Assembly (NCBI GenBank): GCA_965203905.1
Contig: CBDBDQ010000005.1
Location: 1,792,001-1,856,000 of the forward strand
DNA: 64,000 nt
Direction: 5' to 3'
Source of the DNA: Spirochaetia bacterium
GTDB taxonomy: Bacteria > Spirochaetota > Spirochaetia > SZUA-6 > Bin103
Below the pieces are notes generated by a model. That model had not been told where the DNA came from. It saw nothing but the letters and a program-made list of their open reading frames with translations, and ran no database searches. How positions within the stretch are numbered: position 1 is the stretch's first letter; every line of letters begins with the position of its first letter. The translations under genes were made by a program, and so were the position numbers. Positions 1 through 64,000 of the stretch are shown here, one piece after another.

Positions 1-2196
1 GACGTCCACGAACCCCGACAGTGCCGTGACCATGGCCTCCACCTGCTGGTCGGTGAAGCGGAAGTTGGGCATCCGGCTCTGCTGCAGCGGCTCCAGGTCG
101 CGGTGCAGGTCGAACACCCGCGGATCGGTCAGCTTGGCGGTCCACCAGGCGGTGCGGCTGTGCTCGATATGGAGGAAGCCGAAGTCGAACTGGTGCAGGG
201 CCTTGCGGCCGATGTTGGTAAGCGCGGTGCCGATCGGTTGCGCGTCCTCGAAGCCGGCGATGTCGTGACAGGCGAAGCAGCCGTACTGGGAGATCAGCCG
301 CTCGCCCGCGTACTCCAGCTTCTGGGCACGGTTCATGCCGGAAAGCTGATCCTGGGCCGTGATCATCGGCGCGGTGTTGGACAGGTAGTCGAGCGCGATG
401 CGGTCGACGATCTCCTCGTCCACCGCCGGGACCGCCCGCCCTGCGAATGCGGCGTCGGTGGAGCCCATCAGGTAGGCGGTGATGTCGGCGGCTTCCTGAT
501 CGGTGAGCCGCAGGCTGGGCATGCGCGTGTCGGGATGGTAGCTGGCCGGATCCTTGAGCCAGTTGTAGACCCATTGCGCCGAGGTCTTGCTGCCCAGGCC
601 CTGGAAGTTGGGACCGAACTGGCGCCGCAGATCCTGCTGGCTGGTGACCGTGCGCTCGGTGGCGCCCACGGTCTCCTCCGGAGCCTGGTGGCACGCCATG
701 CAGCCCACGGACGCCACCAGCTCCTCGCCCCGCACCGGATCGCCCCTTACCGGGATCGGCTCCATGTCGTAGGCCGTGCTGTTGGCGAACAGGTAGCTGA
801 CGATGGCGATCACTTCCTGGTCGGTGCGCGCCACCGCCTCGGGACCGCTGTTGTTGCTCTGGCCGAAATAGGCAGGCATCCAGGTCTGCGCCCGGAACCC
901 GGCGGGATCCTTGATCCACTGGAACGCGAACTCCGGAGACAGCTTGTCGGCCACGTTGCGCAGGCTCGGCCCACGCTTGGGAGCCCCGGCGAAGCTGGCG
1001 ATCTCGTGACACGAGTAGCAGCCCGCCTGCTCGACCAAGTCCAGCCCGTAGCTGAGCTTGGCGGCGCCGCGGATCTGGGTCTGGCCGCTGTGGCACTGGA
1101 AGCAGCCGGCCTCCGCGTAGCGCAGCGGATGCATCGGCTCCTCCCACAGGTGGTACTCTTTCCAGCCGAGGCGCTCCTCCCAGTCGTGGAGCTGCTCCTC
1201 GGAATCGGGGATGTGCACCGTGCCGACGAAATCGGTGGCGCGGCCGCGGCCGCCGTGGCAGCTGGTGCAGCCGAATTCCTCCAGCGGATGCGGCGAGTCG
1301 CTGGCCACGAACAGGGCCAGCCGCGGATGCGCCCCGTGCGGGTTCTCCACCCCTTCCAGGTCGGCGCGCTCCACGCCCTGGTGACAGGTGACGCAGCGGT
1401 CTACCCGTGGCACCTGGGCGAAGTTGAGGTTCTCCCTGATGTCGGCCAGCACCACCTGCTCGACCTTCAGCGAGGGCTGCGACAGGTCCAGGATCGGCAG
1501 GTCACGGATCACGTTGGCGATCTTCACTCCGACCGGCGAAAACTCCGGGTCCATCCGCACCAGCCGCCGCATCAGCAGGTCGGCGTCGCGCGACTCCTGG
1601 TCGCGGGCGCGGGTGGCGTCGCGGACGTCGTCCTCGAATCCCTGCAGCGCCGCGGTGGCCTGGTCCAGGGCCAGCTGCGCTTCTTCCTGGGCCACCGAGG
1701 CGCCGGCGAACTCACTCTGCCAGCGGTCGAGCTGGCCTGAGGTGCGTTCGCGCCGCAGCCCCAGACCCTCGGTGCCGGCAGCCGCCTGCTCGTCGCGGTA
1801 GCGGGCCCGCTCCATCTGTGCCTTCACGTTCTGGAAGCGGGAGTTGACGATGTCGAAGCGCGCCTTGAGCCGGTCCACCTCGCGCTCGGCGGCGCGCACC
1901 TCGTCCTGCCGCGCCTGCAGCGACTCCTCGGCGGCGGCCACCTGCTCGCGCGCCCGTGCCAAGTCGGCGCTGTTCTCCATCTGCACGGCCATCTCGTCGT
2001 ACGCGCCGCGCGTGACGTCACGGTCGATGCGCCGGAACTCGCGTTGCCAGCGCTTCCACTCACGCCCGTAGTCCTGGGCGAACGAGGCGATGATCGTGAC
2101 CAGGAGGACGATGCTGCCGATCGCGAACCACTTGTTGAGGGTGCCGATCTTGTAGTGCCGCTCTTCCGGCTGCGGTGCTTGAGGACGGACTGCCAT
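1..2196 (-). CDS. Membrane-anchored multiheme c-type cytochrome of the Rieske/cytochrome b complex (3' end runs off the window)
   Basis: Not in the ORF track. ATG at 2196 abuts the upstream stop codon and reads MAVRPQAPQPEERHYKIGTLNKWFAIGSIVLLVTIIASF (N-terminal TM helix), then a coiled-coil region. Six in-frame heme motifs: CVTCH, CTSCH, CFQCH, CYSCH, CMACH, CFACH. Confidence 0.9.
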   Translation of the reverse strand, partial: MAVRPQAPQPEERHYKIGTLNKWFAIGSIVLLVTIIASFAQDYGREWKRWQREFRRIDRDVTRGAYDEMAVQMENSADLARAREQVAAAEESLQARQDEVRAAEREVDRLKARFDIVNSRFQNVKAQMERARYRDEQAAAGTEGLGLRRERTSGQLDRWQSEFAGASVAQEEAQLALDQATAALQGFEDDVRDATRARDQESRDADLLMRRLVRMDPEFSPVGVKIANVIRDLPILDLSQPSLKVEQVVLADIRENLNFAQVPRVDRCVTCHQGVERADLEGVENPHGAHPRLALFVASDSPHPLEEFGCTSCHGGRGRATDFVGTVHIPDSEEQLHDWEERLGWKEYHLWEEPMHPLRYAEAGCFQCHSGQTQIRGAAKLSYGLDLVEQAGCYSCHEIASFAGAPKRGPSLRNVADKLSPEFAFQWIKDPAGFRAQTWMPAYFGQSNNSGPEAVARTDQEVIAIVSYLFANSTAYDMEPIPVRGDPVRGEELVASVGCMACHQAPEETVGATERTVTSQQDLRRQFGPNFQGLGSKTSAQWVYNWLKDPASYHPDTRMPSLRLTDQEAADITAYLMGSTDAAFAGRAVPAVDEEIVDRIALDYLSNTAPMITAQDQLSGMNRAQKLEYAGERLISQYGCFACHDIAGFEDAQPIGTALTNIGRKALHQFDFGFLHIEHSRTAWWTAKLTDPRVFDLHRDLEPLQQSRMPNFRFTDQQVEAMVTALSGFVDV

Positions 2197-3303
2197 TTAT
2201 ACGTTCAAGAAGAATTCCGGGATCGAGACGATGTACTTCAGGTTGAACAGCCAGCGCGTATACATCTTGATCGGCAGCGCCAATCCCATCAGCAGCAACA
2301 CGATGAAGAAGCTGTAACGCACCACGCCGAGGCGTTGGAACAGCCGCTTGAAGACGGTCTGCGCCAGCAGCCCCGGGAGGATGGCGAAGTACCCCAGAAT
2401 CAACAGTATCCCGAACAGCTCGCGTACCAGGATGTTCTCCGGCAGCCCGGAACGCAGCAGGAAGATGTAGACGTATTCCGAGAGGTTGACGTTGTTCAGC
2501 ACCTCCCGCTTGTTCGGGTCCCAGAATTCGAATGGTCCATAGAAATTCCAGTTGGGCCCGCGAAAGAAGGTGCCCACCAGGATCAGGAAGATCCACATCA
2601 CCACGAAGCCGAACAGGAAGATGCTGATCGACTTCATGCGCGGCTTGTAGCTGTAGAAGCCCTGGCCGCCGGGGTTGATGTCCATGTAGGGGATGGCGAC
2701 CAGGCCGACGATGATCAGCGTCGGCAGCACCACGCCTGCCAGCCACGGGTCGTAGTAGACCAGCATCTCCTGCAGGCCGAGGAAATACCACGGCGCCTTG
2801 GACGGGTTGGGCGAGACCGTGGGGTTGGCCGGCTCCTCCAGCGGCGCCTTGAGGAACAGCGACCAGACGATCATCAGCGCCATCGACAGGATCAGGGAGA
2901 TGAACTCCACGTATACCAGGTCGGGCCACACCAGCACCTTCTCGTTGTCCAGCGCCTCCTGCGGCGGCTCGCCCTTCTCGGCGCGCAGGTCGTTCTCACG
3001 CGCCTGCTTCATCGAGTACCAGAGGAAGAACGGCACCAGGAACAACAGCGCCGTGATCGGGATGTTGTCCGGCTTGAACACGATGAGGCGAAAGTTGGCG
3101 TCGGTGATGCCCCACAGGAAGAAGATCGCCAGCAATGCGAAGAACACGATGCCGCCGGCCGGGGTCCACAGCAGGTCCAGCTTCAGGCGCCGGTTGAGCT
3201 GGTACAGCCTGCCGCCGGGCGGAAAGATGAAGAAGAACCCGACGATGAAGATCGAGAACAGGATGGCCGGGTTGGAGACCCAGTTGAAGAATTGCTTGAG
3301 CAT
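2197..3303 (-). CDS. Cytochrome b C-terminal (subunit IV/PetD-like) polytopic membrane subunit with extra helices
   Basis: VWPDLVYVE and LEEPANPTVSPNPSKAPWYFLGLQEML (PEWY-equivalent) motifs; many TM segments; directly follows cytochrome b6. Confidence 0.85.
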   Translation of the reverse strand: MLKQFFNWVSNPAILFSIFIVGFFFIFPPGGRLYQLNRRLKLDLLWTPAGGIVFFALLAIFFLWGITDANFRLIVFKPDNIPITALLFLVPFFLWYSMKQARENDLRAEKGEPPQEALDNEKVLVWPDLVYVEFISLILSMALMIVWSLFLKAPLEEPANPTVSPNPSKAPWYFLGLQEMLVYYDPWLAGVVLPTLIIVGLVAIPYMDINPGGQGFYSYKPRMKSISIFLFGFVVMWIFLILVGTFFRGPNWNFYGPFEFWDPNKREVLNNVNLSEYVYIFLLRSGLPENILVRELFGILLILGYFAILPGLLAQTVFKRLFQRLGVVRYSFFIVLLLMGLALPIKMYTRWLFNLKYIVSIPEFFLNV

Positions 3304-3312
3304 TTCTTGCCT

Positions 3313-4179
<867 letters not shown>

Positions 4180-4217
4180 GGATCGCGTTACTCCTCGTGT
4201 TCATCTTGCTGCGCTCG

Positions 4218-5111
4218 CTACACGGCCAGGAACGACTCGGGGTCGCTCCACTCGCCCTTCTCCCACTGGTACTTGCGGGTCTTGTCGACCAGGATCTGGC
4301 CGTCGTCGGCCAGTGCCACGCGGTAGCGCTCCAGTGGCCGCGGCGCCGGCCCTTCGAAGTTGATCCCGGTCTTGCGGAAACCGCTGCCGTGGCATGGACA
4401 CTTGAACTTCTGCTCCCCGGACAGCCAGTTGGGCGTGCAGCCGAGGTGGGTGCAGACGGTCGACAGGACGTAGATCTCGGTCGGGGTGCGCACGATCCAG
4501 ACGCCGAACTGATCCTTGAAGCGGGTCGACACGTCGCCCACCGTGTACTCCTCGGGAAACCCGGCACGGAAGGTTTGCGGCGGCTCGAACAGCACGTTGG
4601 GAAACAGAAAGCGCACCGTGCCGATCAGCGTGCTGGCGGTGAGCGCCCCGAACGCCAGCCAGCCCGCGGTGATCCAGGAGAGGAAACCGCGGCGCGATAC
4701 CTCGCCACCGGCGACCGCGGCGCTCGCTGCGCCGCCCCCCGCACTGCCTCCGGAGCGCGAGCTCACGGCGGCCGTAGAGCGCGCCCCGGCCGCACCGGCG
4801 CGTGCCGCGCGGGCACCTGCCGCGGCCCGCGCTGCCGGCCGTCCCGCTGCGCCACCCGCCCGCGGGCTGGCGCCCGCGGCAGCCGCACGGCGCGCTGCGG
4901 CGGCTGCCTTGGACGGCCGCGCCTCGTCGGCAGGCTTGGGCGCGGCGCTCTTGGCGTCAGCGTCCTGTGGCGCGGCGCCCTTCGAGGCAGCATCCTTGGG
5001 CGCTTCCGCTGCGTCGCCGGAGCCGCCCGTGGTACCTGGCTCCTGGGGTTTGGGCGCCCGGGGTTTGGGCGCCTGGGGGCCGGTGCCGGCTTTCGCGTCT
5101 TCTTGGCTCAT
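4218..5111 (-). CDS. petC: Rieske 2Fe-2S subunit with long Ala/Pro-rich N-terminal extension
   Basis: CTHLGC and CPCHGS boxes, GPAPRPL, Tat motif SRRGFL. Confidence 0.92.
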   Translation of the reverse strand: MSQEDAKAGTGPQAPKPRAPKPQEPGTTGGSGDAAEAPKDAASKGAAPQDADAKSAAPKPADEARPSKAAAAARRAAAAGASPRAGGAAGRPAARAAAGARAARAGAAGARSTAAVSSRSGGSAGGGAASAAVAGGEVSRRGFLSWITAGWLAFGALTASTLIGTVRFLFPNVLFEPPQTFRAGFPEEYTVGDVSTRFKDQFGVWIVRTPTEIYVLSTVCTHLGCTPNWLSGEQKFKCPCHGSGFRKTGINFEGPAPRPLERYRVALADDGQILVDKTRKYQWEKGEWSDPESFLAV

Positions 5112-5171
5112 CTCGGTCTACTCGTTCTCGGGTTCTCGCGCGCCGGGGATTCCGGGCTCGGTAGGGTACCG

Positions 5172-6137
5172 TCAGCGCTTACCATAATTATTTACCGCTT
5201 GCTGTGCAATTCGTCTCACGCTCAAACTTACATCATCGCGCGCCAGCGTGGCGATGCGATCCTGCAACTCCCGGTCGGCGAACGGTGCGGCCGCCTCGAC
5301 CACCGTGGCCATCAGCAGATTCTGGTCCCGGTCGTCCACGTTGGGGAACTGCTGCAGATGCTCGCGGTCGAGCAGTTGCAGCAGGATCGTCTTGCCGCTC
5401 AGGTCTCCCAGCCGCGCCAGCGCCAGGGCGGCGTCCCAGGTCACCGCCGGCTCGGGGTCGTGCAGGGCGCGCTGCAGCGCCGCCGCCGCCGCCGGGTTCC
5501 CGGCCAGCCCCAGGGCGGTCGCCGCCCCGGAACGCACGCGCCCCGATTCGTCGTTCAGGTAGGGCAGCACCTCCGGGACTACCTCCGGGTCGCCGAACAT
5601 GCCCAGCGCCACCAGCAGCATGAAGCGCGTGCCCTCGGATTCCTGTGCGATTGCAGCGCTGATCGGCTCGATGAAGGCCTCGTTGCCGGCCCGCGCCATG
5701 GCCAGCGCCAGGTACTGGCGCACTCGCGGGTCGTCGTGCTCGGAGGCCTCGAAGACCCCCAGCATCTCCGCCGCGAAGCGCTGCTCGCCAGGCACGCGCT
5801 CGGGGTCGGACAGGATCTTGGACAGCTCGAACGCCGCCTGCCAGCGCTTGGTGGCCCCGCCGACCTTCACGTCGGCGATGTAGTCGTAGACCGTGTGCGG
5901 CTCGTTGGTCAGGATGCGCCAGGTCACCACCAGCAGCCCGGCGAACACCGCGATCAGAAACGGGATGATGAAGAAGGAGTGGATGATGACGCTGATGAAC
6001 GAGCGCTGCTGCGGCTGTTGGGCCGCGGCCTCCGCGGTGGTGCCGTTGGCGCCGTGAGTGGCGTCGGGCGGCTCCGGCGTGCCGTTGGCGCCGGGTTCGG
6101 GCAAGGAGACTTCGGGCCGCTGATCGGCGGGATCCAT
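5172..6137 (-). CDS. HEAT/PBS-repeat membrane-anchored protein
   Basis: One TM helix followed by repeats such as DPRVRQYLALAM, DESGRVRSGAATALG, DPEPAVTWDAALAL. Start chosen at ATG 6137. Confidence 0.75.
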   Translation of the reverse strand: MDPADQRPEVSLPEPGANGTPEPPDATHGANGTTAEAAAQQPQQRSFISVIIHSFFIIPFLIAVFAGLLVVTWRILTNEPHTVYDYIADVKVGGATKRWQAAFELSKILSDPERVPGEQRFAAEMLGVFEASEHDDPRVRQYLALAMARAGNEAFIEPISAAIAQESEGTRFMLLVALGMFGDPEVVPEVLPYLNDESGRVRSGAATALGLAGNPAAAAALQRALHDPEPAVTWDAALALARLGDLSGKTILLQLLDREHLQQFPNVDDRDQNLLMATVVEAAAPFADRELQDRIATLARDDVSLSVRRIAQQAVNNYGKR

Positions 6138-6249
6138 CGCCGGCAGTCTACGGAGATGGCACGCCGTCTTCAACCGCCCGCGCCCGGCGTCGCGCAAGCC
6201 GGATCCGCGCTGCTGGCAGCGGACGGCCGCGCCGCGTTACCGTTGCCCG

Positions 6250-6678
6250 ATGCCTCGATTCCGGTTGATCCCCGAAGTGTACCTGCTGCTGCTGGACCGC
6301 GATCGGATCCTGCTGCTGCGGCGCTACCGCACCGGCTACGAGGACGGCAACTACGGCCTGGTCGCGGGCCACGTCGACGGCAACGAGCCCGCCTCGGCGG
6401 CGCTGGTGAGGGAGGCGGCGGAGGAGGCCGGCGTCACCGTCGCCCCGGCCGCACTCGAACTCTGCCACGTGATGCACCGGCGCTCGGACCGGGAGAGCGT
6501 CGGCTTCTTCTTCCGCTGTCGCACGTGGTCGGGAGAGCCGTACAATCGCGAGCCGCACAAGTGTGACGACCTGCGCTGGTTTCCCACCGCCGCCCTGCCC
6601 GGCAACACGATCCCCTACGTGCGCCAGGCGATAGCGCTGGGCCTCGCCGGGCGGCCCTACTCGGAGTTTGGCTGGTAG
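6250..6678 (+). CDS. NUDIX hydrolase
   Basis: Nudix box GHVDGNEPASAALVREAAEEAG. Confidence 0.9.
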   Translation: MPRFRLIPEVYLLLLDRDRILLLRRYRTGYEDGNYGLVAGHVDGNEPASAALVREAAEEAGVTVAPAALELCHVMHRRSDRESVGFFFRCRTWSGEPYNREPHKCDDLRWFPTAALPGNTIPYVRQAIALGLAGRPYSEFGW

Positions 6679-6711
6679 GAGGCGCCGGCGCGGCGCTTGC
6701 GGGCCGGGCCG

Positions 6712-7686
6712 TCACCGGCCGTAGCGGTCGGCGAGCTCGGTAAGCAGCGCGGCGGTGCACTCGCCCAGTGCCTCCAGGCTGTAGCCGCCCTCCAGCACGA
6801 ACAGGTGGGGGATGTGCAGCCGGTCCAGCTCATCCAGCAACAACCGGTACAGCGTCGTGAAGCCGGCGGTGGAGACGCGCATCATTCCCAGCGGATCGCG
6901 CCGGTGGGCGTCGAAGCCGGCGGAGACGATCACCAGCTGCGGGGCGAACGCACGCAACGCCGGCAGCACCTGGCATTCGGTGGCGGCGAGGTACTCGTCA
7001 TCGCCCGACCCGGCGGGCAGCGGCAGGTTGAGCGTGTAGCCGGCTCCCGGTCCCGACCCGCGCTCGCCGGCGGCGCCGGTGCCGGGGTAGAACGGGTACT
7101 GGTGGATGGAGACGTAATAGACCGCCGCCGAGCGGTAGAACAGGTGCTGGGTGCCGTTGCCGTGATGCACGTCCGGGTCGAACACCAGCACCCGCTGCAG
7201 CGGTCCCGCCAGCGCCGCCGCGGCCGCCACGGCGACGTTGTTGAACAGGCAGAACCCCATCGCGTGGTCGCGCTCCGCGTGGTGCCCCGGCGGGCGCACC
7301 GCGCACAGCGCCGAGCGCGCGGTTCCGGCCAGCACCGCGGCGCTGGCGTCGAGCGCGGCGCCGGCGGCGTGCAGCGCCGCCACCACGCTGCCGGGGCCGA
7401 CCACCGTGTCGGCGTCCAGCCGCCGCCGGCGGCCGCGCAGGCCCAGGATCATCTCCACGTAGGAGGCCGCGTGCACCCGTTCCAGGGCCGCGCGCGGGGC
7501 GGGCCGCGGCGCGCACACCTGCAGCCGCGCGCCCAGGCCGGCGGCGTCGACGGCGGCCGAGATCGCCGCCAGCCGCTCGGGGCGCTCGCGGTGCCCGAGC
7601 CCGGGATCGTGCCCGGCGCAGGCCGCATGGGTGTACAGCCTCACGCGCCCGCCGCGCTCCGCCTCCGTCATCTCCGGCGCAACCAT
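6712..7686 (-). CDS. Histone deacetylase family (Zn-dependent acetyl-lysine/acetylpolyamine deacetylase)
   Basis: RPPGHHA, GFCLFNN, DVHHGNGT, SAGFD, LEGGY motifs; GGAGG RBS before ATG 7686. Confidence 0.92.
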   Translation of the reverse strand: MVAPEMTEAERGGRVRLYTHAACAGHDPGLGHRERPERLAAISAAVDAAGLGARLQVCAPRPAPRAALERVHAASYVEMILGLRGRRRRLDADTVVGPGSVVAALHAAGAALDASAAVLAGTARSALCAVRPPGHHAERDHAMGFCLFNNVAVAAAAALAGPLQRVLVFDPDVHHGNGTQHLFYRSAAVYYVSIHQYPFYPGTGAAGERGSGPGAGYTLNLPLPAGSGDDEYLAATECQVLPALRAFAPQLVIVSAGFDAHRRDPLGMMRVSTAGFTTLYRLLLDELDRLHIPHLFVLEGGYSLEALGECTAALLTELADRYGR

Positions 7687-7709
7687 GCACCACCTCCGTC
7701 GGCGCCACA

Positions 7710-7811
7710 AGCGCCCCGAAACCCGCCGCCTCGCGGCGTCGCTTCGGCCCAGACCCGCCTTACGTACGGAGTCCTGTCGGACCTGCCGCTGGCGCCCGTC
7801 CGACAGACTCC
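7710..7811. repeat. ~100-nt structured intergenic repeat, copy 1
   Basis: Closely similar to 53164-53264; hairpins CGCCGC-ctc-GCGGCG and GGAGTC(C)TGTCGGA...TCCGACAGACTCC. Confidence 0.85.
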
Positions 7812-7832
7812 GAGAACATGCTAATCTCGCGC

Positions 7833-7860
7833 TTGACAAACGGCCGCCGATGAGTAGCTT
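7833..7860 (+). promoter_or_regulatory. Putative sigma70 promoter of the ferredoxin genes
   Basis: TTGACA-16 nt-TAGCTT, 10 nt upstream of ATG 7871. Confidence 0.5.
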
Positions 7861-7870
7861 TAGGGCACCC

Positions 7871-8125
7871 ATGGCCTATATCATCGCTGAGCCCTGCATC
7901 GGTACCTGCGACACCTCCTGCGTCGAGGTGTGCCCGGTGGACTGCATCCATCCGGCGGAGGGGTATGACGATCCGGCAGACAAGCAGCTCTACATCGACC
8001 CCGACGAGTGCATCGACTGCGCCGCGTGCGTCCCGGAGTGTCCGGTGGACGCCATCTTCGAGGAGAGCGAACTCCCCGACAAGTGGGCGCACTTCATCGA
8101 GATCAACGCCAACTACTTCAAGTAG
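7871..8125 (+). CDS. fdxA: 7Fe/8Fe dicluster ferredoxin
   Basis: MAYIIAEPCIGTCDTSCVEVCPVDCIH...CIDCAACVPECP. Confidence 0.9.
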   Translation: MAYIIAEPCIGTCDTSCVEVCPVDCIHPAEGYDDPADKQLYIDPDECIDCAACVPECPVDAIFEESELPDKWAHFIEINANYFK

Positions 8126-8162
8126 CGGCGGGAAACGGAAGCTGACCAAGGAATAACGCGGC

Positions 8163-8498
8163 ATGGCCAAGACGCGACAGGCCTTCTACAAGTCGATTCC
8201 CGAGTTGCCGAAGGCCATGCAGACCAAGAAACGCAAGCCCAAGCTGATGGCCGTGGTGGACGAGGACAACTGCACCGGCTGTCAGGTGTGCGTCCCGTTC
8301 TGCCCGGTCGACTGCATCGAGACGGTGGCTTCGGACGTGTACGACAACCGGCCGATTCCGCCGGTGCAGATTCGCTTCAACGAGTGCATCGGCTGCCAGA
8401 TCTGCGCCCGGGTATGCACCCAGCTCACCTGGGACGCGATCCGCATGCTGCCCACGGCGCAGTTCGAAGCCCAGTACGGCATTTCCATCGACGCCTGA
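8163..8498 (+). CDS. 4Fe-4S dicluster protein
   Basis: CTGCQVCVPFCP and CIGCQICARVC motifs. Confidence 0.88.
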   Translation: MAKTRQAFYKSIPELPKAMQTKKRKPKLMAVVDEDNCTGCQVCVPFCPVDCIETVASDVYDNRPIPPVQIRFNECIGCQICARVCTQLTWDAIRMLPTAQFEAQYGISIDA

Positions 8499-8560
8499 CG
8501 CCGGCCCCCGGCCCGGCGCCGGGCCGAGCCCGCTGATACCGATCCCCGCCAGTATCTCCC

Positions 8561-9079
8561 ATGTGGCTGTTCATGTACGTCTGCTACCTGATGGGAGCGC
8601 TGACCTACGTGCTGTTCCTGTTCAGCGCGCTGCAGGACATCTTCCAGTTCGTGCTGTTCGGCGTCCCCCGCCTTACCTTCGCGTTCCTGACCGCCATCTT
8701 CTACCTGTTCACCCAGACCCTTACCATCTTCTTTTTCGTGGGCACCAGCAGCAACATCCGCGAATACCTGGAGTCGCAACCGGAGACTCCGGATCGCACC
8801 CAACTTGCGGCCCGCGCCCGCTACATCCGAGGGGCGGTGTCAGGCCATATCTATCTGAACATCCTGCTGTTCCTGGTCCAGGTGGTGCTGGGCGGCGCCG
8901 TGGCAGCGCGCGCTGTGCCCCACTTCCTGCATGCCGCCATGGTCGCGGTCGCGTTCCTGCACTTTCACTACGTGCTGTGGCGCGAGCATCTCGCGTTCCG
9001 GGACATCACCGGGGTGGTGGTGGCGATGACCGAACCGAGTCGTTCCGATCCTGCTGCCGACGCACCCCCGGACGCCTGA
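8561..9079 (+). CDS. Hypothetical four-TM membrane protein
   Basis: Four hydrophobic segments; GC3-rich codon usage. Confidence 0.7.
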   Translation: MWLFMYVCYLMGALTYVLFLFSALQDIFQFVLFGVPRLTFAFLTAIFYLFTQTLTIFFFVGTSSNIREYLESQPETPDRTQLAARARYIRGAVSGHIYLNILLFLVQVVLGGAVAARAVPHFLHAAMVAVAFLHFHYVLWREHLAFRDITGVVVAMTEPSRSDPAADAPPDA

Positions 9080-9200
9080 CCGCCGTTCGCCCGGCGTGCT
9101 CCGGGTGCTCCGGGTGCTCCGGGGCGACGACTGTGCGGTCAACGGACGGGATGTATATATTCGTGCCGGACCCGCTTGGCGGGCACATGGAGGTCATCAA

Positions 9201-9518
9201 ATGCTCAAGAAGAGAGTGGAAACAATCGTGACGGGGGCGACCGACGCGGTCACCGGGGCACTGGATGCGCGCGCCAATGCGATAACGGTGCGTCCGGACG
9301 CCGCCAGCCTGAAACGCATCGACGAGCTGGTCGAGGCGGAGCTGTTCGCCAACCGCTCACAGGCCACGTCGTTCCTGGTAGCGGAAGGCATCAAGGCCAA
9401 CAGCCAGATGTTCGACCAGATCTACGACGGGTTCGAGAAGATACGCCAGGTGAGGGAGGAGCTCCGCGGGCTGGCGGGCGGCGCCGCGCCCGAGACGGAA
9501 GAGCAGGCGTCGGAGTAG
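9201..9518 (+). CDS. CopG/ribbon-helix-helix-like small protein
   Basis: GGAGG RBS; ITVRPDAASLKRIDELVEAELFANRSQATSFLV resembles a ribbon-helix-helix fold. Confidence 0.6.
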   Translation: MLKKRVETIVTGATDAVTGALDARANAITVRPDAASLKRIDELVEAELFANRSQATSFLVAEGIKANSQMFDQIYDGFEKIRQVREELRGLAGGAAPETEEQASE

Positions 9519-9533
9519 CGCGCCTCGCCCCGG

Positions 9534-9716
9534 CTACAGCAGGTTCCAGAAGAAGTAGACGGCAAACAGCAGCAGTCCGCCGGCGGCGACGGCCAGGGTC
9601 ACGATGGCGCGGGTAAAGCCGCGGCGGCCGCTGTCGAACTTCAGGACCGTGCGCGTCGGAACCTCCGCGTCGGGCCGCTCCGGACCGGCCGCCGGGGACG
9701 GTGACTGATCCTTCAT
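9534..9716 (-). CDS. Small membrane protein
   Basis: C-terminal TM helix; ATGA overlap with the upstream ORF. Confidence 0.55.
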   Translation of the reverse strand: MKDQSPSPAAGPERPDAEVPTRTVLKFDSGRRGFTRAIVTLAVAAGGLLLFAVYFFWNLL

Positions 9717-9877
9717 GCCTTTCCCTTCCCACCCTTCACCAGGAACCAGCCCAGCAGGAACACGCCGGCGGCGATCGCCAGGTCGCGGCCGCGCGGGCTG
9801 GCGGGGAGGGTGAGGACGTAGCTTACCCCGAGGTAGGCCAGTGCCGCCGCCTGCAACACCTTTCCCGCGATCAGCAT
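9713..9877 (-). CDS. Small two-TM membrane protein
   Basis: MLIAGKVLQAAALAYLGVSYVL...GVFLLGWFL. Confidence 0.5.
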   Translation of the reverse strand: MLIAGKVLQAAALAYLGVSYVLTLPASPRGRDLAIAAGVFLLGWFLVKGGKGKA

Positions 9878-10004
9878 GGAGAGGTTGCCGGCGAGCGGTT
9901 GACAGCCCGAGAGACCACCATATGATGGAACAGTAGCGTTCACGGGCGCCCGCGGCCAGAGGCCCGGTGCCGGCGCCGAGACGTTTATTCCCTCAGGAGA
10001 CAGC

Positions 10005-11375
10005 ATGAGCACGATTTCAGGGCGCCCCGCGCGGGTCGCCATCGTGGGCAGTGGCCCTTCCGGATTCTACGCGGCCGACGCGCTGATCAAGGCGGATCAG
10101 GCCGTGACCATCGACATGTACGACCGTCTGCCGACCCCGTTCGGCCTGGTGCGCGGCGGCGTCGCACCCGACCATCCCAAGATCAAGAACGTGATCCGCG
10201 TCTACGAGCGCACCGCCAGGGACGCCGCCTTCAGTTTCCTCGGCAACGTCCACGTCGGCCGTGACGTGAGCGTGGAGGAACTGCGCGCGCACTACGACGC
10301 GGTGATCTTCACCTGCGGCGCGGAGACCGACCGCAGCCTGAACATTCCCGGCATCGAGCTGGCCGGCAGCCACACCGCTACCGAGTTCGTGGGCTGGTAC
10401 AACGGCCATCCGGACTACCTGGGACGCTCCTTCGACCTGTCGCAGGAGGTCGCCGTGGTGATCGGCCAGGGCAACGTCGCGGTGGACGTGACGCGGGTGC
10501 TGGCCAAGACCGTGGACGAGCTGAAGGACACCGACATCGCCGCCCACGCCCTCGACGCCCTGGCGGCGAGCAAGGTGAAGGAAGTGCACATGATCGGGCG
10601 CCGCGGCCCGGTGCAGGCGGCGTTCACCAACAAGGAGATCCGCGAGCTGGGCGAGCTTGACGACTGCGACCTGGTGTTCAACGACCTCGGCGACTTCGAC
10701 CTCAACCCGGCCAGCCAGGCGGAGCTGGACGACGCCGCCAACATCGGCGCCGGCCGCAACTGGAAGGTGCTGGAGGAGCTGCGCGTCCTGCAGCCGGCCG
10801 GCAAGAACCGCCGCATCGTGGTGCACTTCTTCCAGAGTCCGCGCGAGCTGACCGGCAACGGCCGGGTGCAGTCGCTGGTGCTGGAGCGTAACAAGCTGGC
10901 CGGTGAGGCCAACGACCAGTGGGCGGAAGGCACCGGCGAGACCGACACCATGGACTGCGGGCTGTTCTTCCGCAGCGTCGGCTACCGCGGGGTGGAGATA
11001 CCCGGTGTGCCGTTCGAGGCACGGCGCGGGGTGTTCCCCAACGAGGCGGGCCGCATCGTCGCCGACGGCGACCCGGTGCCGGGGCTGTACGCCGCCGGCT
11101 GGATCAAGCGCGGGCCCTCGGGGGTCATCGGCACCAACAAGCCCGACAGCGTGGAGACGGTGGCGAAGGTGATCGAGGACCTGCCGTCGCTGCCCGCCTG
11201 CGAGACCCCGGACACGGCGTCGGTCCAGGAACTGCTGGCGGCGCGCGACGTGCGCGTGGTCAGCTACGCCGACTGGCAGAAGATCGACGCCGCCGAGGTG
11301 GCGCGCGGCAAGCCGCACGGCAAGCCGCGCGAGAAGTTCACCACCGTGGAGGAGATGCTCGCCGTCCTGGACTGA
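10005..11375 (+). CDS. fprA: Ferredoxin--NADP+ reductase (adrenodoxin reductase/FprA type)
   Basis: [41 protein letters not shown]. Confidence 0.92.
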
Positions 11376-11401
11376 CCCTTCGTTGCAAGGAGCCTATGAA
11401 C

Positions 11402-11417
11402 GTGCTACAAGTAGCAC
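11402..11417. promoter_or_regulatory. Palindromic operator of the toxin-antitoxin operon
   Basis: Perfect inverted repeat GTGCTAC-aa-GTAGCAC immediately before the antitoxin ATG. Confidence 0.65.
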
Positions 11418-11418
11418 T

Positions 11419-11694
11419 ATGGATGCGATCGGAATCCGTGAGTTGCGGCAGCGGGCGAGCGACTACCTGCGGCGGGTAGCGGCGGGAGAGACATTCGAGG
11501 TGACCGATCGCGGGCGTCCGGTTGCCCTGCTCACCCCGATTCCAGACTCCTCGCCACTCGATCAGCTTCGTGCCGCCGGCGAGCTGGAGGAGGCGACGCA
11601 TTCGTCCGGCGAGCTGCCCGAGCCGGTCGATCCGGATCCGGGAAAGGAGCCGCCCTCGGTCAGGCTTGCGCGGCTGCGCAGCGATGAACGCTGA
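11419..11694 (+). CDS. vapB: Phd/YefM family antitoxin
   Basis: MDAIGIRELRQRASDYLRRVAAGETFEVTDRGRPVALLTP. Confidence 0.9.
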   Translation: MDAIGIRELRQRASDYLRRVAAGETFEVTDRGRPVALLTPIPDSSPLDQLRAAGELEEATHSSGELPEPVDPDPGKEPPSVRLARLRSDER

Positions 11695-12082
11695 GCGAGT
11701 CTGTTACCTCGACTCGTCCGCCATCGTAAAGCTGGTGGTGCGGGAAAGGGAGTCTGCCGCGTTGCGGCGCTATCTCCGCGGCCGCTCTCTGGTTTCGAGC
11801 GCACTCGCTCGCGTGGAGGTAGCGCGGGCAGTCATGCCGCATGGGACCCGAACGCGGCGCAAAGCGGGGGAGGTACTGTCGCGCATCGATCTGGTACGGA
11901 TCAACAGCAAGGTGCTCTCCCGGGCAGCCGCCATGGTACCGGCCGACCTTCGCACTCTCGATGCGATCCACCTCGCCACGGCGTCGCTCTTCGGGCGGTC
12001 GCTGAGCCGCTTCGTATGCTACGACGGGAGGTTGGCGGGTGCGGCGAAGGCTGACAACTGGAACGTCGTGTCACCGGGTTGA
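11684..12082 (+). CDS. vapC: VapC PIN-domain toxin
   Basis: YLDSSAIVKL...LRTLDAIHLATA...YDGRL; overlaps the antitoxin gene. Confidence 0.9.
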   Translation: MNAERVCYLDSSAIVKLVVRERESAALRRYLRGRSLVSSALARVEVARAVMPHGTRTRRKAGEVLSRIDLVRINSKVLSRAAAMVPADLRTLDAIHLATASLFGRSLSRFVCYDGRLAGAAKADNWNVVSPG

Positions 12083-12110
12083 CGGCGCCACAGGCGCAGT
12101 TGGTTGTCGG

Positions 12111-12641
12111 TCAGGCCGGGAGCCGTTCCGCGGCCAGTTCCGTAAGCAGTTCGAGCTCGGCGGCCTGAAGGGCTTCCAGCAGAGCCGCCGCGGTGGCGTT
12201 GGGGCCGGTGGCGGCGGCACAGAGATCCACGAAGGCGAACGGATCCCACTGCTCGCGCAGCGCCGCGAGTTCCCGCGCCGGCTGCCCGCCCGCCTTGGCG
12301 AGCACTTCGACCGCGCGTCGCGACATCTGCGCGAAACCGGCGTGGGTGCCCACCTTGCGGAACCAGTACTTGCTGTTGGAGAAGTCGCCCTCGCGCCGGT
12401 GCATGGCGCCGTGCAGCCAGCTCCCGAAGCGGTCCGGCAGACCCTGCGACACGGTGTGGGACGCGTCCAGGTCGTCGTTCCACAGCAGCAGGGCGCTTGC
12501 CAGCGCCGGGTCCAGGTCGGCCGCGGAGATGCGGCGGCTCAGCTCCTGGTTCCAGGGCGCCGTGGGACACAGTGGCGGCAGCGGTTGCCGAGAGCGCAGC
12601 TCGGAGCTGACCTGCTGCACCAGTTCCCGAACGTCGGTCAT
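12111..12641 (-). CDS. Conserved hypothetical protein
   Basis: LLLWNDDLDASHTVSQ...HGAMHRREGDFSNSKYWF; GGAGG RBS; ATGA-coupled to the upstream gene. Confidence 0.7.
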   Translation of the reverse strand: MTDVRELVQQVSSELRSRQPLPPLCPTAPWNQELSRRISAADLDPALASALLLWNDDLDASHTVSQGLPDRFGSWLHGAMHRREGDFSNSKYWFRKVGTHAGFAQMSRRAVEVLAKAGGQPARELAALREQWDPFAFVDLCAAATGPNATAAALLEALQAAELELLTELAAERLPA

Positions 12642-12928
12642 GGGGTCGCCTCCAATCCGACCGGCATACGCGGCAGATCCGTCATCAGGGTACGCAACCG
12701 GTCCGGGGTCATGTCGGTGTGCACGGTGCCGTCGAGCATCAGGTTGGGGCCCTCCTCGCAGTGGCCGAGGCAGCCGCAACGCTGCATTTCCACGTCGCTG
12801 CGCGGATGGTCCTCCGCCTCCGCCAGCAGGTCGCTCGAGAAGTTGACGCCGCAGGTCGGTCCCACGCAGATGCGCAGGCTGTGACTGGTCCGCACAAGCT
12901 GCCCATCGGACGGCGCCTGATGGCTCAT
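12638..12928 (-). CDS. Thioredoxin-like (2Fe-2S) ferredoxin
   Basis: ICVGPTC...CGCLGHCEEGPNL. Confidence 0.8.
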   Translation of the reverse strand: MSHQAPSDGQLVRTSHSLRICVGPTCGVNFSSDLLAEAEDHPRSDVEMQRCGCLGHCEEGPNLMLDGTVHTDMTPDRLRTLMTDLPRMPVGLEATP

Positions 12929-14256
12929 GCCGCGGCCACCGCCGCGAGGTGCTCGATCGTCGGGTAGGGGAACAGCCCGGTGCTGTGGCCGTCGCTCCAG
13001 GTGATCGAGAGGGCGTAGTTGCCGACCGTGCGGATCTCACGCGCGTGAACGTCGGCCGGAATCGCGGCCGGATCGGCGGTCCGCTCACCACTGAACTCAT
13101 TGATGCAGTGGGCGCAACGGCAGCTCGCGCGCAACTCGCGGTTGGCTATCGATACCGTCTTGCCGTCGGCCCAGCGCAGCGTGATTCGCTCGGCGTCGTG
13201 CTCCACGCTGATGCTTTCCTGCGCCACCGACGCCTTGCCCAGGGCACGCACCATGCGGTCCGCCGCCGCGGCGATCTCGGGCAGGTCCACCTCGTCGCCG
13301 AAGGTGCGCCCATAGCGCTGCGGGTCGAGCGGGAGCTGCCCCAGCACCTCCACTCCGAAACGCTCCTGGAGCTGGCGTCCGCCGTCGCTGCCGAACACCG
13401 CGTGGCGCTCGCCGCGGGCCTCGAAGTAGGCCATGTTCTCGACCACTCCCAGCACCGGAACGCTTACCTTGTCGAACATCAGAATGCCCTTGCCGACATC
13501 CGCCAGCGCCAGCGGCTGGGGGGTGGTGACCACCACGGCGCCGTTGAGTTGCACCGCCTGGGTGATGGTGAGCTGGATGTCGCCGGTGCCCGGCGGCAGG
13601 TCGAGGAACAGGTAGTCCAGTTCGCCCCACTGGACCCCGTGCAGAAGCTGCTGGATGTAGTTGGTGACCATCGGGCCGCGCATCACCGCGGGAGCATCGC
13701 CGAGCCAGAAGCCGAACGACATCAGCTTGAGGGCGCCGACCCGCGCCGGCAGCAGCATGTTGCCGTCGTCCGCTTCCAGGTCCAGGTCGCGGCAGTCGAA
13801 CAGGGTCGGGATCGACGGCCCGAAGATATCGGTGTCCAGCAGCCCGACGCGATGACCGCGCTGCGCCAACTCGCACGCGAGTGCTGCGGCCACGGTGGAC
13901 TTGCCCACGCCTCCCTTGCAGGAGGCGACCGCGATCAGCGCCCCCACCTGGTTGAGCCCGCTCTCCCGCGCGCCGCCGGAACGCTGCGCGGCGGGACGTT
14001 CGGCGGCGGTGGGCTGGTTGCTGGTAATGGTCACGGTGACTGACCTGGTTCCCGGCAGCTCCCCCACCAGCCGCTCCGCCTCGGACTTGAACTGGTCGCG
14101 CACCGGACACGCGGGCGTGGTGATGTTGATCTCCACCAGCACGTGCCCGTCCTCGATCTCGAGGTTGGTGATGAAGCCGAGCGCGACGATGTCACGCCCC
14201 AGATCGGGGTCGACTATCTGCGCCAGCGCGGCAAGCACCTGATCCTTGGTAACCAT
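12925..14256 (-). CDS. mrp: Mrp/NBP35 Fe-S carrier ATPase with N-terminal DUF59 and C-terminal DUF971 (HCF101-like)
   Basis: DPDLGRDIV...TTPACP; KGGVGKST; DLPPGTGD; C-terminal CRCAHC...WSDGHSTG. Confidence 0.9.
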   Translation of the reverse strand: MVTKDQVLAALAQIVDPDLGRDIVALGFITNLEIEDGHVLVEINITTPACPVRDQFKSEAERLVGELPGTRSVTVTITSNQPTAAERPAAQRSGGARESGLNQVGALIAVASCKGGVGKSTVAAALACELAQRGHRVGLLDTDIFGPSIPTLFDCRDLDLEADDGNMLLPARVGALKLMSFGFWLGDAPAVMRGPMVTNYIQQLLHGVQWGELDYLFLDLPPGTGDIQLTITQAVQLNGAVVVTTPQPLALADVGKGILMFDKVSVPVLGVVENMAYFEARGERHAVFGSDGGRQLQERFGVEVLGQLPLDPQRYGRTFGDEVDLPEIAAAADRMVRALGKASVAQESISVEHDAERITLRWADGKTVSIANRELRASCRCAHCINEFSGERTADPAAIPADVHAREIRTVGNYALSITWSDGHSTGLFPYPTIEHLAAVAAA

Positions 14257-14270
14257 GATCCAGCCTCAAT

Positions 14271-15593
14271 CTACGTCGAAACCGGCGCCGCGGCCAGCCG
14301 TGGCGCCGGACCGACGTAGCGCGACCGCGGGCGCAGCATTACGCCGGTCGCGTATTGCTCCATGGCGTGGGCGATCCAACCCGCGGTTCGGGCGACGATG
14401 AACAGCGTCTCGGAAGCGCCGGCTGGAAGGTCGAGCACGGCGGCGAGGACGGCAAGTGGCAGGTCGACGTTCACCGGTGCATCGGTCACCATGTCCTGCA
14501 CCGCCTCCGCTGTCGCGGCCGCCACTTCGAGGGCGCGATGGCCGGGAGCGGCCGCGCGCAGTTGTCGCATCAGCTCCTCGGCGCGTGGGTCGCGGGTGCG
14601 GTAGAGCTTGTGCCCGAAACCGTACAGCGGGCGCCGCAACCGCAGGTACTCGGCGACGACCAGACGGGCCCGCCGTGGCTTGGCTACCGTCCGCAGCAGC
14701 TCCGTGACCAGGACGCTCGCCTGCCCATGCAGCGTCCCCTGGACCGCGGCGAGGCCGGCCATTACGGCCTGATAGGGGCTGGCGCGCGCCGACGCGGCGG
14801 TGCGCGCCGCCAGGGTCGAGACGTTGAGCTCGTGGTCGGCGAGGAGCACCAGGGCCGGCTCGATCAGGGCCGCCGCCAGTGCCGGGTCGGCCACTCCCCA
14901 GCATTTGGCCAGGGTGCTTGCGACCAGTCCGGGCGCCGCGGGCGGAGCCGCGTCTGGGCGCCGGGGGTCACCGGACGCTGAGCCCCCGGACCGCGACGAG
15001 GAGTGGTCGGTTGCTGCCAGCCGTTCCAGGCAGGCGAGTTGCGCCAGGATGATGCGCGCCCCGGTGCGCCGGACGGCCGCGGGGCTCAGATCCTCCGCGG
15101 CGGCGTCGGCGGCGGCCAGCCGCGGCAGGACCGACTGAAAGGCGAACCAGGGCTCCAGCGGCCGGCCGTTCGCGCGCACCCACCTGCGCCGCACCTTCGG
15201 CAGCACGGGATTTGCCAGTGCGGGGATCCGTGCCTCCAGGTCGCCGCTCCACAACAGGGCCACCACCTGCTCGAAGGTGTGCGTGCGCGCCAGCGTCGTA
15301 ACCGGCTGTCCGCGGTAGTACAGCTCCTGCTCGGTGATCAGGGTGAGCGACGAGTCCAGGATCGGTGCCGCACTGTGCTCGAAAGCGTGGCGAGCCGCCG
15401 TACTTGGATCGGAGCGTACCTCGGCACGCTGCTTGAGACGCATTACGTCGGCGCGCCGGTAGCGGCGCCGGCGTCCCGCCGCGATGCGCTCCGACCGGAT
15501 CAGTCCACGACTCACGTAGGCGTAGATCGTCTCCAGCTTGACGCCCAGAACCTCGGACGCTTCCGCGGCGGTCAGAAACGCGCCGTCCTTCAC
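14271..15593 (-). CDS. Citrate synthase family protein with N-terminal HTH DNA-binding domain
   Basis: FLTAAEASEVLGVKLETIYAYVSRGLI (HTH), then DHELNVST, GTLHG, GFGH, NVD. Confidence 0.88.
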   Translation of the reverse strand: MKDGAFLTAAEASEVLGVKLETIYAYVSRGLIRSERIAAGRRRRYRRADVMRLKQRAEVRSDPSTAARHAFEHSAAPILDSSLTLITEQELYYRGQPVTTLARTHTFEQVVALLWSGDLEARIPALANPVLPKVRRRWVRANGRPLEPWFAFQSVLPRLAAADAAAEDLSPAAVRRTGARIILAQLACLERLAATDHSSSRSGGSASGDPRRPDAAPPAAPGLVASTLAKCWGVADPALAAALIEPALVLLADHELNVSTLAARTAASARASPYQAVMAGLAAVQGTLHGQASVLVTELLRTVAKPRRARLVVAEYLRLRRPLYGFGHKLYRTRDPRAEELMRQLRAAAPGHRALEVAAATAEAVQDMVTDAPVNVDLPLAVLAAVLDLPAGASETLFIVARTAGWIAHAMEQYATGVMLRPRSRYVGPAPRLAAAPVST

Positions 15594-15612
15594 GCTGCCG
15601 AATCTGACATAT

Positions 15613-15630
15613 ATTGATTACCTGATCAAT
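15613..15630. promoter_or_regulatory. Inverted-repeat operator between the divergent citrate synthase genes
   Basis: ATTGATTA-cc-TGATCAAT (7/8 palindrome) in an AT-rich 77-nt spacer. Confidence 0.55.
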
Positions 15631-15670
15631 CTTGACTACGCCGCCACCGGGCGCAACCTTGTGAGTTGAG

Positions 15671-16801
15671 ATGGATTCCCAAACGGAGGGGCTGGGCGAG
15701 AGACCGGTGGCCAGCACGGCGCTGACGCATATCGATGGTGAACGGGGTTGCCTGACGGTCGCCGGCTACGCCATCGAAGAGATTGCGCCGCGGTGTTCGT
15801 TCGAGGAGGCGTGTTTCCTGCTGTTCCACCAGCGTCTGCCCAACGCCGCCGAGCTGGAACGGTTCGCCGCCGGCCTGGTGCGGGGACGCGAGCTGCCGGC
15901 CGGGCTGTGGGCGGCGGCACGGCAGGCGGCCGTGGACCGCATCGAGCCGGTGGATGCCCTCATGATCCTTGCCGGGCTGCTGCGCCGTCAGGAACACGAT
16001 CCGCATCCGGCGGAGGTCGTCGCGGGGTTGATGATGGCGGCCGGCTGCTACGCGCGCCTGCGGGTCGGTAGCGATCCGAAGCCGCCGCCGCGAGAGGCGT
16101 CGCACGTCGCGGCCTACCTCCACCTGGTGTCCGGCCGGGCGCCTCACCCAACCGTGGTCCGGGCGCTGGAGACCTACCTGGTCACGGTTATGGACCACGG
16201 GCTGAACGCCTCCACGTTCGCCGCGCGCGTGGCGGCGTCCACCCATACCGACCTGCTGTCATGCACCCTGGCGGCCCTGGCCACGCTCAAGGGACCGCGC
16301 CACGGCGGCGCGCCGGGGCCGGCGCTGGAGATGGTGGAACGGATCCCCGACGTGGCGCAGGCGGCGGACTACCTGCGCGCGACGCTGGGCCGCGGCGAGC
16401 GGCTGATGGGTTTCGGGCACGGTGTCTACCGGGTGCGCGACCCGCGCGCCGACGTGCTGGCCGCGGCGCTTGAGGAATTGATCGACGCCCGAGTCCCGGG
16501 TCACGCCCAGGCTCAGGCGCTCTACGGCAAGGCGCGCGCCATTGAGCAGGTGGCGCTGCGCGTCCTCGCCGAGCACCGCCCACAGGCCCGGCTGCAGACC
16601 AACGTCGAGTTCTACACCGCGCTCCTGCTGCACGCCGTCGGCCTCGACCGCGAGCTGTTCACGCCCACCTTCGCCGTGGCGCGGGTGGTCGGCTGGCTGG
16701 CGCACGCAATCGAGCAGCGCGACTCCAACGTCCTCTTGCGACCACGCGCACGGTACCGCGGCCCGCACGGCCGCCGCTGGCTCCCCCTCACCGACCGCTG
16801 A
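15671..16801 (+). CDS. Citrate/2-methylcitrate synthase
   Basis: DHGLNASTF, GPRHGGA, GFGHGVY, NVEFY. Confidence 0.88.
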   Translation: MDSQTEGLGERPVASTALTHIDGERGCLTVAGYAIEEIAPRCSFEEACFLLFHQRLPNAAELERFAAGLVRGRELPAGLWAAARQAAVDRIEPVDALMILAGLLRRQEHDPHPAEVVAGLMMAAGCYARLRVGSDPKPPPREASHVAAYLHLVSGRAPHPTVVRALETYLVTVMDHGLNASTFAARVAASTHTDLLSCTLAALATLKGPRHGGAPGPALEMVERIPDVAQAADYLRATLGRGERLMGFGHGVYRVRDPRADVLAAALEELIDARVPGHAQAQALYGKARAIEQVALRVLAEHRPQARLQTNVEFYTALLLHAVGLDRELFTPTFAVARVVGWLAHAIEQRDSNVLLRPRARYRGPHGRRWLPLTDR

Positions 16802-17018
16802 TCTTGTTCTTCATGGATCCGCATAATCTCCCATGAGAGACCGCTATGGCATCACCGTGAGAGTGCATTTCCATCGAGTCCAAGATATTGTTGGCGGCAT
16901 CGATTGCTTCGCGAAGATCAGAGAAACTCACAGAACCGCCGCCGCGATGAGCGACGGCATGGCGTTGGCGAACAGCGTTGTTCCAGGTAGACGTCATTAG
17001 TTTGTACCAGCCTTTCAT
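16788..17018 (-). pseudogene. C-terminal remnant of a HEPN-domain protein
   Basis: Rx4H motif RHAVAH; lies directly downstream of the DUF262 gene; no credible 5' part. Confidence 0.55.
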
Positions 17019-17042
17019 CCATGCCCGCGAGTAGTACCGCCG

Positions 17043-18034
17043 TCAGCGAGATCCAAGCAGAATCTCCTGAGCTCGTGCGAAGCGTTGCTTGACCATTTGG
17101 GTGTCACTCGTATTCCGCGTTACAGATGCTTCATTAAACACATCGTCCGATAATAAGGCGTCATAGCGTGTACGCCACTCCGCAGCCAGGTCTTCTTCAG
17201 CTGTGGATATCGCCACCATGACGGAGTCGAGAAGGCTAGGATTCAGCGCCCTTGACTTACGATGGAACGGTCTTTCGCCGAGCTCTCGGACCACCGTTGC
17301 ACATGTCCGGTTGAACGTTTCGCGAATCTGATCGGTGTAGACTCGTAATGCGTTCTGGTCCAGGCTCTGCTTATTGGCCATATTTGAGTTGAGAAACGTC
17401 TTCATTGGCTTCTCATAGCTTTGCCATTCTTCGCGCATGGCAATGAACCGAAGCACCAACTCAACGTCGCGAAGTCGCTGGTCCGGTTGCTCCGACCCCA
17501 GGATTGTCCTCCACTCGGAATCTTGGTTGAGTTCCTCGAGAAAAGCAAAGAACTCGCCCGAGTAGACGCACTTCCGGACCTCCATAGGGCTGAGGCGAAC
17601 TGCTCCCGTAGTCAGTCGCTCGAAGACGTGGTATATGCTCGAGTTGTCGTTTGGATTCAATTGACGGACAATAGTAGCGCGAAGCACTGCATGTTGAAGT
17701 TCTATCTGATCTGGTTCGGATAGTTGTTCGAGGTCTTGCCAGCCCACTTGGCGTTGATGTTCTTCAATTTGAACGGACCGGAAGGCCGAGCAAGAAGGAC
17801 TCGATCAGCTTGCTGGCTCGAACTTGGTCCCACACGTACGCCCGTTGGAACTCGGGCAGGATAATGCGCTGAGCGGTCCACTCTTCATAGTAGCCCTTTG
17901 CGTAAAGTCTGAAGGATAATAGTCGATGTCGAATCCGATCTGATCCTCCTCTTGCTCCGTTGGAGTTTCGGTGTCGACGATTTCCAAAGTGTTATGAGCG
18001 AGAGTCGCATCCATGCGCGAATCCTCTTTAGCCA
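17043..18034 (-). pseudogene. DUF262 (GmrS/ParB-like) domain gene, frameshifted and internally deleted
   Basis: Pieces in different frames: IDYYPSDFT / LPEFQRAYVWDQVRASKLIESFLLGLPV / FKLKNINAKWAGK / VFERLTTGAVRLSPMEVR. The DGQQR segment is absent and the DNA is AT-richer than the flanks. Confidence 0.8.
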
Positions 18035-18274
18035 TCGTACAGTTATGGGGCCTCCATACATCGGCAGCAGTCTGCTGTGGGTGCACGTGATCATACTACC
18101 ATAACGTGTTTTGCGGAGCGGCCCTTGGGCTACGCAACGATACGCGGGGCTGTCAGAGGAGCGCACCGAAACCCAACCTAGTGACGGTGCCATCATGAGA
18201 CATGCGGGGAAGTTGTTACTGCCACTGGCGTCGCGGGCGGGGCATGGGGTAGATTGTGACTGTCTCACCCGTCC

Positions 18275-18934
18275 ATGCGCTGGCTGCTCGATCTGCTCTC
18301 CACCTCCATCGGCAAGAAGCTGCTGATGGCGCTTACCGGCCTGTTCCTGGTGCTGTTCCTGGCCGTGCACCTGTACGGCAACCTGTACCTCTACGTCGGT
18401 GAGGAGGCATTCAACCACCACGCCGAGTCGATCTCCGGCAACGCGCTGATCCGCGTCGTGGAGGTGCTGCTGTTCCTGGCGATCGTGGCGCACGCGGTCA
18501 ACGGCGTGCAGTTGACCGTTCGCAACCGGCGCGCGCGACCGCAGCGCTACCGCGTGAAGCGGCATGCCGGCTTCAGCACCCTGGCGTCGCGGAGCATGAT
18601 TGTCAGCGGCAGCGTGGTGTTCATCTTCATTGTCGTGCACCTGCGCAACTTCTTCTGGGAGGCGCGCTTTGGGCGCGCGGCGGCGGGCGAGTCGCTGTAC
18701 CAGGTGGTCACCGAGACGTTCGCGATGCCCGGTTACGCGGCGCTGTACGTAATCGCCATGGTGCTGCTGGGCCTGCACCTGGCGCACGGCTTCCTGAGCG
18801 CGCTGCGCACCTTCGGCATCGAGCACCGGCGCTACACGCCGCTGCTGCGCGGGGTGGGGCTGGTGCTGGCGATCGGCTTCGCCGCCGCGTTCGCCTCGCT
18901 GCCGATCGTGTTCTTCGTCCGGAGTCTCGCGTGA
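18275..18934 (+). CDS. sdhC: Succinate dehydrogenase cytochrome b558 subunit
   Basis: SIGKKLLMALTG...HLYGN, five TM helices with His ligands; upstream of sdhA. Confidence 0.92.
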   Translation: MRWLLDLLSTSIGKKLLMALTGLFLVLFLAVHLYGNLYLYVGEEAFNHHAESISGNALIRVVEVLLFLAIVAHAVNGVQLTVRNRRARPQRYRVKRHAGFSTLASRSMIVSGSVVFIFIVVHLRNFFWEARFGRAAAGESLYQVVTETFAMPGYAALYVIAMVLLGLHLAHGFLSALRTFGIEHRRYTPLLRGVGLVLAIGFAAAFASLPIVFFVRSLA

Positions 18935-18955
18935 CGCTGGCGCCACGAGGTGTAC

Positions 18956-20878
<1,923 letters not shown>

Positions 20879-20886
20879 TCGTGTCC

Positions 20887-22131
20887 ATGGACACGTGGTC
20901 CGTACCAGAGACCGCTTCGGTGCCTGGCAGGCTCCGGCGCCGTCGCGAACCCGTTACAGGTGGCAAATCGCACCGTCGGTTACTCGCAACCTTAATGTTC
21001 CCCCTGCTGACGGCCACACTTGGAGCTCAGGAATGGCAACTCCCAACTGATGCTGAGTCTGACAGGGTTGAGTTAGAGATAATGCTCCGCTACCTGCTGC
21101 AGAGTGGCGATCCCGGTGTAGTGCGCCAGTTGTTCGCCGACCACCTTCCTTTGTCACTGGGTGAGCTTGCCGAGATCGATAACCTGTTCACACACCATCT
21201 CAGCGACGACGTATCGGACCGATTGTGTGGCCTATTTAATGATGTATCCGATTCCGCGTTTGGGATGTTGGTGGTACTGCACGAACAAGGGTTACTGCAT
21301 CCGGGCGACGAAGCAGACGAAGCCGGCGATATGCTCACCAACCTACTCGCACTTGCGTTGTTGTGCCGGCAGTCACCGCACCGAGGGGATATCGACAAGA
21401 CTGGACCAACTGCTGCCCCCGGCCTGGGCGCCCAGGCGCGGATAGTTGCATCTGTTGCCGACCCGCACACCGCTTCGGTTAGCGGCACGGTCAGTTTTGC
21501 GGGGTACGTGCCTGAGATGGCTCTGCTTGATATGTCGGCGGATCCGGTGTGCGCAGAGCTAAATCGAAAGGACCCTAAGCGTCGCGAAGTCCTGGTGCTT
21601 GGCGACGCGAGGAGGATCGCCAACGTGCTGGTACAGATCAAGGGTGGCCTGCCCCACACGCTGCTGGAAAGGGTGGATAGCCCACCCGACATGGTCGTGG
21701 AGTTCGACCAGGGCGGCTGCCAGTACAGCCCGCACGTGTTCGCGTTGCGCGTCGGCCAGACCCTGAAGATCCTCAATCCCGACGGCACGCTGCACAACGT
21801 GTACGCCTTCTCCAAGGTCAACGCGGAGTTCAACGAGGCGATGCCCAAGTTCCGCACCGAGCTGGAGAAGGTGTTCGACAAGGCGGAGCCGACGCCGTTC
21901 GCGATAAAGTGCGACGTGCATCCGTGGATGAACGCTTGGGCGGCGGTGTTCGATCACCCGTACTACGCTGTGACCGGGAGTAGCGGCAGGTTCACGATCA
22001 GTAATTTGCCGGCAGGCACCTACGAGTTGGAGATCTGGCACGAGCGGATTCCGGCGCAGACCTATGTGGTTAGCGTGGGAGCAGGTGAAGACGTTCACTT
22101 AAACGCAGTGATGAGGGTTCCGTCAAGCTGA
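20887..22131 (+). CDS. Secreted cupredoxin-like/carboxypeptidase-regulatory-like domain protein with extra N-terminal region (start uncertain)
   Basis: C-terminal half DPVC...GGCQYSPH...LHNV...CDVHPWM...FDHPY is paralogous to the next gene; signal-like stretch RRLLATLMFPLLTATLGA. Confidence 0.7.
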   Translation: MDTWSVPETASVPGRLRRRREPVTGGKSHRRLLATLMFPLLTATLGAQEWQLPTDAESDRVELEIMLRYLLQSGDPGVVRQLFADHLPLSLGELAEIDNLFTHHLSDDVSDRLCGLFNDVSDSAFGMLVVLHEQGLLHPGDEADEAGDMLTNLLALALLCRQSPHRGDIDKTGPTAAPGLGAQARIVASVADPHTASVSGTVSFAGYVPEMALLDMSADPVCAELNRKDPKRREVLVLGDARRIANVLVQIKGGLPHTLLERVDSPPDMVVEFDQGGCQYSPHVFALRVGQTLKILNPDGTLHNVYAFSKVNAEFNEAMPKFRTELEKVFDKAEPTPFAIKCDVHPWMNAWAAVFDHPYYAVTGSSGRFTISNLPAGTYELEIWHERIPAQTYVVSVGAGEDVHLNAVMRVPSS

Positions 22132-22159
22132 GCTACAACGTCTTGGAAGGTAGAGAACA

Positions 22160-22954
22160 ATGAGATTGCAACTGACCATCCGGTGGCCACAGCGCCGGCA
22201 CGCTGCTGTTGTCGGGATGCGCCTATGGACCGTTGCGGTCGTAATGCTGTCGTTGGTGACTTTCACACTCGGGGCTCGCGAACGGCAACCCCTGATGGAT
22301 GCCGAGCATGCCTCCATCAGCGGCACGGTCACCTACGCGGGACCCGGTTCCGAGATCACCTTGTTGGACATGTCCACGGACCCCGTGTGCGTCGAACTGA
22401 ACCGGGAGAGTCCGCAGCGCCGCGAGGCCTTGGTGCTCGGCACGGCGCGGGGGCTGGCCAACGTGCTGGTGCAGCTCAAGGGAAGGCTGCCGCGTAACGG
22501 CGATGCGCTACCCGGCACGGCCGTGGAACTCGACCAGAGCGGGTGCCGGTTCGCCCCGCACGTGCTTGCCCTGCGCGTCGGCCAGACCCTGAGAGTGCTC
22601 AATCCCGACGGCACGCTGCACACCGTGCACGCCTACTCCAGGGTCAATCCCAGCTTCAATGATGCGATGCCCAGGTTCCGCACCATGCTCGAGAGGGTGT
22701 TCGACCAGACGGAGCCGACCCCGTTCGTCGTGAAGTGCGAGGTCCACCCGTGGATGAGCGCCTGGGTAGCGGTGTTCGATCACCCGTACTATTTCGTCAC
22801 CGGGCGTGACGGGAGCTTTCGGATCGGCAACCTGCCGGCCGGCACCTACGAGTTGGAGCTCTGGCACGAGCGGCTGCGGGCACAGACGCACACGGTTACG
22901 GTGGCGGCTGGCGAGAGTGTCCGCGTGGACGCCGTGATGCGAGTGGGAAGGTAG
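22160..22954 (+). CDS. Secreted cupredoxin-like/carboxypeptidase-regulatory-like domain protein
   Basis: Signal-like segment, DPVC, SGCRFAPH, LHTVH, CEVHPWM. Confidence 0.8.
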   Translation: MRLQLTIRWPQRRHAAVVGMRLWTVAVVMLSLVTFTLGARERQPLMDAEHASISGTVTYAGPGSEITLLDMSTDPVCVELNRESPQRREALVLGTARGLANVLVQLKGRLPRNGDALPGTAVELDQSGCRFAPHVLALRVGQTLRVLNPDGTLHTVHAYSRVNPSFNDAMPRFRTMLERVFDQTEPTPFVVKCEVHPWMSAWVAVFDHPYYFVTGRDGSFRIGNLPAGTYELELWHERLRAQTHTVTVAAGESVRVDAVMRVGR

Positions 22955-22960
22955 AGAACG

Positions 22961-23704
<744 letters not shown>

Positions 23705-23719
23705 CGGGCTCAGCTGCGA

Positions 23720-24112
23720 TTAGCGGCGGCGGCGCAGGACGGCGACCGCGATCCAGACCGGCAGACTCAGAATGACCGCGTAGAAGGCGATCGCCAGCGG
23801 GCCCAGGAGCCCCGCGACCAGCGCCGCCGCCACGGTCGCGGGCGCCAGCACCGCGGCGGCGACCCAGGTGGCGCGGACGTAGCCCAGCCGGCGCAGCTGC
23901 CGGCAGGCCAGCGCCAGGGGCAGGCCCGCGGGCGCCACCACGACCAGCGACAGCAGCGGCGCCAGCAACGATGCCATCGCCGGCACGTCAGGCCCGCTAC
24001 CGAATCCGAAACCACGCAACAACGCCGAAAGGATCAGCCCCACCGGCAGCCACAGCAGTGCGGCGATGAAGAAAATCGGGCCTGACCACTGCCGCGCCTT
24101 GCGAGCGGACAT
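23720..24112 (-). CDS. Hypothetical membrane protein
   Basis: Four hydrophobic segments; ATG at 24112 just after the fic stop codon. Confidence 0.6.
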   Translation of the reverse strand: MSARKARQWSGPIFFIAALLWLPVGLILSALLRGFGFGSGPDVPAMASLLAPLLSLVVVAPAGLPLALACRQLRRLGYVRATWVAAAVLAPATVAAALVAGLLGPLAIAFYAVILSLPVWIAVAVLRRRR

Positions 24113-24117
24113 GGCAG

Positions 24118-25242
24118 CTACGCTTGCCCGGAGCTGTGCGGCTCTGCGGCGGCCAGCCGGTAGCTGGTGCTGCGTCCTCCGCCCGGGTTCCGAACGATGA
24201 CGCCGCGAGCCAGAAGGTCGCGAATGTCGCGCAACGCGGAGTCGGTGGAGCACTTGGCGAGCTTGGCGTACTTCGACGTCGTGAGATGGCCGTGGAAGTC
24301 CCCGAGCAGAAGGTTGATGATCGCGCGCTGCCGGTCGTTCACCGGCCGCTGGTTGATCCGCTGCCACAGCCTTGCCTTGTAGAGTACCGAGGCGAGCTGA
24401 TTGCCGGCTTCCTGGATGCAACGGTCGAGGCAGGCGAGGAACCACGTGAGCCAGACGGTAATGTCGAGGCTGCCGCGCTGCGCGGCTTCCAGGCGGCGGT
24501 AGTACTGCTCGCGCTGTGCTTCGATTGCGGAGGACATGCTGTAGTAGCGCTCCTGCGTGCCGTCGGCCTGCGCCAGTGCAAGTTCGGCGATGGCGCGGGC
24601 GATGCGACCGTTGCCGTCGTCGAATGGGTGAATTGTTACAAACCAGAAATGGGCGACGCCCGCTTTGAGCACGGGGTCGATCGCCGGCGCCGCGAACCAC
24701 TCCAGGAAGCGCCTCATCTCGTCTTCGAGGCGCGCGGCGGCGGGTGCCTGAAAGTGCACCCTCTCCCTGCCCAGCGGACCCGACACGACCTGCATCGGTC
24801 CGCCCTCATCCGTACGCCACGCTCCCACGGCAATCCGGTTCAGCCCGCTGTAGCCGGTGGGAAACAGTGCCGCATGCCAGCGAAACAGTCGCTCGGCGGT
24901 GAGCGGCCGGTCGAAGTTGCGGGTGGCATCGAGCATCATGGCGACCACTCCTTCGACGTCGCGTCCCGGCACGGGGAGGCGCGCGGCGTCGAGGCCAAGC
25001 TGGCGGGTGATCGACGAGCGCACCTGGGCCGGGTCCAGATGTTCGCCCTCGATGGCCGATGACCGTACGACCTCGGTGGTCAGCACCGAGACCCGGGCCT
25101 CGGTTCGAAGGTCGAATCCCAGGGCTTCCAGGTTCCCGAGATGTCTGCCCTGCTTGTGGCGCACATCCGCCAGCAACGCCCCCACGGGGGCATCGTCCCA
25201 GGTGAAATCGGGCCATTCCGGCCGTTCGTGGATCCAGGTCAT
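24118..25242 (-). CDS. Fic family protein (DUF4172 N-terminus, C-terminal HTH)
   Basis: HPFDDGNGRIAR motif; SSAIEGE inhibitory motif. Confidence 0.92.
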   Translation of the reverse strand: MTWIHERPEWPDFTWDDAPVGALLADVRHKQGRHLGNLEALGFDLRTEARVSVLTTEVVRSSAIEGEHLDPAQVRSSITRQLGLDAARLPVPGRDVEGVVAMMLDATRNFDRPLTAERLFRWHAALFPTGYSGLNRIAVGAWRTDEGGPMQVVSGPLGRERVHFQAPAAARLEDEMRRFLEWFAAPAIDPVLKAGVAHFWFVTIHPFDDGNGRIARAIAELALAQADGTQERYYSMSSAIEAQREQYYRRLEAAQRGSLDITVWLTWFLACLDRCIQEAGNQLASVLYKARLWQRINQRPVNDRQRAIINLLLGDFHGHLTTSKYAKLAKCSTDSALRDIRDLLARGVIVRNPGGGRSTSYRLAAAEPHSSGQA

Positions 25243-25368
25243 GATCGCCGCACGAATTGCAGCGATTATGGCAAATGCCCTGGCATCCGGTCAATCATTC
25301 GCCGCAACTTGTGCGGTGAAAACCGTCCGCATTCACGGCATGGCTCATCGACCGGCGCGCCTTCGCCC

Positions 25369-26169
25369 TCAGTAGATTCTGAATGGGAAGTACTTTGCAT
25401 TGATTCGGGCGTAGGTACCGTCGGCGAGGATCGCCGCGATGGCGGCGTTGAGCCGCTTGCGCAGCTCGTCATCCTCCTTGCGTACCGCGATGCCGATGCC
25501 TTCGTCCACGCTGTGGGCATCGCCGACCATCTGGTACTCGCCCCCGGCCTCGGTCTGCAGCCACTCGTACAGCATCAGCCCGTCGCCGAACACCGCGTCG
25601 AGTTGGCCGCCGGCCAGGTCCAGGAACACGCTCGCCTGAGTGTCGTACAGCGTGACCTGCGCGGCGCCGGCATGCTCTTCCAGCCAACTCGCGGCGATGG
25701 TGCCACGTTGCGCGCCGATGTTCTTGCCGGACGGAAACGCAGGATCGAATCCGCCGCCCTTGGCGGCAACGAAGCGCACCTGGTTGCTGTAATACTTGTC
25801 GGTAAAGCTGACCATGCGCTTGCGCTCATCGGTGATCGACATGCTGGCCACGATCGCGTCGTACTTCTTCTCCAGCAGCGCCGGGATGATGCCGTCCCAC
25901 TCCTGGGCCACGAATGCGCACTCCACCTGCATCTGCGCACACAGCGCCAGCGCTATGTCGACGTCAAACCCCGTCAGTTCACCCGACTCGTCGAGGTAGT
26001 TGAACGGAGGGTAGTTGGCCTCGGTGCCGATGCGCAGCGTTGCGGGCAACCCGCCGTCCGCATCCGCACCGCCGCCGGCAAACAGCAGCGGCGCGCTCAG
26101 CGCCACCAACAATGCCGCCAAGACCGGTCTCACTACCGCCTCCCGCAGCTCCAACGATGCGGCGCCCAT
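25369..26169 (-). CDS. Polar amino-acid ABC transporter substrate-binding protein
   Basis: GTEANYPPFN, GFDVDIA, WDGIIPAL, SITDERK; spirochaete-like signal LFAGG. Confidence 0.9.
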   Translation of the reverse strand: MGAASLELREAVVRPVLAALLVALSAPLLFAGGGADADGGLPATLRIGTEANYPPFNYLDESGELTGFDVDIALALCAQMQVECAFVAQEWDGIIPALLEKKYDAIVASMSITDERKRMVSFTDKYYSNQVRFVAAKGGGFDPAFPSGKNIGAQRGTIAASWLEEHAGAAQVTLYDTQASVFLDLAGGQLDAVFGDGLMLYEWLQTEAGGEYQMVGDAHSVDEGIGIAVRKEDDELRKRLNAAIAAILADGTYARINAKYFPFRIY

Positions 26170-26292
26170 CTTTGGATCATAGCGGTCGCGGGGCGTCCGG
26201 CGCCAGAGCCACCACGGACTCGCACCGGTGCGGCGCCCACCGCTACGACCGTGTCGCCGGCGTCGAGGTGCACCGGTACGCGCGGAAAGCGG

Positions 26293-27315
26293 TCACAGGC
26301 CGGTCTCGAGCAGTGCCTTGGCGAGGCGGTCGAGATCGGCACGGTTCTCGATCCTGCCGAGCTTCAAGGTACGGCGCACGACGGGCAGCCAGGGGCCCAG
26401 CGCCGTGCGCAGCGACTGCAGCTCGAAGGCGGTGGTGTCGGGGGCGGCGCCGGCGGCGAACGGCAGTTGGTCGAGGGCGCCGAGCAGGGTGGTGAGAAAG
26501 CGCGCGATGCGCCGCATCTTGCGGTAGTTGAGCTGCGCAGGGGTGTCGCTCCCCTGGTGATAGTGTTCCCAGCGGCCGCAGGAGAAGAACAGGTAGGGCT
26601 GCTCGGCACGGCGAAACGGCAGGTGGTCGCTGACGTCGCCGATGTAGCGGTTGAGGGTCGCGATCAAAGGCAGCCGCCAGGGCCTCCGGCACCCCGCCAC
26701 CGCCGGTGCCAGTTCCGCATGTGACTCCGCTCCGGTCATGAACAGGAGGTTGCGGATGCGCGGCAGGCGGCGCTGCCGGCCGCCGAGCGGGAGCCGCACG
26801 TCGTGGCCGGTGAGGTCCTGGATCACCGCGCAGGCGATGCCGCGCTCATCCATCTGCCGGCCGTGGAAGTGCAGGCTGCCCATCGCCGGGGTGCCGGTGT
26901 AGGGCGACTCCTCGTTGTCGAACAGGGCCACCACCACGTCGCGCGACAGCGGCCGGCTCACCAGCTCCAGGGCCACCTCCAGCACGATGGCCACTGCCGC
27001 CGCGTTGTCGTCGGCGCAGGGAGCCTCCAGCACGCTGTCGTAGTGGGCGCCGAGCAGCAGCGGCGGCGCCTCGCGCCGGGACCCGGCCACCACCGCGGCC
27101 AGGTTCATCCCCTCCGTCGCCGCGCCGCCCTCCGGGGCTCCCGGCACGGTGAACGGCAGGCGGAAGGAGTCGCCCCGGTAGGGCCGCAGGCCGATGGTGT
27201 GCAGCCGCTCCACCAGGTAGTGCTCGGCGCGGCGGTGGCCGAGGGTGCCCGGCTTGCGGCCCTCGGCGGTGGCCAGAGCCGCCACGTCGTCACGCAACCG
27301 CCGTACCGCCGTCAT
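26293..27315 (-). CDS. M28 family peptidase
   Basis: GAHYD, ADDNAA, DNEE, SDH, YH motifs. Confidence 0.85.
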   Translation of the reverse strand: MTAVRRLRDDVAALATAEGRKPGTLGHRRAEHYLVERLHTIGLRPYRGDSFRLPFTVPGAPEGGAATEGMNLAAVVAGSRREAPPLLLGAHYDSVLEAPCADDNAAAVAIVLEVALELVSRPLSRDVVVALFDNEESPYTGTPAMGSLHFHGRQMDERGIACAVIQDLTGHDVRLPLGGRQRRLPRIRNLLFMTGAESHAELAPAVAGCRRPWRLPLIATLNRYIGDVSDHLPFRRAEQPYLFFSCGRWEHYHQGSDTPAQLNYRKMRRIARFLTTLLGALDQLPFAAGAAPDTTAFELQSLRTALGPWLPVVRRTLKLGRIENRADLDRLAKALLETGL

Positions 27316-27327
27316 GCTGCGCCTCCC

Positions 27328-28734
<1,407 letters not shown>

Positions 28735-28737
28735 GAT

Positions 28738-29691
28738 TCAGGCCAGCTCCGGGTACAGCCGCCGCACCGTGTCCACCAGCTCGCCCACGTGGGCCGCGGA
28801 CTCCGCCAGCAGGCGCTGTTCCGGTTCCTGCAGGCTCACTTCCAGCACCCGCTCCATGCCGCCGGCGCCGAGCACGCAGGGCACGCCCACGAACAGGCCG
28901 TCGATCCCGTAGTGGCCGGCGCAATACCCCGCGCACGGCAGAATCCGCTTCTTGTCGCGCACGATCGCCTCCACCATCTGCGTCACCGCCGCGGCCGGCG
29001 CGTAGTAGGCGCTGGTGCCGAGCAGCCCCACGATCTCGCCGCCGCCCTGCTTGGCGCGCTCCACCAGTTGCGCCAGCCGCTGCTCGCTGATGAACTCGGT
29101 CACCGGAATGCCGGCGATGTTGGTGAACCGCGGCAACGGCACCATGTCGTCGCCGTGGCCGCCCAGCAGCAGGGTGTTGATGTCCTCCACCGAGAAGCCG
29201 GTCTCCTCGGCGATGAAGGTCTTGAAGCGGCCGATGTCCAGGCAGCCGGCCTGGCCGACGATGCGGCTGGTGGGGAAGCCGGTCACCTTCCACGCGGTGT
29301 ACACCATGGCGTCGAGCGGGTTGCTCACCACGATCACGATGCTGTCGGGAGCGTGGTTGACGAGCTGCTCGCTCACGCTGCGCACGATGGCGACGTTGGT
29401 CTTGATCAGGTCGTCGCGGCTCATTCCGGGCTTGCGCGGTATGCCGGCGGTCACCACCACCACGTCGGCGCCGGCGATGTCGGCGTAGTCGGCGGTCCCG
29501 CTCACGGTGCAGTCGAAGCGCCGTATCGGCGCGCACTCGTACAGGTCCAGCGCCTTGCCCCGGGTCGGGTTCTCCATCTGCGGTATGTCCACCAGCACCA
29601 CGTCGCCGAGCTGTTGCGACACGATCCAGAGCGCGCACGAGGCGCCGACGTTGCCCGCGCCGATCACGGCGATCCTGGCCTTTCCAACCAT
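28738..29691 (-). CDS. mdh: Malate dehydrogenase (LDH-like)
   Basis: [22 protein letters not shown]. Confidence 0.95.
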
Positions 29692-29798
29692 TCAGAGAGC
29701 CTCCTGTTCCCGGCGCACAGCAACTCCGCCCGCCGTGGTCCATCTGTCGTTTGCTTGTCGGTGGCACACGCTGTCTCTATATTCCGGGAACCAGACGC

Positions 29799-30374
29799 AT
29801 GGGTGCCGCCACCACAGATGCAGCCACCGAAATCGAGGCGTGCTACCGCCGGATTATACGGCAACTGGGGGAGGATAGCGACCGCGAGGGTCTGCTGCGT
29901 ACCCCGCAACGGGCGGCCCGCGCGCTGATCGATCTCACCGCGGGCTATGGCGAGGATCTGCGCAGCATCGTCAATGGCGCCATCTTCGAGTCCGAATCGG
30001 ACGAGATGATCATGGTGCGCAACATCGAGACCTATTCGCTGTGCGAGCACCACCTGCTGCCGTTCATCGGCCAGTGCCACGTCGCCTACATCCCCGACGG
30101 CAAGATCATCGGACTCTCCAAGATCCCGCGCATCGTCAATCACTTCGCGCGCCGGCTGCAAATCCAGGAGCGGCTCACCACCCAGGTGGCGCATGCCGTC
30201 GAGCAGGCGGTCGGTGCCCAGGGCGTGGGCGTGGTGGTGGAGGCCAGCCACCTGTGCGTGATGATGCGCGGCGTCGAGAAGCAGCACTCGCAGATGAAGA
30301 CCTCCTGCATGCTCGGAAGCTTCCGCAGCTCGGCCACCACGCGGGGCGAGTTCCTGCAGTTGCTGGGCTCCTGA
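29799..30374 (+). CDS. folE: GTP cyclohydrolase I
   Basis: [28 protein letters not shown]. Confidence 0.95.
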
Positions 30375-30395
30375 CCGGAGCGGGGCGCCGGGCAC

Positions 30396-30746
30396 GTGGA
30401 CCGCATCGTGATTCGCGAGCTGCGCATCCAGTGCATCGTGGGCGTGCTCCCCGCCGAGCGGGTTACCCCGCAGGAAGTGCTGGTCAGCCTCGACGTCGGT
30501 ACCGACGTGGCGCGCGCGGCCCGCTCCGGCGACCTGGATCACACCATCGACTACGCAGCGCTGGCGGAGCAGGCGCGGGCACTGGTGGTGGCGGGGCGCT
30601 ACCGGCTGCTGGAGACCATGGCCGAGGATTTAGCGCGCTGCGTGCTGCAGTCGCCGTTGGCGAGCGAGGTGCGCGTGAGCGTCCGCAAGCCCGCCGCCAT
30701 CGCCGCGGCGTGGGATGCGGGGGTGGAGATTGTCCGTACCCGTTGA
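30396..30746 (+). CDS. folB: Dihydroneopterin aldolase
   Basis: IVGVLPAER, TIDY, LLETMAE, VRKP. Confidence 0.92.
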   Translation: MDRIVIRELRIQCIVGVLPAERVTPQEVLVSLDVGTDVARAARSGDLDHTIDYAALAEQARALVVAGRYRLLETMAEDLARCVLQSPLASEVRVSVRKPAAIAAAWDAGVEIVRTR

Positions 30747-31530
30747 CCGGCGGCCCACCATCCTCGGCGTCATAAACCTGTCGCCGGAGTCGAACGTACC
30801 CGGTTCCCATGCCACCGACCTGCGGTCGGTGCGGGCTCGGGCCGCCCACCTCCGCGCCGACGGTGCCGATTTCGTGGAACTGGGCGCGCGTTCCATCAGC
30901 CCCGATCGGCCGCCCGTGGGCGAGGCCGAGGAGTGGCGCCGGCTGCAACCGGCGCTGCAGGCGCTGGTGGCTGCTGGCTACCGGGTCGCGGTGGACACCT
31001 GGAGCGAGGCGTGTGCGCAGCGGGCCCTGGAGCACGGGGCCGGCTTCATCAACTTTACCGGCGCCATGCCGTCCGCGGCGCTGTGCGCTGCGGTGGCACG
31101 AAGCGGCGCGGCCCTCTGCGTGCTGTACCTGCCCTATCCCGATCCCTACGCCATGCGGACCTGCAATCCCGTGGCCTACGACGGCGCGGCCATTCTCGAT
31201 CACTTGTGGAAGGCACTGGCGCGCGCTCGCGCAACAGGGCTGCGGCGCCTGGTCCTGGATCCCAACCTGGGCATATTCCATCCCACGTTCGACGCCGCCA
31301 CCAAGATCGCGTATCAGATCCAGGCGATCGCCGCGCTGCCGGCGGTGGCGGCCCTGGGCGTCCCGACGCTGGCCTACCTGGCGCGCAAGAAGGAGCTCTC
31401 CAGCAGGCTGCTGATCGCGGCCCAGCTGGCTGCGGCGGGAGTGGATTACGTGCGCGCCCACGAGCCGGCCCTGGCGCTGCAGGCATGGACGCTGCGGGTC
31501 ACGTCACCGGTGGCTGCCCGTGGCTGCTGA
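30715..31530 (+). CDS. folP: Dihydropteroate synthase (divergent)
   Basis: GVINLSPES, VDT, LDP, ARK, VRAHE; sits between folB and folK. Confidence 0.8.
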   Translation: MRGWRLSVPVDRRPTILGVINLSPESNVPGSHATDLRSVRARAAHLRADGADFVELGARSISPDRPPVGEAEEWRRLQPALQALVAAGYRVAVDTWSEACAQRALEHGAGFINFTGAMPSAALCAAVARSGAALCVLYLPYPDPYAMRTCNPVAYDGAAILDHLWKALARARATGLRRLVLDPNLGIFHPTFDAATKIAYQIQAIAALPAVAALGVPTLAYLARKKELSSRLLIAAQLAAAGVDYVRAHEPALALQAWTLRVTSPVAARGC

Positions 31531-32056
31531 TCTGTACCTCGCCCTCGGCTCCAACATCGCACCGCGGCGCCACCTGGCGCAGGCGCTGCGGCTGTTGCGG
31601 GCGCGCTATCCGCTGTTGCGGGTGTCATCCTGGTTCCACACGCTGCCGTGGGGAGAGACCAGGCAGCCGTGGTTCCTGAACTGCGCCGTGCACGTGGTGA
31701 CCTGGGAACAGCCGCTGCAGGTGCTGGACTTCACCCAGGCGGTAGAGCGGCTGCTGGGACGGCGGCGGGTGCTGGCCAACGGGCCGCGTACGGTGGACAT
31801 CGACCTGCTGCTGTACGGCGACCACGTGCATGACGGCGCCCGCCTCATCCTGCCGCATCCGGGACTGCGGGCACGCGACTTCATGCTGGTGCCGCTGCTG
31901 GAGCTGGCGCCACGGGCGCGTGACCCGCGCGACGGCACCAGCCTGGCCGCGGCGCTGCCCGCCGTGACCTGGCACCAGATCGTGCGCCGCACTCGCCGCC
32001 CGGATGCCCGCGCGCCGTCGCCGAGGCGGGCTCGCGGCAGGAAGCCCGGCGCGTGA
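31520..32056 (+). CDS. folK: 2-amino-4-hydroxy-6-hydroxymethyldihydropteridine diphosphokinase
   Basis: LALGSN, GPRTVDIDLL, LPHP. Confidence 0.93.
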   Translation: MAADLYLALGSNIAPRRHLAQALRLLRARYPLLRVSSWFHTLPWGETRQPWFLNCAVHVVTWEQPLQVLDFTQAVERLLGRRRVLANGPRTVDIDLLLYGDHVHDGARLILPHPGLRARDFMLVPLLELAPRARDPRDGTSLAAALPAVTWHQIVRRTRRPDARAPSPRRARGRKPGA

Positions 32057-32844
32057 GCGGCTCCACCGAGGGCCGGCGCGAGGGCGCCGCGGGCAGCGCC
32101 GAAGCCGCGGGAGGCGACCTGCAGGGGCGCGTGGCACTGGTGACGGGCGCCGGCCGCCGGATCGGCCGCGGGGTGGCGCTGGCGCTGGCGGCGCAGGGCG
32201 CCCAGGTGGCGGTCCACCATCGCTCGCGGCCGGAGGAGGCGGCCGCGGTAGTGGGGGAGATCGCCGCCGCCGGCGGCAAGGCATTCGCGACGCAGGCGGA
32301 GTTGCGCGATCCGGCGGCGGTGCAGGCGATGGTGGCCGGCGTCAGCGCACGGACCGGCAGCCTGGACATCCTGGTCAACAACGTCGGCACCTTCCTGGTG
32401 AAGAGCATCGCCGAGGTCACCCCCGCGGAGTGGGAGCAGAGTCTGGCCACCACGGTGACCGTGACCTTCCTCACCTGCCGCGCGGCGCTGCCCGGCATGG
32501 TCGAGCGCGGCTACGGGCGCATCGTCAACTTCGCCGACGCCGGCGCCGACCACCTGCGCGCGGCGCCCAACATCACCCCCTACCTGGTCGGCAAGACCGG
32601 GGTCCTGATCCTCACCAAGAGCCTCGCCGCGGCCTACGCCCGCCACGGCGTTACCGTCAACGCGGTCTCGCCCGGCATCGTCGACAACTCGGTCACCAAG
32701 CCTCCGGGTGCGGAGGAGGCGATTCCCGTCGGCCGCTTCGCCACCATCGACGACATAACCAACGCCGTTCTGTTCCTGCTGCGCGACGCCTCCTCCTACA
32801 TCACGGGGGCCAACCTGAAGGTCGGAGGCGGCTGGCACGCCTGA
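32053..32844 (+). CDS. SDR oxidoreductase, probable pteridine reductase (FolM/PTR1-like)
   Basis: TGAGRRIG, YLVGK; last gene of the folate operon. Confidence 0.8.
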   Translation: MSGSTEGRREGAAGSAEAAGGDLQGRVALVTGAGRRIGRGVALALAAQGAQVAVHHRSRPEEAAAVVGEIAAAGGKAFATQAELRDPAAVQAMVAGVSARTGSLDILVNNVGTFLVKSIAEVTPAEWEQSLATTVTVTFLTCRAALPGMVERGYGRIVNFADAGADHLRAAPNITPYLVGKTGVLILTKSLAAAYARHGVTVNAVSPGIVDNSVTKPPGAEEAIPVGRFATIDDITNAVLFLLRDASSYITGANLKVGGGWHA

Positions 32845-32849
32845 CGCTG

Positions 32850-33515
32850 ATGGCGGTGCTGTACGTGGTCGCTACCCCCATCGGCAATCTCGGCGACATC
32901 ACCGTGCGCGCGCTGGAGATCCTGCGCGCGGTGGACGTGATTGCCTGCGAGGACACGCGCCGCACCCGCACCCTGCTGAATCACTACGGCATCGCCACCC
33001 GCACCGTTGCCTACGGTCATGACGAGACCCGCGCCGGCCGCGTGCTCGGACTGCTGCGCGCCGGGCACGACGTGGCGCTGGTCACCGACGCGGGGACCCC
33101 GGGCGTCTCCGATCCCGGTACCGGCGCCGTGCGGGCCGCCCGCGACGGCGGCTTTCCCGTAGTGCCGGTGCCCGGTGCGTCGGCGCTGACCGCGCTGCTG
33201 AGCGTTTCCGGCGAGAGCGCCCAGGGGGTACGGATGTACGGGTTCTGCTCTCCCAAGCCGGGCCGCCGGCGGGCACAGCTCGGGCGACTGCTGGAGGATG
33301 GCACGCCGTTCATTCTGTTCGAGGGGCCGCACCGGCTGCTGAAGACGCTGCAGGAGTTGCACGCGCAGGCGCCGGAGCGGCGTATCGTGCTCGGCCGCGA
33401 GCTGACCAAGCTGCACGAGGAGGTGGTGGCGGGCACGGCGCAGGTCCTGCTGCGCCAGATGAGCGCGCGGCCACGGGTGGTCGGGGAGCTGGTGCTGCTG
33501 GTCACCGCGGAGTAG
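32850..33515 (+). CDS. rsmI: 16S rRNA C1402 2'-O-methyltransferase
   Basis: LYVVATPIGNLGDIT, DAGTPGVSDPG, RELTKLHEE. Confidence 0.93.
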   Translation: MAVLYVVATPIGNLGDITVRALEILRAVDVIACEDTRRTRTLLNHYGIATRTVAYGHDETRAGRVLGLLRAGHDVALVTDAGTPGVSDPGTGAVRAARDGGFPVVPVPGASALTALLSVSGESAQGVRMYGFCSPKPGRRRAQLGRLLEDGTPFILFEGPHRLLKTLQELHAQAPERRIVLGRELTKLHEEVVAGTAQVLLRQMSARPRVVGELVLLVTAE

Positions 33516-33659
33516 GCCGCGCGGGCACGGGCGCACGGGAGGCAGGGCTGGGCCGAAAGCTCGCCGGTAGGCGACGGTTTCGGGGCGCTGGCCGCAGCCG
33601 GAAAAGAGAGGGTAGGCGCGTTGTGCGTTTCGGAGTACACTGTGTATCGGAACTTGCGC

Positions 33660-33947
33660 ATGTCGATCGAGAGTGTCGGACCGGTCGATCCGGTCCTCCA
33701 TCACCAACCGGTAGATCGCGCCGCGCCGGCTGCCCGTGCCGAGCATACCGATTCGGTTGAGATTTCCACCGAGGCGAAGGCTGCCGGCGAAGCGTTGCGG
33801 GTCGCTACCGAGATCGCGCTGAGTAGTCCGGACGTGCGCACCGAGCTGATCGCCGAGGCCGCGCGCAAGCTGCAGGATCCCTCCTACGTCAATTCGGAAG
33901 TACTGGACTCTCTCACCGATCGACTCATGGAGTCGTTCGGGGTCTGA
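33660..33947 (+). CDS. flgM: Anti-sigma-28 factor FlgM (spirochaete type)
   Basis: DSVEIS...SPDVRTELIAEAARKLQDPSY pattern. Confidence 0.7.
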   Translation: MSIESVGPVDPVLHHQPVDRAAPAARAEHTDSVEISTEAKAAGEALRVATEIALSSPDVRTELIAEAARKLQDPSYVNSEVLDSLTDRLMESFGV

Positions 33948-34269
33948 CGGGCGACGCGGCTTCGAAGCGGACACTGCGCCACGAGAGGAACGCCAGGTAG
34001 CGCTGGTCGCGATAGTCCCATAGCCGGACGTGTCGTCCTACCACCATGCGCTCCACGATGGCGCGAATCGTGTCCAGCAGCGCCGCGGGCGGATTGCCGT
34101 CCGCCGCCAGGATGGAGCGCGGCAGCAGGGTCGCCAATTCCCGGTCGGGGACCCGTGCCGAGTACCGTTCACCCTGCGCGTCGCGCACCACCGCACGTAC
34201 CAGCAGTCGCTGATCGACGAGTTGGGCGTCCACTGCCACTACCGACAGGGGTCTGGTTGCCTTTGCCAT
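33925..34269 (-). CDS. Hypothetical protein
   Basis: AGGT RBS and plausible composition; overlaps the flgM 3' end. Confidence 0.55.
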   Translation of the reverse strand: MAKATRPLSVVAVDAQLVDQRLLVRAVVRDAQGERYSARVPDRELATLLPRSILAADGNPPAALLDTIRAIVERMVVGRHVRLWDYRDQRYLAFLSWRSVRFEAASPVRPRTTP

Positions 34270-34335
34270 ACCTGCTACTACGGGCCGCGGTCGGCTCCCG
34301 CATTTGCGATCTGCGCTATACTAGGTGCGACCAAC

Positions 34336-35118
34336 GTGAGGCTTGACGAATTCGAACAGGTTGTCCACACGCTCCTGCTGGCGGGCCCGGAGAATGCCGG
34401 CGGCGCCCGGGCGGCGCGTGTGGACCCGGCGCTGAACGGCCTGCAGGTGGCACGGGTGAGCACCGAGGTGACGCGCATCGCGTTCGCGGTGGACGCCTGC
34501 CTGGAGACCTTTCAGCGTGCCGGCGACTGGGGGGCGGATCTGCTGTTCGTCCATCACGGCCTGTTCTGGGGCCGCCCGCTCGCCCTCAAGGGCGCACACC
34601 TGGCGCGGGTTCGGCTGCTGCTGGAGCACGACCTGGCGCTGTACGCGATGCACCTGCCGCTGGACTGCCACCCGACGCTGGGCAACAACGCCGGGATGGC
34701 TCAGGCGCTGGATCTGCAGTCGTGCACTCCCTTCGGGGAGTATCGTGGAGCAACGATCGGGTTGCAGGGCAGCCTGCCCGAACCGCGCCCCCTGGCCGAT
34801 GTCGCCGAGACTCTGTTCGGTGGCGAGCGCAACTGTCTTGCGGTGCTGCCCTTCGGACGCGAGCTGATAGAACGGGTGGCGCTGGTATCCGGGGGCGGCA
34901 CCCGCGACCTGGATGCCGCCATCGCCGCGGGCGTGGATCTGTTCGTGACCGGCGACGCGGCCCATGAGAACTACCACGCCGCGCTGGAATCGGGCATCAA
35001 CGTGGTCAGCGGCGGCCACTACCTGTCGGAGGTGTATGGGGTGCGCGCGGTGGCGGAGCGGCTGGCCCGCGACACCGGGATTGCCACCACCCTCATCGAC
35101 GTGCCGACAGGATTGTGA
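34336..35118 (+). CDS. Nif3-like dinuclear metal-centre protein
   Basis: NGLQV, VHHGLFW, HLPLDCH...GNN, GHYLSE. Confidence 0.9.
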   Translation: MRLDEFEQVVHTLLLAGPENAGGARAARVDPALNGLQVARVSTEVTRIAFAVDACLETFQRAGDWGADLLFVHHGLFWGRPLALKGAHLARVRLLLEHDLALYAMHLPLDCHPTLGNNAGMAQALDLQSCTPFGEYRGATIGLQGSLPEPRPLADVAETLFGGERNCLAVLPFGRELIERVALVSGGGTRDLDAAIAAGVDLFVTGDAAHENYHAALESGINVVSGGHYLSEVYGVRAVAERLARDTGIATTLIDVPTGL

Positions 35119-35642
35119 GCTCCCCCATGCGCGAACGGCGCCTGCTGCCGCTGATCATCGCCCCGATCATCGTGCTCGCCGACCAGGTTTCCAAGGCGGT
35201 CTTCGTCTCCATGCTGTCCTACGGGGTGCCGGTGGAGGTGATCGGGGATTTTTTCAGGCTGACCCTGGTGCAGAATCCTGCCATTGCCTTCTCGATCGGA
35301 CATGGGTTGCCGGCGGAGCTGCGGCGACCCCTGTTCCTGGTGCTGCCCCTTGCGGTGGTGGCGATTATTCTCCTCTACTATCTGCGCACCAGCGAGCTGA
35401 CCCAGCTCCAGCGCTGGCTGCTGGCCGTCGTGCTCGGCGGCGGCGTGGCCAATTTCGTGGATCGGGTGTTCCGTCCCGCGGGGGTGGTGGACTTCATCGA
35501 CGTGAAGTTCTACGGCCTGTTCGGGTTGGCGCGCTTCCCCACCTTCAACGTTGCCGACTCGTCGGTGGTGGTGGGCGGCATACTGCTGCTGCTTGCCTTC
35601 CTGCGCGATGAGCTGCGGACCAAGCGGAGGGAACTGCTGTGA
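35115..35642 (+). CDS. lspA: Signal peptidase II
   Basis: DQVSK, NPAIAF, ANFVDR, VVDFID, FNVAD. Confidence 0.92.
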   Translation: MSSPMRERRLLPLIIAPIIVLADQVSKAVFVSMLSYGVPVEVIGDFFRLTLVQNPAIAFSIGHGLPAELRRPLFLVLPLAVVAIILLYYLRTSELTQLQRWLLAVVLGGGVANFVDRVFRPAGVVDFIDVKFYGLFGLARFPTFNVADSSVVVGGILLLLAFLRDELRTKRRELL

Positions 35643-35911
35643 ACAAGAAAGCCAATACCGCCGTGTTCATCATCGCCGCCACGGTGTTCAACCTGCTGCT
35701 GATGGGGGTGCTGCTGATCGCCTCCTTCGTGGTGGCGTCGAGGCTGTTCGGCGATTCGTCGAGCCCGGCCGCCGGCCTGATCGGCTTCCTGATCATCGGC
35801 GTGCCGATCGTCGTGACCTTCTTCCTCTACGGCGCCGTGATGCGCTGGGTGCAGAAGCGCTGGAACCTGGACCAGTACCTGCACCCCATCTTCCGCCGCC
35901 GCCGCCGCTGA
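35639..35911 (+). CDS. Small two-TM protein typical of spirochaete lspA operons
   Basis: MNKKANTAVFIIAATVFN...LDQYLHPIF; translationally coupled to lspA. Confidence 0.75.
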   Translation: MNKKANTAVFIIAATVFNLLLMGVLLIASFVVASRLFGDSSSPAAGLIGFLIIGVPIVVTFFLYGAVMRWVQKRWNLDQYLHPIFRRRRR

Positions 35912-35936
35912 GCCTGACCCGCGCGAGGGTGAATCG

Positions 35937-38288
35937 TTGAAGGGCAACGACGCGCAGAGGCCCGGGAACGAGGCCCCGTCCGACCGCATCTCCAGGCTGT
36001 GCGGGGCGATCCTGCGCATCAGCGCGAGTCTCGACCTCAGCACCGTCCTGCACGAGGTCGTGGAAAGCGGCCGCGCGCTGACCGGAGCTCGCTACGGCGT
36101 CATCGTGACCGTTGACGAGGCGGGGGAGGTGCAGGACTTCGTCACCTCCGGGTTCACCGACGAGGAGCACCGGCAGTTCATGGACTGGCCCGACGGGCCG
36201 CGGCTGTTCGAGCACTTCCGCGACCTTGATAAACCGTTGCGGCTGAAAGATCTGCCCGCCTACGTGCGCGCGCTCGGCTATTCTGCGGATCTGATGCACT
36301 CGAACACCTTGCAGGGAACGCCGATGCGTCATCGCGGCGTGCAGGTCGGCAACTTCTTTCTCGCCGAGAAGGAGGGCGCAACGGAGTTCAGCAGCTCGGA
36401 CGAAGAGATCCTGGTGCTGTTCGCGTCACAGGCAGCGACGGCGATTGCCAACGCCCGCACCCACCGCGACGAGCAGCGAGCGCGGGCCGACCTGGAGGCG
36501 CTGGTCGACACCTCCCCGGTCGGCGTCGTGGTGCTGGACGCGAAGACCGGCAAACCGGTGACGCTCAATCGCGAGGCGAGGCGGATCGTAAAGGGGCTGC
36601 GCATGCCGGGCCGCTCCGTGGAGGACCTGCTGGAGGTGGTCACGTGTCGGTTCGCCGACGGACACGAAGTCGCGCTCGGCGAGTTGCCGCTGGCTCAGGC
36701 GCTCAGCAACGCCGAGCCGGCACGCGCGGAGGAGATCCAGCTCTCGGTGCCCGACGGACGGAGCGTCACGATGCTGATCAACGCAACGCCGATCCGTACC
36801 GAGGACGGAACGGTCGAGTCAGTGGTCGTCACCATGCAGGACCTGGCGCCGCTGGAGGAGCTGGAGCGGCAGCGGGCCGAGTTTCTGAGCATGGTAAGCC
36901 ATGAGCTGCGGGCGCCACTGACCTCCATCAAGGGCTCGGCCGCCACCGTGCTGGGCGCCGAGCCGGCGCTCGACCCCGCCGAGATGCGGCAGTTCTTCCG
37001 GATCATCGACCAGCAGGCCGACCACATGCGAGGCCTGATCAGCGACCTGCTGGATGCGGGACGCATCGACACCGGCACGCTTTCGGTGGTCACCGAGCCG
37101 ATGGAGGTCTCCGTTCTGGTTGACCAGGCCCGGAACACGTTTCTCAGCGGCGGCGGCAGGCATCTGCTGCGAATCGATCTTCCCCCTGACCTGCCGCGCG
37201 TAATGGCCGACCAGCGCCGCATCGTGCAGGTTCTGAACAACCTCTTCTCCAACGCGGCGCGGAACTCTGCCGAGTCGTCTCCCATCGAGGTCGGCGCGGA
37301 GCGAGACGGAGCGCACGTCGCGGTTTCGGTGTCCGACCAGGGTCGGGGCGTGGCGCCGCACCTGCTGCCGCAGCTGTTCCGAAAGCATGCCGGTGGCGCC
37401 AGTGGCGATGCGGGATTGAGGGATCGTGGGTACGGCCTGGGGCTTGCCATCTGCAAGGGGCTGGTGGAGGCGCACGGGGGCCGCATTCGGGCCGAGAGCG
37501 CGGGGGCGGGCCGAGGCACGCGCTTCACCTTCACGATTCCGATAGCCGAAGACCCCGCCGGCGCCGCGGCCGGGTCCGCGGGCCATTCCCGCGCGCCTTT
37601 GGACGGTGCGAAGCGGATCCTGGTGGTGGACGACGACCCGCAGACGCTGCGCTACGTTCGTGATGCTCTGGCGGCAGCGGGCTACGCGCCGACCGTGACC
37701 GGCGACCCGGGGGAGGCACGTCACCTGGTCAGGACGAAGCAGCCGCACCTGGTCCTGCTTGACCTGCTGCTGCCGGGCAGCGACGGGATCGAGTTGCTGG
37801 AGACCGTCCCCGAGCTGGCCGACTTGCCGGTCATATTCATCTCCGGCTATGGCAGGGACGAGACCATGGCGCGGGCGTTGGAGAGTGGCGCGGTGGACTA
37901 CATCGTCAAGCCCTTCTCGTCGACGGAGCTTACGGCGAGAGTGCGGGCGGCGCTGCGCCGGCAAGCCGAGCCCGCGCCGTTCCGGTTGAGAGACCTGGCC
38001 ATCGACTACACGCAACGCCGGGTGACCGTGGCCGGGCGTACCGTGTCGCTGACGGTCAAGGAGTACGAGGTGCTGCGCGTGTTGTCGGTCAACGCGGGAC
38101 GGGTCACGACGTTCGACGTGCTGCTGAGGCAGGTGTGGGGCCATGGCGACCTGGGCGGCGGCTCGGAACGGTTGCGTTCCTTCGTGAAGAAGCTGCGACG
38201 CAAGCTGGGCGACGACGCAGGCCGGCCCACCTACATCTTCAGCGAGCGCGGGGTCGGCTACCGCATGGAGAAACCGGGCGAGTCGTAA
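35937..38288 (+). CDS. Cytoplasmic hybrid kinase GAF-PAS-HisKA-HATPase-receiver-winged helix
   Basis: SHELRAPL, NLFSNA, GLGLAICK, VVDDD...LLD...KPF, OmpR-type tail IFSERGVGY. Confidence 0.9.
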   Translation: MKGNDAQRPGNEAPSDRISRLCGAILRISASLDLSTVLHEVVESGRALTGARYGVIVTVDEAGEVQDFVTSGFTDEEHRQFMDWPDGPRLFEHFRDLDKPLRLKDLPAYVRALGYSADLMHSNTLQGTPMRHRGVQVGNFFLAEKEGATEFSSSDEEILVLFASQAATAIANARTHRDEQRARADLEALVDTSPVGVVVLDAKTGKPVTLNREARRIVKGLRMPGRSVEDLLEVVTCRFADGHEVALGELPLAQALSNAEPARAEEIQLSVPDGRSVTMLINATPIRTEDGTVESVVVTMQDLAPLEELERQRAEFLSMVSHELRAPLTSIKGSAATVLGAEPALDPAEMRQFFRIIDQQADHMRGLISDLLDAGRIDTGTLSVVTEPMEVSVLVDQARNTFLSGGGRHLLRIDLPPDLPRVMADQRRIVQVLNNLFSNAARNSAESSPIEVGAERDGAHVAVSVSDQGRGVAPHLLPQLFRKHAGGASGDAGLRDRGYGLGLAICKGLVEAHGGRIRAESAGAGRGTRFTFTIPIAEDPAGAAAGSAGHSRAPLDGAKRILVVDDDPQTLRYVRDALAAAGYAPTVTGDPGEARHLVRTKQPHLVLLDLLLPGSDGIELLETVPELADLPVIFISGYGRDETMARALESGAVDYIVKPFSSTELTARVRAALRRQAEPAPFRLRDLAIDYTQRRVTVAGRTVSLTVKEYEVLRVLSVNAGRVTTFDVLLRQVWGHGDLGGGSERLRSFVKKLRRKLGDDAGRPTYIFSERGVGYRMEKPGES

Positions 38289-39143
38289 GGTAATCCAACC
38301 GACTCACGCGCGGACCTGCCTTTATCCGGATCGTGAACAAAGGATAAAAAAAGTGCCACATATTGTGTTTTTCTCATGAGTTTGCGCATGTGTCGGTACG
38401 AACTTCGGAACCTTCTGTCGAAACTGTAGTTACTGCAGGATCCATGTGATCCGAAGGCCAAATGGCAACTGTCGCCGGGTGTAGCGAGAGATCCAACGAG
38501 CCAACGGGAACTGTCCAGCCTGGCGTCATTTCAATGGGTTCAGTGGGTGCGGTGCAACACGCATTTGCGACACGGTCACGTTGCACCGCGCCCACTTTCT
38601 TGTGAAGCGTTGCCATACCCGCCTGAGGGCTCTGGGCATGAGATCATCTGTGCCTGGAACGTACCGCGGCTGCGGTTCACCAGCACAACCATCGCCGGAG
38701 CGTTGTACTGTTTATTCACAGTAAAGTCACTGTTAATGCCCGAACAGTCACGCCAATTCCATGGAAGTCCACTATGTTGCCCTGGTATGCTGGTTCCGAG
38801 AAGTAGCTCCGACGCCGAACTATGAAGGAGCAAATACGGGCCGCTGGGTGTACCCTTCTCTGCCATGCGCAGATCCACTGGTGTACTGTCCAACCCGGCG
38901 GCCCGTTTAATTTTGGGGCGGACGTGGTCTGTCGTACAAGTGCAGCGGGTTTCGAGCGTTCGTAGACTTGACTTCGGGTAGACAATATTTCGCAGAACCG
39001 CAAATACGAGATGTACCTACCCTGTCGCGATAAGCTCGCCCGGGTTCTTGTTGCTCCAACCTGAACCAAATGATTTGTGCTTCATTCAAAGCCTCCATCT
39101 CGGTGGTACGGTTCGTCTTCATTCTTGCACTCCAGGAGGAGGA

Positions 39144-39275
39144 ATGATTCACACCCTACCCAGAACCATCCTCGGGGGGCTGGTCGTCGCCCTGGTAGTA
39201 GGCGCGTGCACGCAGGGACCGGGGGAGCCGCAATCGCCGGCGGCGTTCCAGGCGCTCCTGGAGAAGCAGTCATGA
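39144..39275 (+). CDS. Small putative lipoprotein (43 aa)
   Basis: AGGAGG RBS, hydrophobic stretch, lipobox-like VGAC. Confidence 0.45.
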   Translation: MIHTLPRTILGGLVVALVVGACTQGPGEPQSPAAFQALLEKQS

Positions 39276-39376
39276 CCGGGCGGCGGCGGATAGTACGCTC
39301 GATCCTGATAGGCCTTTTGGTGCTGGGGCTGGTGTTCGGCATCTACATGATGTTCTTTCATCCGCCGCCCGCATAA
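39272..39376 (+). CDS. Small single-TM protein (34 aa)
   Basis: ATGA overlap; MTGRRRIVRSILIGLLVLGLVFGIYMMFFHPPPA. Confidence 0.45.
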   Translation: MTGRRRIVRSILIGLLVLGLVFGIYMMFFHPPPA

Positions 39377-39468
39377 CCAGGGCCGCCGACAACGACGGAG
39401 TCGCTGTGGGGAGGCGATCACTGGCATCTTCCACCTTCCCGAGGCGACCCCGCTTCCTTTGCCACTCA

Positions 39469-39522
39469 GGGGGCGGCGGGCACTTCGATGGGTTCGAACG
39501 ACACCCCGCCGCCCCCGCTTTT
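39469..39522 (+). terminator. Putative intrinsic terminator/stem-loop
   Basis: GGGGGCGGCGGG...CCCGCCGCCCCC followed by GCTTTT. Confidence 0.5.
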
Positions 39523-39709
39523 GAGGCAGTGACCGGCTGGCAGGCAGGCGAGTGATCACTGCAGGCCTTCAGGTGGCGCGTGGCAGAAGACACCAGCGGC
39601 GTGCGCTTGCCCAGCAGCCGATGGGTCATATTGACCCTGCTGCCGGTTGTCGTCAACTCCTGAGCGGCGAACACCACTCCGAAACGCCCGTCGAGTGGGA
39701 GATTCGGAG

Positions 39710-40462
39710 ATGATGGCTGAGAGCGCCGACGGATTGGGCAACCCACGCTGGGTGAACGCGCTCTTCAGCAACACGAACTGGGCCTGGCTCTGGCTCATGG
39801 CGCGTGTTTGGCTTGGTGTCCATTGGCTGGAAGCGGGATGGCACAAGGCACGCGAAGTCGCCTGGGTAGGTGGTGGGATGGCAGTCAAGGGTTATTGGGA
39901 GCGAGTCGTGGTCATCCCAGAGCAGGGCCGTCCCCCTATCGCCTATGACTGGTATCGCGAGTTCCTCGAATTCCTGCTCCGTAACGAGCTACATGATGTC
40001 TTTGGAGTGTTGGTGGCCTACGGCGAAGTGCTGGTCGGTGTTGCGCTGATCGTGGGCGTGTTTACCGGCTTCGCGGCCTTCTTTGGCGCCGTGATGAACT
40101 GGAGCTTCATGCTGGCCGGAACCGCCAGCACCAACCCGGTCCTCGGGATTGTTGCCGTCGGTATCATCGTCGCCTGGAAGACCGCCGGATGGTGGGGTGC
40201 GGACCGGATCATCCTGCCCTTGGTGGGGGTGCCATGGAATCGCGGCACCCGGTTTGCGGGTAGTCGCGTAACGGTATTGGGCGAGACAGGAGCGGGAACG
40301 GGCTGGCAGGTAGAGCAGTGGGCGCGGATGCTCGTGGCAACTGGCGTCGCTGTCTTCGCCCTTGCGCGGCTCGACGGTGTGCTCCAGATCGGTGCGTTCG
40401 TGCTCGCGACACTGTTGGCAGCGCTCACCGGGACAGGCGTGCGCTTCTTCTCGAAGCGATAG
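39710..40462 (+). CDS. DoxX/DoxD family membrane protein (TQO small subunit-like)
   Basis: RVWLGVHWLEAGWHK, GEVLVGVALIVG, MLAGTASTNP. Confidence 0.85.
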   Translation: MMAESADGLGNPRWVNALFSNTNWAWLWLMARVWLGVHWLEAGWHKAREVAWVGGGMAVKGYWERVVVIPEQGRPPIAYDWYREFLEFLLRNELHDVFGVLVAYGEVLVGVALIVGVFTGFAAFFGAVMNWSFMLAGTASTNPVLGIVAVGIIVAWKTAGWWGADRIILPLVGVPWNRGTRFAGSRVTVLGETGAGTGWQVEQWARMLVATGVAVFALARLDGVLQIGAFVLATLLAALTGTGVRFFSKR

Positions 40463-40648
40463 ACGGTGTTCCTGTCGCCCCGCAAGCCGTGCGGCGCGGA
40501 GGCAACGGTGCAGGCCAACAATGACGGACTGCCCACAGTGGGCACACCAGCGCAGAGTGGATCCCGGCCGGGAACGCGCGCAAGGGTTAGGCCGGCCACG
40601 AGTTAGTCCGTACGGTCAGCCATCGGTCCCGCCGATGAACGCTGTTTG

Positions 40649-40722
40649 TGGAGGCGACGGGAATCGAACCCACGACCTCGTGAATGCCATTCACGCGCTC
40701 TAGCCAACTGAGCTACGCCCCC
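40649..40722 (-). tRNA. tRNA-Ala(GGC)
   Basis: GGGGGCGTAGCTCAGTTGGCTAGAGCGCGTGAATGGCATTCACGAGGTCGTGGGTTCGATTCCCGTCGCCTCCA; G3:U70 identity pair; CCA not encoded. Confidence 0.97.
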
Positions 40723-40787
40723 GGGAGGTCTGGTACGCCACAATATACTCCTGCGGCAGGGTTGCGTCGAGAGCGACCGGCAGTCCG

Positions 40788-42916
40788 CCAGGACCATCGG
40801 ACCATCCCTGCTGAACGACGTCTGAATCCCGTGTGCGGCCGAGCGGCCGTGATGGCCCCCGGCGCCTACCAGATCGCCGCACACCCGCAACGCCGGTTTC
40901 CGCCGCTGCATTGCTGCCACGCCGGCGCCGCGGTGCAGGATTCGCAGGATTCTGCGAAAAAGTGCCAAAAAAACGCGCTGAGCACTTGACGGGTTTGGCG
41001 CTGCTCGTGACGGCCTCCTGCCGCACGTTCCGGCCCCTCCGACCCTTCGAACATCCCGCCACGCCCTCCAGGACCGTCAGCACCCGCCAGCGCCGGCCTA
41101 AGCCCTTCCCGGTGCCCGTCCCGGGACTTGCAGAAACCGGGCATTTCTCAACCATGATTATATTTACGCCATGACTGCCGCGACCGCTACCGGCTTCTCC
41201 TCCTCGCTTTCCGGGCTCCCCGACCAGGTGCTGCTGGCGCATACCAGGTCCCTCGTCCTGCACGAGCAGGCGCTGCAGCTCGCCGTCCTCGACCACCTGC
41301 GCGAGATCCATGCGCGTCACCTCCACCTGCGCCTCGGGTTCTCCAGCCTGTTCGACTACGCCGTCCGCGAGCTGGGCTACAGCGAGGGTGCCGCTTGGCG
41401 TCGCATAAAGGCGATGCGCCTGTGCTCCGAGACCGCCGGGACACGCGAGCGGCTGCAGGACGGCTCACTCTCCCTGAGCGCGGCGGCGCAGTTGCAGAAC
41501 ACCTTCGATCTCCTGCAGCGCACGGCCACCGCCGCCGCGGACCCCGGCTCGGCACCCGCGGCAGCGGAGCTGCTGCCGGGCGCCACGGGGACGCCGCCCG
41601 AGGCGGGGGCTTCCGCGGCCGAGGTCGCGGCGCCACCGAGCCCGGTGCAGGCGCGACCGGTGCCGGCGCTGGACGCGGCGCAGCGGCAGGAGCTGGTGGC
41701 GCAGGCGAGCGGCAAGAGCACCCGCGAGGTGAAGCAGTTGTTGGCCGGGGTGGCTCCCGAGCTGGCGCGGCCGGCCGATCGCATGCGGGCGCTGGGCGAC
41801 GGCCGCTGGGAGCTGAAGGCAGTGATCGACTCTGCCTGCCAGCGCGGGATCGAGCAGCTACGGGCACTGCTGTCGCACGTGGACCCGCACCTGACGCTGG
41901 GGCAGCTCGTGGAGCGGCTGGTGCAGGACGGCCTGAAGCGCTACGACCCGGGGCGACCGCCGCGCGGGCGCAGAGGTGGGCGCCGGAAGGCAAGCTCGGG
42001 CCAGGCGCCGGAGCCGACGGCGCAGCAAGGGCCGGCAGGCGGGGCGGCTTCGCTGGCGAAGTGGGGCGTGCAAGAGCAACCCGGAGTGCCACCGACGCCG
42101 GCGGGCACGAGCGCCGGTGGCAGCACCCCGGCGCCGGCAGCGCTGTCCGCAGCGGAACCCGCGCGCGGGATTTGCGACGCCGGCACCTCCGTGGTGGCAG
42201 CGCTGTCCGCGCCGCCGTCGGGGCGCGAGACTTGCGGCGGCATCATCTCGGTGAGTGCCAAGCCAGCGGCGGCGGCGCCCGGCACCGCTGTTTCGGCAGC
42301 GAAGTCGGTGGCAGATAGTGGGTCCCACGCTACCGTACCGACGCCACGGCCGACGCCGCCGGCAGACCAGAGCATGCCGCCCGCGCGGGCAGCGGCGGAT
42401 CGCGGTCGCCACGCTCCTTCGCCAGCGAAGCGGACAGGGGCCGCGCAGCGGGCAGGGGCGGCGCAGCGGGCAGGAGCGGCGCCGCCGGCAGGAGCGCAGC
42501 TCGATGGCCGTTCGCGCACGCAGGCGGCGCCAGCCGGCCCGTCCGCAGGCAGCGCGCAGCCGGCCCACCGGCCGCGTCGATCCCGGTACATTCCGGCACC
42601 AGTGCGGCGCGAGGTGTGGCGCCGCGACGGCGGCTGCTGCAGTTACGTCGATCCGCGCAGCGGGCGGCGCTGTGGGTCCCGCTTTCTCCTGGAGTTCGAC
42701 CACATCGTTCCCTACGCGCTCGGCGGCGGCGCCGAGCCGGGGAACTTGAGGCTGCATTGTGCTGCTCACCACCGCTTCCGGCATCGGGAGCACGGATCGC
42801 CGCCAGACGGGGCCACGTGATCGGCGCGCGCCGGGGTGCGAGTTGCGCCGTTGGGCGTCGGTCCGAGGGCAGCGGGAGCAACGATTTGCAGCCGGCTTGT
42901 CGCGTAGCGGGGGATA
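40788..42916 (+). mobile_element. HNH-encoding repeated element, copy 1 (right end truncated)
   Basis: Homologous end-to-end with 58902-61034 in inverted orientation. Left end CCAGGACCATC(GGACCATC)CC; homology stops at GGGATA 42916. Confidence 0.75.
41171..42820 (+). CDS. DUF222-like N-terminal domain + low-complexity linker + C-terminal HNH endonuclease
   Basis: LGFSSLFDYAVRELGYSEGAAWRRI N-terminal domain; RDGGCCSY...C...DHIVP...GN...CAAHH HNH/Zn motif. Confidence 0.88.
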   Translation: MTAATATGFSSSLSGLPDQVLLAHTRSLVLHEQALQLAVLDHLREIHARHLHLRLGFSSLFDYAVRELGYSEGAAWRRIKAMRLCSETAGTRERLQDGSLSLSAAAQLQNTFDLLQRTATAAADPGSAPAAAELLPGATGTPPEAGASAAEVAAPPSPVQARPVPALDAAQRQELVAQASGKSTREVKQLLAGVAPELARPADRMRALGDGRWELKAVIDSACQRGIEQLRALLSHVDPHLTLGQLVERLVQDGLKRYDPGRPPRGRRGGRRKASSGQAPEPTAQQGPAGGAASLAKWGVQEQPGVPPTPAGTSAGGSTPAPAALSAAEPARGICDAGTSVVAALSAPPSGRETCGGIISVSAKPAAAAPGTAVSAAKSVADSGSHATVPTPRPTPPADQSMPPARAAADRGRHAPSPAKRTGAAQRAGAAQRAGAAPPAGAQLDGRSRTQAAPAGPSAGSAQPAHRPRRSRYIPAPVRREVWRRDGGCCSYVDPRSGRRCGSRFLLEFDHIVPYALGGGAEPGNLRLHCAAHHRFRHREHGSPPDGAT

Positions 42917-43093
42917 GTTGACACCGGCCGCGCGGTGCTCCCGGTCAAGCAGCGCCTCAAGCTCTACCCGTCGGCGATCCGCGACGGCTGGATCTTCGTG
43001 GATCTGCAGCGTCCGGAACCGTGGCCGGTGGTGTCGCTCCTGGCCCGACCGCGCCGTTCGTACGGCCGCCGGCGGGCCCACCGGTCGCCGTAG
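42917..43093 (+). pseudogene. 3' fragment of a Rieske-type ferredoxin gene
   Basis: VDTGRAVLPVKQRLKLYPSAIRDGWIFVDL resembles a Rieske ferredoxin C-terminus; no start codon or Cys/His boxes; precedes an amidohydrolase. Confidence 0.55.
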
Positions 43094-43237
43094 AGACGGG
43101 CGACGCCGTGGTGCGGCACTCGCCACGGGCGTCCGCCGCCGCGGCGGGGGCCGTGCTGCTGGTACACAGCGCCGGTTTCAGTGCAGGGTAACGGTCAGGA
43201 TACGCGCAGCCGTTACCATCTGCGAGGAGGCGAGAGC

Positions 43238-44350
43238 ATGAGCCAGACCGCGACCGCACCGGTGATCGAAGCAACGGCCGCCGCTCCGGTGGATTCGGAC
43301 GCACCGGTGCGCCCGGCGATCATCGACTGCGACCTGCACAACGAGATCGACACGCTCAAGGACCTGTATCCCTACCTGCCGCAACGCTGGCGCGAGCACG
43401 TCGAGACCTTCGGCGTGCGCACGCCCAATGGCGGCTACTACCCGCGCTTCATGGACCACCGCGAGGATGCGCGGCCGCCGTCGGGGCGCCCTCCCGGTAC
43501 CGACGTGGCGTTCACCGGCAGGGACCTCCTCGACCGCTACAACGTCGCCTACGCGATCCTCAATCCGGCGGTGCTGGCCAACGTGGCGCTGGACCTGGAT
43601 CTGGGCACCGCCCTGGCGCGCGCCACCAACGACTGGCAGGTGGCCGAGTGGCTCGACCGCGACCCGCGGCTGCGCGCCTCGATCATGCTGGCGCCGGAGG
43701 ACCCGGTGGCGGCCGCCGCCGAGGTGCGCCGCTGCGCGCGCGACCGGCGCTTCGTGCAGGTGCTGTTCAAGGGCCGCCACCAGGAGCCGATGGGCCGCCG
43801 CCGCTACTGGCCGATCTACGAGGCGTGCGCCGAGGAGGGCCTGCACGTGGCCACCCACGCGTTCGGCGCCTACGGCCAACCCATCACCGGCGCGGGGCAT
43901 GCCTCTTACTACATCGAGGACCACCTCAGTCCCTCCCAGTCGGTGCAGGCCAACATCACCAGCCTGGTGGTGGAGGGAGTCTTCGACCGCTTCGGCATCA
44001 AGCTGATCTCGATCGAGAACGCCTTCGCCTGGGCGCCCTCGCTGATGTGGCGCCTCGACGCCGCCTGGAAACTGCTGCGCGCCGAGGTGCCGCACCTGCG
44101 GCGGCTGCCCTCGGAGATCATCTGCGAGCATCTCTACCTGAGCACCCAGCCGGTCGAGGAGCCGCCGCGGGCGGCCGACTTCCAGCGTCTGCTGGAGCAT
44201 TTCGGGCCGCTGGCGGACCACCTGCTGCTGGCCAGCGACTACCCGCACTGGGACAGCGACAACCCCGACGTGGTGCTGCCGCACAGCCTCCCCGAACAGC
44301 TCAAGGCGCGCATCCGCTACCACAACGCCAGCGCCCTGTACGGGCTGTAG
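43238..44350 (+). CDS. Amidohydrolase family protein
   Basis: IIDCDLH, ATH, ASDYPHWD; GGAGG RBS. Confidence 0.9.
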   Translation: MSQTATAPVIEATAAAPVDSDAPVRPAIIDCDLHNEIDTLKDLYPYLPQRWREHVETFGVRTPNGGYYPRFMDHREDARPPSGRPPGTDVAFTGRDLLDRYNVAYAILNPAVLANVALDLDLGTALARATNDWQVAEWLDRDPRLRASIMLAPEDPVAAAAEVRRCARDRRFVQVLFKGRHQEPMGRRRYWPIYEACAEEGLHVATHAFGAYGQPITGAGHASYYIEDHLSPSQSVQANITSLVVEGVFDRFGIKLISIENAFAWAPSLMWRLDAAWKLLRAEVPHLRRLPSEIICEHLYLSTQPVEEPPRAADFQRLLEHFGPLADHLLLASDYPHWDSDNPDVVLPHSLPEQLKARIRYHNASALYGL

Positions 44351-44394
44351 TCGTCCTGCTGCCATGAGTCGCCGGCAATGATAGATTGATCTTG

Positions 44395-44607
44395 ATGACC
44401 CAGTTACGGGAGCAGGCGATCGCCGCAATCCGGACGCTTCCGAACCAGCGTCAGGACGAAGCAGCCGCATTGCTGCTGGACTTGGTTCAGGATGATCCCG
44501 GGAGCGTGAGCCTCAACCCCGAGCAGGCTGTCGAGGTCGAGCGCCGTCTCCGGGAACCAGGCTCCTCTGTTACCCATGAACAGGTTCGGGGCTTCTTCCG
44601 AGCCTGA
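44395..44607 (+). CDS. Small addiction-module antitoxin-like protein with no adjacent toxin
   Basis: MTQLREQAIAAIRTLP...LNPEQAVEVERRL pattern. Confidence 0.5.
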   Translation: MTQLREQAIAAIRTLPNQRQDEAAALLLDLVQDDPGSVSLNPEQAVEVERRLREPGSSVTHEQVRGFFRA

Positions 44608-44617
44608 ACCCCTTGGT

Positions 44618-45460
44618 ATGGCGCGGACGCGGTTGACGAGGCAGCAGATGCGGGCGTTCGAGACTTTCGGGTTTCTGGCGTTTCCGGGGCTGCTGGCCGA
44701 TTGCAGCGACGAGATCATCGATGAGTTCGAGGCGGTGTGGCGGCGCCACGGCGGCGGCCACGACGGCCGGCCTCACGACGGCGAGCGGCGTTCCTGCCTG
44801 GTGCCGTTCATCGACCAGAGCGAGCGCCTGTCGGCGCTGATCGACGACCCGCGCATCCACGACATCGTCGCCAGCCTGCTGGGCGACGACTTCAACTACG
44901 CCGGCAGCGACGGCAACTACTACGCCGGCGACACCCGCTGGCACTCGGACGGCTGGAACCCGGTGCGACCGCTGTCGATCAAGCTCGCCCTCTACCTCGA
45001 CCCCCTGACCCGCGACACCGGGGCGTTGCGGGTGATTCCCGGCAGCCATCGGGCCGGCGAACCCTACGCCGATTTGCTCCAGGAGCGGGTTGGCGACAGC
45101 GCCGCGGAGTGGGGCCTGGACGGCCGCGACCTGCCGGCGCTGGCCCTGGAGACGCGTCCCGGCGACGTGCTGTGCTTCAACCACAACACCAAGCATGCCG
45201 CCTTCGGCGGCGGCGGGCGGCGGCGGATGTTCACCATCAACTGCCACCAGCGTTACCCGGAGGAGCGGCTGGACGAGTTGCGCCAGCACGTTTCCTCCTT
45301 TGCCCGCTTCTGGAACGAGCGCGTCTACGGCCCCGCCATGCTGCGCACTGCCGGACCCGAACGGATGGTGCACCTGGAGCAGATACTGGCCAACGACGGC
45401 CACCTGGCGGAGCTGTCGCGCCAGCAGCGCGCGCAGATGAACGAGCCGTCGCGCGGCTGA
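44618..45460 (+). CDS. Phytanoyl-CoA dioxygenase (PhyH) family protein
   Basis: WHSD, GALRVIPGSH, PGDVLCF...H. Confidence 0.88.
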   Translation: MARTRLTRQQMRAFETFGFLAFPGLLADCSDEIIDEFEAVWRRHGGGHDGRPHDGERRSCLVPFIDQSERLSALIDDPRIHDIVASLLGDDFNYAGSDGNYYAGDTRWHSDGWNPVRPLSIKLALYLDPLTRDTGALRVIPGSHRAGEPYADLLQERVGDSAAEWGLDGRDLPALALETRPGDVLCFNHNTKHAAFGGGGRRRMFTINCHQRYPEERLDELRQHVSSFARFWNERVYGPAMLRTAGPERMVHLEQILANDGHLAELSRQQRAQMNEPSRG

Positions 45461-45538
45461 CCGATTGCCAGAAGCGCCGCCGCAGCACGATAATGGGGGC
45501 GAGCGGCCGCGACCGCGCGCTGCTGGAGGACGTAATCA

Positions 45539-46957
45539 ATGAAGATGCTGCTTGGCGGCAAGTGGGTAGACCGGGACGACAAGATCGAGGTGCGCAACCC
45601 GTTCGACGGCTCGGTGGTGGACACGGTGCCGCGCTCCGATCTGAGCGACGTGGAGGAGGCGCTGGCGACCGCCGAACGGGGCGCGGCCGTCATGCGCGGA
45701 CTGACCGGCTACGAGCGCTACGAGATCCTGCACAAGGTGGCCGACCTGATGCGCGAGCGGGCCGACGACCTGGCGCGCACCATCACCCTGGAAGAGGGCA
45801 AGATTCTCGCCGAGGCGACCATCGAGGCGACCCGCGCGCGTGAGATCATCGTGCTCTCCGCGGAGGAGGCGAAGCGGCTCGGCGGCGAGGTGATCCCGCT
45901 GGAGGGCGCCCCCGGGGTGAACGGCAAGCTCGGCTTCACGGTGCGGGTGCCGTGCGGCATCGTGGTGGGCATCAGTCCGTTCAACTTCCCGCTGCACCTG
46001 GTGTGCCACAAGGTGGGGCCGGCCTTCGCCGCGGGCAACGCCTGCATCATCAAGCCGGCCACCGACACGCCGCTGTCGGCGCTGAAGCTGATCGAGCTGT
46101 TCGTGGAAGCGGGGGCGCCGCCGGAGGCGGTGCAGTGCCTGACCGGTCCCGGCGGCGCCATCGGCAACGCCCTGTGCGGCGACCGCCGGGTGCGCAAGAT
46201 CACCTTCACCGGCAGCCGCGACATCGGCGAGCAGATCTGCAAGGTGGCGGGCCTGAAGCGGGTGACCATGGAGCTGGGCTCCAACTCGCCGCTGATCGTG
46301 ATGCCCGACGCCGATCCGGAGCGGGTGGCCGCGGCCGCCGCCATGAGCGGCTTTTCCAACGCCGGCCAGGTGTGCATCTCCACCCAGCGCGTCATCGCCC
46401 ACCATGACATCTACGGCGACCTGCTGGACGCCATGACCGAGGCCACCGCCGCCATCTCCACCGGCAACCCGCTGGAGGCGGGCACCGGCATGGGGCCGAT
46501 GATCCGCGAGGAGGACTCGGAGCGGGTCGCCGGCTGGGTCAGCGAGGCCGCCGGCGCCGGCGCCCGCGTGCTCGCCGGCGGCAGCCGCAACGGGCAGCTG
46601 TTCGAGCCCACCCTGGTGGCCGACGTCAGCCCGGAGATGCGCATCTCCTGCGACGAGATCTTCGGCCCGGTGGTCGGGGTCACCAATGCGCCGGACATCG
46701 ACGCCGCCATCGCCGCGGCCAACGACACCAACTACGGCCTGAGCGCCGCCATCTTCACCCAGAACGTGGACTGGGCGATGAAGTTCGTGCGCGAGTGCGA
46801 GTCGGGGAACCTGCACGTGAACTGGGGCACCCAGTGGCGCGCCGACCTGATGCCGTACGGCGGCGTCAAGGAGAGCGGCATGGGCAAGGAGGGTCCCAAG
46901 TACGCGGTGCAGGAGATGACCGAGACCAAGATGGCGGTGTTCCACCTGCCGGAGTAG
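45539..46957 (+). CDS. Aldehyde dehydrogenase
   Basis: PFNFP, FTGS, MELG, AGQVC, EIFGP. Confidence 0.93.
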   Translation: MKMLLGGKWVDRDDKIEVRNPFDGSVVDTVPRSDLSDVEEALATAERGAAVMRGLTGYERYEILHKVADLMRERADDLARTITLEEGKILAEATIEATRAREIIVLSAEEAKRLGGEVIPLEGAPGVNGKLGFTVRVPCGIVVGISPFNFPLHLVCHKVGPAFAAGNACIIKPATDTPLSALKLIELFVEAGAPPEAVQCLTGPGGAIGNALCGDRRVRKITFTGSRDIGEQICKVAGLKRVTMELGSNSPLIVMPDADPERVAAAAAMSGFSNAGQVCISTQRVIAHHDIYGDLLDAMTEATAAISTGNPLEAGTGMGPMIREEDSERVAGWVSEAAGAGARVLAGGSRNGQLFEPTLVADVSPEMRISCDEIFGPVVGVTNAPDIDAAIAAANDTNYGLSAAIFTQNVDWAMKFVRECESGNLHVNWGTQWRADLMPYGGVKESGMGKEGPKYAVQEMTETKMAVFHLPE

Positions 46958-46974
46958 CGTCTGGAGACCACGGC

Positions 46975-47406
46975 GTGGTCGATCAGCGCGAGCCGCCGGC
47001 GCGGCGTCTCTCCGCCGGCGTCGTGCCGGTGCGCGCTACCGCGGCCGGTGCGCGGTTCCTGGTACTGCGCGCCTACCGCTACTGGGACTTTCCCAAGGGG
47101 CTGGTCGCGCCCTGCGAAGAGCCGCTGGCGGCGGCGCTGCGCGAGTTGCGCGAGGAGACCGGCATCGAGGGGGTGGAGCTGGCATGGGGCGCGGAGTACT
47201 ACGAGACCGCGCCGTACGCCGGCGGCAAGGTGGCGCGCTACTACCTGGGACGCACCGACCGGGAGGCCGTGACCCTGCCGGTGAGCCCCGAGCTGGGGCG
47301 TCCGGAGCACCACGAGTACCGCTGGGTCAGCGCCGCGGAGGGCTTCGAACTGCTGGGTGAGCGGGTGGCCGCGGCGTTACGCTGGGCCGCCGCCCGCTGC
47401 GCCTGA
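46975..47406 (+). CDS. NUDIX hydrolase (Ap4A hydrolase-like)
   Basis: WDFPKG...AALRELREETGI, EHHEYRW. Confidence 0.88.
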   Translation: MVDQREPPARRLSAGVVPVRATAAGARFLVLRAYRYWDFPKGLVAPCEEPLAAALRELREETGIEGVELAWGAEYYETAPYAGGKVARYYLGRTDREAVTLPVSPELGRPEHHEYRWVSAAEGFELLGERVAAALRWAAARCA

Positions 47407-48771
47407 GGCGCCCTCCGGCCCAGGTGTGCCTGCTCCCTCGGGGAGGGCGTCCAGTTCGGCCAGGACCTGCTCGGTATGCTCGCCCAGCGCCGGCGCCGGC
47501 GGCCGCGCCCGCTCCGCCGCCACCCCGGCGAACTTGAGCGGGGATCCGGGAACCAGCAGGCCGTCGCATCCCGTCACCGGCAGCAGCATGTTGCGGGCGG
47601 CGAGCTGCGGATCGTGGAACAGGTCGGCCACGGTGTTCACCGGCGCCGCCGGGACGCCGGCCGCCGCCAGCCGCTGCAGCCAGGCAGCACTGGACTCCCG
47701 CGCCAGCGCGCGCTCCAGCTCCCGCTTCAGCTCCGCCACGTGCTCGGTACGGGCCGCGTTGCCGGCGAAGCGCGGGTCACCGACCAGGTCGTCGCGGCCG
47801 AGCACCGTGCACAGCGTCGCGAACAGGCGCTCGTTGCCCGCCGCCACCACGATCTCGTCGTCGGCGGTGGCGAAGGTCTCGAACGGGGTGATGGAAGGGT
47901 GCCGGGTGCCCAGCGGCCCCGGCACCGCGCCGGTGACCTGGTAGCGCGCGATGGCGTTCTCCAGCACCGACACCGTGGCGTCGAGCATGCCCAGGTCCAG
48001 CACCGCGCCCTCCCCGGTGCGCGCGCGCCGCGCCAGCGCCGCGGCGATGCCGATGGCGGCGTACAGGCCGCTGACGATGTCGGCGATGGAGGTGCCGACG
48101 CGCACCCGCCGCCCGTGCCGCCCGGCGCCGTCCGGCGAACCCGGCCCGGGCACCGCGTCCGCCGGCACCTCCTCCGCGTCCGCCGCCGGCTCCGGCTCGA
48201 GTTCCGCGTCCGCCGGCGCCGCCTCCAGCGCCTGCCTCGCGTGCGCTGGTACCTCCTCCGGCGCCTCGGTTCCGGTGATCGACATCAGCCCCGAGAGCGC
48301 CTGGATGATCATGTCGTAGGCGGGCCGCTGCGCGTCCGGGCCGGTGGCGCCGAAGCCGCTCACCGCCGCGTACACCAGCCGCGGGTTGAGCTGCCGCAGC
48401 CGCTCCGGCGGGAACCCCAGCCTGGCCAGCGTGCCGGGACGGTAATTCTCCACCAGCACGTCGGCACGGCGGATCAGCCCGGCCAGGGCCGTGCGTCCGT
48501 CCTCCCGCTTGAGGTCGAGCACCACCGAGCGCTTGCCGCAGTTGAGGCTGGTGAAGTAGGAGGAGGAGGCCCCGCGTTCGCCCACCGCTCCCGCCGCGCC
48601 CCCCGCCTTCGGCAGGAACGGCCCGAAGCCGCGTGCCTCGTCGCCCTCCGGCGGCTCCACCTTGATCACCTCGGCACCCAGGTCGCGCAGCACCATGGTG
48701 CAGAACGGCCCGGCGAGGACCCGGGTCAGGTCCACCACGGTGATCCCGTCTAGGGGCTTCGCTTCAGACAT
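47377..48771 (-). CDS. CoA-transferase family III (CaiB/BaiF)
   Basis: DLTRVLAGP, NCGKRS, ENYRPG, AYD; contains an acidic Ala/Pro/Glu insertion. Confidence 0.9.
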   Translation of the reverse strand: MSEAKPLDGITVVDLTRVLAGPFCTMVLRDLGAEVIKVEPPEGDEARGFGPFLPKAGGAAGAVGERGASSSYFTSLNCGKRSVVLDLKREDGRTALAGLIRRADVLVENYRPGTLARLGFPPERLRQLNPRLVYAAVSGFGATGPDAQRPAYDMIIQALSGLMSITGTEAPEEVPAHARQALEAAPADAELEPEPAADAEEVPADAVPGPGSPDGAGRHGRRVRVGTSIADIVSGLYAAIGIAAALARRARTGEGAVLDLGMLDATVSVLENAIARYQVTGAVPGPLGTRHPSITPFETFATADDEIVVAAGNERLFATLCTVLGRDDLVGDPRFAGNAARTEHVAELKRELERALARESSAAWLQRLAAAGVPAAPVNTVADLFHDPQLAARNMLLPVTGCDGLLVPGSPLKFAGVAAERARPPAPALGEHTEQVLAELDALPEGAGTPGPEGASGAAGGGPA

Positions 48772-48831
48772 GCACGGCCACGGTACCGCCTTTGCGCGCG
48801 CGGCGTCGACGCCGTGTTAGAATCGCGCTCC

Positions 48832-49514
48832 GTGAGCCAGCGACTGCGCATTACCGACGTGGTGCGGGTGCCGTTGCGCGACCTGGGCGAGGTGGGGAGC
48901 ATCGAGCCGGCCTGGAACCCGGGCGGAGAGACGCGCGTGGTGCGCGGCGGCGGCGCCTACCTGGAGATCCGCACCGACGCCGGGGTGACCGGCATCGGTC
49001 CCGACGTGCCGCCCGACCTGGTGGCCGCCGCCGGGCCGCACCTGGTGGGGGCCGATCCGTTCGCCACCGAGCACCTGGCCGACCGGCTGCGCTACTACGC
49101 CCCCGGCGTTTCCTACCGCGGGCGCGCCGGATTCGACATCGCCCTTTGGGACCTGATCGGCAAGGTGTGCGGGCAGCCGCTGGCGCGGCTGTGGGGTGGC
49201 AACCGCAGCCGGAGGTGATGGTGGTGGGCGGACCGACCGAGATGCGCAAGATCGCGACCCTGGCCGCGGCCTTCGGGCGCCGCATCGTGCCGCATCACGG
49301 CGGCAGCGCGCTCGGCATCGTCACCCACCTGCACCTGGTGGCGGCGTGGTCGCACGCGCCCTGGCTGGAACTGCTGCACGACCCGCCGGTCGGCGACTAC
49401 CGGCACCTGTTCGCCGAGCTCGCGGAGCCGCCGCAGGTGGGGGCCGACGGCTGCTTCGCGGTACCGACCGCGCCCGGCCTTGGCGTACGCATCGACCCCG
49501 CGGCCGTGGCGTGA
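48832..49514 (+). pseudogene. Mandelate racemase/enolase-superfamily gene with internal deletion and frameshift
   Basis: N-terminal domain (DIALWDLIGK...LWGG) is joined out of frame to QPEVMVVGG...PH...PTAPGLG; the barrel core is missing. Confidence 0.8.
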
Positions 49515-49700
49515 TGCCGGCGCCGCCGTGGCGCCCGTCCGGCCCGCCCGAGGCCCGCCCGGCAGGCGGTTGCCCGTAGTCCGACAACCTCCTATGCTGG
49601 CCGCGACAATGCCTGCACCAACCACTCACCAAGCGGCCGCGGTGATCCGACCGCGGCCGGCCCGGCATGCCGCGGGCACCCTGGACCGGGTGCTCTCCCC

Positions 49701-50165
49701 GTGACCTGGGCGCTCCTGGCCGGCGTCGTAATCGCCGTCTACGTTCTCTACCGCACCTTCCGCAAGAAGCCGGAACCACCGCCCGATGCCACCCCGGAGC
49801 CGGCGCCGGAGGCGGAGGCGACCGCGGAGGCTCCCCAACAGGAGGATGCGCCGATCGCCACCGCCGAAGTGGTTCCCGAGGCGCCGCGCGTCAGCAAGGA
49901 CGAGCTGGTGGAGATGATCGACTCGCTGATCGAGCAGTACGACGAAGAGATCCGCGAGATGACCCCCGCCCAGCAGAAGTCCAAGAAGGCGTCGTGGGAG
50001 CAGATCGAGGAGCTCCAGCAGATGACCCAGATCGACTTCTCCGAAGAGGTGATCGAGCGCTTCTGGGGCTACCGCAAGGGAACCACCCCGGAAATCCCCA
50101 ATACCAAAAAACTGTCCCTCGGGCGTGGCGTTTGGTATACTATGCGCCAGCCGGACAACGAGTAG
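49701..50165 (+). CDS. Hypothetical acidic membrane-anchored protein
   Basis: N-terminal TM helix, Pro/Glu linker, GC3-biased codons. Confidence 0.6.
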
Positions 50166-50173
50166 CTAAAGCC

Positions 50174-50425
50174 ATGCAGAATGAAATCCACCCCAAGTAC
50201 GGGTTTGTCGTGTTCAAGGACACTTCCTCCGATTTTTCCTTCCTGGGCCGTTCCACGCGCTCCTCGAAGGAGAGGATCACGTGGCAGGACGGCGCGGAGT
50301 ACCCGTTGATCAACATCGAGATATCGAGCGCCTCGCATCCCTTCTACACCGGCAAGCAGACCCTGGTGGACAGTGCCGGACGGATCGAGAAGTTCCGCCG
50401 CCGCTACAACCTCCGGCAGTCCTGA
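50174..50425 (+). CDS. rpmE: 50S ribosomal protein L31 type B
   Basis: IHPKY...[13 protein letters not shown]...GRIEKF; no Zn-binding Cys; TG-n-TATACT promoter near 50133. Confidence 0.95.
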
Positions 50426-50507
50426 CGCCGGCGGCGCATTTCGCTCAGCCTGCCGCTCTCCCAAGCCGAGAATTAGAGAAACAGACTAGCCCTGCGCTGG
50501 GGGAACC

Positions 50508-51965
50508 GTGCGCCCACACCCTGAGTCCGATCCGAGCGAAACCACTATCATTGCGGCTGCCCCGATGCGGCCCGAGCGGCGCCACGTCGCCATTGGCGGC
50601 GCTGGCCACGCTGCGCCGCCGGCGGCGAGAGGCGGGCGTTTCTACAGCGTCCGCGGCGGCCGCCCGCTGCGTGGCGAGATCCAGGTCGCCGGAGCGAAGA
50701 ACGCCGCCCCCAAGCTGATCATCGCCGCCTTGCTGGCGTCCGAGCCGAGCGTTCTGGACAACGTCCCCCGTATCGGCGAGGTGGAGCTGACGCTGCGCAT
50801 CTGCTCCGCCCTCGGCGTGCGCTGGCGTTGGCTGGGCGAGGCCAGCCTCGAAATCGATCCGTCCACGGTCACCGACTGGCGCATCCCGGCGGACGTGAGT
50901 CCGGAGCACCGCTGCTGCGTGATCTTCCTGGCGGTGCTGTTGCAGCGCGTGGGCCGCGCCCAGATCGCCTCGATCGGCGGCGATGCCATCGGCCGGCGGC
51001 CGATCGACTACCATCTCGCCGGGCTGTGCAGCCTGGGCGCGGAGGTGGAACGCAGCGACGGGCTGACCCGCCTGCGCTGCAGCGCGCTGCGTGGCAACTC
51101 CGTCCGCCTGGACTACCCCAGCGTCGGAGCCACCGAGCAGCTGCTGCTGGCGGCCGCGACCGCCACCGGGCGCACGCTGATCCGCAACGCGGCCACAGAG
51201 CCGGAGATCTGCAACCTGGTGGGGTTCCTGCGTGCGATGGGGGCCCGCATTCACCAGCGGGGACGTACCTGGGTGATCGATGGCGTGGCGGCACTGCACG
51301 GCGCCCGCCACCGCGTAATCGGCGACCGCCTGGAAGCCGCCTCCTACGCGGCGGCGGCGGTCGCTACCCGCGGCGACATCTTCGTGCGCGACGCCGAGCC
51401 GGCGCACCTGAGCAGCTTCCTCGCCATCCTGCGCGCGGCGGGCGGAGAGTGCGAGATCGACAGCGCGGGAATCCGCTTCCGCGGCCCGCGGGCGCCGCAA
51501 CCGGTCACGGTGGAGACCGCTCCGCATCCCGGATTCATGACCGACTGGCAGCCGCCGCTGGTGGTGCTGCTTACCCAGGCCGAAGGCGTCTCCACGGTGC
51601 ACGAGACCGTCTACGAACAGCGGCTCGGGTACGTCGGCGCGCTCGGCGAGATGAGCGCCGCAATCGATCTGCACACCACCTGCCTCGGCACCGGCGCGTG
51701 TCGGTTCCATAACCGTGGCTGCGTCCACAGCGCTCTCATCACCGGCCCGAGCTCGCTGGTGGGGTGCGATCTGGAAGTGCCCGATCTGCGTGCCGGCTTC
51801 GCCTACCTGATGGCCGCGCTGGTGGCGGAAGGGGAGAGCACGCTCACCGAGGTCGGCAACATAGAACGCGGCTACCAGTCGGTGCTCGCCAAGATCCAGG
51901 GCCTGGGCGGTCAGATCGAGGATGGCTTCCTGGAGTTGCCGGCTGCACAGCGCGCCACGGCCTGA
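50508..51965 (+). CDS. murA: UDP-N-acetylglucosamine 1-carboxyvinyltransferase (start uncertain)
   Basis: GAKNA, GGDAIGRRPIDYH, SVGATE, DRLEA, PDLRAG. Confidence 0.93.
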   Translation: MRPHPESDPSETTIIAAAPMRPERRHVAIGGAGHAAPPAARGGRFYSVRGGRPLRGEIQVAGAKNAAPKLIIAALLASEPSVLDNVPRIGEVELTLRICSALGVRWRWLGEASLEIDPSTVTDWRIPADVSPEHRCCVIFLAVLLQRVGRAQIASIGGDAIGRRPIDYHLAGLCSLGAEVERSDGLTRLRCSALRGNSVRLDYPSVGATEQLLLAAATATGRTLIRNAATEPEICNLVGFLRAMGARIHQRGRTWVIDGVAALHGARHRVIGDRLEAASYAAAAVATRGDIFVRDAEPAHLSSFLAILRAAGGECEIDSAGIRFRGPRAPQPVTVETAPHPGFMTDWQPPLVVLLTQAEGVSTVHETVYEQRLGYVGALGEMSAAIDLHTTCLGTGACRFHNRGCVHSALITGPSSLVGCDLEVPDLRAGFAYLMAALVAEGESTLTEVGNIERGYQSVLAKIQGLGGQIEDGFLELPAAQRATA

Positions 51966-52016
51966 CGCTCCGGCGGCGGCGGCGGCCGCACGATCTCGGC
52001 AGATGGGGGGCGCCGG

Positions 52017-52832
52017 ATGAGGCGCTCGTTCCCGATGTGGCGCGAGCGGCTGCGCAGCATCATCTTCCTGGCCGACACCCGCGCCGGCAGGCTGTTCGAC
52101 GTGGTCCTGATCGTGGCGATCATCGCCAGCGTCCTGGTGGTGCTGTTGGAGAGCTCGGTCACCACCGGGGAGGCCTGGTCCGTGCCGCTGCGGGCGGCGG
52201 AGTGGACGTTCACCTCGATCTTCCTGCTGGAGTACCTGGCGCGCCTGATAGCGGTTCGGCAGCCGCTGCGCTACATGGTCAGCTTCTTCGGGATCATCGA
52301 CCTGTTGGCGGTGCTGCCCGCGTTCCTCGGACTGATTCTGCCCGGCAGCCACTACCTGACGGTGCTGCGGCTGTTGCGCGTGTTGCGCGTCTTCCGCGTG
52401 CTGAAGCTGGTGCCCTACATGGCGGAGGCCGCGGTGATCATGGGTGCCCTGCGTGCCAGCCGGCGCAAGATCACCGTGTTCCTGTTCAGCGTGCTGATCA
52501 TCGCCGTGGTCCTGGGTTCGTTGATCTACGTGATCGAGGGAGAGGAGAACGGCTTCACCAGTATCCCCCAGAGCATGTACTGGACCATCGTGACCCTCAC
52601 CACCGTGGGCTATGGCGACCTCACCCCGCGCACCGGACTGGGCCAGGCGCTCGCCGCCGTGATCATGATCATGGGGTACGGCATCATCGCCGTGCCCACC
52701 GGCCTGGTCACTGCCCAGGTGGTCTCCGAGACCATGCACGCCCGTGACCGGCGGCGCTGTCGGGCATGCGGCAGAGCGGGCCATGAGCGCGATGCCGACT
52801 TCTGCCGGCACTGCGGGGAACAGCTGCGCTGA
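52017..52832 (+). CDS. Voltage-gated potassium channel (6TM) with C-terminal Zn ribbon
   Basis: S4 RLLRVLRVFRVLK, filter TTVGYGD, CRAC...CRHC. Confidence 0.92.
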   Translation: MRRSFPMWRERLRSIIFLADTRAGRLFDVVLIVAIIASVLVVLLESSVTTGEAWSVPLRAAEWTFTSIFLLEYLARLIAVRQPLRYMVSFFGIIDLLAVLPAFLGLILPGSHYLTVLRLLRVLRVFRVLKLVPYMAEAAVIMGALRASRRKITVFLFSVLIIAVVLGSLIYVIEGEENGFTSIPQSMYWTIVTLTTVGYGDLTPRTGLGQALAAVIMIMGYGIIAVPTGLVTAQVVSETMHARDRRRCRACGRAGHERDADFCRHCGEQLR

Positions 52833-52881
52833 GCATGGAAGGCGTGCCCGCGCACGGTCTCCCAACGGTCTCCCTACCCCC

Positions 52882-52910
52882 GTGACGCGGGCGCCGGCAT
52901 TCGGTATAGT
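52882..52910 (+). promoter_or_regulatory. Putative sigma70 promoter of the histone gene
   Basis: GTGACG-17 nt-TATAGT. Confidence 0.5.
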
Positions 52911-52962
52911 CGCTCCGTGTCGTTTCCGAGGGAACCATCTTTAAGATAAGGAGCGTAGCCAA

Positions 52963-53142
52963 ATGGCCGAGATCCTGATTGTAACTTCCAAGGTCAAGAA
53001 CTACATCAAAGAGGCGGGGATGAACACGGCGGCCTCGGTAGCCGAGGCACTCTCAGAGAAGGTGCGCCAGGTGTGCGACGAGGCGATGGAGAACGCCCGC
53101 AAGGCGAAGCGCAAGACGGTTCGCGACACCGACATAACCTGA
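52963..53142 (+). CDS. Bacterial histone-fold protein (Bd0055/HBb-like), 59 aa
   Basis: Below the ORF-track cutoff. MAEILIVTSKVKNYIKEAGMNTAASVAEALSEKVRQVCDEAMENARKAKRKTVRDTDIT; AAGGAG RBS; RKTxxxxD histone L2 motif. Confidence 0.9.
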   Translation: MAEILIVTSKVKNYIKEAGMNTAASVAEALSEKVRQVCDEAMENARKAKRKTVRDTDIT

Positions 53143-53163
53143 GCCGCCTTCAGGTTCCGGTGT

Positions 53164-53264
53164 AGCGCCCCGAGACCGCCGCCTCGCGGCGTCGCTTTCG
53201 GCCCAGCCCTGCCTACCGTACGGAGTCCTGTCGATCTGCCGCTGGCGCCAATCCGGCAGACTCC
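53164..53264. repeat. ~100-nt structured intergenic repeat, copy 2
   Basis: Closely similar to 7710-7811, in the same orientation. Confidence 0.85.
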
Positions 53265-54622
53265 TAACGGTCGGCCTCGATGGCGGGGTCGAGCGCCTCG
53301 CGTGCTTCCGCCGCTACCGCCAGCGAGCCGGTGGCGAGCACCAGGTCGGTGCCGTCGGCAGTGGCCAGCAGACGGTGCAGGGTGTCCGCCACCGGCAGCG
53401 AGCTGGCATGCGCGGCGATCCCCGCCGCCTGCAGCGCGGCGGCCAGGTCGGCGGCCGCCATGGCTCGCGGATGCCGCGAGCGAACTACGGTGAGCGAGTT
53501 CGCGAGTGGGCGCAGCAGGCGCAGCGTTGCCACGCCGTTGTGACCCTCGAGGCCTCCGACCAGTGCCTGCAGCCGAGGTCGTGGCCGCAGCCGCAGCAAC
53601 TCGGCAACCAGTTGCCCCATGGCACGCGGGCAGTGGGCACCGTCGGCCACTACCGTCACCGGCCGCCGCTGCAACACCTCGAAGCGGGCCGGCCAGGTGA
53701 CCCGTTCCAGCCCGCCGCGGATGGCAGCCGTGGTCAGCGGGACGCCCAGATCGATCAGCCGTTCCGCGGCGACCAGCGCCACGACCCCGTTCTCGCGCTG
53801 GGCGGCGCCGCGCAACGGCAACGCCACCCGGTAGGCGTCGTGGCGCCCGCGCCAGTGCAGTTGCTGGTGCGCTTGCGCCAGCGGGTCGCCGGCACGCGGG
53901 GACGGCTGGGGTGCCACCCGGTCGAGGAGGGCGCCCTGGCGTTGCGCGGCACGCGCCAGCACGGCGTGCACGGAGGGAATCTGCGGCGCCACCACGACCG
54001 GCACCCCCGGTTTAATGATCCCGGCCTTGGCGCGGGCGATGTCGAGCAGGGTGGTGCCGAGCGCCGGAATGTGATCGCGGCTGATATTTGTGATCACGGA
54101 CAGCAGCGGCTGCACTATATTGGTGATGTCGTCGCGGCCGCCGACGAACGCCTCGACCACCTGGTAGGCCGCCCCCGCCTCGCGGAAGTGATGCAGCGCC
54201 ATTGCCGTCAACAGCTCGAGCGTAGTGACCTGACCATCCGGGCCGGAGAATTCGGGGTGGTGCGCCACCGCCTGCGCTGCCGGCCACACCTGGGCGAACA
54301 GGGAGGCGAACTGCTGGCGGCCGATCGGCGTCAGGCCGAGTCGGATCCGTTCGACCATGGCGTGGAGGTGGGGCGAGGTGAACAGCCCGACGCGCAGCCC
54401 GGCACGGTCCAGAATCGAGGCGATCATGGCCGCGGTGGAGCCCTTGCCGTTGGTGCCGGCGACGTGGATGGTGGGAACCGCCAGGTGCGGGTTTCCCAGT
54501 TGCCGCAGCAGGACGCGCATGCGTGGCGCACGGCTGCGCCGGCCATGAGTCTTGCCGCGGCGCAGGTCGGTGAGGCCGATGAGGCGTTCGAGGGCCGCCT
54601 CGTAGGCAGCGTGCTCGCCCAC
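53264..54622 (-). CDS. folC: Folylpolyglutamate synthase/dihydrofolate synthase
   Basis: HVAGTNGKGST, FTSPHL, WPARFE, DGAH, TGSL; GTG start assumed. Confidence 0.9.
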   Translation of the reverse strand: MGEHAAYEAALERLIGLTDLRRGKTHGRRSRAPRMRVLLRQLGNPHLAVPTIHVAGTNGKGSTAAMIASILDRAGLRVGLFTSPHLHAMVERIRLGLTPIGRQQFASLFAQVWPAAQAVAHHPEFSGPDGQVTTLELLTAMALHHFREAGAAYQVVEAFVGGRDDITNIVQPLLSVITNISRDHIPALGTTLLDIARAKAGIIKPGVPVVVAPQIPSVHAVLARAAQRQGALLDRVAPQPSPRAGDPLAQAHQQLHWRGRHDAYRVALPLRGAAQRENGVVALVAAERLIDLGVPLTTAAIRGGLERVTWPARFEVLQRRPVTVVADGAHCPRAMGQLVAELLRLRPRPRLQALVGGLEGHNGVATLRLLRPLANSLTVVRSRHPRAMAAADLAAALQAAGIAAHASSLPVADTLHRLLATADGTDLVLATGSLAVAAEAREALDPAIEADR

Positions 54623-54681
54623 GGCGCGACGGTAACCGGCGCCGAATACCGTGTAAAGGCGATGCCTTGCAGAGGGCCACG

Positions 54682-55482
54682 GTGAACGGCGCACGCAAGG
54701 ACCGGGACTGGTTGGCGGGCACCAGCTACCCCGGTCGCGGCCTCGCGGTCGGCTGCACGGCGGACGGCGGCGCCAGCGTGCAACTGTACTGGATCATGGG
54801 CCGCAGCAGCAGCAGCCGCAACCGGCGTTTCGTCGCCGCCGGGAGCGGTGCGGTGCAGGTGGTGGTGGCCGACCCCGGCGCCGGCACGCCGGGCGGCGAT
54901 CCCAGCCTCATCCTGTACCGGGCGCTGGCGGTCGCCCAGGCGGGGGCGAAGGACAGCGCGGCGTCAGGCCCGCAGCCCGCCCGCGCCGTGCACGTGGTGG
55001 CCAACGGCGACCAGACCGACACCATTGCCGCGGGGCTGGCCGCCGGGGACTCCTTTGCCGCCGCCTTCGCACGCCGTGACGTGGAGCCGGACCCGCCCCA
55101 CTACACGCCGCGCATCGCCGGCATGGCGGCAGCCGGCGGGGCGGGCGGCTATGAACTGGCGATCATCAAGACCGCCGCCGGCGACCCGCGCCAGGTGAGT
55201 TTCCAGCACTTCGTATACCGGAGCCCCTGTCGCGGGTGGGGGCACTGCATCACCACCTACGAGGGCGACGGCTCCCCGCTGCCGTCGTTCCAGGGCGAGC
55301 CGTTTCTCCTGCCGCTGGCCGCTACCCCGCGGGAGGCGGTGCGGGAGCTGTGGGGCCTGCTCGATCCCGACAACCGCGTCGCCGCGCTGGCCAAGTTCGT
55401 CGACCGCACCACGGGAGCGGTGAGCATGGAGATCGTCAACCGTCACGCGGGCGGCGGCCAGCGTTCGGGAGGCGCGTGCTGA
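54682..55482 (+). CDS. IMP cyclohydrolase (PurO-like, Ntn fold)
   Basis: YPGRG, YWIMGRSSSSRNR, NGDQTD, EPDPPHYTPRI. Confidence 0.85.
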   Translation: MNGARKDRDWLAGTSYPGRGLAVGCTADGGASVQLYWIMGRSSSSRNRRFVAAGSGAVQVVVADPGAGTPGGDPSLILYRALAVAQAGAKDSAASGPQPARAVHVVANGDQTDTIAAGLAAGDSFAAAFARRDVEPDPPHYTPRIAGMAAAGGAGGYELAIIKTAAGDPRQVSFQHFVYRSPCRGWGHCITTYEGDGSPLPSFQGEPFLLPLAATPREAVRELWGLLDPDNRVAALAKFVDRTTGAVSMEIVNRHAGGGQRSGGAC

Positions 55483-56111
55483 TGGGGGGATGCCGCCGCT
55501 GCGACTGGTGCGCCGGGGACGAGCTGATGCTGGCATACCACGACACCGAGTGGGGCACGCCGATTTGGGACGACGACCGCCGGCAGTTCGAGTTCCTGGT
55601 GCTGGAAGGGGCGCAGGCGGGACTGAGTTGGCGTACCATCCTGCACAAGCGCACCGGCTATCGGCGCGCGTACCGCAACTTCGAGGTCGCGCGGGTGGCA
55701 CGCTACGGTGAGGCCGAGCGGGCGGCGCTGCTGGCGGACCCGGGCATCGTGCGCAACCGGCTGAAGGTGACGGCGTCGATCGGCAACGCCCGCGCCTTTC
55801 TCGCCGTGCAGGAGCAGTTCGGCAGCTTCTGCTCCTATCTGTGGAGCTTCGTCGACGGCCGCCCCGTGGTGGGCGGGTGGCGCACCGGCGGCGAGGTTCC
55901 GGCCGAGACCGAGTTGTCGCGGCGGGTGAGCCGAGACCTCAAGGCACGCGGCTTTCGTTTCGTGGGCCCCACCATCGTGTACTCCCATCTGCAGGCGGTG
56001 GGAGTCGTCAACGACCACGTGGTCGACTGCTTTCGCCATGCCGAGCTGACCGCTGCCGCCGGGGCCCGAACGCCTGCTACCAATACCAACACAGCAAGGA
56101 ATCAAATATGA
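55482..56111 (+). CDS. tag: DNA-3-methyladenine glycosylase I
   Basis: RCDW, YHDTEWG, LEGAQAGLSW, NDH...C. Confidence 0.95.
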   Translation: MGGCRRCDWCAGDELMLAYHDTEWGTPIWDDDRRQFEFLVLEGAQAGLSWRTILHKRTGYRRAYRNFEVARVARYGEAERAALLADPGIVRNRLKVTASIGNARAFLAVQEQFGSFCSYLWSFVDGRPVVGGWRTGGEVPAETELSRRVSRDLKARGFRFVGPTIVYSHLQAVGVVNDHVVDCFRHAELTAAAGARTPATNTNTARNQI

Positions 56112-56962
56112 GTTCAAGCAACAGTGCCGAGCGCCGTCTGGCCGTCCTGATCGACGGCGACAACGCTCAGGCTACGCAGATCGAACACGTCATGAAGGAA
56201 GTCGTGAAGTTTGGAGTGGTCACGATTCGCCGCATCTACGGCGACTGGACCACGACCCAGCTCGACTCGTGGAAGAAGAAGCTGCCGGTGCACGCCATTC
56301 AGCCGGTCCAGCAGTTCCGCAACACGGTGGGCAAGAATGCCACCGACTCGGCCATGATCATCGATGCCATGGACATCCTCTACAGCGATCATGTGGGTGG
56401 TTTCGTCATCGTCTCCAGCGACAGCGACTACACCAAGCTCGCGATTCGTCTGCGGGAGGCGGGCATGGAGGTGATCGGCATCGGCAAGCACCACACCCCG
56501 AAACCGTTCGTGAACGCCTGCAACGAGTTCCGCTACGTCGAGAACATCATGAAGAGCTACGAGAGCGACGGTCGGCGGCGGCGCACCCGGCGCCGAGACG
56601 TACGGAGCGGTGATGGAGCCGGCACTGCCGAGGGAGCGGGGAGCGCCGATGGTTCCGGCTACGGAGCCGGGAGCGCCGACGGCGCCGGGACCGGCTATGG
56701 AACGGCGGCCACCGACGAGGACCCGGATCTGATCTCCATCGTCACCGAGGCGCACGAGATGGTGGACCAGGAATCGGCGTGGGTGGACCTGCGCAAGATC
56801 GCCAACAACCTCAAGAAGCTCGACCCGGCGTTCGACCCGCGCACCTACGGCTCCTCCAAGCTGGTCAAGATCATCGCCGCGCGCGGCGACGCGTTCGAGG
56901 TGAAGCGGGACCGGGTGCGGCAGCGCATCATGGTGCGGGTCAAGGAACCGGTCGATCGCTGA
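56108..56962 (+). CDS. NYN (LabA/DUF88) domain protein with C-terminal OST-HTH
   Basis: LIDGDN, GKNATD, SSDSDY, FDPRTYG; Gly/Ala repeat linker. Confidence 0.9.
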   Translation: MSSSNSAERRLAVLIDGDNAQATQIEHVMKEVVKFGVVTIRRIYGDWTTTQLDSWKKKLPVHAIQPVQQFRNTVGKNATDSAMIIDAMDILYSDHVGGFVIVSSDSDYTKLAIRLREAGMEVIGIGKHHTPKPFVNACNEFRYVENIMKSYESDGRRRRTRRRDVRSGDGAGTAEGAGSADGSGYGAGSADGAGTGYGTAATDEDPDLISIVTEAHEMVDQESAWVDLRKIANNLKKLDPAFDPRTYGSSKLVKIIAARGDAFEVKRDRVRQRIMVRVKEPVDR

Positions 56963-56964
56963 CC

Positions 56965-58008
56965 GTGACGCTCAGCTACGCCGCGGCGGGGGTGGACATT
57001 GACGCCGCCGATGCCGCCAAGCGGGACATGGCACGCCTGCTCGCGCCGCACGACCGCCGCATCCTCAACGGGGTGGGACCGTTTGCCACCCTCATCGACG
57101 CCAGGTTCTCCGACTACCGCCATCCGGTCATCGTGTTCAAGACCGAGGAGCCCGGCAGCAAGCAGAAGCTGGCGGTCGCCCACGGCGCCTACCGCTCCAT
57201 CTGCTTCGATCTGGTCAATCACCTGATCGACGACATCGTGGTGATGGGCGCGCTGCCGGTGGCGGTCCAGGACGCCATCATCTGCGGCGTGCTGCAGCCG
57301 GAGGTGGTGACCGCCATGGTGGCGGCGCTGGCGGAGGCGTGCCGGGCGCAGGAGTGCAGCCTCACCGGCGGCGAGACCTCGGAGCAGCCGGGGGTCCTGG
57401 AGCCCGGCACCTACGTGCTGGCCGCCAGCGTGGTGGGGGTGGTGGAACGGGCGGCGGTGATCGACGGCAGCCGCATCGCCGCCGGCGACACGGTGCTGGC
57501 GCTGGCTTCCAACGGGGTGCACACCAACGGCTTCTCGCTGGTGCGGCGGCTGCTGCAGAGCGACCCCGCGCTCGCTGACCGGCCGGTGGGCGGATCGACC
57601 GTGATGGAGCAGCTCCTGCAGCCGCACCGCTGCTACCTGCCGGCGCTGCGTCCGTGCCTGGGAGGCGGCGACCTGCATGGACTGGCCCACGTCACGGGCG
57701 GCGGCATCGGCGACAACCTGCGCCGGGTGCTGCCCGCCGGAGTCGGCGCCGAGATCGACCTGTCGCGCATCGAGGTGCCGGAGATCTTCGGCGTGCTGCG
57801 CGGCGCCGGCGCGGTGGCCGACGCGGAGATGCTGCGCGTGTTCAACGTCGGCGTGGGCATGGCGGCGGTGGTGGCGCCGGGCGCCGAGGACGCGGTGCGG
57901 GCGGCGGCGGCGGCGGCCGGGGTGGCGTGCTACCCGGTGGGCCGCATCGTGGCGGCCGAGCGGGCCGACTCGGGAGCGGTGGCGTTCCACGGCGCCCTGC
58001 GCTGGTGA
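56965..58008 (+). CDS. purM: Phosphoribosylformylglycinamidine cyclo-ligase
   Basis: YAAAGVDID, GGETSE, SNGVHTNG, HVTGGG, FNVGVG. Confidence 0.92.
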   Translation: MTLSYAAAGVDIDAADAAKRDMARLLAPHDRRILNGVGPFATLIDARFSDYRHPVIVFKTEEPGSKQKLAVAHGAYRSICFDLVNHLIDDIVVMGALPVAVQDAIICGVLQPEVVTAMVAALAEACRAQECSLTGGETSEQPGVLEPGTYVLAASVVGVVERAAVIDGSRIAAGDTVLALASNGVHTNGFSLVRRLLQSDPALADRPVGGSTVMEQLLQPHRCYLPALRPCLGGGDLHGLAHVTGGGIGDNLRRVLPAGVGAEIDLSRIEVPEIFGVLRGAGAVADAEMLRVFNVGVGMAAVVAPGAEDAVRAAAAAAGVACYPVGRIVAAERADSGAVAFHGALRW

Positions 58009-58325
58009 GCACGCCGAGGCCGGCGGAAGGCTTGCTGCAGCGCATTGCCCACGTGGTGACGCAGATTCCGCGCGGACAGGTTGCGACCTACGGCCAGGTG
58101 GCGGCGCAGGCGGGCAACCCGCGCGCGGCGCGGCAGGTGGCCTGGGCCTTGCGGGCCTACGCCGGCCGCGGCCTGCCGTGGCATCGTGTGATCGGCGCCG
58201 GCGGGGTAATCCGCCTCCCGGAAGGCAACGGGCTGGAGCGCCAGCGCGCGCTGCTGCGGGCCGAAGGGGTGGCGGTGGACGGCGCCGGCCGCCTCGACCT
58301 GGCCGCATACCAATGGCGCCCGTGA
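58005..58325 (+). CDS. MGMT-family alkyltransferase-like protein (PWHR type)
   Basis: IPRGQVATYGQVA, LPWHRVI. Confidence 0.88.
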   Translation: MSTPRPAEGLLQRIAHVVTQIPRGQVATYGQVAAQAGNPRAARQVAWALRAYAGRGLPWHRVIGAGGVIRLPEGNGLERQRALLRAEGVAVDGAGRLDLAAYQWRP

Positions 58326-58876
58326 CCGGCACTGCGGGCGCCGCCGCGCCGGGTCCGGGGCCGCGCCGTCCCGCGCGCCGCTACCCGCGGCTGTGCTACG
58401 AGGAGAAGCGCTACCCGGACGGGCGCCGCAACCGCTTCCGCGCCCGCGTGCTGCTGCTGCGCCCGGGACACGGCGTGATGCACTTCGTCAGCGACCGCGC
58501 CTACGATCTCGGCGCCATCTTCCTGCCCCGCGGCACGGTCACCTTCGGCCTGTTCTGGGAGGACCGCCCCTACAACCTGTACGCCTGGATGGCCCCCGAC
58601 CTCACCGCCCCGCGCGCGCTCTACTTCAACATCTGCGACCAGACGGCGCTCAGCGCGCAGCGCTTCGACTGGCGCGACCTGTGGGTGGACATCCTGATCA
58701 CCCCGCACGCCGCCCCCCAAGTGCTGGACCGCCACGAGATACCCGCTACCGCCCCTCCGCCCCTGTGCGCCGCCATCGACGCCGCCGTAGGCCGGGTACT
58801 GACCGAACACCGCGAAGTAGCCCGCTACCTGCAAGCCCTGCTCCCCACCCTCCGCCACCGCGCCGCAATCCGGTAG
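58322..58876 (+). CDS. DUF402 domain protein
   Basis: DRPYNLY, YFNI, DLWVDI...VLDRHE. Confidence 0.75.
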   Translation: MTGTAGAAAPGPGPRRPARRYPRLCYEEKRYPDGRRNRFRARVLLLRPGHGVMHFVSDRAYDLGAIFLPRGTVTFGLFWEDRPYNLYAWMAPDLTAPRALYFNICDQTALSAQRFDWRDLWVDILITPHAAPQVLDRHEIPATAPPPLCAAIDAAVGRVLTEHREVARYLQALLPTLRHRAAIR

Positions 58877-58901
58877 AGCCGCCTCGCACCAAGGGTTGCT
58901 G

Positions 58902-61034
58902 CCAGGATTATCCCACGTTGCGCGACAAGCCGGCTGCAAGTCGTTGCTCCCGCTGCCATCGGACCGACACCCGAACGCCCAACTCGCCCCGCGGCGAGCG
59001 CCGATCACGTGGCCCCGTCTGGCGGCGGCGCGTACTCCCGATGCCGGAAGCGGTGGTGGGCTCGACAGCGCAGGCGCAAGTTGCCGGGCTCCGCACCGCC
59101 GCCGAGGGCGAAGGGAACGATGTGGTCGAGCTCCAGCAGGAAGCGGGAGCCGCAGCGCCGCCCGCTGTGCGGATCGACGTAACTGCAGCGGCCGCCGTCG
59201 CGGCGCCACACCTCGCGCCGCACTGCTGCCGGAATGTACCGGGATCGACGCGCCCGGTGGGCCGGCTGCGGGCTGCCACGGGACGGGCCGGCTGCCGCCG
59301 CCTGCGGCCGCGAATGGCCATCGAGCTGCACCGCTCCTGCCCGCTTCGCCGCTCCGGCCCGCTTCGCTGGCGAAGGAGCGCTGCGACCACGATCCGCCGC
59401 TGCCGTCGCGGTCGGCATGGTCTGGTCTACCGGCGGCGTCGGTACGGAGGCGCGGGACCCGCAACCAGCCACCAACTTCGCCGCCGAAGCAGCGGTGCCG
59501 GGCGCCGCCGCCGCTGGCTTGGCACTCACCGGGGTGATGCTGCCGCCAGTCTCGCGCCCCGACGGCGGCGCGGGCAGCGCTGCCACCGCCGAGGTGCCGG
59601 CGCCGCCAATCCCGCGCGCGGGCTCCTCTGCGGACAGCGCTGCCGGCGCCGGGGTGCCGGCGCTCGTGCCCTCCGGCGTCGGCGGCACTCCGGGTTGCTC
59701 TTGCGCGTCCCGCTTCGCCGGCGAAGTCGCCTCGCCCGCCGGCCCTTCCTGCGCCTTCGGCTCCGGCGCCTGGCCCGCGCTTGTCTCCCGGCGCCCACCT
59801 CTGCGCCCGCGCGGCGACCGCCCCGGGTCGTAGCGCTGCAGGCCATCCTGGACCAGCCGCTCCACGAGCTGCCCCAGCGTCAGGTGCGGGTCCACGTGCG
59901 ACAGCAGTGCCCGTAGCTGCTCGATCCCACCCTGACAGGCAGAGTCGATCGCCACCTTCAGCTCCCAGCGCTCGTCGCCCAGCGCCCGCATGCGATCGGC
60001 CGGGCGCGCCAGCTCGGGAGCCACCCCGGCCAACAACTGCTTCACCTCGCGGGTGCTCTTGCCGCTCGCCTGCGCCACCAGCTCCTGCCGCTGCGCCGCG
60101 TCCAGCGCCGGCACCGGTCGCGCGGGCGCCGCTGCCGCGGTCCCCGAAGCCCCCGCCTCCGGCGTCGTCCCCGTGCCGCCCGGCAGCAGCTCCGGTGCCG
60201 CGGGTGCCTCGCCGGGGTCCGCGGCGGCGGTCGCGGTGCGCTGCAGGAGATCGAAGGTGTTCTGCAACTGCGCTGCGGCGCTCAGGGTGAGCGAGCCGTC
60301 CTGCAGCCGCTCGCGTGTTCCGTCGGTATCGGAGCACAGGCGCATCGCCTTTATGCGGCGCCAGGCGGCACCCTCGCTGTAGCCCAACTCGCGCACCGCG
60401 TAGTCGAACAGGCTGGAGAACCCGAGGCGCAGGTGGAGGTGGCGGGCGTGGATCTCGCGCAGGTGGTCGAGGACGGCGAGCTGCAGCGCCTGCTCGTGCA
60501 GGACGAGGGACCTGGTATGCGCCAGCAGCACCTGGTCGGGGAGCCAGGAGAGAGAGGAGGAGAAGCCGGGAGCGGTCGCGGTAGCCACAGTAGCCATGGC
60601 GTAAATATAATCATGGTTGAGAAATGACCGGTTTCGGCAAGTCCCGGGACGGGCACCGGGAAGGGCTCAGGCCGGCGCTGGCGGGGTGCTGACGGTCCTG
60701 GAGGGCGTGGCGGGATGTTCGAAGGGTCGGAGGGGCCGGAAGGTGCGGCAGGAGGCCGTCATAAGCAGCGCCAAACCCGTCAAGTGCTCAGCGAACTTTT
60801 TTTGGCACTTTTTCGCAGAATCCGGCGAATCCTGCACTGCGGCGCTGGCGTGGCAGCAATGCATCGGCGGAGACCGGCGTTGCGCATGGGCGGCGACACG
60901 CCCATTCCTGGACAGATGGTACAGCGAACGATCCACGCACCTTGAAGGCGGCGGCGGCCTGGCAGGCGTGGGGCCATCACCGCAGCTCGGCCACGCACGG
61001 GATGCAGACGTCCGTCAGCATGGGATGGCCCTGG
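58902..61034 (-). mobile_element. HNH-encoding element, copy 2, with terminal inverted repeats and 7-bp target duplication
   Basis: Ends CCAGGATTATCCCA (58902-58915) and TGGGATGGCCCTGG (61021-61034) are 11/14 inverted. GTTGCTG directly flanks both ends (58895-58901, 61035-61041). Confidence 0.8.
59005..60597 (-). CDS. DUF222-like + HNH endonuclease protein (paralogue of 41171-42820)
   Basis: Same N-terminal domain; RDGGRCSY...DHIVP...GN...CRAHH. Confidence 0.88.
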   Translation of the reverse strand: MATVATATAPGFSSSLSWLPDQVLLAHTRSLVLHEQALQLAVLDHLREIHARHLHLRLGFSSLFDYAVRELGYSEGAAWRRIKAMRLCSDTDGTRERLQDGSLTLSAAAQLQNTFDLLQRTATAAADPGEAPAAPELLPGGTGTTPEAGASGTAAAAPARPVPALDAAQRQELVAQASGKSTREVKQLLAGVAPELARPADRMRALGDERWELKVAIDSACQGGIEQLRALLSHVDPHLTLGQLVERLVQDGLQRYDPGRSPRGRRGGRRETSAGQAPEPKAQEGPAGEATSPAKRDAQEQPGVPPTPEGTSAGTPAPAALSAEEPARGIGGAGTSAVAALPAPPSGRETGGSITPVSAKPAAAAPGTAASAAKLVAGCGSRASVPTPPVDQTMPTATAAADRGRSAPSPAKRAGAAKRAGAVQLDGHSRPQAAAAGPSRGSPQPAHRARRSRYIPAAVRREVWRRDGGRCSYVDPHSGRRCGSRFLLELDHIVPFALGGGAEPGNLRLRCRAHHRFRHREYAPPPDGAT

Positions 61035-61336
61035 GTTGCTGGCTGTGCTCGTTGTCCAAATGTGATGTTCTTGTACGATACTTGAGAAACTGGTGGTTGC
61101 GTTCATGCAGGACACGCTCTCAGTTTCTGAGGTGCGCGAGAAGCTCGCCGAGGTCACCGGTCTGCTCGACGCTCTCGATGCGCTCGCAGACTATCGCGCG
61201 AACGGCGGCGTCGATCTGGAGGCCCTCAAGAAGAACTCGGTCTTTGATTCACCGAATCGTCGAGGTTGCCTTGTTCTCGGTGACGGCGACGTCGTACAGG
61301 TGGTCCACTGCTTGCTGTGCAGTGATCATGCGTGGC

Positions 61337-62338
61337 TCACGCCGTGGCAGGCAGGCCGTTGTGCGTGCCCACCTCGCCCGTGGACACTTGGGCCGTGCTC
61401 AGGAGACCGCCGCTCTCGCGGCGCAGGCGGTCGAGTCCGACTGCGAAGTACACGGGGTCGACCTCGATCCCGATGCTGTTTCTGCCGCAGGCGGCGGCAG
61501 CCACCTGGGAAGTAGCGGTGCCGTTGAACGGATCGAGCACCGTGTCCCCGACGAAGCTGAACATGCGGATCAGTCGGTCCGCCAGGGCGACCGGAAAGGG
61601 AGCCGGGTGGTCGCGGGTCGACTCACCCGGGATGTCGGCCCAGATCTGTCGAAAGAACCGCTTGAACGAGGACTCCGACAGCAGGCTGAGTATCCGTGCA
61701 GCAAGGTCGGGTTTGCGGTAGCCGCCTCCCTTCCGCTGCATCAGGATGAATTCGATGTCGTTCTTGATTACGGCGTTGGGCTCGTACGGCTTGCCCAGGA
61801 ATCCACCGGCGCCGCGCTTCATCTCGTAGGTCGCGTTGGCGATCTTGCTCCATATGATCGGCGCCAGGTTGTCGAAGCCGATCTCCCGGCAGTGCTCCTG
61901 GATCGAAGCGTGCAACGGCACCACCGTGTGCTTGCCGCGGTTCCTGCGCCGCGCCAGACAAACATCGCCGACAACGCAAATGAGCCGTCCCCCCGGCACC
62001 AGCGCCGCGTGGCACATGCGCCACACCTGGTCCAGCTGGCTGAAAAACTCCTCATAGTCCTCGATCCACCCCAACTGGCCGTCGGCCCGGCGGTACTCCT
62101 TGAGGATCCAGTACGGTGGGGACGTGACCACGAGGTGAACCGAGCCGGCGGGCAGCGCCGCCAGCCGCGCGTCTCCGAGCAGCAACCGATGTCGGGTGGG
62201 GACTTCGACCACGGCTGCCTCAATGGATGCTATCGCTGACCGGCTCTTCGCCAGCCGTGGCAGATCACGCGACGGGTCCGCAAGATCGCGGAGTGGCTCA
62301 GGGACGAGCGTACCGAGCACGGACTGCCTCACGTGCAC
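61337..62338 (-). CDS. Site-specific N4-C/N6-A DNA methyltransferase (beta class)
   Basis: TSPPY precedes HPAPFP and VLDPFNGT. Confidence 0.92.
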   Translation of the reverse strand: MHVRQSVLGTLVPEPLRDLADPSRDLPRLAKSRSAIASIEAAVVEVPTRHRLLLGDARLAALPAGSVHLVVTSPPYWILKEYRRADGQLGWIEDYEEFFSQLDQVWRMCHAALVPGGRLICVVGDVCLARRRNRGKHTVVPLHASIQEHCREIGFDNLAPIIWSKIANATYEMKRGAGGFLGKPYEPNAVIKNDIEFILMQRKGGGYRKPDLAARILSLLSESSFKRFFRQIWADIPGESTRDHPAPFPVALADRLIRMFSFVGDTVLDPFNGTATSQVAAAACGRNSIGIEVDPVYFAVGLDRLRRESGGLLSTAQVSTGEVGTHNGLPATA

Positions 62339-62699
62339 AAGTATAGCCCGCGAGCACTGGTCGTGACACGATGAACTATAAGCGTTGAGTTAGAACGTCG
62401 GCCAACCGTGCCACTGAATTCACTGGTGCGTCATAGGTGCCGTTTCGAAGAGAGTGCTTTCAGTATTGGGGTATTGCGTTCCACCAGTACGGAGGCTGAG
62501 TGCAGTATGTCAGATTCATTCGTTGAGGAGTGTTTCTTATACGATTGCACCACGTTCACGGGCCACGTTACAAACCTGTCCGCTCGACGAACCGGCGAAG
62601 ACCGTGAACTCAGCTTGTCGCCAAGGAGCATCGGTTCGGAACGGTAGTTGCAAAGAAGTGAAACTCTCCGCATGGGTATGTGTTGCTTGTTGTTGTGTG

Positions 62700-62849
62700 A
62701 CTCATAGAGCAGTGATGCGGAGCACAGTTCGTGATACTTCTCGGCAACACGGCTGCGACGCTGTGCTGTGAAGTATTTCGTCAACTCGCCGAAGGGTCGG
62801 TGTCCACTCACTGGATCAGTCCCTCCTCCCGCAACTCGTCAAGATACTC
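62700..62849 (-). pseudogene. Remnant of a RelE/Gp49-type toxin and HTH antitoxin pair
   Basis: EYLDELREEGLIQ* (toxin C-terminus) overlaps GTG SGHRPFGELTKYFTAQRRSRV (antitoxin N-terminus); no HTH follows. Confidence 0.55.
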
Positions 62850-63282
62850 ACCGAATAATGTCGTTTTCGTCGCAATCCTGGATTGCCTTAGGTATCACTC
62901 GTGCGAACAAACGAAGCGCACGCACGATTAGGAAGGAGGTTACTCCCTCTCCAAATGGAAGATAGTAGTCCACCATCAATATGTCTGGTGCTTCCAACGG
63001 CACTGAGAAACGACAAAAAATAACATCGTCATTCATCTTGTTGACGAACGCGTGCTTGGATTCCAGCGACGCGGTGTTCTCGAACCGATATACGGCTGTG
63101 TATCTCAGTAGTTTATTGTCCGCGTTGATGCTGACAAATACCGTTGGATCATCGGTCTCAACACGTACATCACCGTCGTCGTCCAGGGACGCGCTAAAGA
63201 ACGCGCGACGGAAAAGGTCTCGGATGGTATCCGGTGTAACTTCGTTCTCGGCGATGATCTCTAAAGTTTCTGTGGACTTCAT
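62848..63282 (-). CDS. YbjN-like domain protein
   Basis: LDDDGDVRV...FVNKMNDDVIFCRF pattern; AAGGA RBS. Confidence 0.65.
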   Translation of the reverse strand: MKSTETLEIIAENEVTPDTIRDLFRRAFFSASLDDDGDVRVETDDPTVFVSINADNKLLRYTAVYRFENTASLESKHAFVNKMNDDVIFCRFSVPLEAPDILMVDYYLPFGEGVTSFLIVRALRLFARVIPKAIQDCDENDIIR

Positions 63283-63408
63283 GGATCCTTCGTCATGTTA
63301 CCCTAAGGAAGGTTGGTCGCGTTGTCAACCGTCGCGCTGGACGACTGTTGGTAGTGTATGCGGCAGCGCGCGAGTAGATTGGAACACAACGGAGGCTGAG
63401 CGTCATCT

Positions 63409-64000
63409 CTACAGCGTGAACTGCTGGCGGACTTTGCCGGTGCCGACGAATTGGGAGAGCAGGCGATAGTCCTGGCGTTCGAACCGGATCCGGCCCGCAA
63501 CCGTCGCGGGGTGGACCTGCAGGTGGTGGGCGAGACTCATGACGCCCAACGGTGTCGGATGGTTCCGCACCGGGCTGGTTTCCCATTCGGCGCTCGGGAT
63601 GAGCGCCTCGGCGGCCCATTCGTCGGCTTCTGCTTCGCGCTGGTCTTCCACTCCTGGTTGCGGCTTGCGGAGCGTCAGGTCATCCACGAACGCGGTGCCG
63701 GTGTCGTGGTCCAAGTGACGGCCCACGTGCGCCAGCTCGTGGAGCAGGCAGAACCAGAAGCTGTCGATTCGGTCGTTGCGCAGGGTGAGCGCGACTACCG
63801 GCCGGCCGTCGCCGAGGCGCAGCGCGGCTCCGTCGAGATAGGTCCGTGGCAGATGCCGCTCGATGATCAGCGGGATTCCGTGTTGTGCGAGAAACTCCTG
63901 GGCGCCGCGGGGGCCGTTCTCCGACCAGCTCAATCGCACGACCTGCCTCAGGAACTCCAACGTGACGGTACCGCGTTCGTATGCGGCGTTCGGTGGGGTG
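63409..64000 (-). CDS. HigA-type/ImmA-IrrE Zn metallopeptidase-domain protein (5' end outside the window)
   Basis: YLDGAA, DSFWFCLLHELAH, EAEADEWA. Confidence 0.85.
   Translation of the reverse strand, partial: TPPNAAYERGTVTLEFLRQVVRLSWSENGPRGAQEFLAQHGIPLIIERHLPRTYLDGAALRLGDGRPVVALTLRNDRIDSFWFCLLHELAHVGRHLDHDTGTAFVDDLTLRKPQPGVEDQREAEADEWAAEALIPSAEWETSPVRNHPTPLGVMSLAHHLQVHPATVAGRIRFERQDYRLLSQFVGTGKVRQQFTL

Follow-up and report, generated by a model that had tools for sequence, protein, structure and literature searches.

A short conserved gene of a Spirochaetia lineage, predicted to encode an alpha3-truncated histone of the Bd0055 kind

Histones are rare in bacteria. Hocher et al. report the histone fold in 1.86% of 18,343 genomes, and in-depth studies exist for just two bacterial histones, that of a predator and that of a Leptospira. 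Does a 59-codon open reading frame (ORF) of a Spirochaetia bacterium encode another one, to which subclass would the protein belong, and what could it do in the cell? The ORF lies in the window, by which we mean the whole stretch of 64,000 nucleotides of contig CBDBDQ010000005.1 that was analysed. It runs on the forward strand from an ATG at 52963 to a TGA at 53140–53142. Its coordinates and translation match exactly those of a preliminary description of this DNA, in which an unannotated histone gene had been proposed. The features that the argument needs are as follows; positions are those of the window, and the elements of the model are given in residues of the protein.

52882..52910, + strand: promoter-like pair, with a -35-like GTGACG (52882–52887), a 17-nt spacer and a -10-like TATAGT (52905–52910), from a consensus scan
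52948..52953, + strand: Shine-Dalgarno sequence AAGGAG, 9 nt 5' of the ATG, from direct reading and alignment
52963..53142, + strand: coding sequence of the 59-aa alpha3-truncated histone, from translation, family models, selection and the predicted fold and dimer
within 52963..53142, + strand: elements of the AF2 model, namely alpha1 8–17, L1 18–24, alpha2 25–47, L2 48–54 and alpha3 55–57

Family, predicted fold and predicted dimer

We compared the protein with family models and with chains of known structure. It passed the Pfam model PF00808 (CBFD_NFYB_HMF) with 28.3 bits at a cut-off of 21.4 (E 2.2e-6), and the same model matches 29 of the 44 members of the family alignment at E<=0.01. The score with the NCBIfam model archaea_histone was 29.2 bits, below the cut-off of 50, which would explain why an annotation pipeline leaves the histone unnamed. 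Using phmmer against PDB chains, we found Bd0055 (HBb) of Bdellovibrio as the top match over residues 1–58 (8fvx_A, E 6.4e-11; 8cmp_A, 7.2e-11). The likeness to Bd0055 had been noted in the preliminary description, and these scores bear it out. The next match was HLp of Leptospira perolatii (9qt0_A, 1.1e-8), and archaeal histones and NF-YB followed with E of 0.03–1. A profile built from 44 diverse singlets found HBb in the PDB with E of 5.2e-26 and 2.5e-25 and HLp with 3.7e-15, and all 11 of its matches at E<=0.001 were histones. HBb is the best solved match both by the single sequence and by the profile.

In the 44 sequences R50, K51, T52 and D57 are invariant, and R50 and D57 form the RD clamp within RKTVRDTD. 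Among the lysines of alpha1, conservation reaches at least 90% at K10 and K12, and K16 does not vary in the genus alignment. We matched these three by eye to the lysine positions 11, 13 and 17 of the HBb-like logo of Schwab et al. (2024). The best-scoring cluster representatives were mostly proteins of 126–274 aa, each of which matches the 59-aa singlet twice at 41–55% identity. They look like doublet (pseudodimeric) members of the bacterial-dimer type.

With the 44-row alignment, AF2 gave a model with a pLDDT of 91.9 and a pTM of 0.68, in which helices span residues 8–17, 25–47 and 55–57. The model made with a shallow genus-level alignment of 23 rows was poor (pLDDT 66.2), and alpha2 passed into alpha3 without a break. 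Foldseek returned five matches at E<=0.001, all of them HLp or HBb chains (TMq 0.88–0.92, rmsd 0.9–1.4 A, identity 44–50%). The HTkC, Asgard, eukaryotic and HMf histones appeared at lower ranks. The predicted order of elements is helix, loop, long helix, loop and helix, and the top Foldseek matches are all histones. Structure prediction, which had been suggested as a check of the histone assignment, thus points to a histone fold.

The homodimer prediction had a score of 0.89, and the best of three controls had 0.00. The partner pLDDT was at least 94, and the runs agreed in at least 98% of the contacts. The mark for a dimer is reached by 20 of 30 proteins whose structures were solved as homo-pairs and by 1 of 23 whose structures were solved as single chains, counts that are only rough here because a custom alignment was used. 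In the predicted dimer, residues 21–23 of L1 contact residues 52–53 in L2 of the other chain, and residue 34 meets residue 34 at the crossing of the alpha2 helices. The prediction supports a head-to-tail handshake homodimer with L1–L2 pairing. A dimer model had also been suggested earlier for comparison with the Bd0055-type fold, and the handshake predicted here is in agreement with that fold. It may be that the pass reflects the likeness to HBb dimers that are already solved. The sequence, the profile, the predicted fold and the predicted dimer agree with each other, and the assignment of the protein to the Bd0055-like singlet histones is supported.

Bacterial dimer or face-to-face tetramer

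In the classification of Schwab et al. (2024), alpha3-truncated histones are defined by an alpha3 of 3–4 residues, and their alpha2 is described as 4–5 residues shorter than that of nucleosomal histones. They comprise face-to-face (FtF) tetramers, 'bacterial dimers', of which HBb is the type, and some smaller groups. The bacterial-dimer category is defined by sequence, and its members are characterised in the same work as lacking the arginine and the asparagine that mediate the FtF dimer–dimer contact. According to the HLp paper, bacterial FtF histones that form tetramers conserve R49, N53 and R55. In our model alpha2 has 23 residues (25–47), alpha3 consists of residues 55–57, and the chain ends at residue 59, two residues after the aspartate of the RD clamp. 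The suggestion that alpha3 is minimal is therefore matched by a predicted helix of three residues.

In the gap-free phmmer alignment, the FtF tetramer positions R49/N53/R55 fall on N44/A48/R50 of the spirochaete protein, so that one of the three residues is present. N44 and A48 are conserved within the genus. Because two of the three residues of tetrameric FtF histones are missing, we place the protein with the 'bacterial dimer' (HBb/Bd0055-like) alpha3-truncated histones, to which it would belong by its sequence. The L2–alpha3 segment (TVRDTD) is nearer to HLp than to HBb, and the putative dimer-only assignment therefore rests on the missing tetramer residues.

HBb of Bdellovibrio bacteriovorus (PDB 8fvx, 8cmp, 9ezz, 9f0e) is the type member of the bacterial dimers. 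The spirochaete protein resembles it in length (59 against about 60 aa) and is 47–50% identical to it over the whole chain. The two share the N-terminal MAE-L-V-TSKVK, the MNT L1 loop, the RKTV L2 loop and the RD clamp, as well as the truncated alpha3, the absence of tails, the predicted dimer handshake and the lack of the FtF tetramer residues. The spirochaete histone also coexists with HU: it is single-copy in the genome, which has one HU-family gene. A search of this genome by protein or by PF00808 at E<=1 found no second histone-fold gene. Unlike in HBb, L1 is one residue shorter, and the HBb DNA contacts S24 and R57 are changed to A23 and T56, with an arginine two positions earlier (R54), as in HLp. 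The host also differs, being a spirochaete of non-predatory type with an 8-Mb genome of 66% G+C and not a Bdellovibrio.

HLp of Leptospira perolatii (PDB 9qt0-2) is a face-to-face tetrameric bacterial histone and represents the other subclass. Could the spirochaete protein be of this type, so that two dimers would form a tetramer able to wrap or bridge some 60 bp of DNA? HLp is from the same phylum, has the same alpha3-truncated fold and is the first-ranked Foldseek match (TMq 0.88, rmsd 0.9 A, 44% identity), with a phmmer E of 1.1e-8. R54 and T56 in L2–alpha3 are common to the protein and HLp and are not found in HBb. In addition, FtF histones are reported by Schwab et al. (2024) and in the HLp paper to be common in Spirochaetota. 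However, only the RD-clamp arginine (R50) is present out of R49/N53/R55, and the residues that replace R49 and N53 of the hydrogen-bond network of the HLp tetramer, N44 and A48, are those conserved in the genus. The scores favour HBb over HLp by sequence (6e-11 against 1e-8) and by profile (5e-26 against 4e-15), and the 59-aa histone differs from HLp in having no N-terminal tail. In the PDB table, the HLp chain 9qt0_A goes under the name DUF1931, given by its depositors; the Pfam family of this name matches 2 of the 44 sequences in the family alignment but not the 59-aa histone. We therefore consider an FtF tetramer unlikely. Singlet histones of both Bdellovibrio and Leptospira had been cited in the preliminary description; the likeness to the Bdellovibrio histone is borne out, but the Leptospira histone is of a different subclass, the tetrameric FtF one, whose signature the protein lacks.

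A bacterial dimer would also be distinct from the archaeal nucleosomal histones HMfB and HMfA. They share with the protein the histone fold, the RKT...D motif of L2 and the RD clamp (profile E 4e-4 to 6e-4, TMq 0.76), but they have a full alpha3 helix and 68–69 aa, against three residues and 59 aa here. The full-length alpha3 of the HMfB-like four-helix-bundle tetramer interface is absent, with 3 residues in the model. According to Hocher et al. and to the HBb bending study, the tetramerisation residues are absent in this class of histone, and hypernucleosomes are therefore unexpected.

Upstream signals, DNA contacts and proposed function

A consensus scan found GTGACG-17-TATAGT as the sole sigma-70-like pair in 52600–53500, and shuffled sequences gave 0.1 on average. 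We aligned the upstream DNA of 11 genus-level loci. TGACGC occurs in 9 of the 11, and TATAGT is found unchanged in 7 and with a single mismatch in another 3; the intergenic DNA around the boxes diverges among these loci. The GGAG core of the Shine-Dalgarno sequence (AAGGAG or AGGAGG) is in the same place in 11 of 11 orthologous loci. The promoter-like boxes and the AAGGAG ribosome-binding site noted in the preliminary description are thus present, and they are conserved across the genus. This conservation fits a histone gene that forms a single-gene unit with its own putative promoter. No intrinsic terminator was found by the consensus scan in 52600–53500, and Rfam had no match at E<=1 in 52700–53400.

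The order of genes is kept in seven syntenic loci from named genomes (L002–L008): murA, an ion channel, the histone, folC on the opposite strand, a 271-aa ORF and tag. In all seven, no other shared gene is as well conserved as the histone (for example, 88% against 62–75% in L005), and its conservation exceeds that of the adjacent murA and folC. Beyond the housekeeping neighbours, no conserved partner gene of the histone was found in the syntenic loci. The putative ion-channel gene 5' of the histone is syntenic with it across the genus. In the window it occupies 52017–52832 (+), looks ion-channel-like by eye and ends in a short CxxC...CxxC tail. Two further ORFs on the same strand, 54667–55482 (+, 271 aa) and 55236–56111 (+, 291 aa), share about 250 nt in the list of ORFs. 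Probably, the start of the second one is over-extended in high-GC DNA.

We used RNA-library contigs and codon usage as proxies of expression. Logan contigs from RNA libraries of three studies/runs, belonging to relatives 90–99% alike, cover the histone ORF, with spans of 52945–53147 (X19), 52963–53146 (X20), and 52919–53068 and 53044–53165 (X21); the neighbouring genes are covered too, the strand, ends and level are not given, and DNA carry-over is possible. In run X23 there was no piece over the histone ORF among those listed. The codon adaptation index of the histone is at the 40.5th percentile of the gene-like ORFs, and translational codon bias is nearly absent from the genome. By the likelihood ratio of ribosomal against background usage it is at the 91st percentile of size-matched background pieces, where the ribosomal set itself barely differs from the background. 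The ribosomal/EF set comprised 17 genes with 3520 codons, and there were 4620 gene-like ORFs.

The residues that contact DNA in the characterised relatives were traced in the spirochaete protein. By the phmmer alignment, 8 of the 10 important DNA contacts of HBb are identical (T8, S9, K10, K12, K16, N21, K51, T52), and the other two are the changes at A23 and T56 described above. All five main DNA-binding contributors of HLp are identical (S9, K10, K12, K16, R54), and R54 sits where HLp has the strongest of them. Hocher et al. describe HBb as highly abundant and nucleoid-localised, with deletion attempts that failed. According to the HBb paper, it binds genome-wide, and bacterial histones often coexist with nucleoid-associated proteins. 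Its binding mode is disputed in print. Tethered particle motion (TPM) and molecular dynamics are reported to show that HBb bends DNA, and bending is also described by Schwab et al. (2024). Hocher et al. describe an end-on sheath on straight DNA, an alternative seen in one crystal form. Both HBb and HLp are reported to bind DNA without sequence specificity or to chromatinise it.

Most likely, two chains of the spirochaete protein would pair head-to-tail in the classical handshake of histones, joined through the long alpha2 helices. A paired L1–L2 loop surface would then be exposed at either end of the dimer, with the start of alpha1 alongside. By homology, these surfaces would contact the phosphate backbone at minor grooves with no sequence specificity, and T8-S9-K10, K12, K16, N21, K51-T52 and R54 are the candidate contact residues. 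As a nucleoid-associated protein, the dimer may bend or coat DNA, with no nucleosome-like wrapping. A conserved promoter of its own would drive the gene as a single-gene unit, and the histone would coexist with the product of the one HU gene. We infer the DNA binding, the binding mode, the abundance, the essentiality and the chromatin role by homology only. Taken as a whole, a nucleoid-associated histone of the bacterial-dimer subclass, which bends or coats DNA and is expressed from its own promoter, is the best explanation of the locus, and we assign to it a probability of about 0.8.

It is also conceivable that the protein is a specialised histone-fold protein of low abundance, such as a regulator or a partner protein, with no general role in the nucleoid. 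Global genome organisation, as Schwab et al. warn, need not be the role of every histone-fold protein in prokaryotes. Neither the RNA contigs nor the codon usage give a signal of abundance, and the HU present in the genome could be the main nucleoid protein. However, the DNA-contact residues are largely kept (8/10 for HBb and 5/5 for HLp), and the characterised relatives HBb and HLp bind DNA unspecifically or chromatinise it. The gene is a solitary one, preceded by a conserved promoter-like site of its own and by a strong Shine-Dalgarno sequence, it has no conserved partner gene beyond the housekeeping neighbours, and it is better conserved than murA and folC. A specialised role is thus improbable in our estimate, and the nucleoid-associated bacterial dimer remains the preferred reading.

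We also put forward, quite tentatively, a more far-reaching version of it. The histone might be a principal nucleoid protein of its family of large-genome, high-GC Spirochaetia, where it is universal and single-copy and better conserved than murA, and it might carry a hybrid surface for DNA binding, in which an HBb-like dimer-only body is combined with the HLp-like Arg/Thr of L2–alpha3. If this doubtful proposal were true, the geometry of DNA binding could differ from that of both solved bacterial histones.

Conservation of the gene, its distribution and an adjacent repeat

The protein collection contains 48 proteins of 40–73 aa that are 75–100% identical to the 59-aa histone, and the 59-aa histone itself is a called gene there. 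The median dN/dS was 0.092 over 55 pairs formed from 11 genus-level orthologues, pairs which are not independent. Judging by these substitution ratios, the histone gene is under purifying selection. Its G+C by codon position is 0.54/0.39/0.85, and the background median of GC3 in the gene-like ORFs of the genome is 0.87. Long spurious ORFs are plentiful in high-GC genomes (here, a 5-kb stretch is overlapped by 38 ORFs of 40 aa or more) and, according to the earlier reader, the annotation track holds no gene at this place, but the reading of 52963..53142 as a chance ORF and no gene has next to no chance of being right and is refuted by the low dN/dS (0.09), the 48 conserved homologues, the passed Pfam histone model, the confident AF2 model, the conserved start, Shine-Dalgarno sequence and promoter-like boxes, and the gene-typical G+C by codon position.

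The assembly of the window has 7.99 Mb in 5 contigs and a G+C content of 66.3%. Among species-representative genomes, the closest loci are in metagenome-assembled genomes (MAGs) of Spirochaetales, Spirochaetia and Spirochaetaceae, at 75–97% identity. The guess of a high-GC host of Spirochaetales type, made from the letters of the window, is thus supported. Loci at 42–61% identity belong to Bdellovibrionota, Myxococcota, Chlamydiota, Planctomycetota and others. Near-identical DNA of the family appears in sponge and coral metagenome runs.

A survey of the lineage, also suggested earlier, was carried out at three levels. With the genus profile, exactly one match was found in each of 24 of 24 genomes of the family (10/10 and 13/13 in its two genera, plus the window's own). 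In the order, 34 of 92 genomes matched, and the distribution across its families is patchy: 23/23, 0/2, 0/2, 2/21, 0/25, 3/5, 1/8 and 4/5. For the class, which was sampled evenly, the wider 44-sequence profile matched 63 of 301 genomes and 28 of 135 genera; a gene missing from an incomplete genome need not have been lost.

We also built a tree of 62 rows and 60 columns. It resolves the genus clade with 99/99, and 13 of the 15 Spirochaetota rows are grouped weakly (64/81). With this weak grouping, either vertical descent or transfer may account for the history at depth. In the genus of the window, the identity of the histone is 75–100% and the synteny is kept. In the sister genus (L071, from G014) the histone is about 59% identical, and none of the neighbour genes of the window lies within 1.5 kb of it. 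Either the histone diverged fast and its surroundings were rearranged, or it was acquired separately; L071 is on a long branch of the tree, which is compatible with both.

The subclass, the fold and the occurrence in Spirochaetia are already published. Schwab et al. (2024) list the bacterial-dimer subclass in 'Spirochaetota (class Spirochaetia)', and the HBb paper names Spirochaetia among the classes with histone homologues. Since the class is already listed for the subclass by Schwab et al. (2024), the known range of histones is unchanged. A full-text search of the literature returned these papers and unrelated ones, and found none on the histone of this Spirochaetia lineage, which supplementary tables may list. 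Notable here are mainly the complete retention in one family and the mixed HBb/HLp signature. With 24 of 24 genomes of one spirochaete family, the locus is a clear example of a histone retained throughout a lineage. The protein is small and easily expressed, and with its intermediate signature it could help to settle how dimer-only histones bind DNA, on which the two HBb studies differ.

A dispersed repeat lies directly 3' of the histone stop (53163–53269). It is about 105 nt long, has sharp ends, contains hairpins and abuts the folC stop (53264–53266). Other copies in the window are at about 7710–7809 and 33532–33589. We found 41 matches to the repeat on both strands of the genome, and a second search gave 37 HSPs, 18 of them of at least 90 nt. 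The copies have a clear consensus, with copy-specific paired changes in the stems. The repeat has no Rfam match, and the 130-nt stretch that holds it (53143–53272) folds no better than shuffled sequences (z -1.0). The contigs of relatives join across the repeat, from 53165 to 53268 in X21, and from 53146 to 53213 with 16 other letters between in X20. The site is as if empty in these relatives, and the repeat therefore looks like a small mobile (MITE- or REP-like) element.

Follow-up and report, generated by a model that had tools for sequence, protein, structure and literature searches.

IscB/HEARO systems, which belong to the IS200/IS605 family, pair a nuclease carrying both HNH and RuvC domains with an upstream guide RNA; IS200/IS605 elements lack terminal inverted repeats (TIRs) and target duplications. 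ISAs1-family insertion sequences (ISs) are recorded by ISfinder with CAGGG ends and direct repeats (DRs) of 8–10 bp. MIC231 of Bacillus cereus is an example of a mobile insertion cassette (MIC), a term used by ISfinder. In PMC3129680, MICs are described as IS-derived elements that have TIRs and passenger genes, encode no transposase and are activated by a cognate transposase. Table 3 of PMC6305408 gives the ISAs1-family member ISArsp11 an IR of CAGGGCTGATGCAAAGTCG, ends that begin CAGGG and a 10-bp DR. PMC10589994 mentions REP13E12 as repeats and cites Gordon et al. 1999.

The element described here occurs twice in a 64,000-nucleotide stretch of DNA (the window) from an uncultured Spirochaetia bacterium. 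It is probably a non-autonomous, MIC-like cassette derived from an ISAs1-family IS, with an HNH passenger gene and its upstream region inside. The HNH nuclease most likely travels as a passenger rather than serving as the transposase. Like MICs and MITEs, the cassette combines the TIRs of a known IS family with the duplication length of that family. It resembles MICs in having one passenger gene and no transposase gene, and its affinity to MITEs extends to ORF-less MITEs that carry the cassette's ends in a congener. Unlike MICs, the cassette is found at approximately 53 loci in one genome, its passenger is a nuclease under purifying selection, and that genome lacks an intact cognate IS. A further difference is that its ends carry at least four cargos, of which two are HNH proteins, one is a YhgA/Rpn-like (PD-(D/E)xK) nuclease and one belongs to no family.

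The cassette ends begin CAGG(G) and its target duplications measure 8–10 bp, as in the ISAs1 family, and an IS with nearly the same ends in the congener G001 encodes an ISAs1-family transposase. For want of a DDE transposase, the cassette itself falls outside that family, and past CAGGG its repeats are dissimilar to those tabulated for ISArsp11.

Structure of the cassettes in the window

Copy 2 spans positions 58903–61033, 2,131 bp from TIR to TIR, with its ORF on the minus strand. Its boundaries were refined against all genomic copies and are common to them. The TIR on the ORF 3′ side, CAGGATTATCCCACGTTG, occupies 58903–58920 on the plus strand, and that on the ORF 5′ side, with the reverse complement CAGGGCCATCCCATGCTG, occupies 61016–61033 on the minus strand. 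The two are imperfect inverted repeats, and the latter matches end CAGGGCGATCCCATGCTG of the G001 IS at 17 of 18 bases, counted by eye. Outside them lie the target-site duplications GGTTGCTGC (58894–58902) and GGTTGCTGG (61034–61042), neither assigned a strand, which are identical at 8 of 9 bases. An exact GTTGCTG direct repeat noted here in the first-pass annotation is present, but forms part of this longer 9-bp duplication. The annotation's TIR count of 14/19 also stands, whereas the outermost C/G of its TIR belongs to the duplicated target.

Copy 1 (40789–42919, plus strand) contains an intact ORF of 549 amino acids at 41171–42820 on the plus strand. Both of its termini are mutated. A small internal duplication (CAGGACCATC GGACCATCCC-TGCTG) is present at the ORF-5′ end, where the boundary is ambiguous (40789 or 40798), and the last four bases of the ORF-3′ end depart from the consensus (GATAGT TGAC versus GATAGT CCTG). 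Its flanks show no target duplication. The proposal that copies 1 and 2 are inverted homologues is borne out by a mean MAFFT column identity of 88% over the flanked stretches; in a repeat search, the two arms were 86–96% identical. Homology continues past the ORFs on both sides, as had been claimed.

The untranslated region 5′ of the copy 2 ORF (60598–61015, minus strand) is 418 nt long, with TATATT just before the ATG. Within it, positions 60685–60784 are conserved above neutral, with a mean pairwise identity of 0.91 in a profile of 37 copies. A promoter scan of copy 2 called nothing on the ORF strand. Neither this region nor the whole element matched Rfam on either strand at E values up to 1, and a known RNA such as HEARO is therefore unsupported here.

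Family A across the genome

The window's genome (G000) contains 53 loci of this family, termed family A, at 79.5% identity or above, of which 39 cover at least 1,900 of 2,133 nt. The consensus of the family A ends is CAGGRCYATCCCAYGCTG. Tabulation of individual ends gave 42 on the ORF-3′ side with (N)CAGGACTATCCCACGCTR and 24 on the ORF-5′ side with CAGCATGGGATGGCCCTG(N). A search of the genome for CAGGNNNATCCCAYGCT gave 41 matches, and the reversed control pattern gave none. Such numbers greatly exceed chance.

Family A target duplications are 8–10 bp long. In 28 end pairs compared at a fixed offset, the flanking 9-mers agreed at 9/9 bases in seven, 8/9 in three and 7/9 in one; three further pairs (C5:414611, 2120197 and 7575718) are exact over eight bases after a one-base shift, as judged by eye. 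Shared termini and target duplications, which the first-pass annotation had proposed to look for in other copies, are thus found across the genomic copies. Both the flanks and the 9-bp duplications differ at every family A locus. A free-standing HNH homing endonuclease gene, for which one conserved target without duplication would be expected, was rejected because the flanks and duplications vary in this way.

Between the same flanking genes, the element is absent from three of the five congeners searched (G005, G001 and G007). When the window locus was aligned by MAFFT with those of G001 and G005, the intergenic DNA was too diverged to place the gap or a single GGTTGCTG, and the comparison supports presence or absence between the same genes rather than an exact empty site. 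Together, the shared termini, the target duplications and the absence from three of five congeners support the mobility of the family A element.

Contigs C1–C4, which are variants of C5 regions, held no presence/absence allele of a family A copy. Reads were taken from four of 24 listed sequencing runs, mostly labelled as sponge or coral metagenomes; in these four, which yielded short contigs only, no joint skipping 58903–61033 was seen. Reads covered the element tens of times as deeply as its flanks, which is normal for a repeat.

An ISAs1-family IS in congeneric genomes

The congener G001 carries a 2,164-bp IS with the ends CAAGGCGATCCCATGCTT and CAGGGCGATCCCATGCTG in four copies, of which three were examined at their loci and the fourth was deduced from identical matches. 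Two of the copies were compared and are 99.86% identical. Its target duplications are 9 bp long: TCCCAACAT, GCTCGGCGG(C) and GCCGCCGGC. The 606-codon frame of this IS scores 148 bits (cut-off 70) with the NCBIfam model 'ISAs1 family transposase' (NF033564), and also matches Pfam DDE_Tnp_1_assoc and DDE_Tnp_1. This IS is intact and recently active, has ends as in the cassettes and resides in the same genus. One such IS, also intact, is present in G004.

In the cassette, two imperfect 18-bp ISAs1-family TIRs enclose a single HNH nuclease gene and its upstream region. It is proposed that an intact IS elsewhere in the cell provided its ISAs1-type DDE transposase in trans, and that this enzyme would bind both ends. 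The transposase would then insert the cassette at staggered cuts, whose repair would generate the 8–10 bp target duplications. We infer that an ISAs1-family transposase of this kind moved these cassettes.

The first-pass annotation had offered two interpretations of the element. The first, in which the HNH protein moves the transposon, fails by a criterion that the annotation itself had set: the same termini and 9-bp duplications bound a canonical DDE element, the ISAs1-family IS of G001. The second, a non-autonomous element with HNH cargo, gains support from that IS, from MITEs and from cassettes with other cargo.

Two results weigh against the MIC-like reading at this point. First, the G001 IS has two CA(A/G)GGCG ends, whereas the cassettes have one CA(A/G)GGCG and one CAGGACT end, and no intact IS with the exact end pair of the cassettes was found. 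Second, no intact ISAs1-family transposase was found in G000, where PF13808 matched none of 11 candidates. A cognate transposase was thus not found in the cassette's own genome, and the IS is intact in the congeners G001 and G004. In G000, tblastn recovered no more than three remnants: a DDE fragment with 48% amino-acid identity, a solo end and a 409-bp IS-end relic at 85%. As only relics of the ISAs1-family IS are present there, the 53 cassette loci of G000 are probably stranded, and their mutual divergence of 8–11% fits. The lack of an intact transposase in G000 also means that any trans-mobilisation must have happened earlier, or in a strain not sampled.

Other candidates in G000 were set aside. 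The sites C5:4213730 and 6024971, considered as further element ends, are relics of ISAs1-type ISs at which no repeated unit starts. Three possible mobilisers have different ends: a 2.9-kb two-ORF IS (GGGTGCGGCTCTTTT), a 2,592-bp IS with 7-bp duplications (GTAAGTATTCGGTCTAC) and an ISKra4-family IS (GGGTGCATTCC).

The HNH protein

The sole conserved ORF of copy 2 (59005–60597, minus strand) encodes 530 amino acids. The protein comprises an N-terminal domain (residues 1–125), a linker, a middle domain (residues 166–262), an Ala/Pro-rich linker (residues 263–455) and a C-terminal HNH nuclease domain with Cys/His zinc-site residues (residues 456–525; 59023–59232, minus strand). The window protein itself matches Pfam HNH just below the cut-off (20.4 bits against 21.4; E 5.8e-4), and 16 of 17 relatives match PF01844 (HNH), with a best E value of 3.4e-7. 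Profile alignment with hhalign pairs the domain with the HNH domain of true DUF222-HNH proteins at 93–95% probability.

These matches uphold the C-terminal HNH motif of the first-pass annotation, and its statement that the sole ORF encodes no recombinase also held, as Pfam and NCBIfam return HNH only. No DDE, DEDD, HUH, serine or tyrosine transposase was detected in the cassette protein at E 0.01 in Pfam or E 1 in NCBIfam. The 'DUF222-like' label for the N-terminal domain lacks support: PF02720 (DUF222) matched none of 17 family members at E values up to 1, and hhalign against five true DUF222-HNH proteins aligned the HNH part alone, with no N-terminal match.

The family nevertheless resembles the REP13E12/DUF222-HNH genes of mycobacteria in being multi-copy, with a helical N-terminal region and a C-terminal HNH domain. 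Its HNH domain and an upstream R-x-IP-x-x-(V/L)RR motif align to true DUF222-HNH proteins. It differs from them in lacking PF02720 and in an hhalign match confined to HNH. The cassettes also have IS-type ends and target duplications, which, in a limited literature search, we did not find described for REP13E12.

As in IscB/HEARO, the mobile element has a long, conserved stretch of non-coding DNA ahead of an HNH gene, whose product could assist transposition without being the transposase. Unlike IscB, the cassette protein lacks RuvC and matches NF040563 at 17 bits against a cut-off of 175, over the HNH part only; the cassette also lacks an Rfam match (E up to 1) and, unlike IS200/IS605 elements, it has TIRs and target duplications.

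The 36 intact HNH ORFs are under purifying selection. Among them, dN/dS is 0.18–0.23 in the three folded domains (0.22 in the HNH domain) and approximately 1 in the linkers. Between nearest-neighbour copies of this star-like family, the values are 0.25 for the folded domains versus 0.93 for the linkers. Because the folded domains are constrained in this way, the HNH gene is not inert, and its protein serves the cassette or the host. Such constraint is unexpected for a passenger moved in trans, and counts against the MIC-like reading.

Shared ends and varied cargo

The same ends bound DNA that has no HNH gene. In G008, 65 matches to the end pattern were found, and ORF-less MITEs of 138–142 bp (the 141-bp type) carry the ORF-3′-side end type and 9-bp duplications; no HNH homologue was found in that genome. 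Cassettes of 1.4–1.5 kb with the same ends in G004 and G006 (one end in G000) encode a protein of no family, for which nothing convincing was found in Pfam (E 0.1) or NCBIfam (E 0.001). A 1.29-kb cassette of G000 encodes a YhgA/Rpn-like protein (PF04754, E 1e-15), and 2.2-kb cassettes of G004 encode a true DUF222+HNH protein (PF02720, E 3e-21). The terminal 17–23 nt are the only sequence shared among the MITEs and the cassettes with other cargo.

Conversely, related HNH genes occur within other ends. The family B HNH copies of G000, which are 95–99% identical, lie in composites with ISKra4-family IS ends and 9-bp duplications. In G010, HNH elements share their ends with an IS resident in the same genome; the transposase of that IS and the ISKra4-family transposase are 54% identical. 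One related record of 4.14 Mb contains 15 HNH loci, mostly without terminal repeats or duplications, and approximately eight true DUF222-HNH paralogues of G000 also lack family A ends. The module thus also spreads, or persists, where no IS shell can be recognised. These end-less loci, too, count against the MIC-like reading.

In this uncultured lineage, DUF222-HNH and YhgA/Rpn-type genes both occur singly as the cargo of cassettes that have IS ends and target duplications. Part of their spread, at the least, is thus hitch-hiking on DDE transposases, which bears on the old question of why DUF222-HNH (REP13E12-type) and YhgA/Rpn 'putative transposase' genes are multi-copy.

Alternative explanations

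It is possible, though unlikely, that the nuclease, rather than riding along by chance, works as part of a two-component selfish system and raises the copy number or retention of the cassette. Stand-alone nuclease genes (family A and B HNH, true DUF222-HNH and YhgA/Rpn-like) would have repeatedly joined bare DDE IS ends of the ISAs1 and ISKra4 types; further cargo belongs to no family. The nuclease might, for example, cut at empty or donor sites, so that repair would restore the element, as is reported for TnpB and IscB in IS200/IS605 elements. If true, such a partnership would account for the purifying selection on the 36 copies and for the recombinase-less spread of 'putative transposase' nuclease families (DUF222-HNH/REP13E12 and Transposase_31). 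With dozens of resident nuclease copies kept under purifying selection, the idea that nuclease and cassette are functional partners is open to direct test.

A second, quite improbable account is that a selfish module of promoter plus HNH gene copies itself, by cleavage and repair, into existing IS-derived shells; in that case, the TIRs and duplications would be traces of earlier MITE insertions rather than of movement by the whole cassette. Three settings of the module (ISAs1-type ends, ISKra4-type ends and bare) agree with such homing, as do the continued constraint on the nuclease after insertion and the fact that HNH and PD-(D/E)xK are folds of known homing endonucleases. G000 also lacks empty shells: each pattern match marks one end of an element, either 1.3 or 2.1 kb long. 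However, the cassettes and the G008 MITEs share 17–23 terminal bases and no more, which leaves no common internal shell to act as homing site or repair homology. Divergence in the untranslated regions near the ends is close to that of the linkers (pairwise identity 0.77–0.89), no younger core is visible inside older ends, and which way the cargo faces with respect to the two end types depends on the kind of cargo, as for independent captures.

It is highly improbable that the element is an autonomous transposon whose HNH protein recognises the TIRs, cleaves both donor and target and so drives transposition. The absence of any other ORF would fit, as would approximately 53 loci in a genome without an intact cognate DDE transposase, and purifying selection on 36 intact copies is as expected for a cis-acting transposase. 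Against this, the same 17–23-nt ends and 9-bp duplications are found on a DDE IS, on MITEs and on cassettes encoding three unrelated proteins. HNH homologues also lie within ISKra4-family ends (G010 and family B of G000) or are end-less, so the protein family is not tied to one end type. Furthermore, HNH nucleases hydrolyse DNA, and we know of none that performs strand transfer. The MIC-like reading thus replaces a tempting HNH-transposase candidate with a checkable account, namely ISAs1-family ends and an IS that is intact in sister genomes.

Lastly, that the copies are not mobile at all, but are segmental duplications or a dispersed gene family with chance end similarity and flanking repeats, is virtually inconceivable: homology ends at the same bases in dozens of copies with otherwise unrelated flanks, flanking 9-mers are fully identical in 7 of 28 pairs, the reversed control pattern has no match against 41, and three congeners have the same flanking genes with no element between them. 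Three loci, C5:1235227, 1242775 and 1247357, do have the same left flank, which points to segmental duplication as the origin of some local copies.

Boundaries and genomic copies of the cassette

The 2.1-kb unit is present twice in the window, in inverted orientation, and homology between the copies extends past their open reading frames (ORFs) by ~420 nt upstream and ~100 nt downstream. The single long ORF of copy 2 (59005–60597, minus strand) encodes 530 aa and that of copy 1 (41171–42820, plus strand) 549 aa. Set against all genomic copies, the bounds of copy 2 are 58903–61033, with ends CAGGATTATCCCACGTTG and (reverse complement) CAGGGCCATCCCATGCTG, and the element is flanked by GGTTGCTGC at 58894–58902 and GGTTGCTGG at 61034–61042. 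The termini of copy 1 are mutated on both sides, and no target duplication was found at this copy. Its damaged end lies 64–75 bp from a tRNA-Ala (GGC) gene (40648–40722, minus strand) that is not evidently connected with the element; the cassette faces the 5′ side of this gene, which therefore does not constitute an integrase-type tRNA 3′-end site.

In the spirochaete genome (G000; 7.99 Mb, five contigs, 66% G+C), blastn located 53 loci of this family, termed family A, at an identity of at least 79.5%. Fifty-one lie on the main contig, C5, and 39 of the 53 cover at least 1,900 of 2,133 nt. Homology ends at identical bases in copy after copy, and the flanks are unrelated. Among 28 end pairs found by motif at both ends, the flanking 9-mers agree at 9/9 positions in seven, 8/9 in three and 7/9 in one, and three of the remaining 17 pairs have exact 8-mers displaced by one base, as judged by eye. 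Approximately 10 of the 28 pairs showed no flanking duplication. Recombination between copies would be expected to have this effect, and in contig C3, a variant of the main contig, one family A copy is joined to another. The end pattern CAGGNNNATCCCAYGCT has 41 matches in G000, versus none for its reversed control in all 25 genomes searched. Given the common stop points, the duplications and this excess over the control, family A is a genuinely transposed unit, with inverted repeats at its termini and target duplications of 8–10 bp.

When the window locus was extended by 1.2 kb in both directions and used to query five congeners, the flanks lay close together without the element in three of them, 136 bp (G005), 187 bp (G001) and 545 bp (G007) apart, compared with ~2.3–2.4 kb in the window. 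The intergenic DNA of G001 and G005 is too diverged from the window locus for an exact empty site to be read, and the public-run contigs, all of them short, contain no joint across the element. Positions 61035–61257, between the cassette and the conserved right flank, are specific to G000; homology to G005, G007 and public-run variant contigs starts at 61258. A 333-aa ORF in this flank (61337–62338, minus strand) contains TSPPYW, which we take to be a DNA methyltransferase motif.

The ISAs1-family ends

A motif search revealed the end motif of family A in several relatives. In G001, the motif lies ~740 bp upstream of a DDE_Tnp_1_assoc match, in a 2,164-bp insertion sequence (IS) of which two compared copies are 99.86% identical. 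This IS has the ends CAAGGCGATCCCATGCTT and CAGGGCGATCCCATGCTG, and 9-bp duplications surround it at three loci. Its 606-codon frame (G001 locus L098, 667–2484, minus strand) matches the whole NCBIfam model 'ISAs1 family transposase' (148 bits, cut-off 70). Pfam assigns to it DDE_Tnp_1_assoc, DDE_Tnp_1 and, at the N terminus, a DruA-like domain (PF14236, E 7.8e-24). A 2.9-kb IS of G000 has the DruA-like domain as well, in its ORF1. For a published ISAs1-family IS, Table 3 of PMC6305408 gives repeats starting CAGGG and a 10-bp direct repeat.

The ISAs1 N-terminal family has no match in G000, and tblastn and blastn searches with the G001 IS recovered three remnants: a 409-bp relic of one IS end (C5:4213322–4213730, 85%), a solo IS end (C5:6024971) and a DDE fragment of 48% identity. 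Other IS elements of G000 were rejected as mobilisers, as their ends differ from those of family A. The family A cassettes show a star-like mutual divergence of 8–11%, consistent with an old burst followed by present-day immobility.

The same ends, with duplications, bound quite different contents elsewhere. G008 contains ORF-less MITEs of 138–142 bp and 65 motif matches; a search of this genome (88% complete) for the HNH protein gave no match. Cassettes of 1.4–1.5 kb in G004 and G006 carry a protein of no family, and 2.2-kb cassettes in G004 carry a true DUF222+HNH protein (two examined), with a third end pair at the same spacing. In G000, a 1.29-kb cassette with ISAs1-type ends (C5:5515052–5516341; L043 1053–2342) has as its only gene a YhgA/Rpn-like 'Transposase_31' (PF04754, E 1e-15). 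The 9-mers flanking this cassette agree at 6/9 positions, all three differences being transitions, and related copies lie at C5:3261700 and C5:6957520. The MITEs, the cassettes, the G001 IS and family A have in common only their terminal 17–23 nt, which would correspond to the binding site of the transposase.

Family A is thus probably a non-autonomous cassette with ISAs1-family ends and an HNH nuclease as cargo, resembling the mobile insertion cassettes, in which IS ends enclose a passenger gene without a transposase. This kind of element is already known; new in the present variant are its high copy number, the recurrent association of nuclease cargo with ends from two IS families and the constraint on that cargo.

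HNH modules in other shells

A second HNH family, family B (~13 loci in G000), shows 72–78% nucleotide and 45–50% protein identity. Copies that are 95–99% identical, and so were amplified recently, lie in 2.2–2.5-kb composites with ends GGGTGCATTCC...GGAATGCACCC and 9-bp duplications (C5:3696707–3699174, L047, and five similar loci). In the composites, the HNH module is combined with one end of an ISKra4-family IS and with a 228-bp MITE-like deletion derivative of that IS. Their ends are those of a G000 IS (C5:2122476–2124038, L048) encoding a 468-aa ISKra4-family transposase (239.6 bits, cut-off 205). Similarly, 12 HNH loci examined in G010 bear the ends of that genome's own IS, with ~8-bp duplications; this IS has eight near-identical transposase copies, whose protein is 54% identical to the ISKra4-family one of G000. 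Most modules among 15 HNH loci of one related 4.14-Mb record lack recognisable ends or duplications, and this set has a conserved TTGACT-N17-TATACT directly before the start codon. Homing of the HNH module into older shells, as an alternative account of the cassettes, is considered improbable.

Several G010 HNH elements adjoin or contain fragments of an MmeI-like gene (MmeI_TRD, E 1.3e-8; L071 2961–4142, minus strand), found also in L063 and, inside the terminal repeat, in L069. G000 also has ~8 true DUF222-HNH paralogues, none of them with ends of the ISAs1 type.

The HNH protein and its constraint

In Pfam, both window proteins match HNH alone (20.4 and 21.6 bits, cut-off 21.4), and the single NCBIfam match is to IscB, at an HNH-level 16–17 bits versus a cut-off of 175. 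HNH was detected in 16 of 17 aligned protein relatives and DUF222 in none, at E up to 1. Profile–profile alignment with true DUF222-HNH proteins was restricted to HNH and the preceding R-x-IP-x-x-(V/L)RR (probability 93–95%). The sequences thus lend no support to the 'DUF222-like' label that the first-pass annotation gave to the N-terminal domain, although this domain may have a DUF222-like fold. That the HNH protein is itself the transposase, rather than cargo between ISAs1-type ends, is highly improbable.

Thirty-six family A ORFs are intact end to end. In the three folded domains the dN/dS ratio is 0.18, 0.23 and 0.22, compared with 1.2 and 0.94 in the two linkers; nearest-neighbour copies give 0.25 (folded domains) versus 0.93 (linkers). 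The target duplications contain ~10 mismatches in ~150 sites of recognisable pairs, a rough count that is biased downwards; this would place at least half of each terminal branch after insertion. Resident copies thus appear to be under constraint, which should not be expected of passive cargo mobilised in trans. The constraint could stem from gene conversion, from host-level selection or from the nuclease itself taking part in cassette spread or retention.

Other repeats and rearrangements

G000 contains a 2,592-bp IS in six identical copies (C5:7577415–7580006, C5:4668269–4670860 and four others); its ends are GTAAGTATTCGGTCTAC and its duplications 7 bp long. Two different family A cassettes are interrupted by this IS, and the product of one of its ORFs is DruA-like in its N-terminal region. 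Contigs C1–C3 are 95–99.9% identical variants of C5 regions, and in C3 the family A copies of C5:2.968 Mb and C5:1.961 Mb are linked, which suggests that a strain variant was rearranged by cassette-to-cassette recombination. A ~160-bp repeat (L050 2565–2726; C5:6027464–6027625), with more than 10 genomic copies at 88–95% identity, is possibly another MITE.
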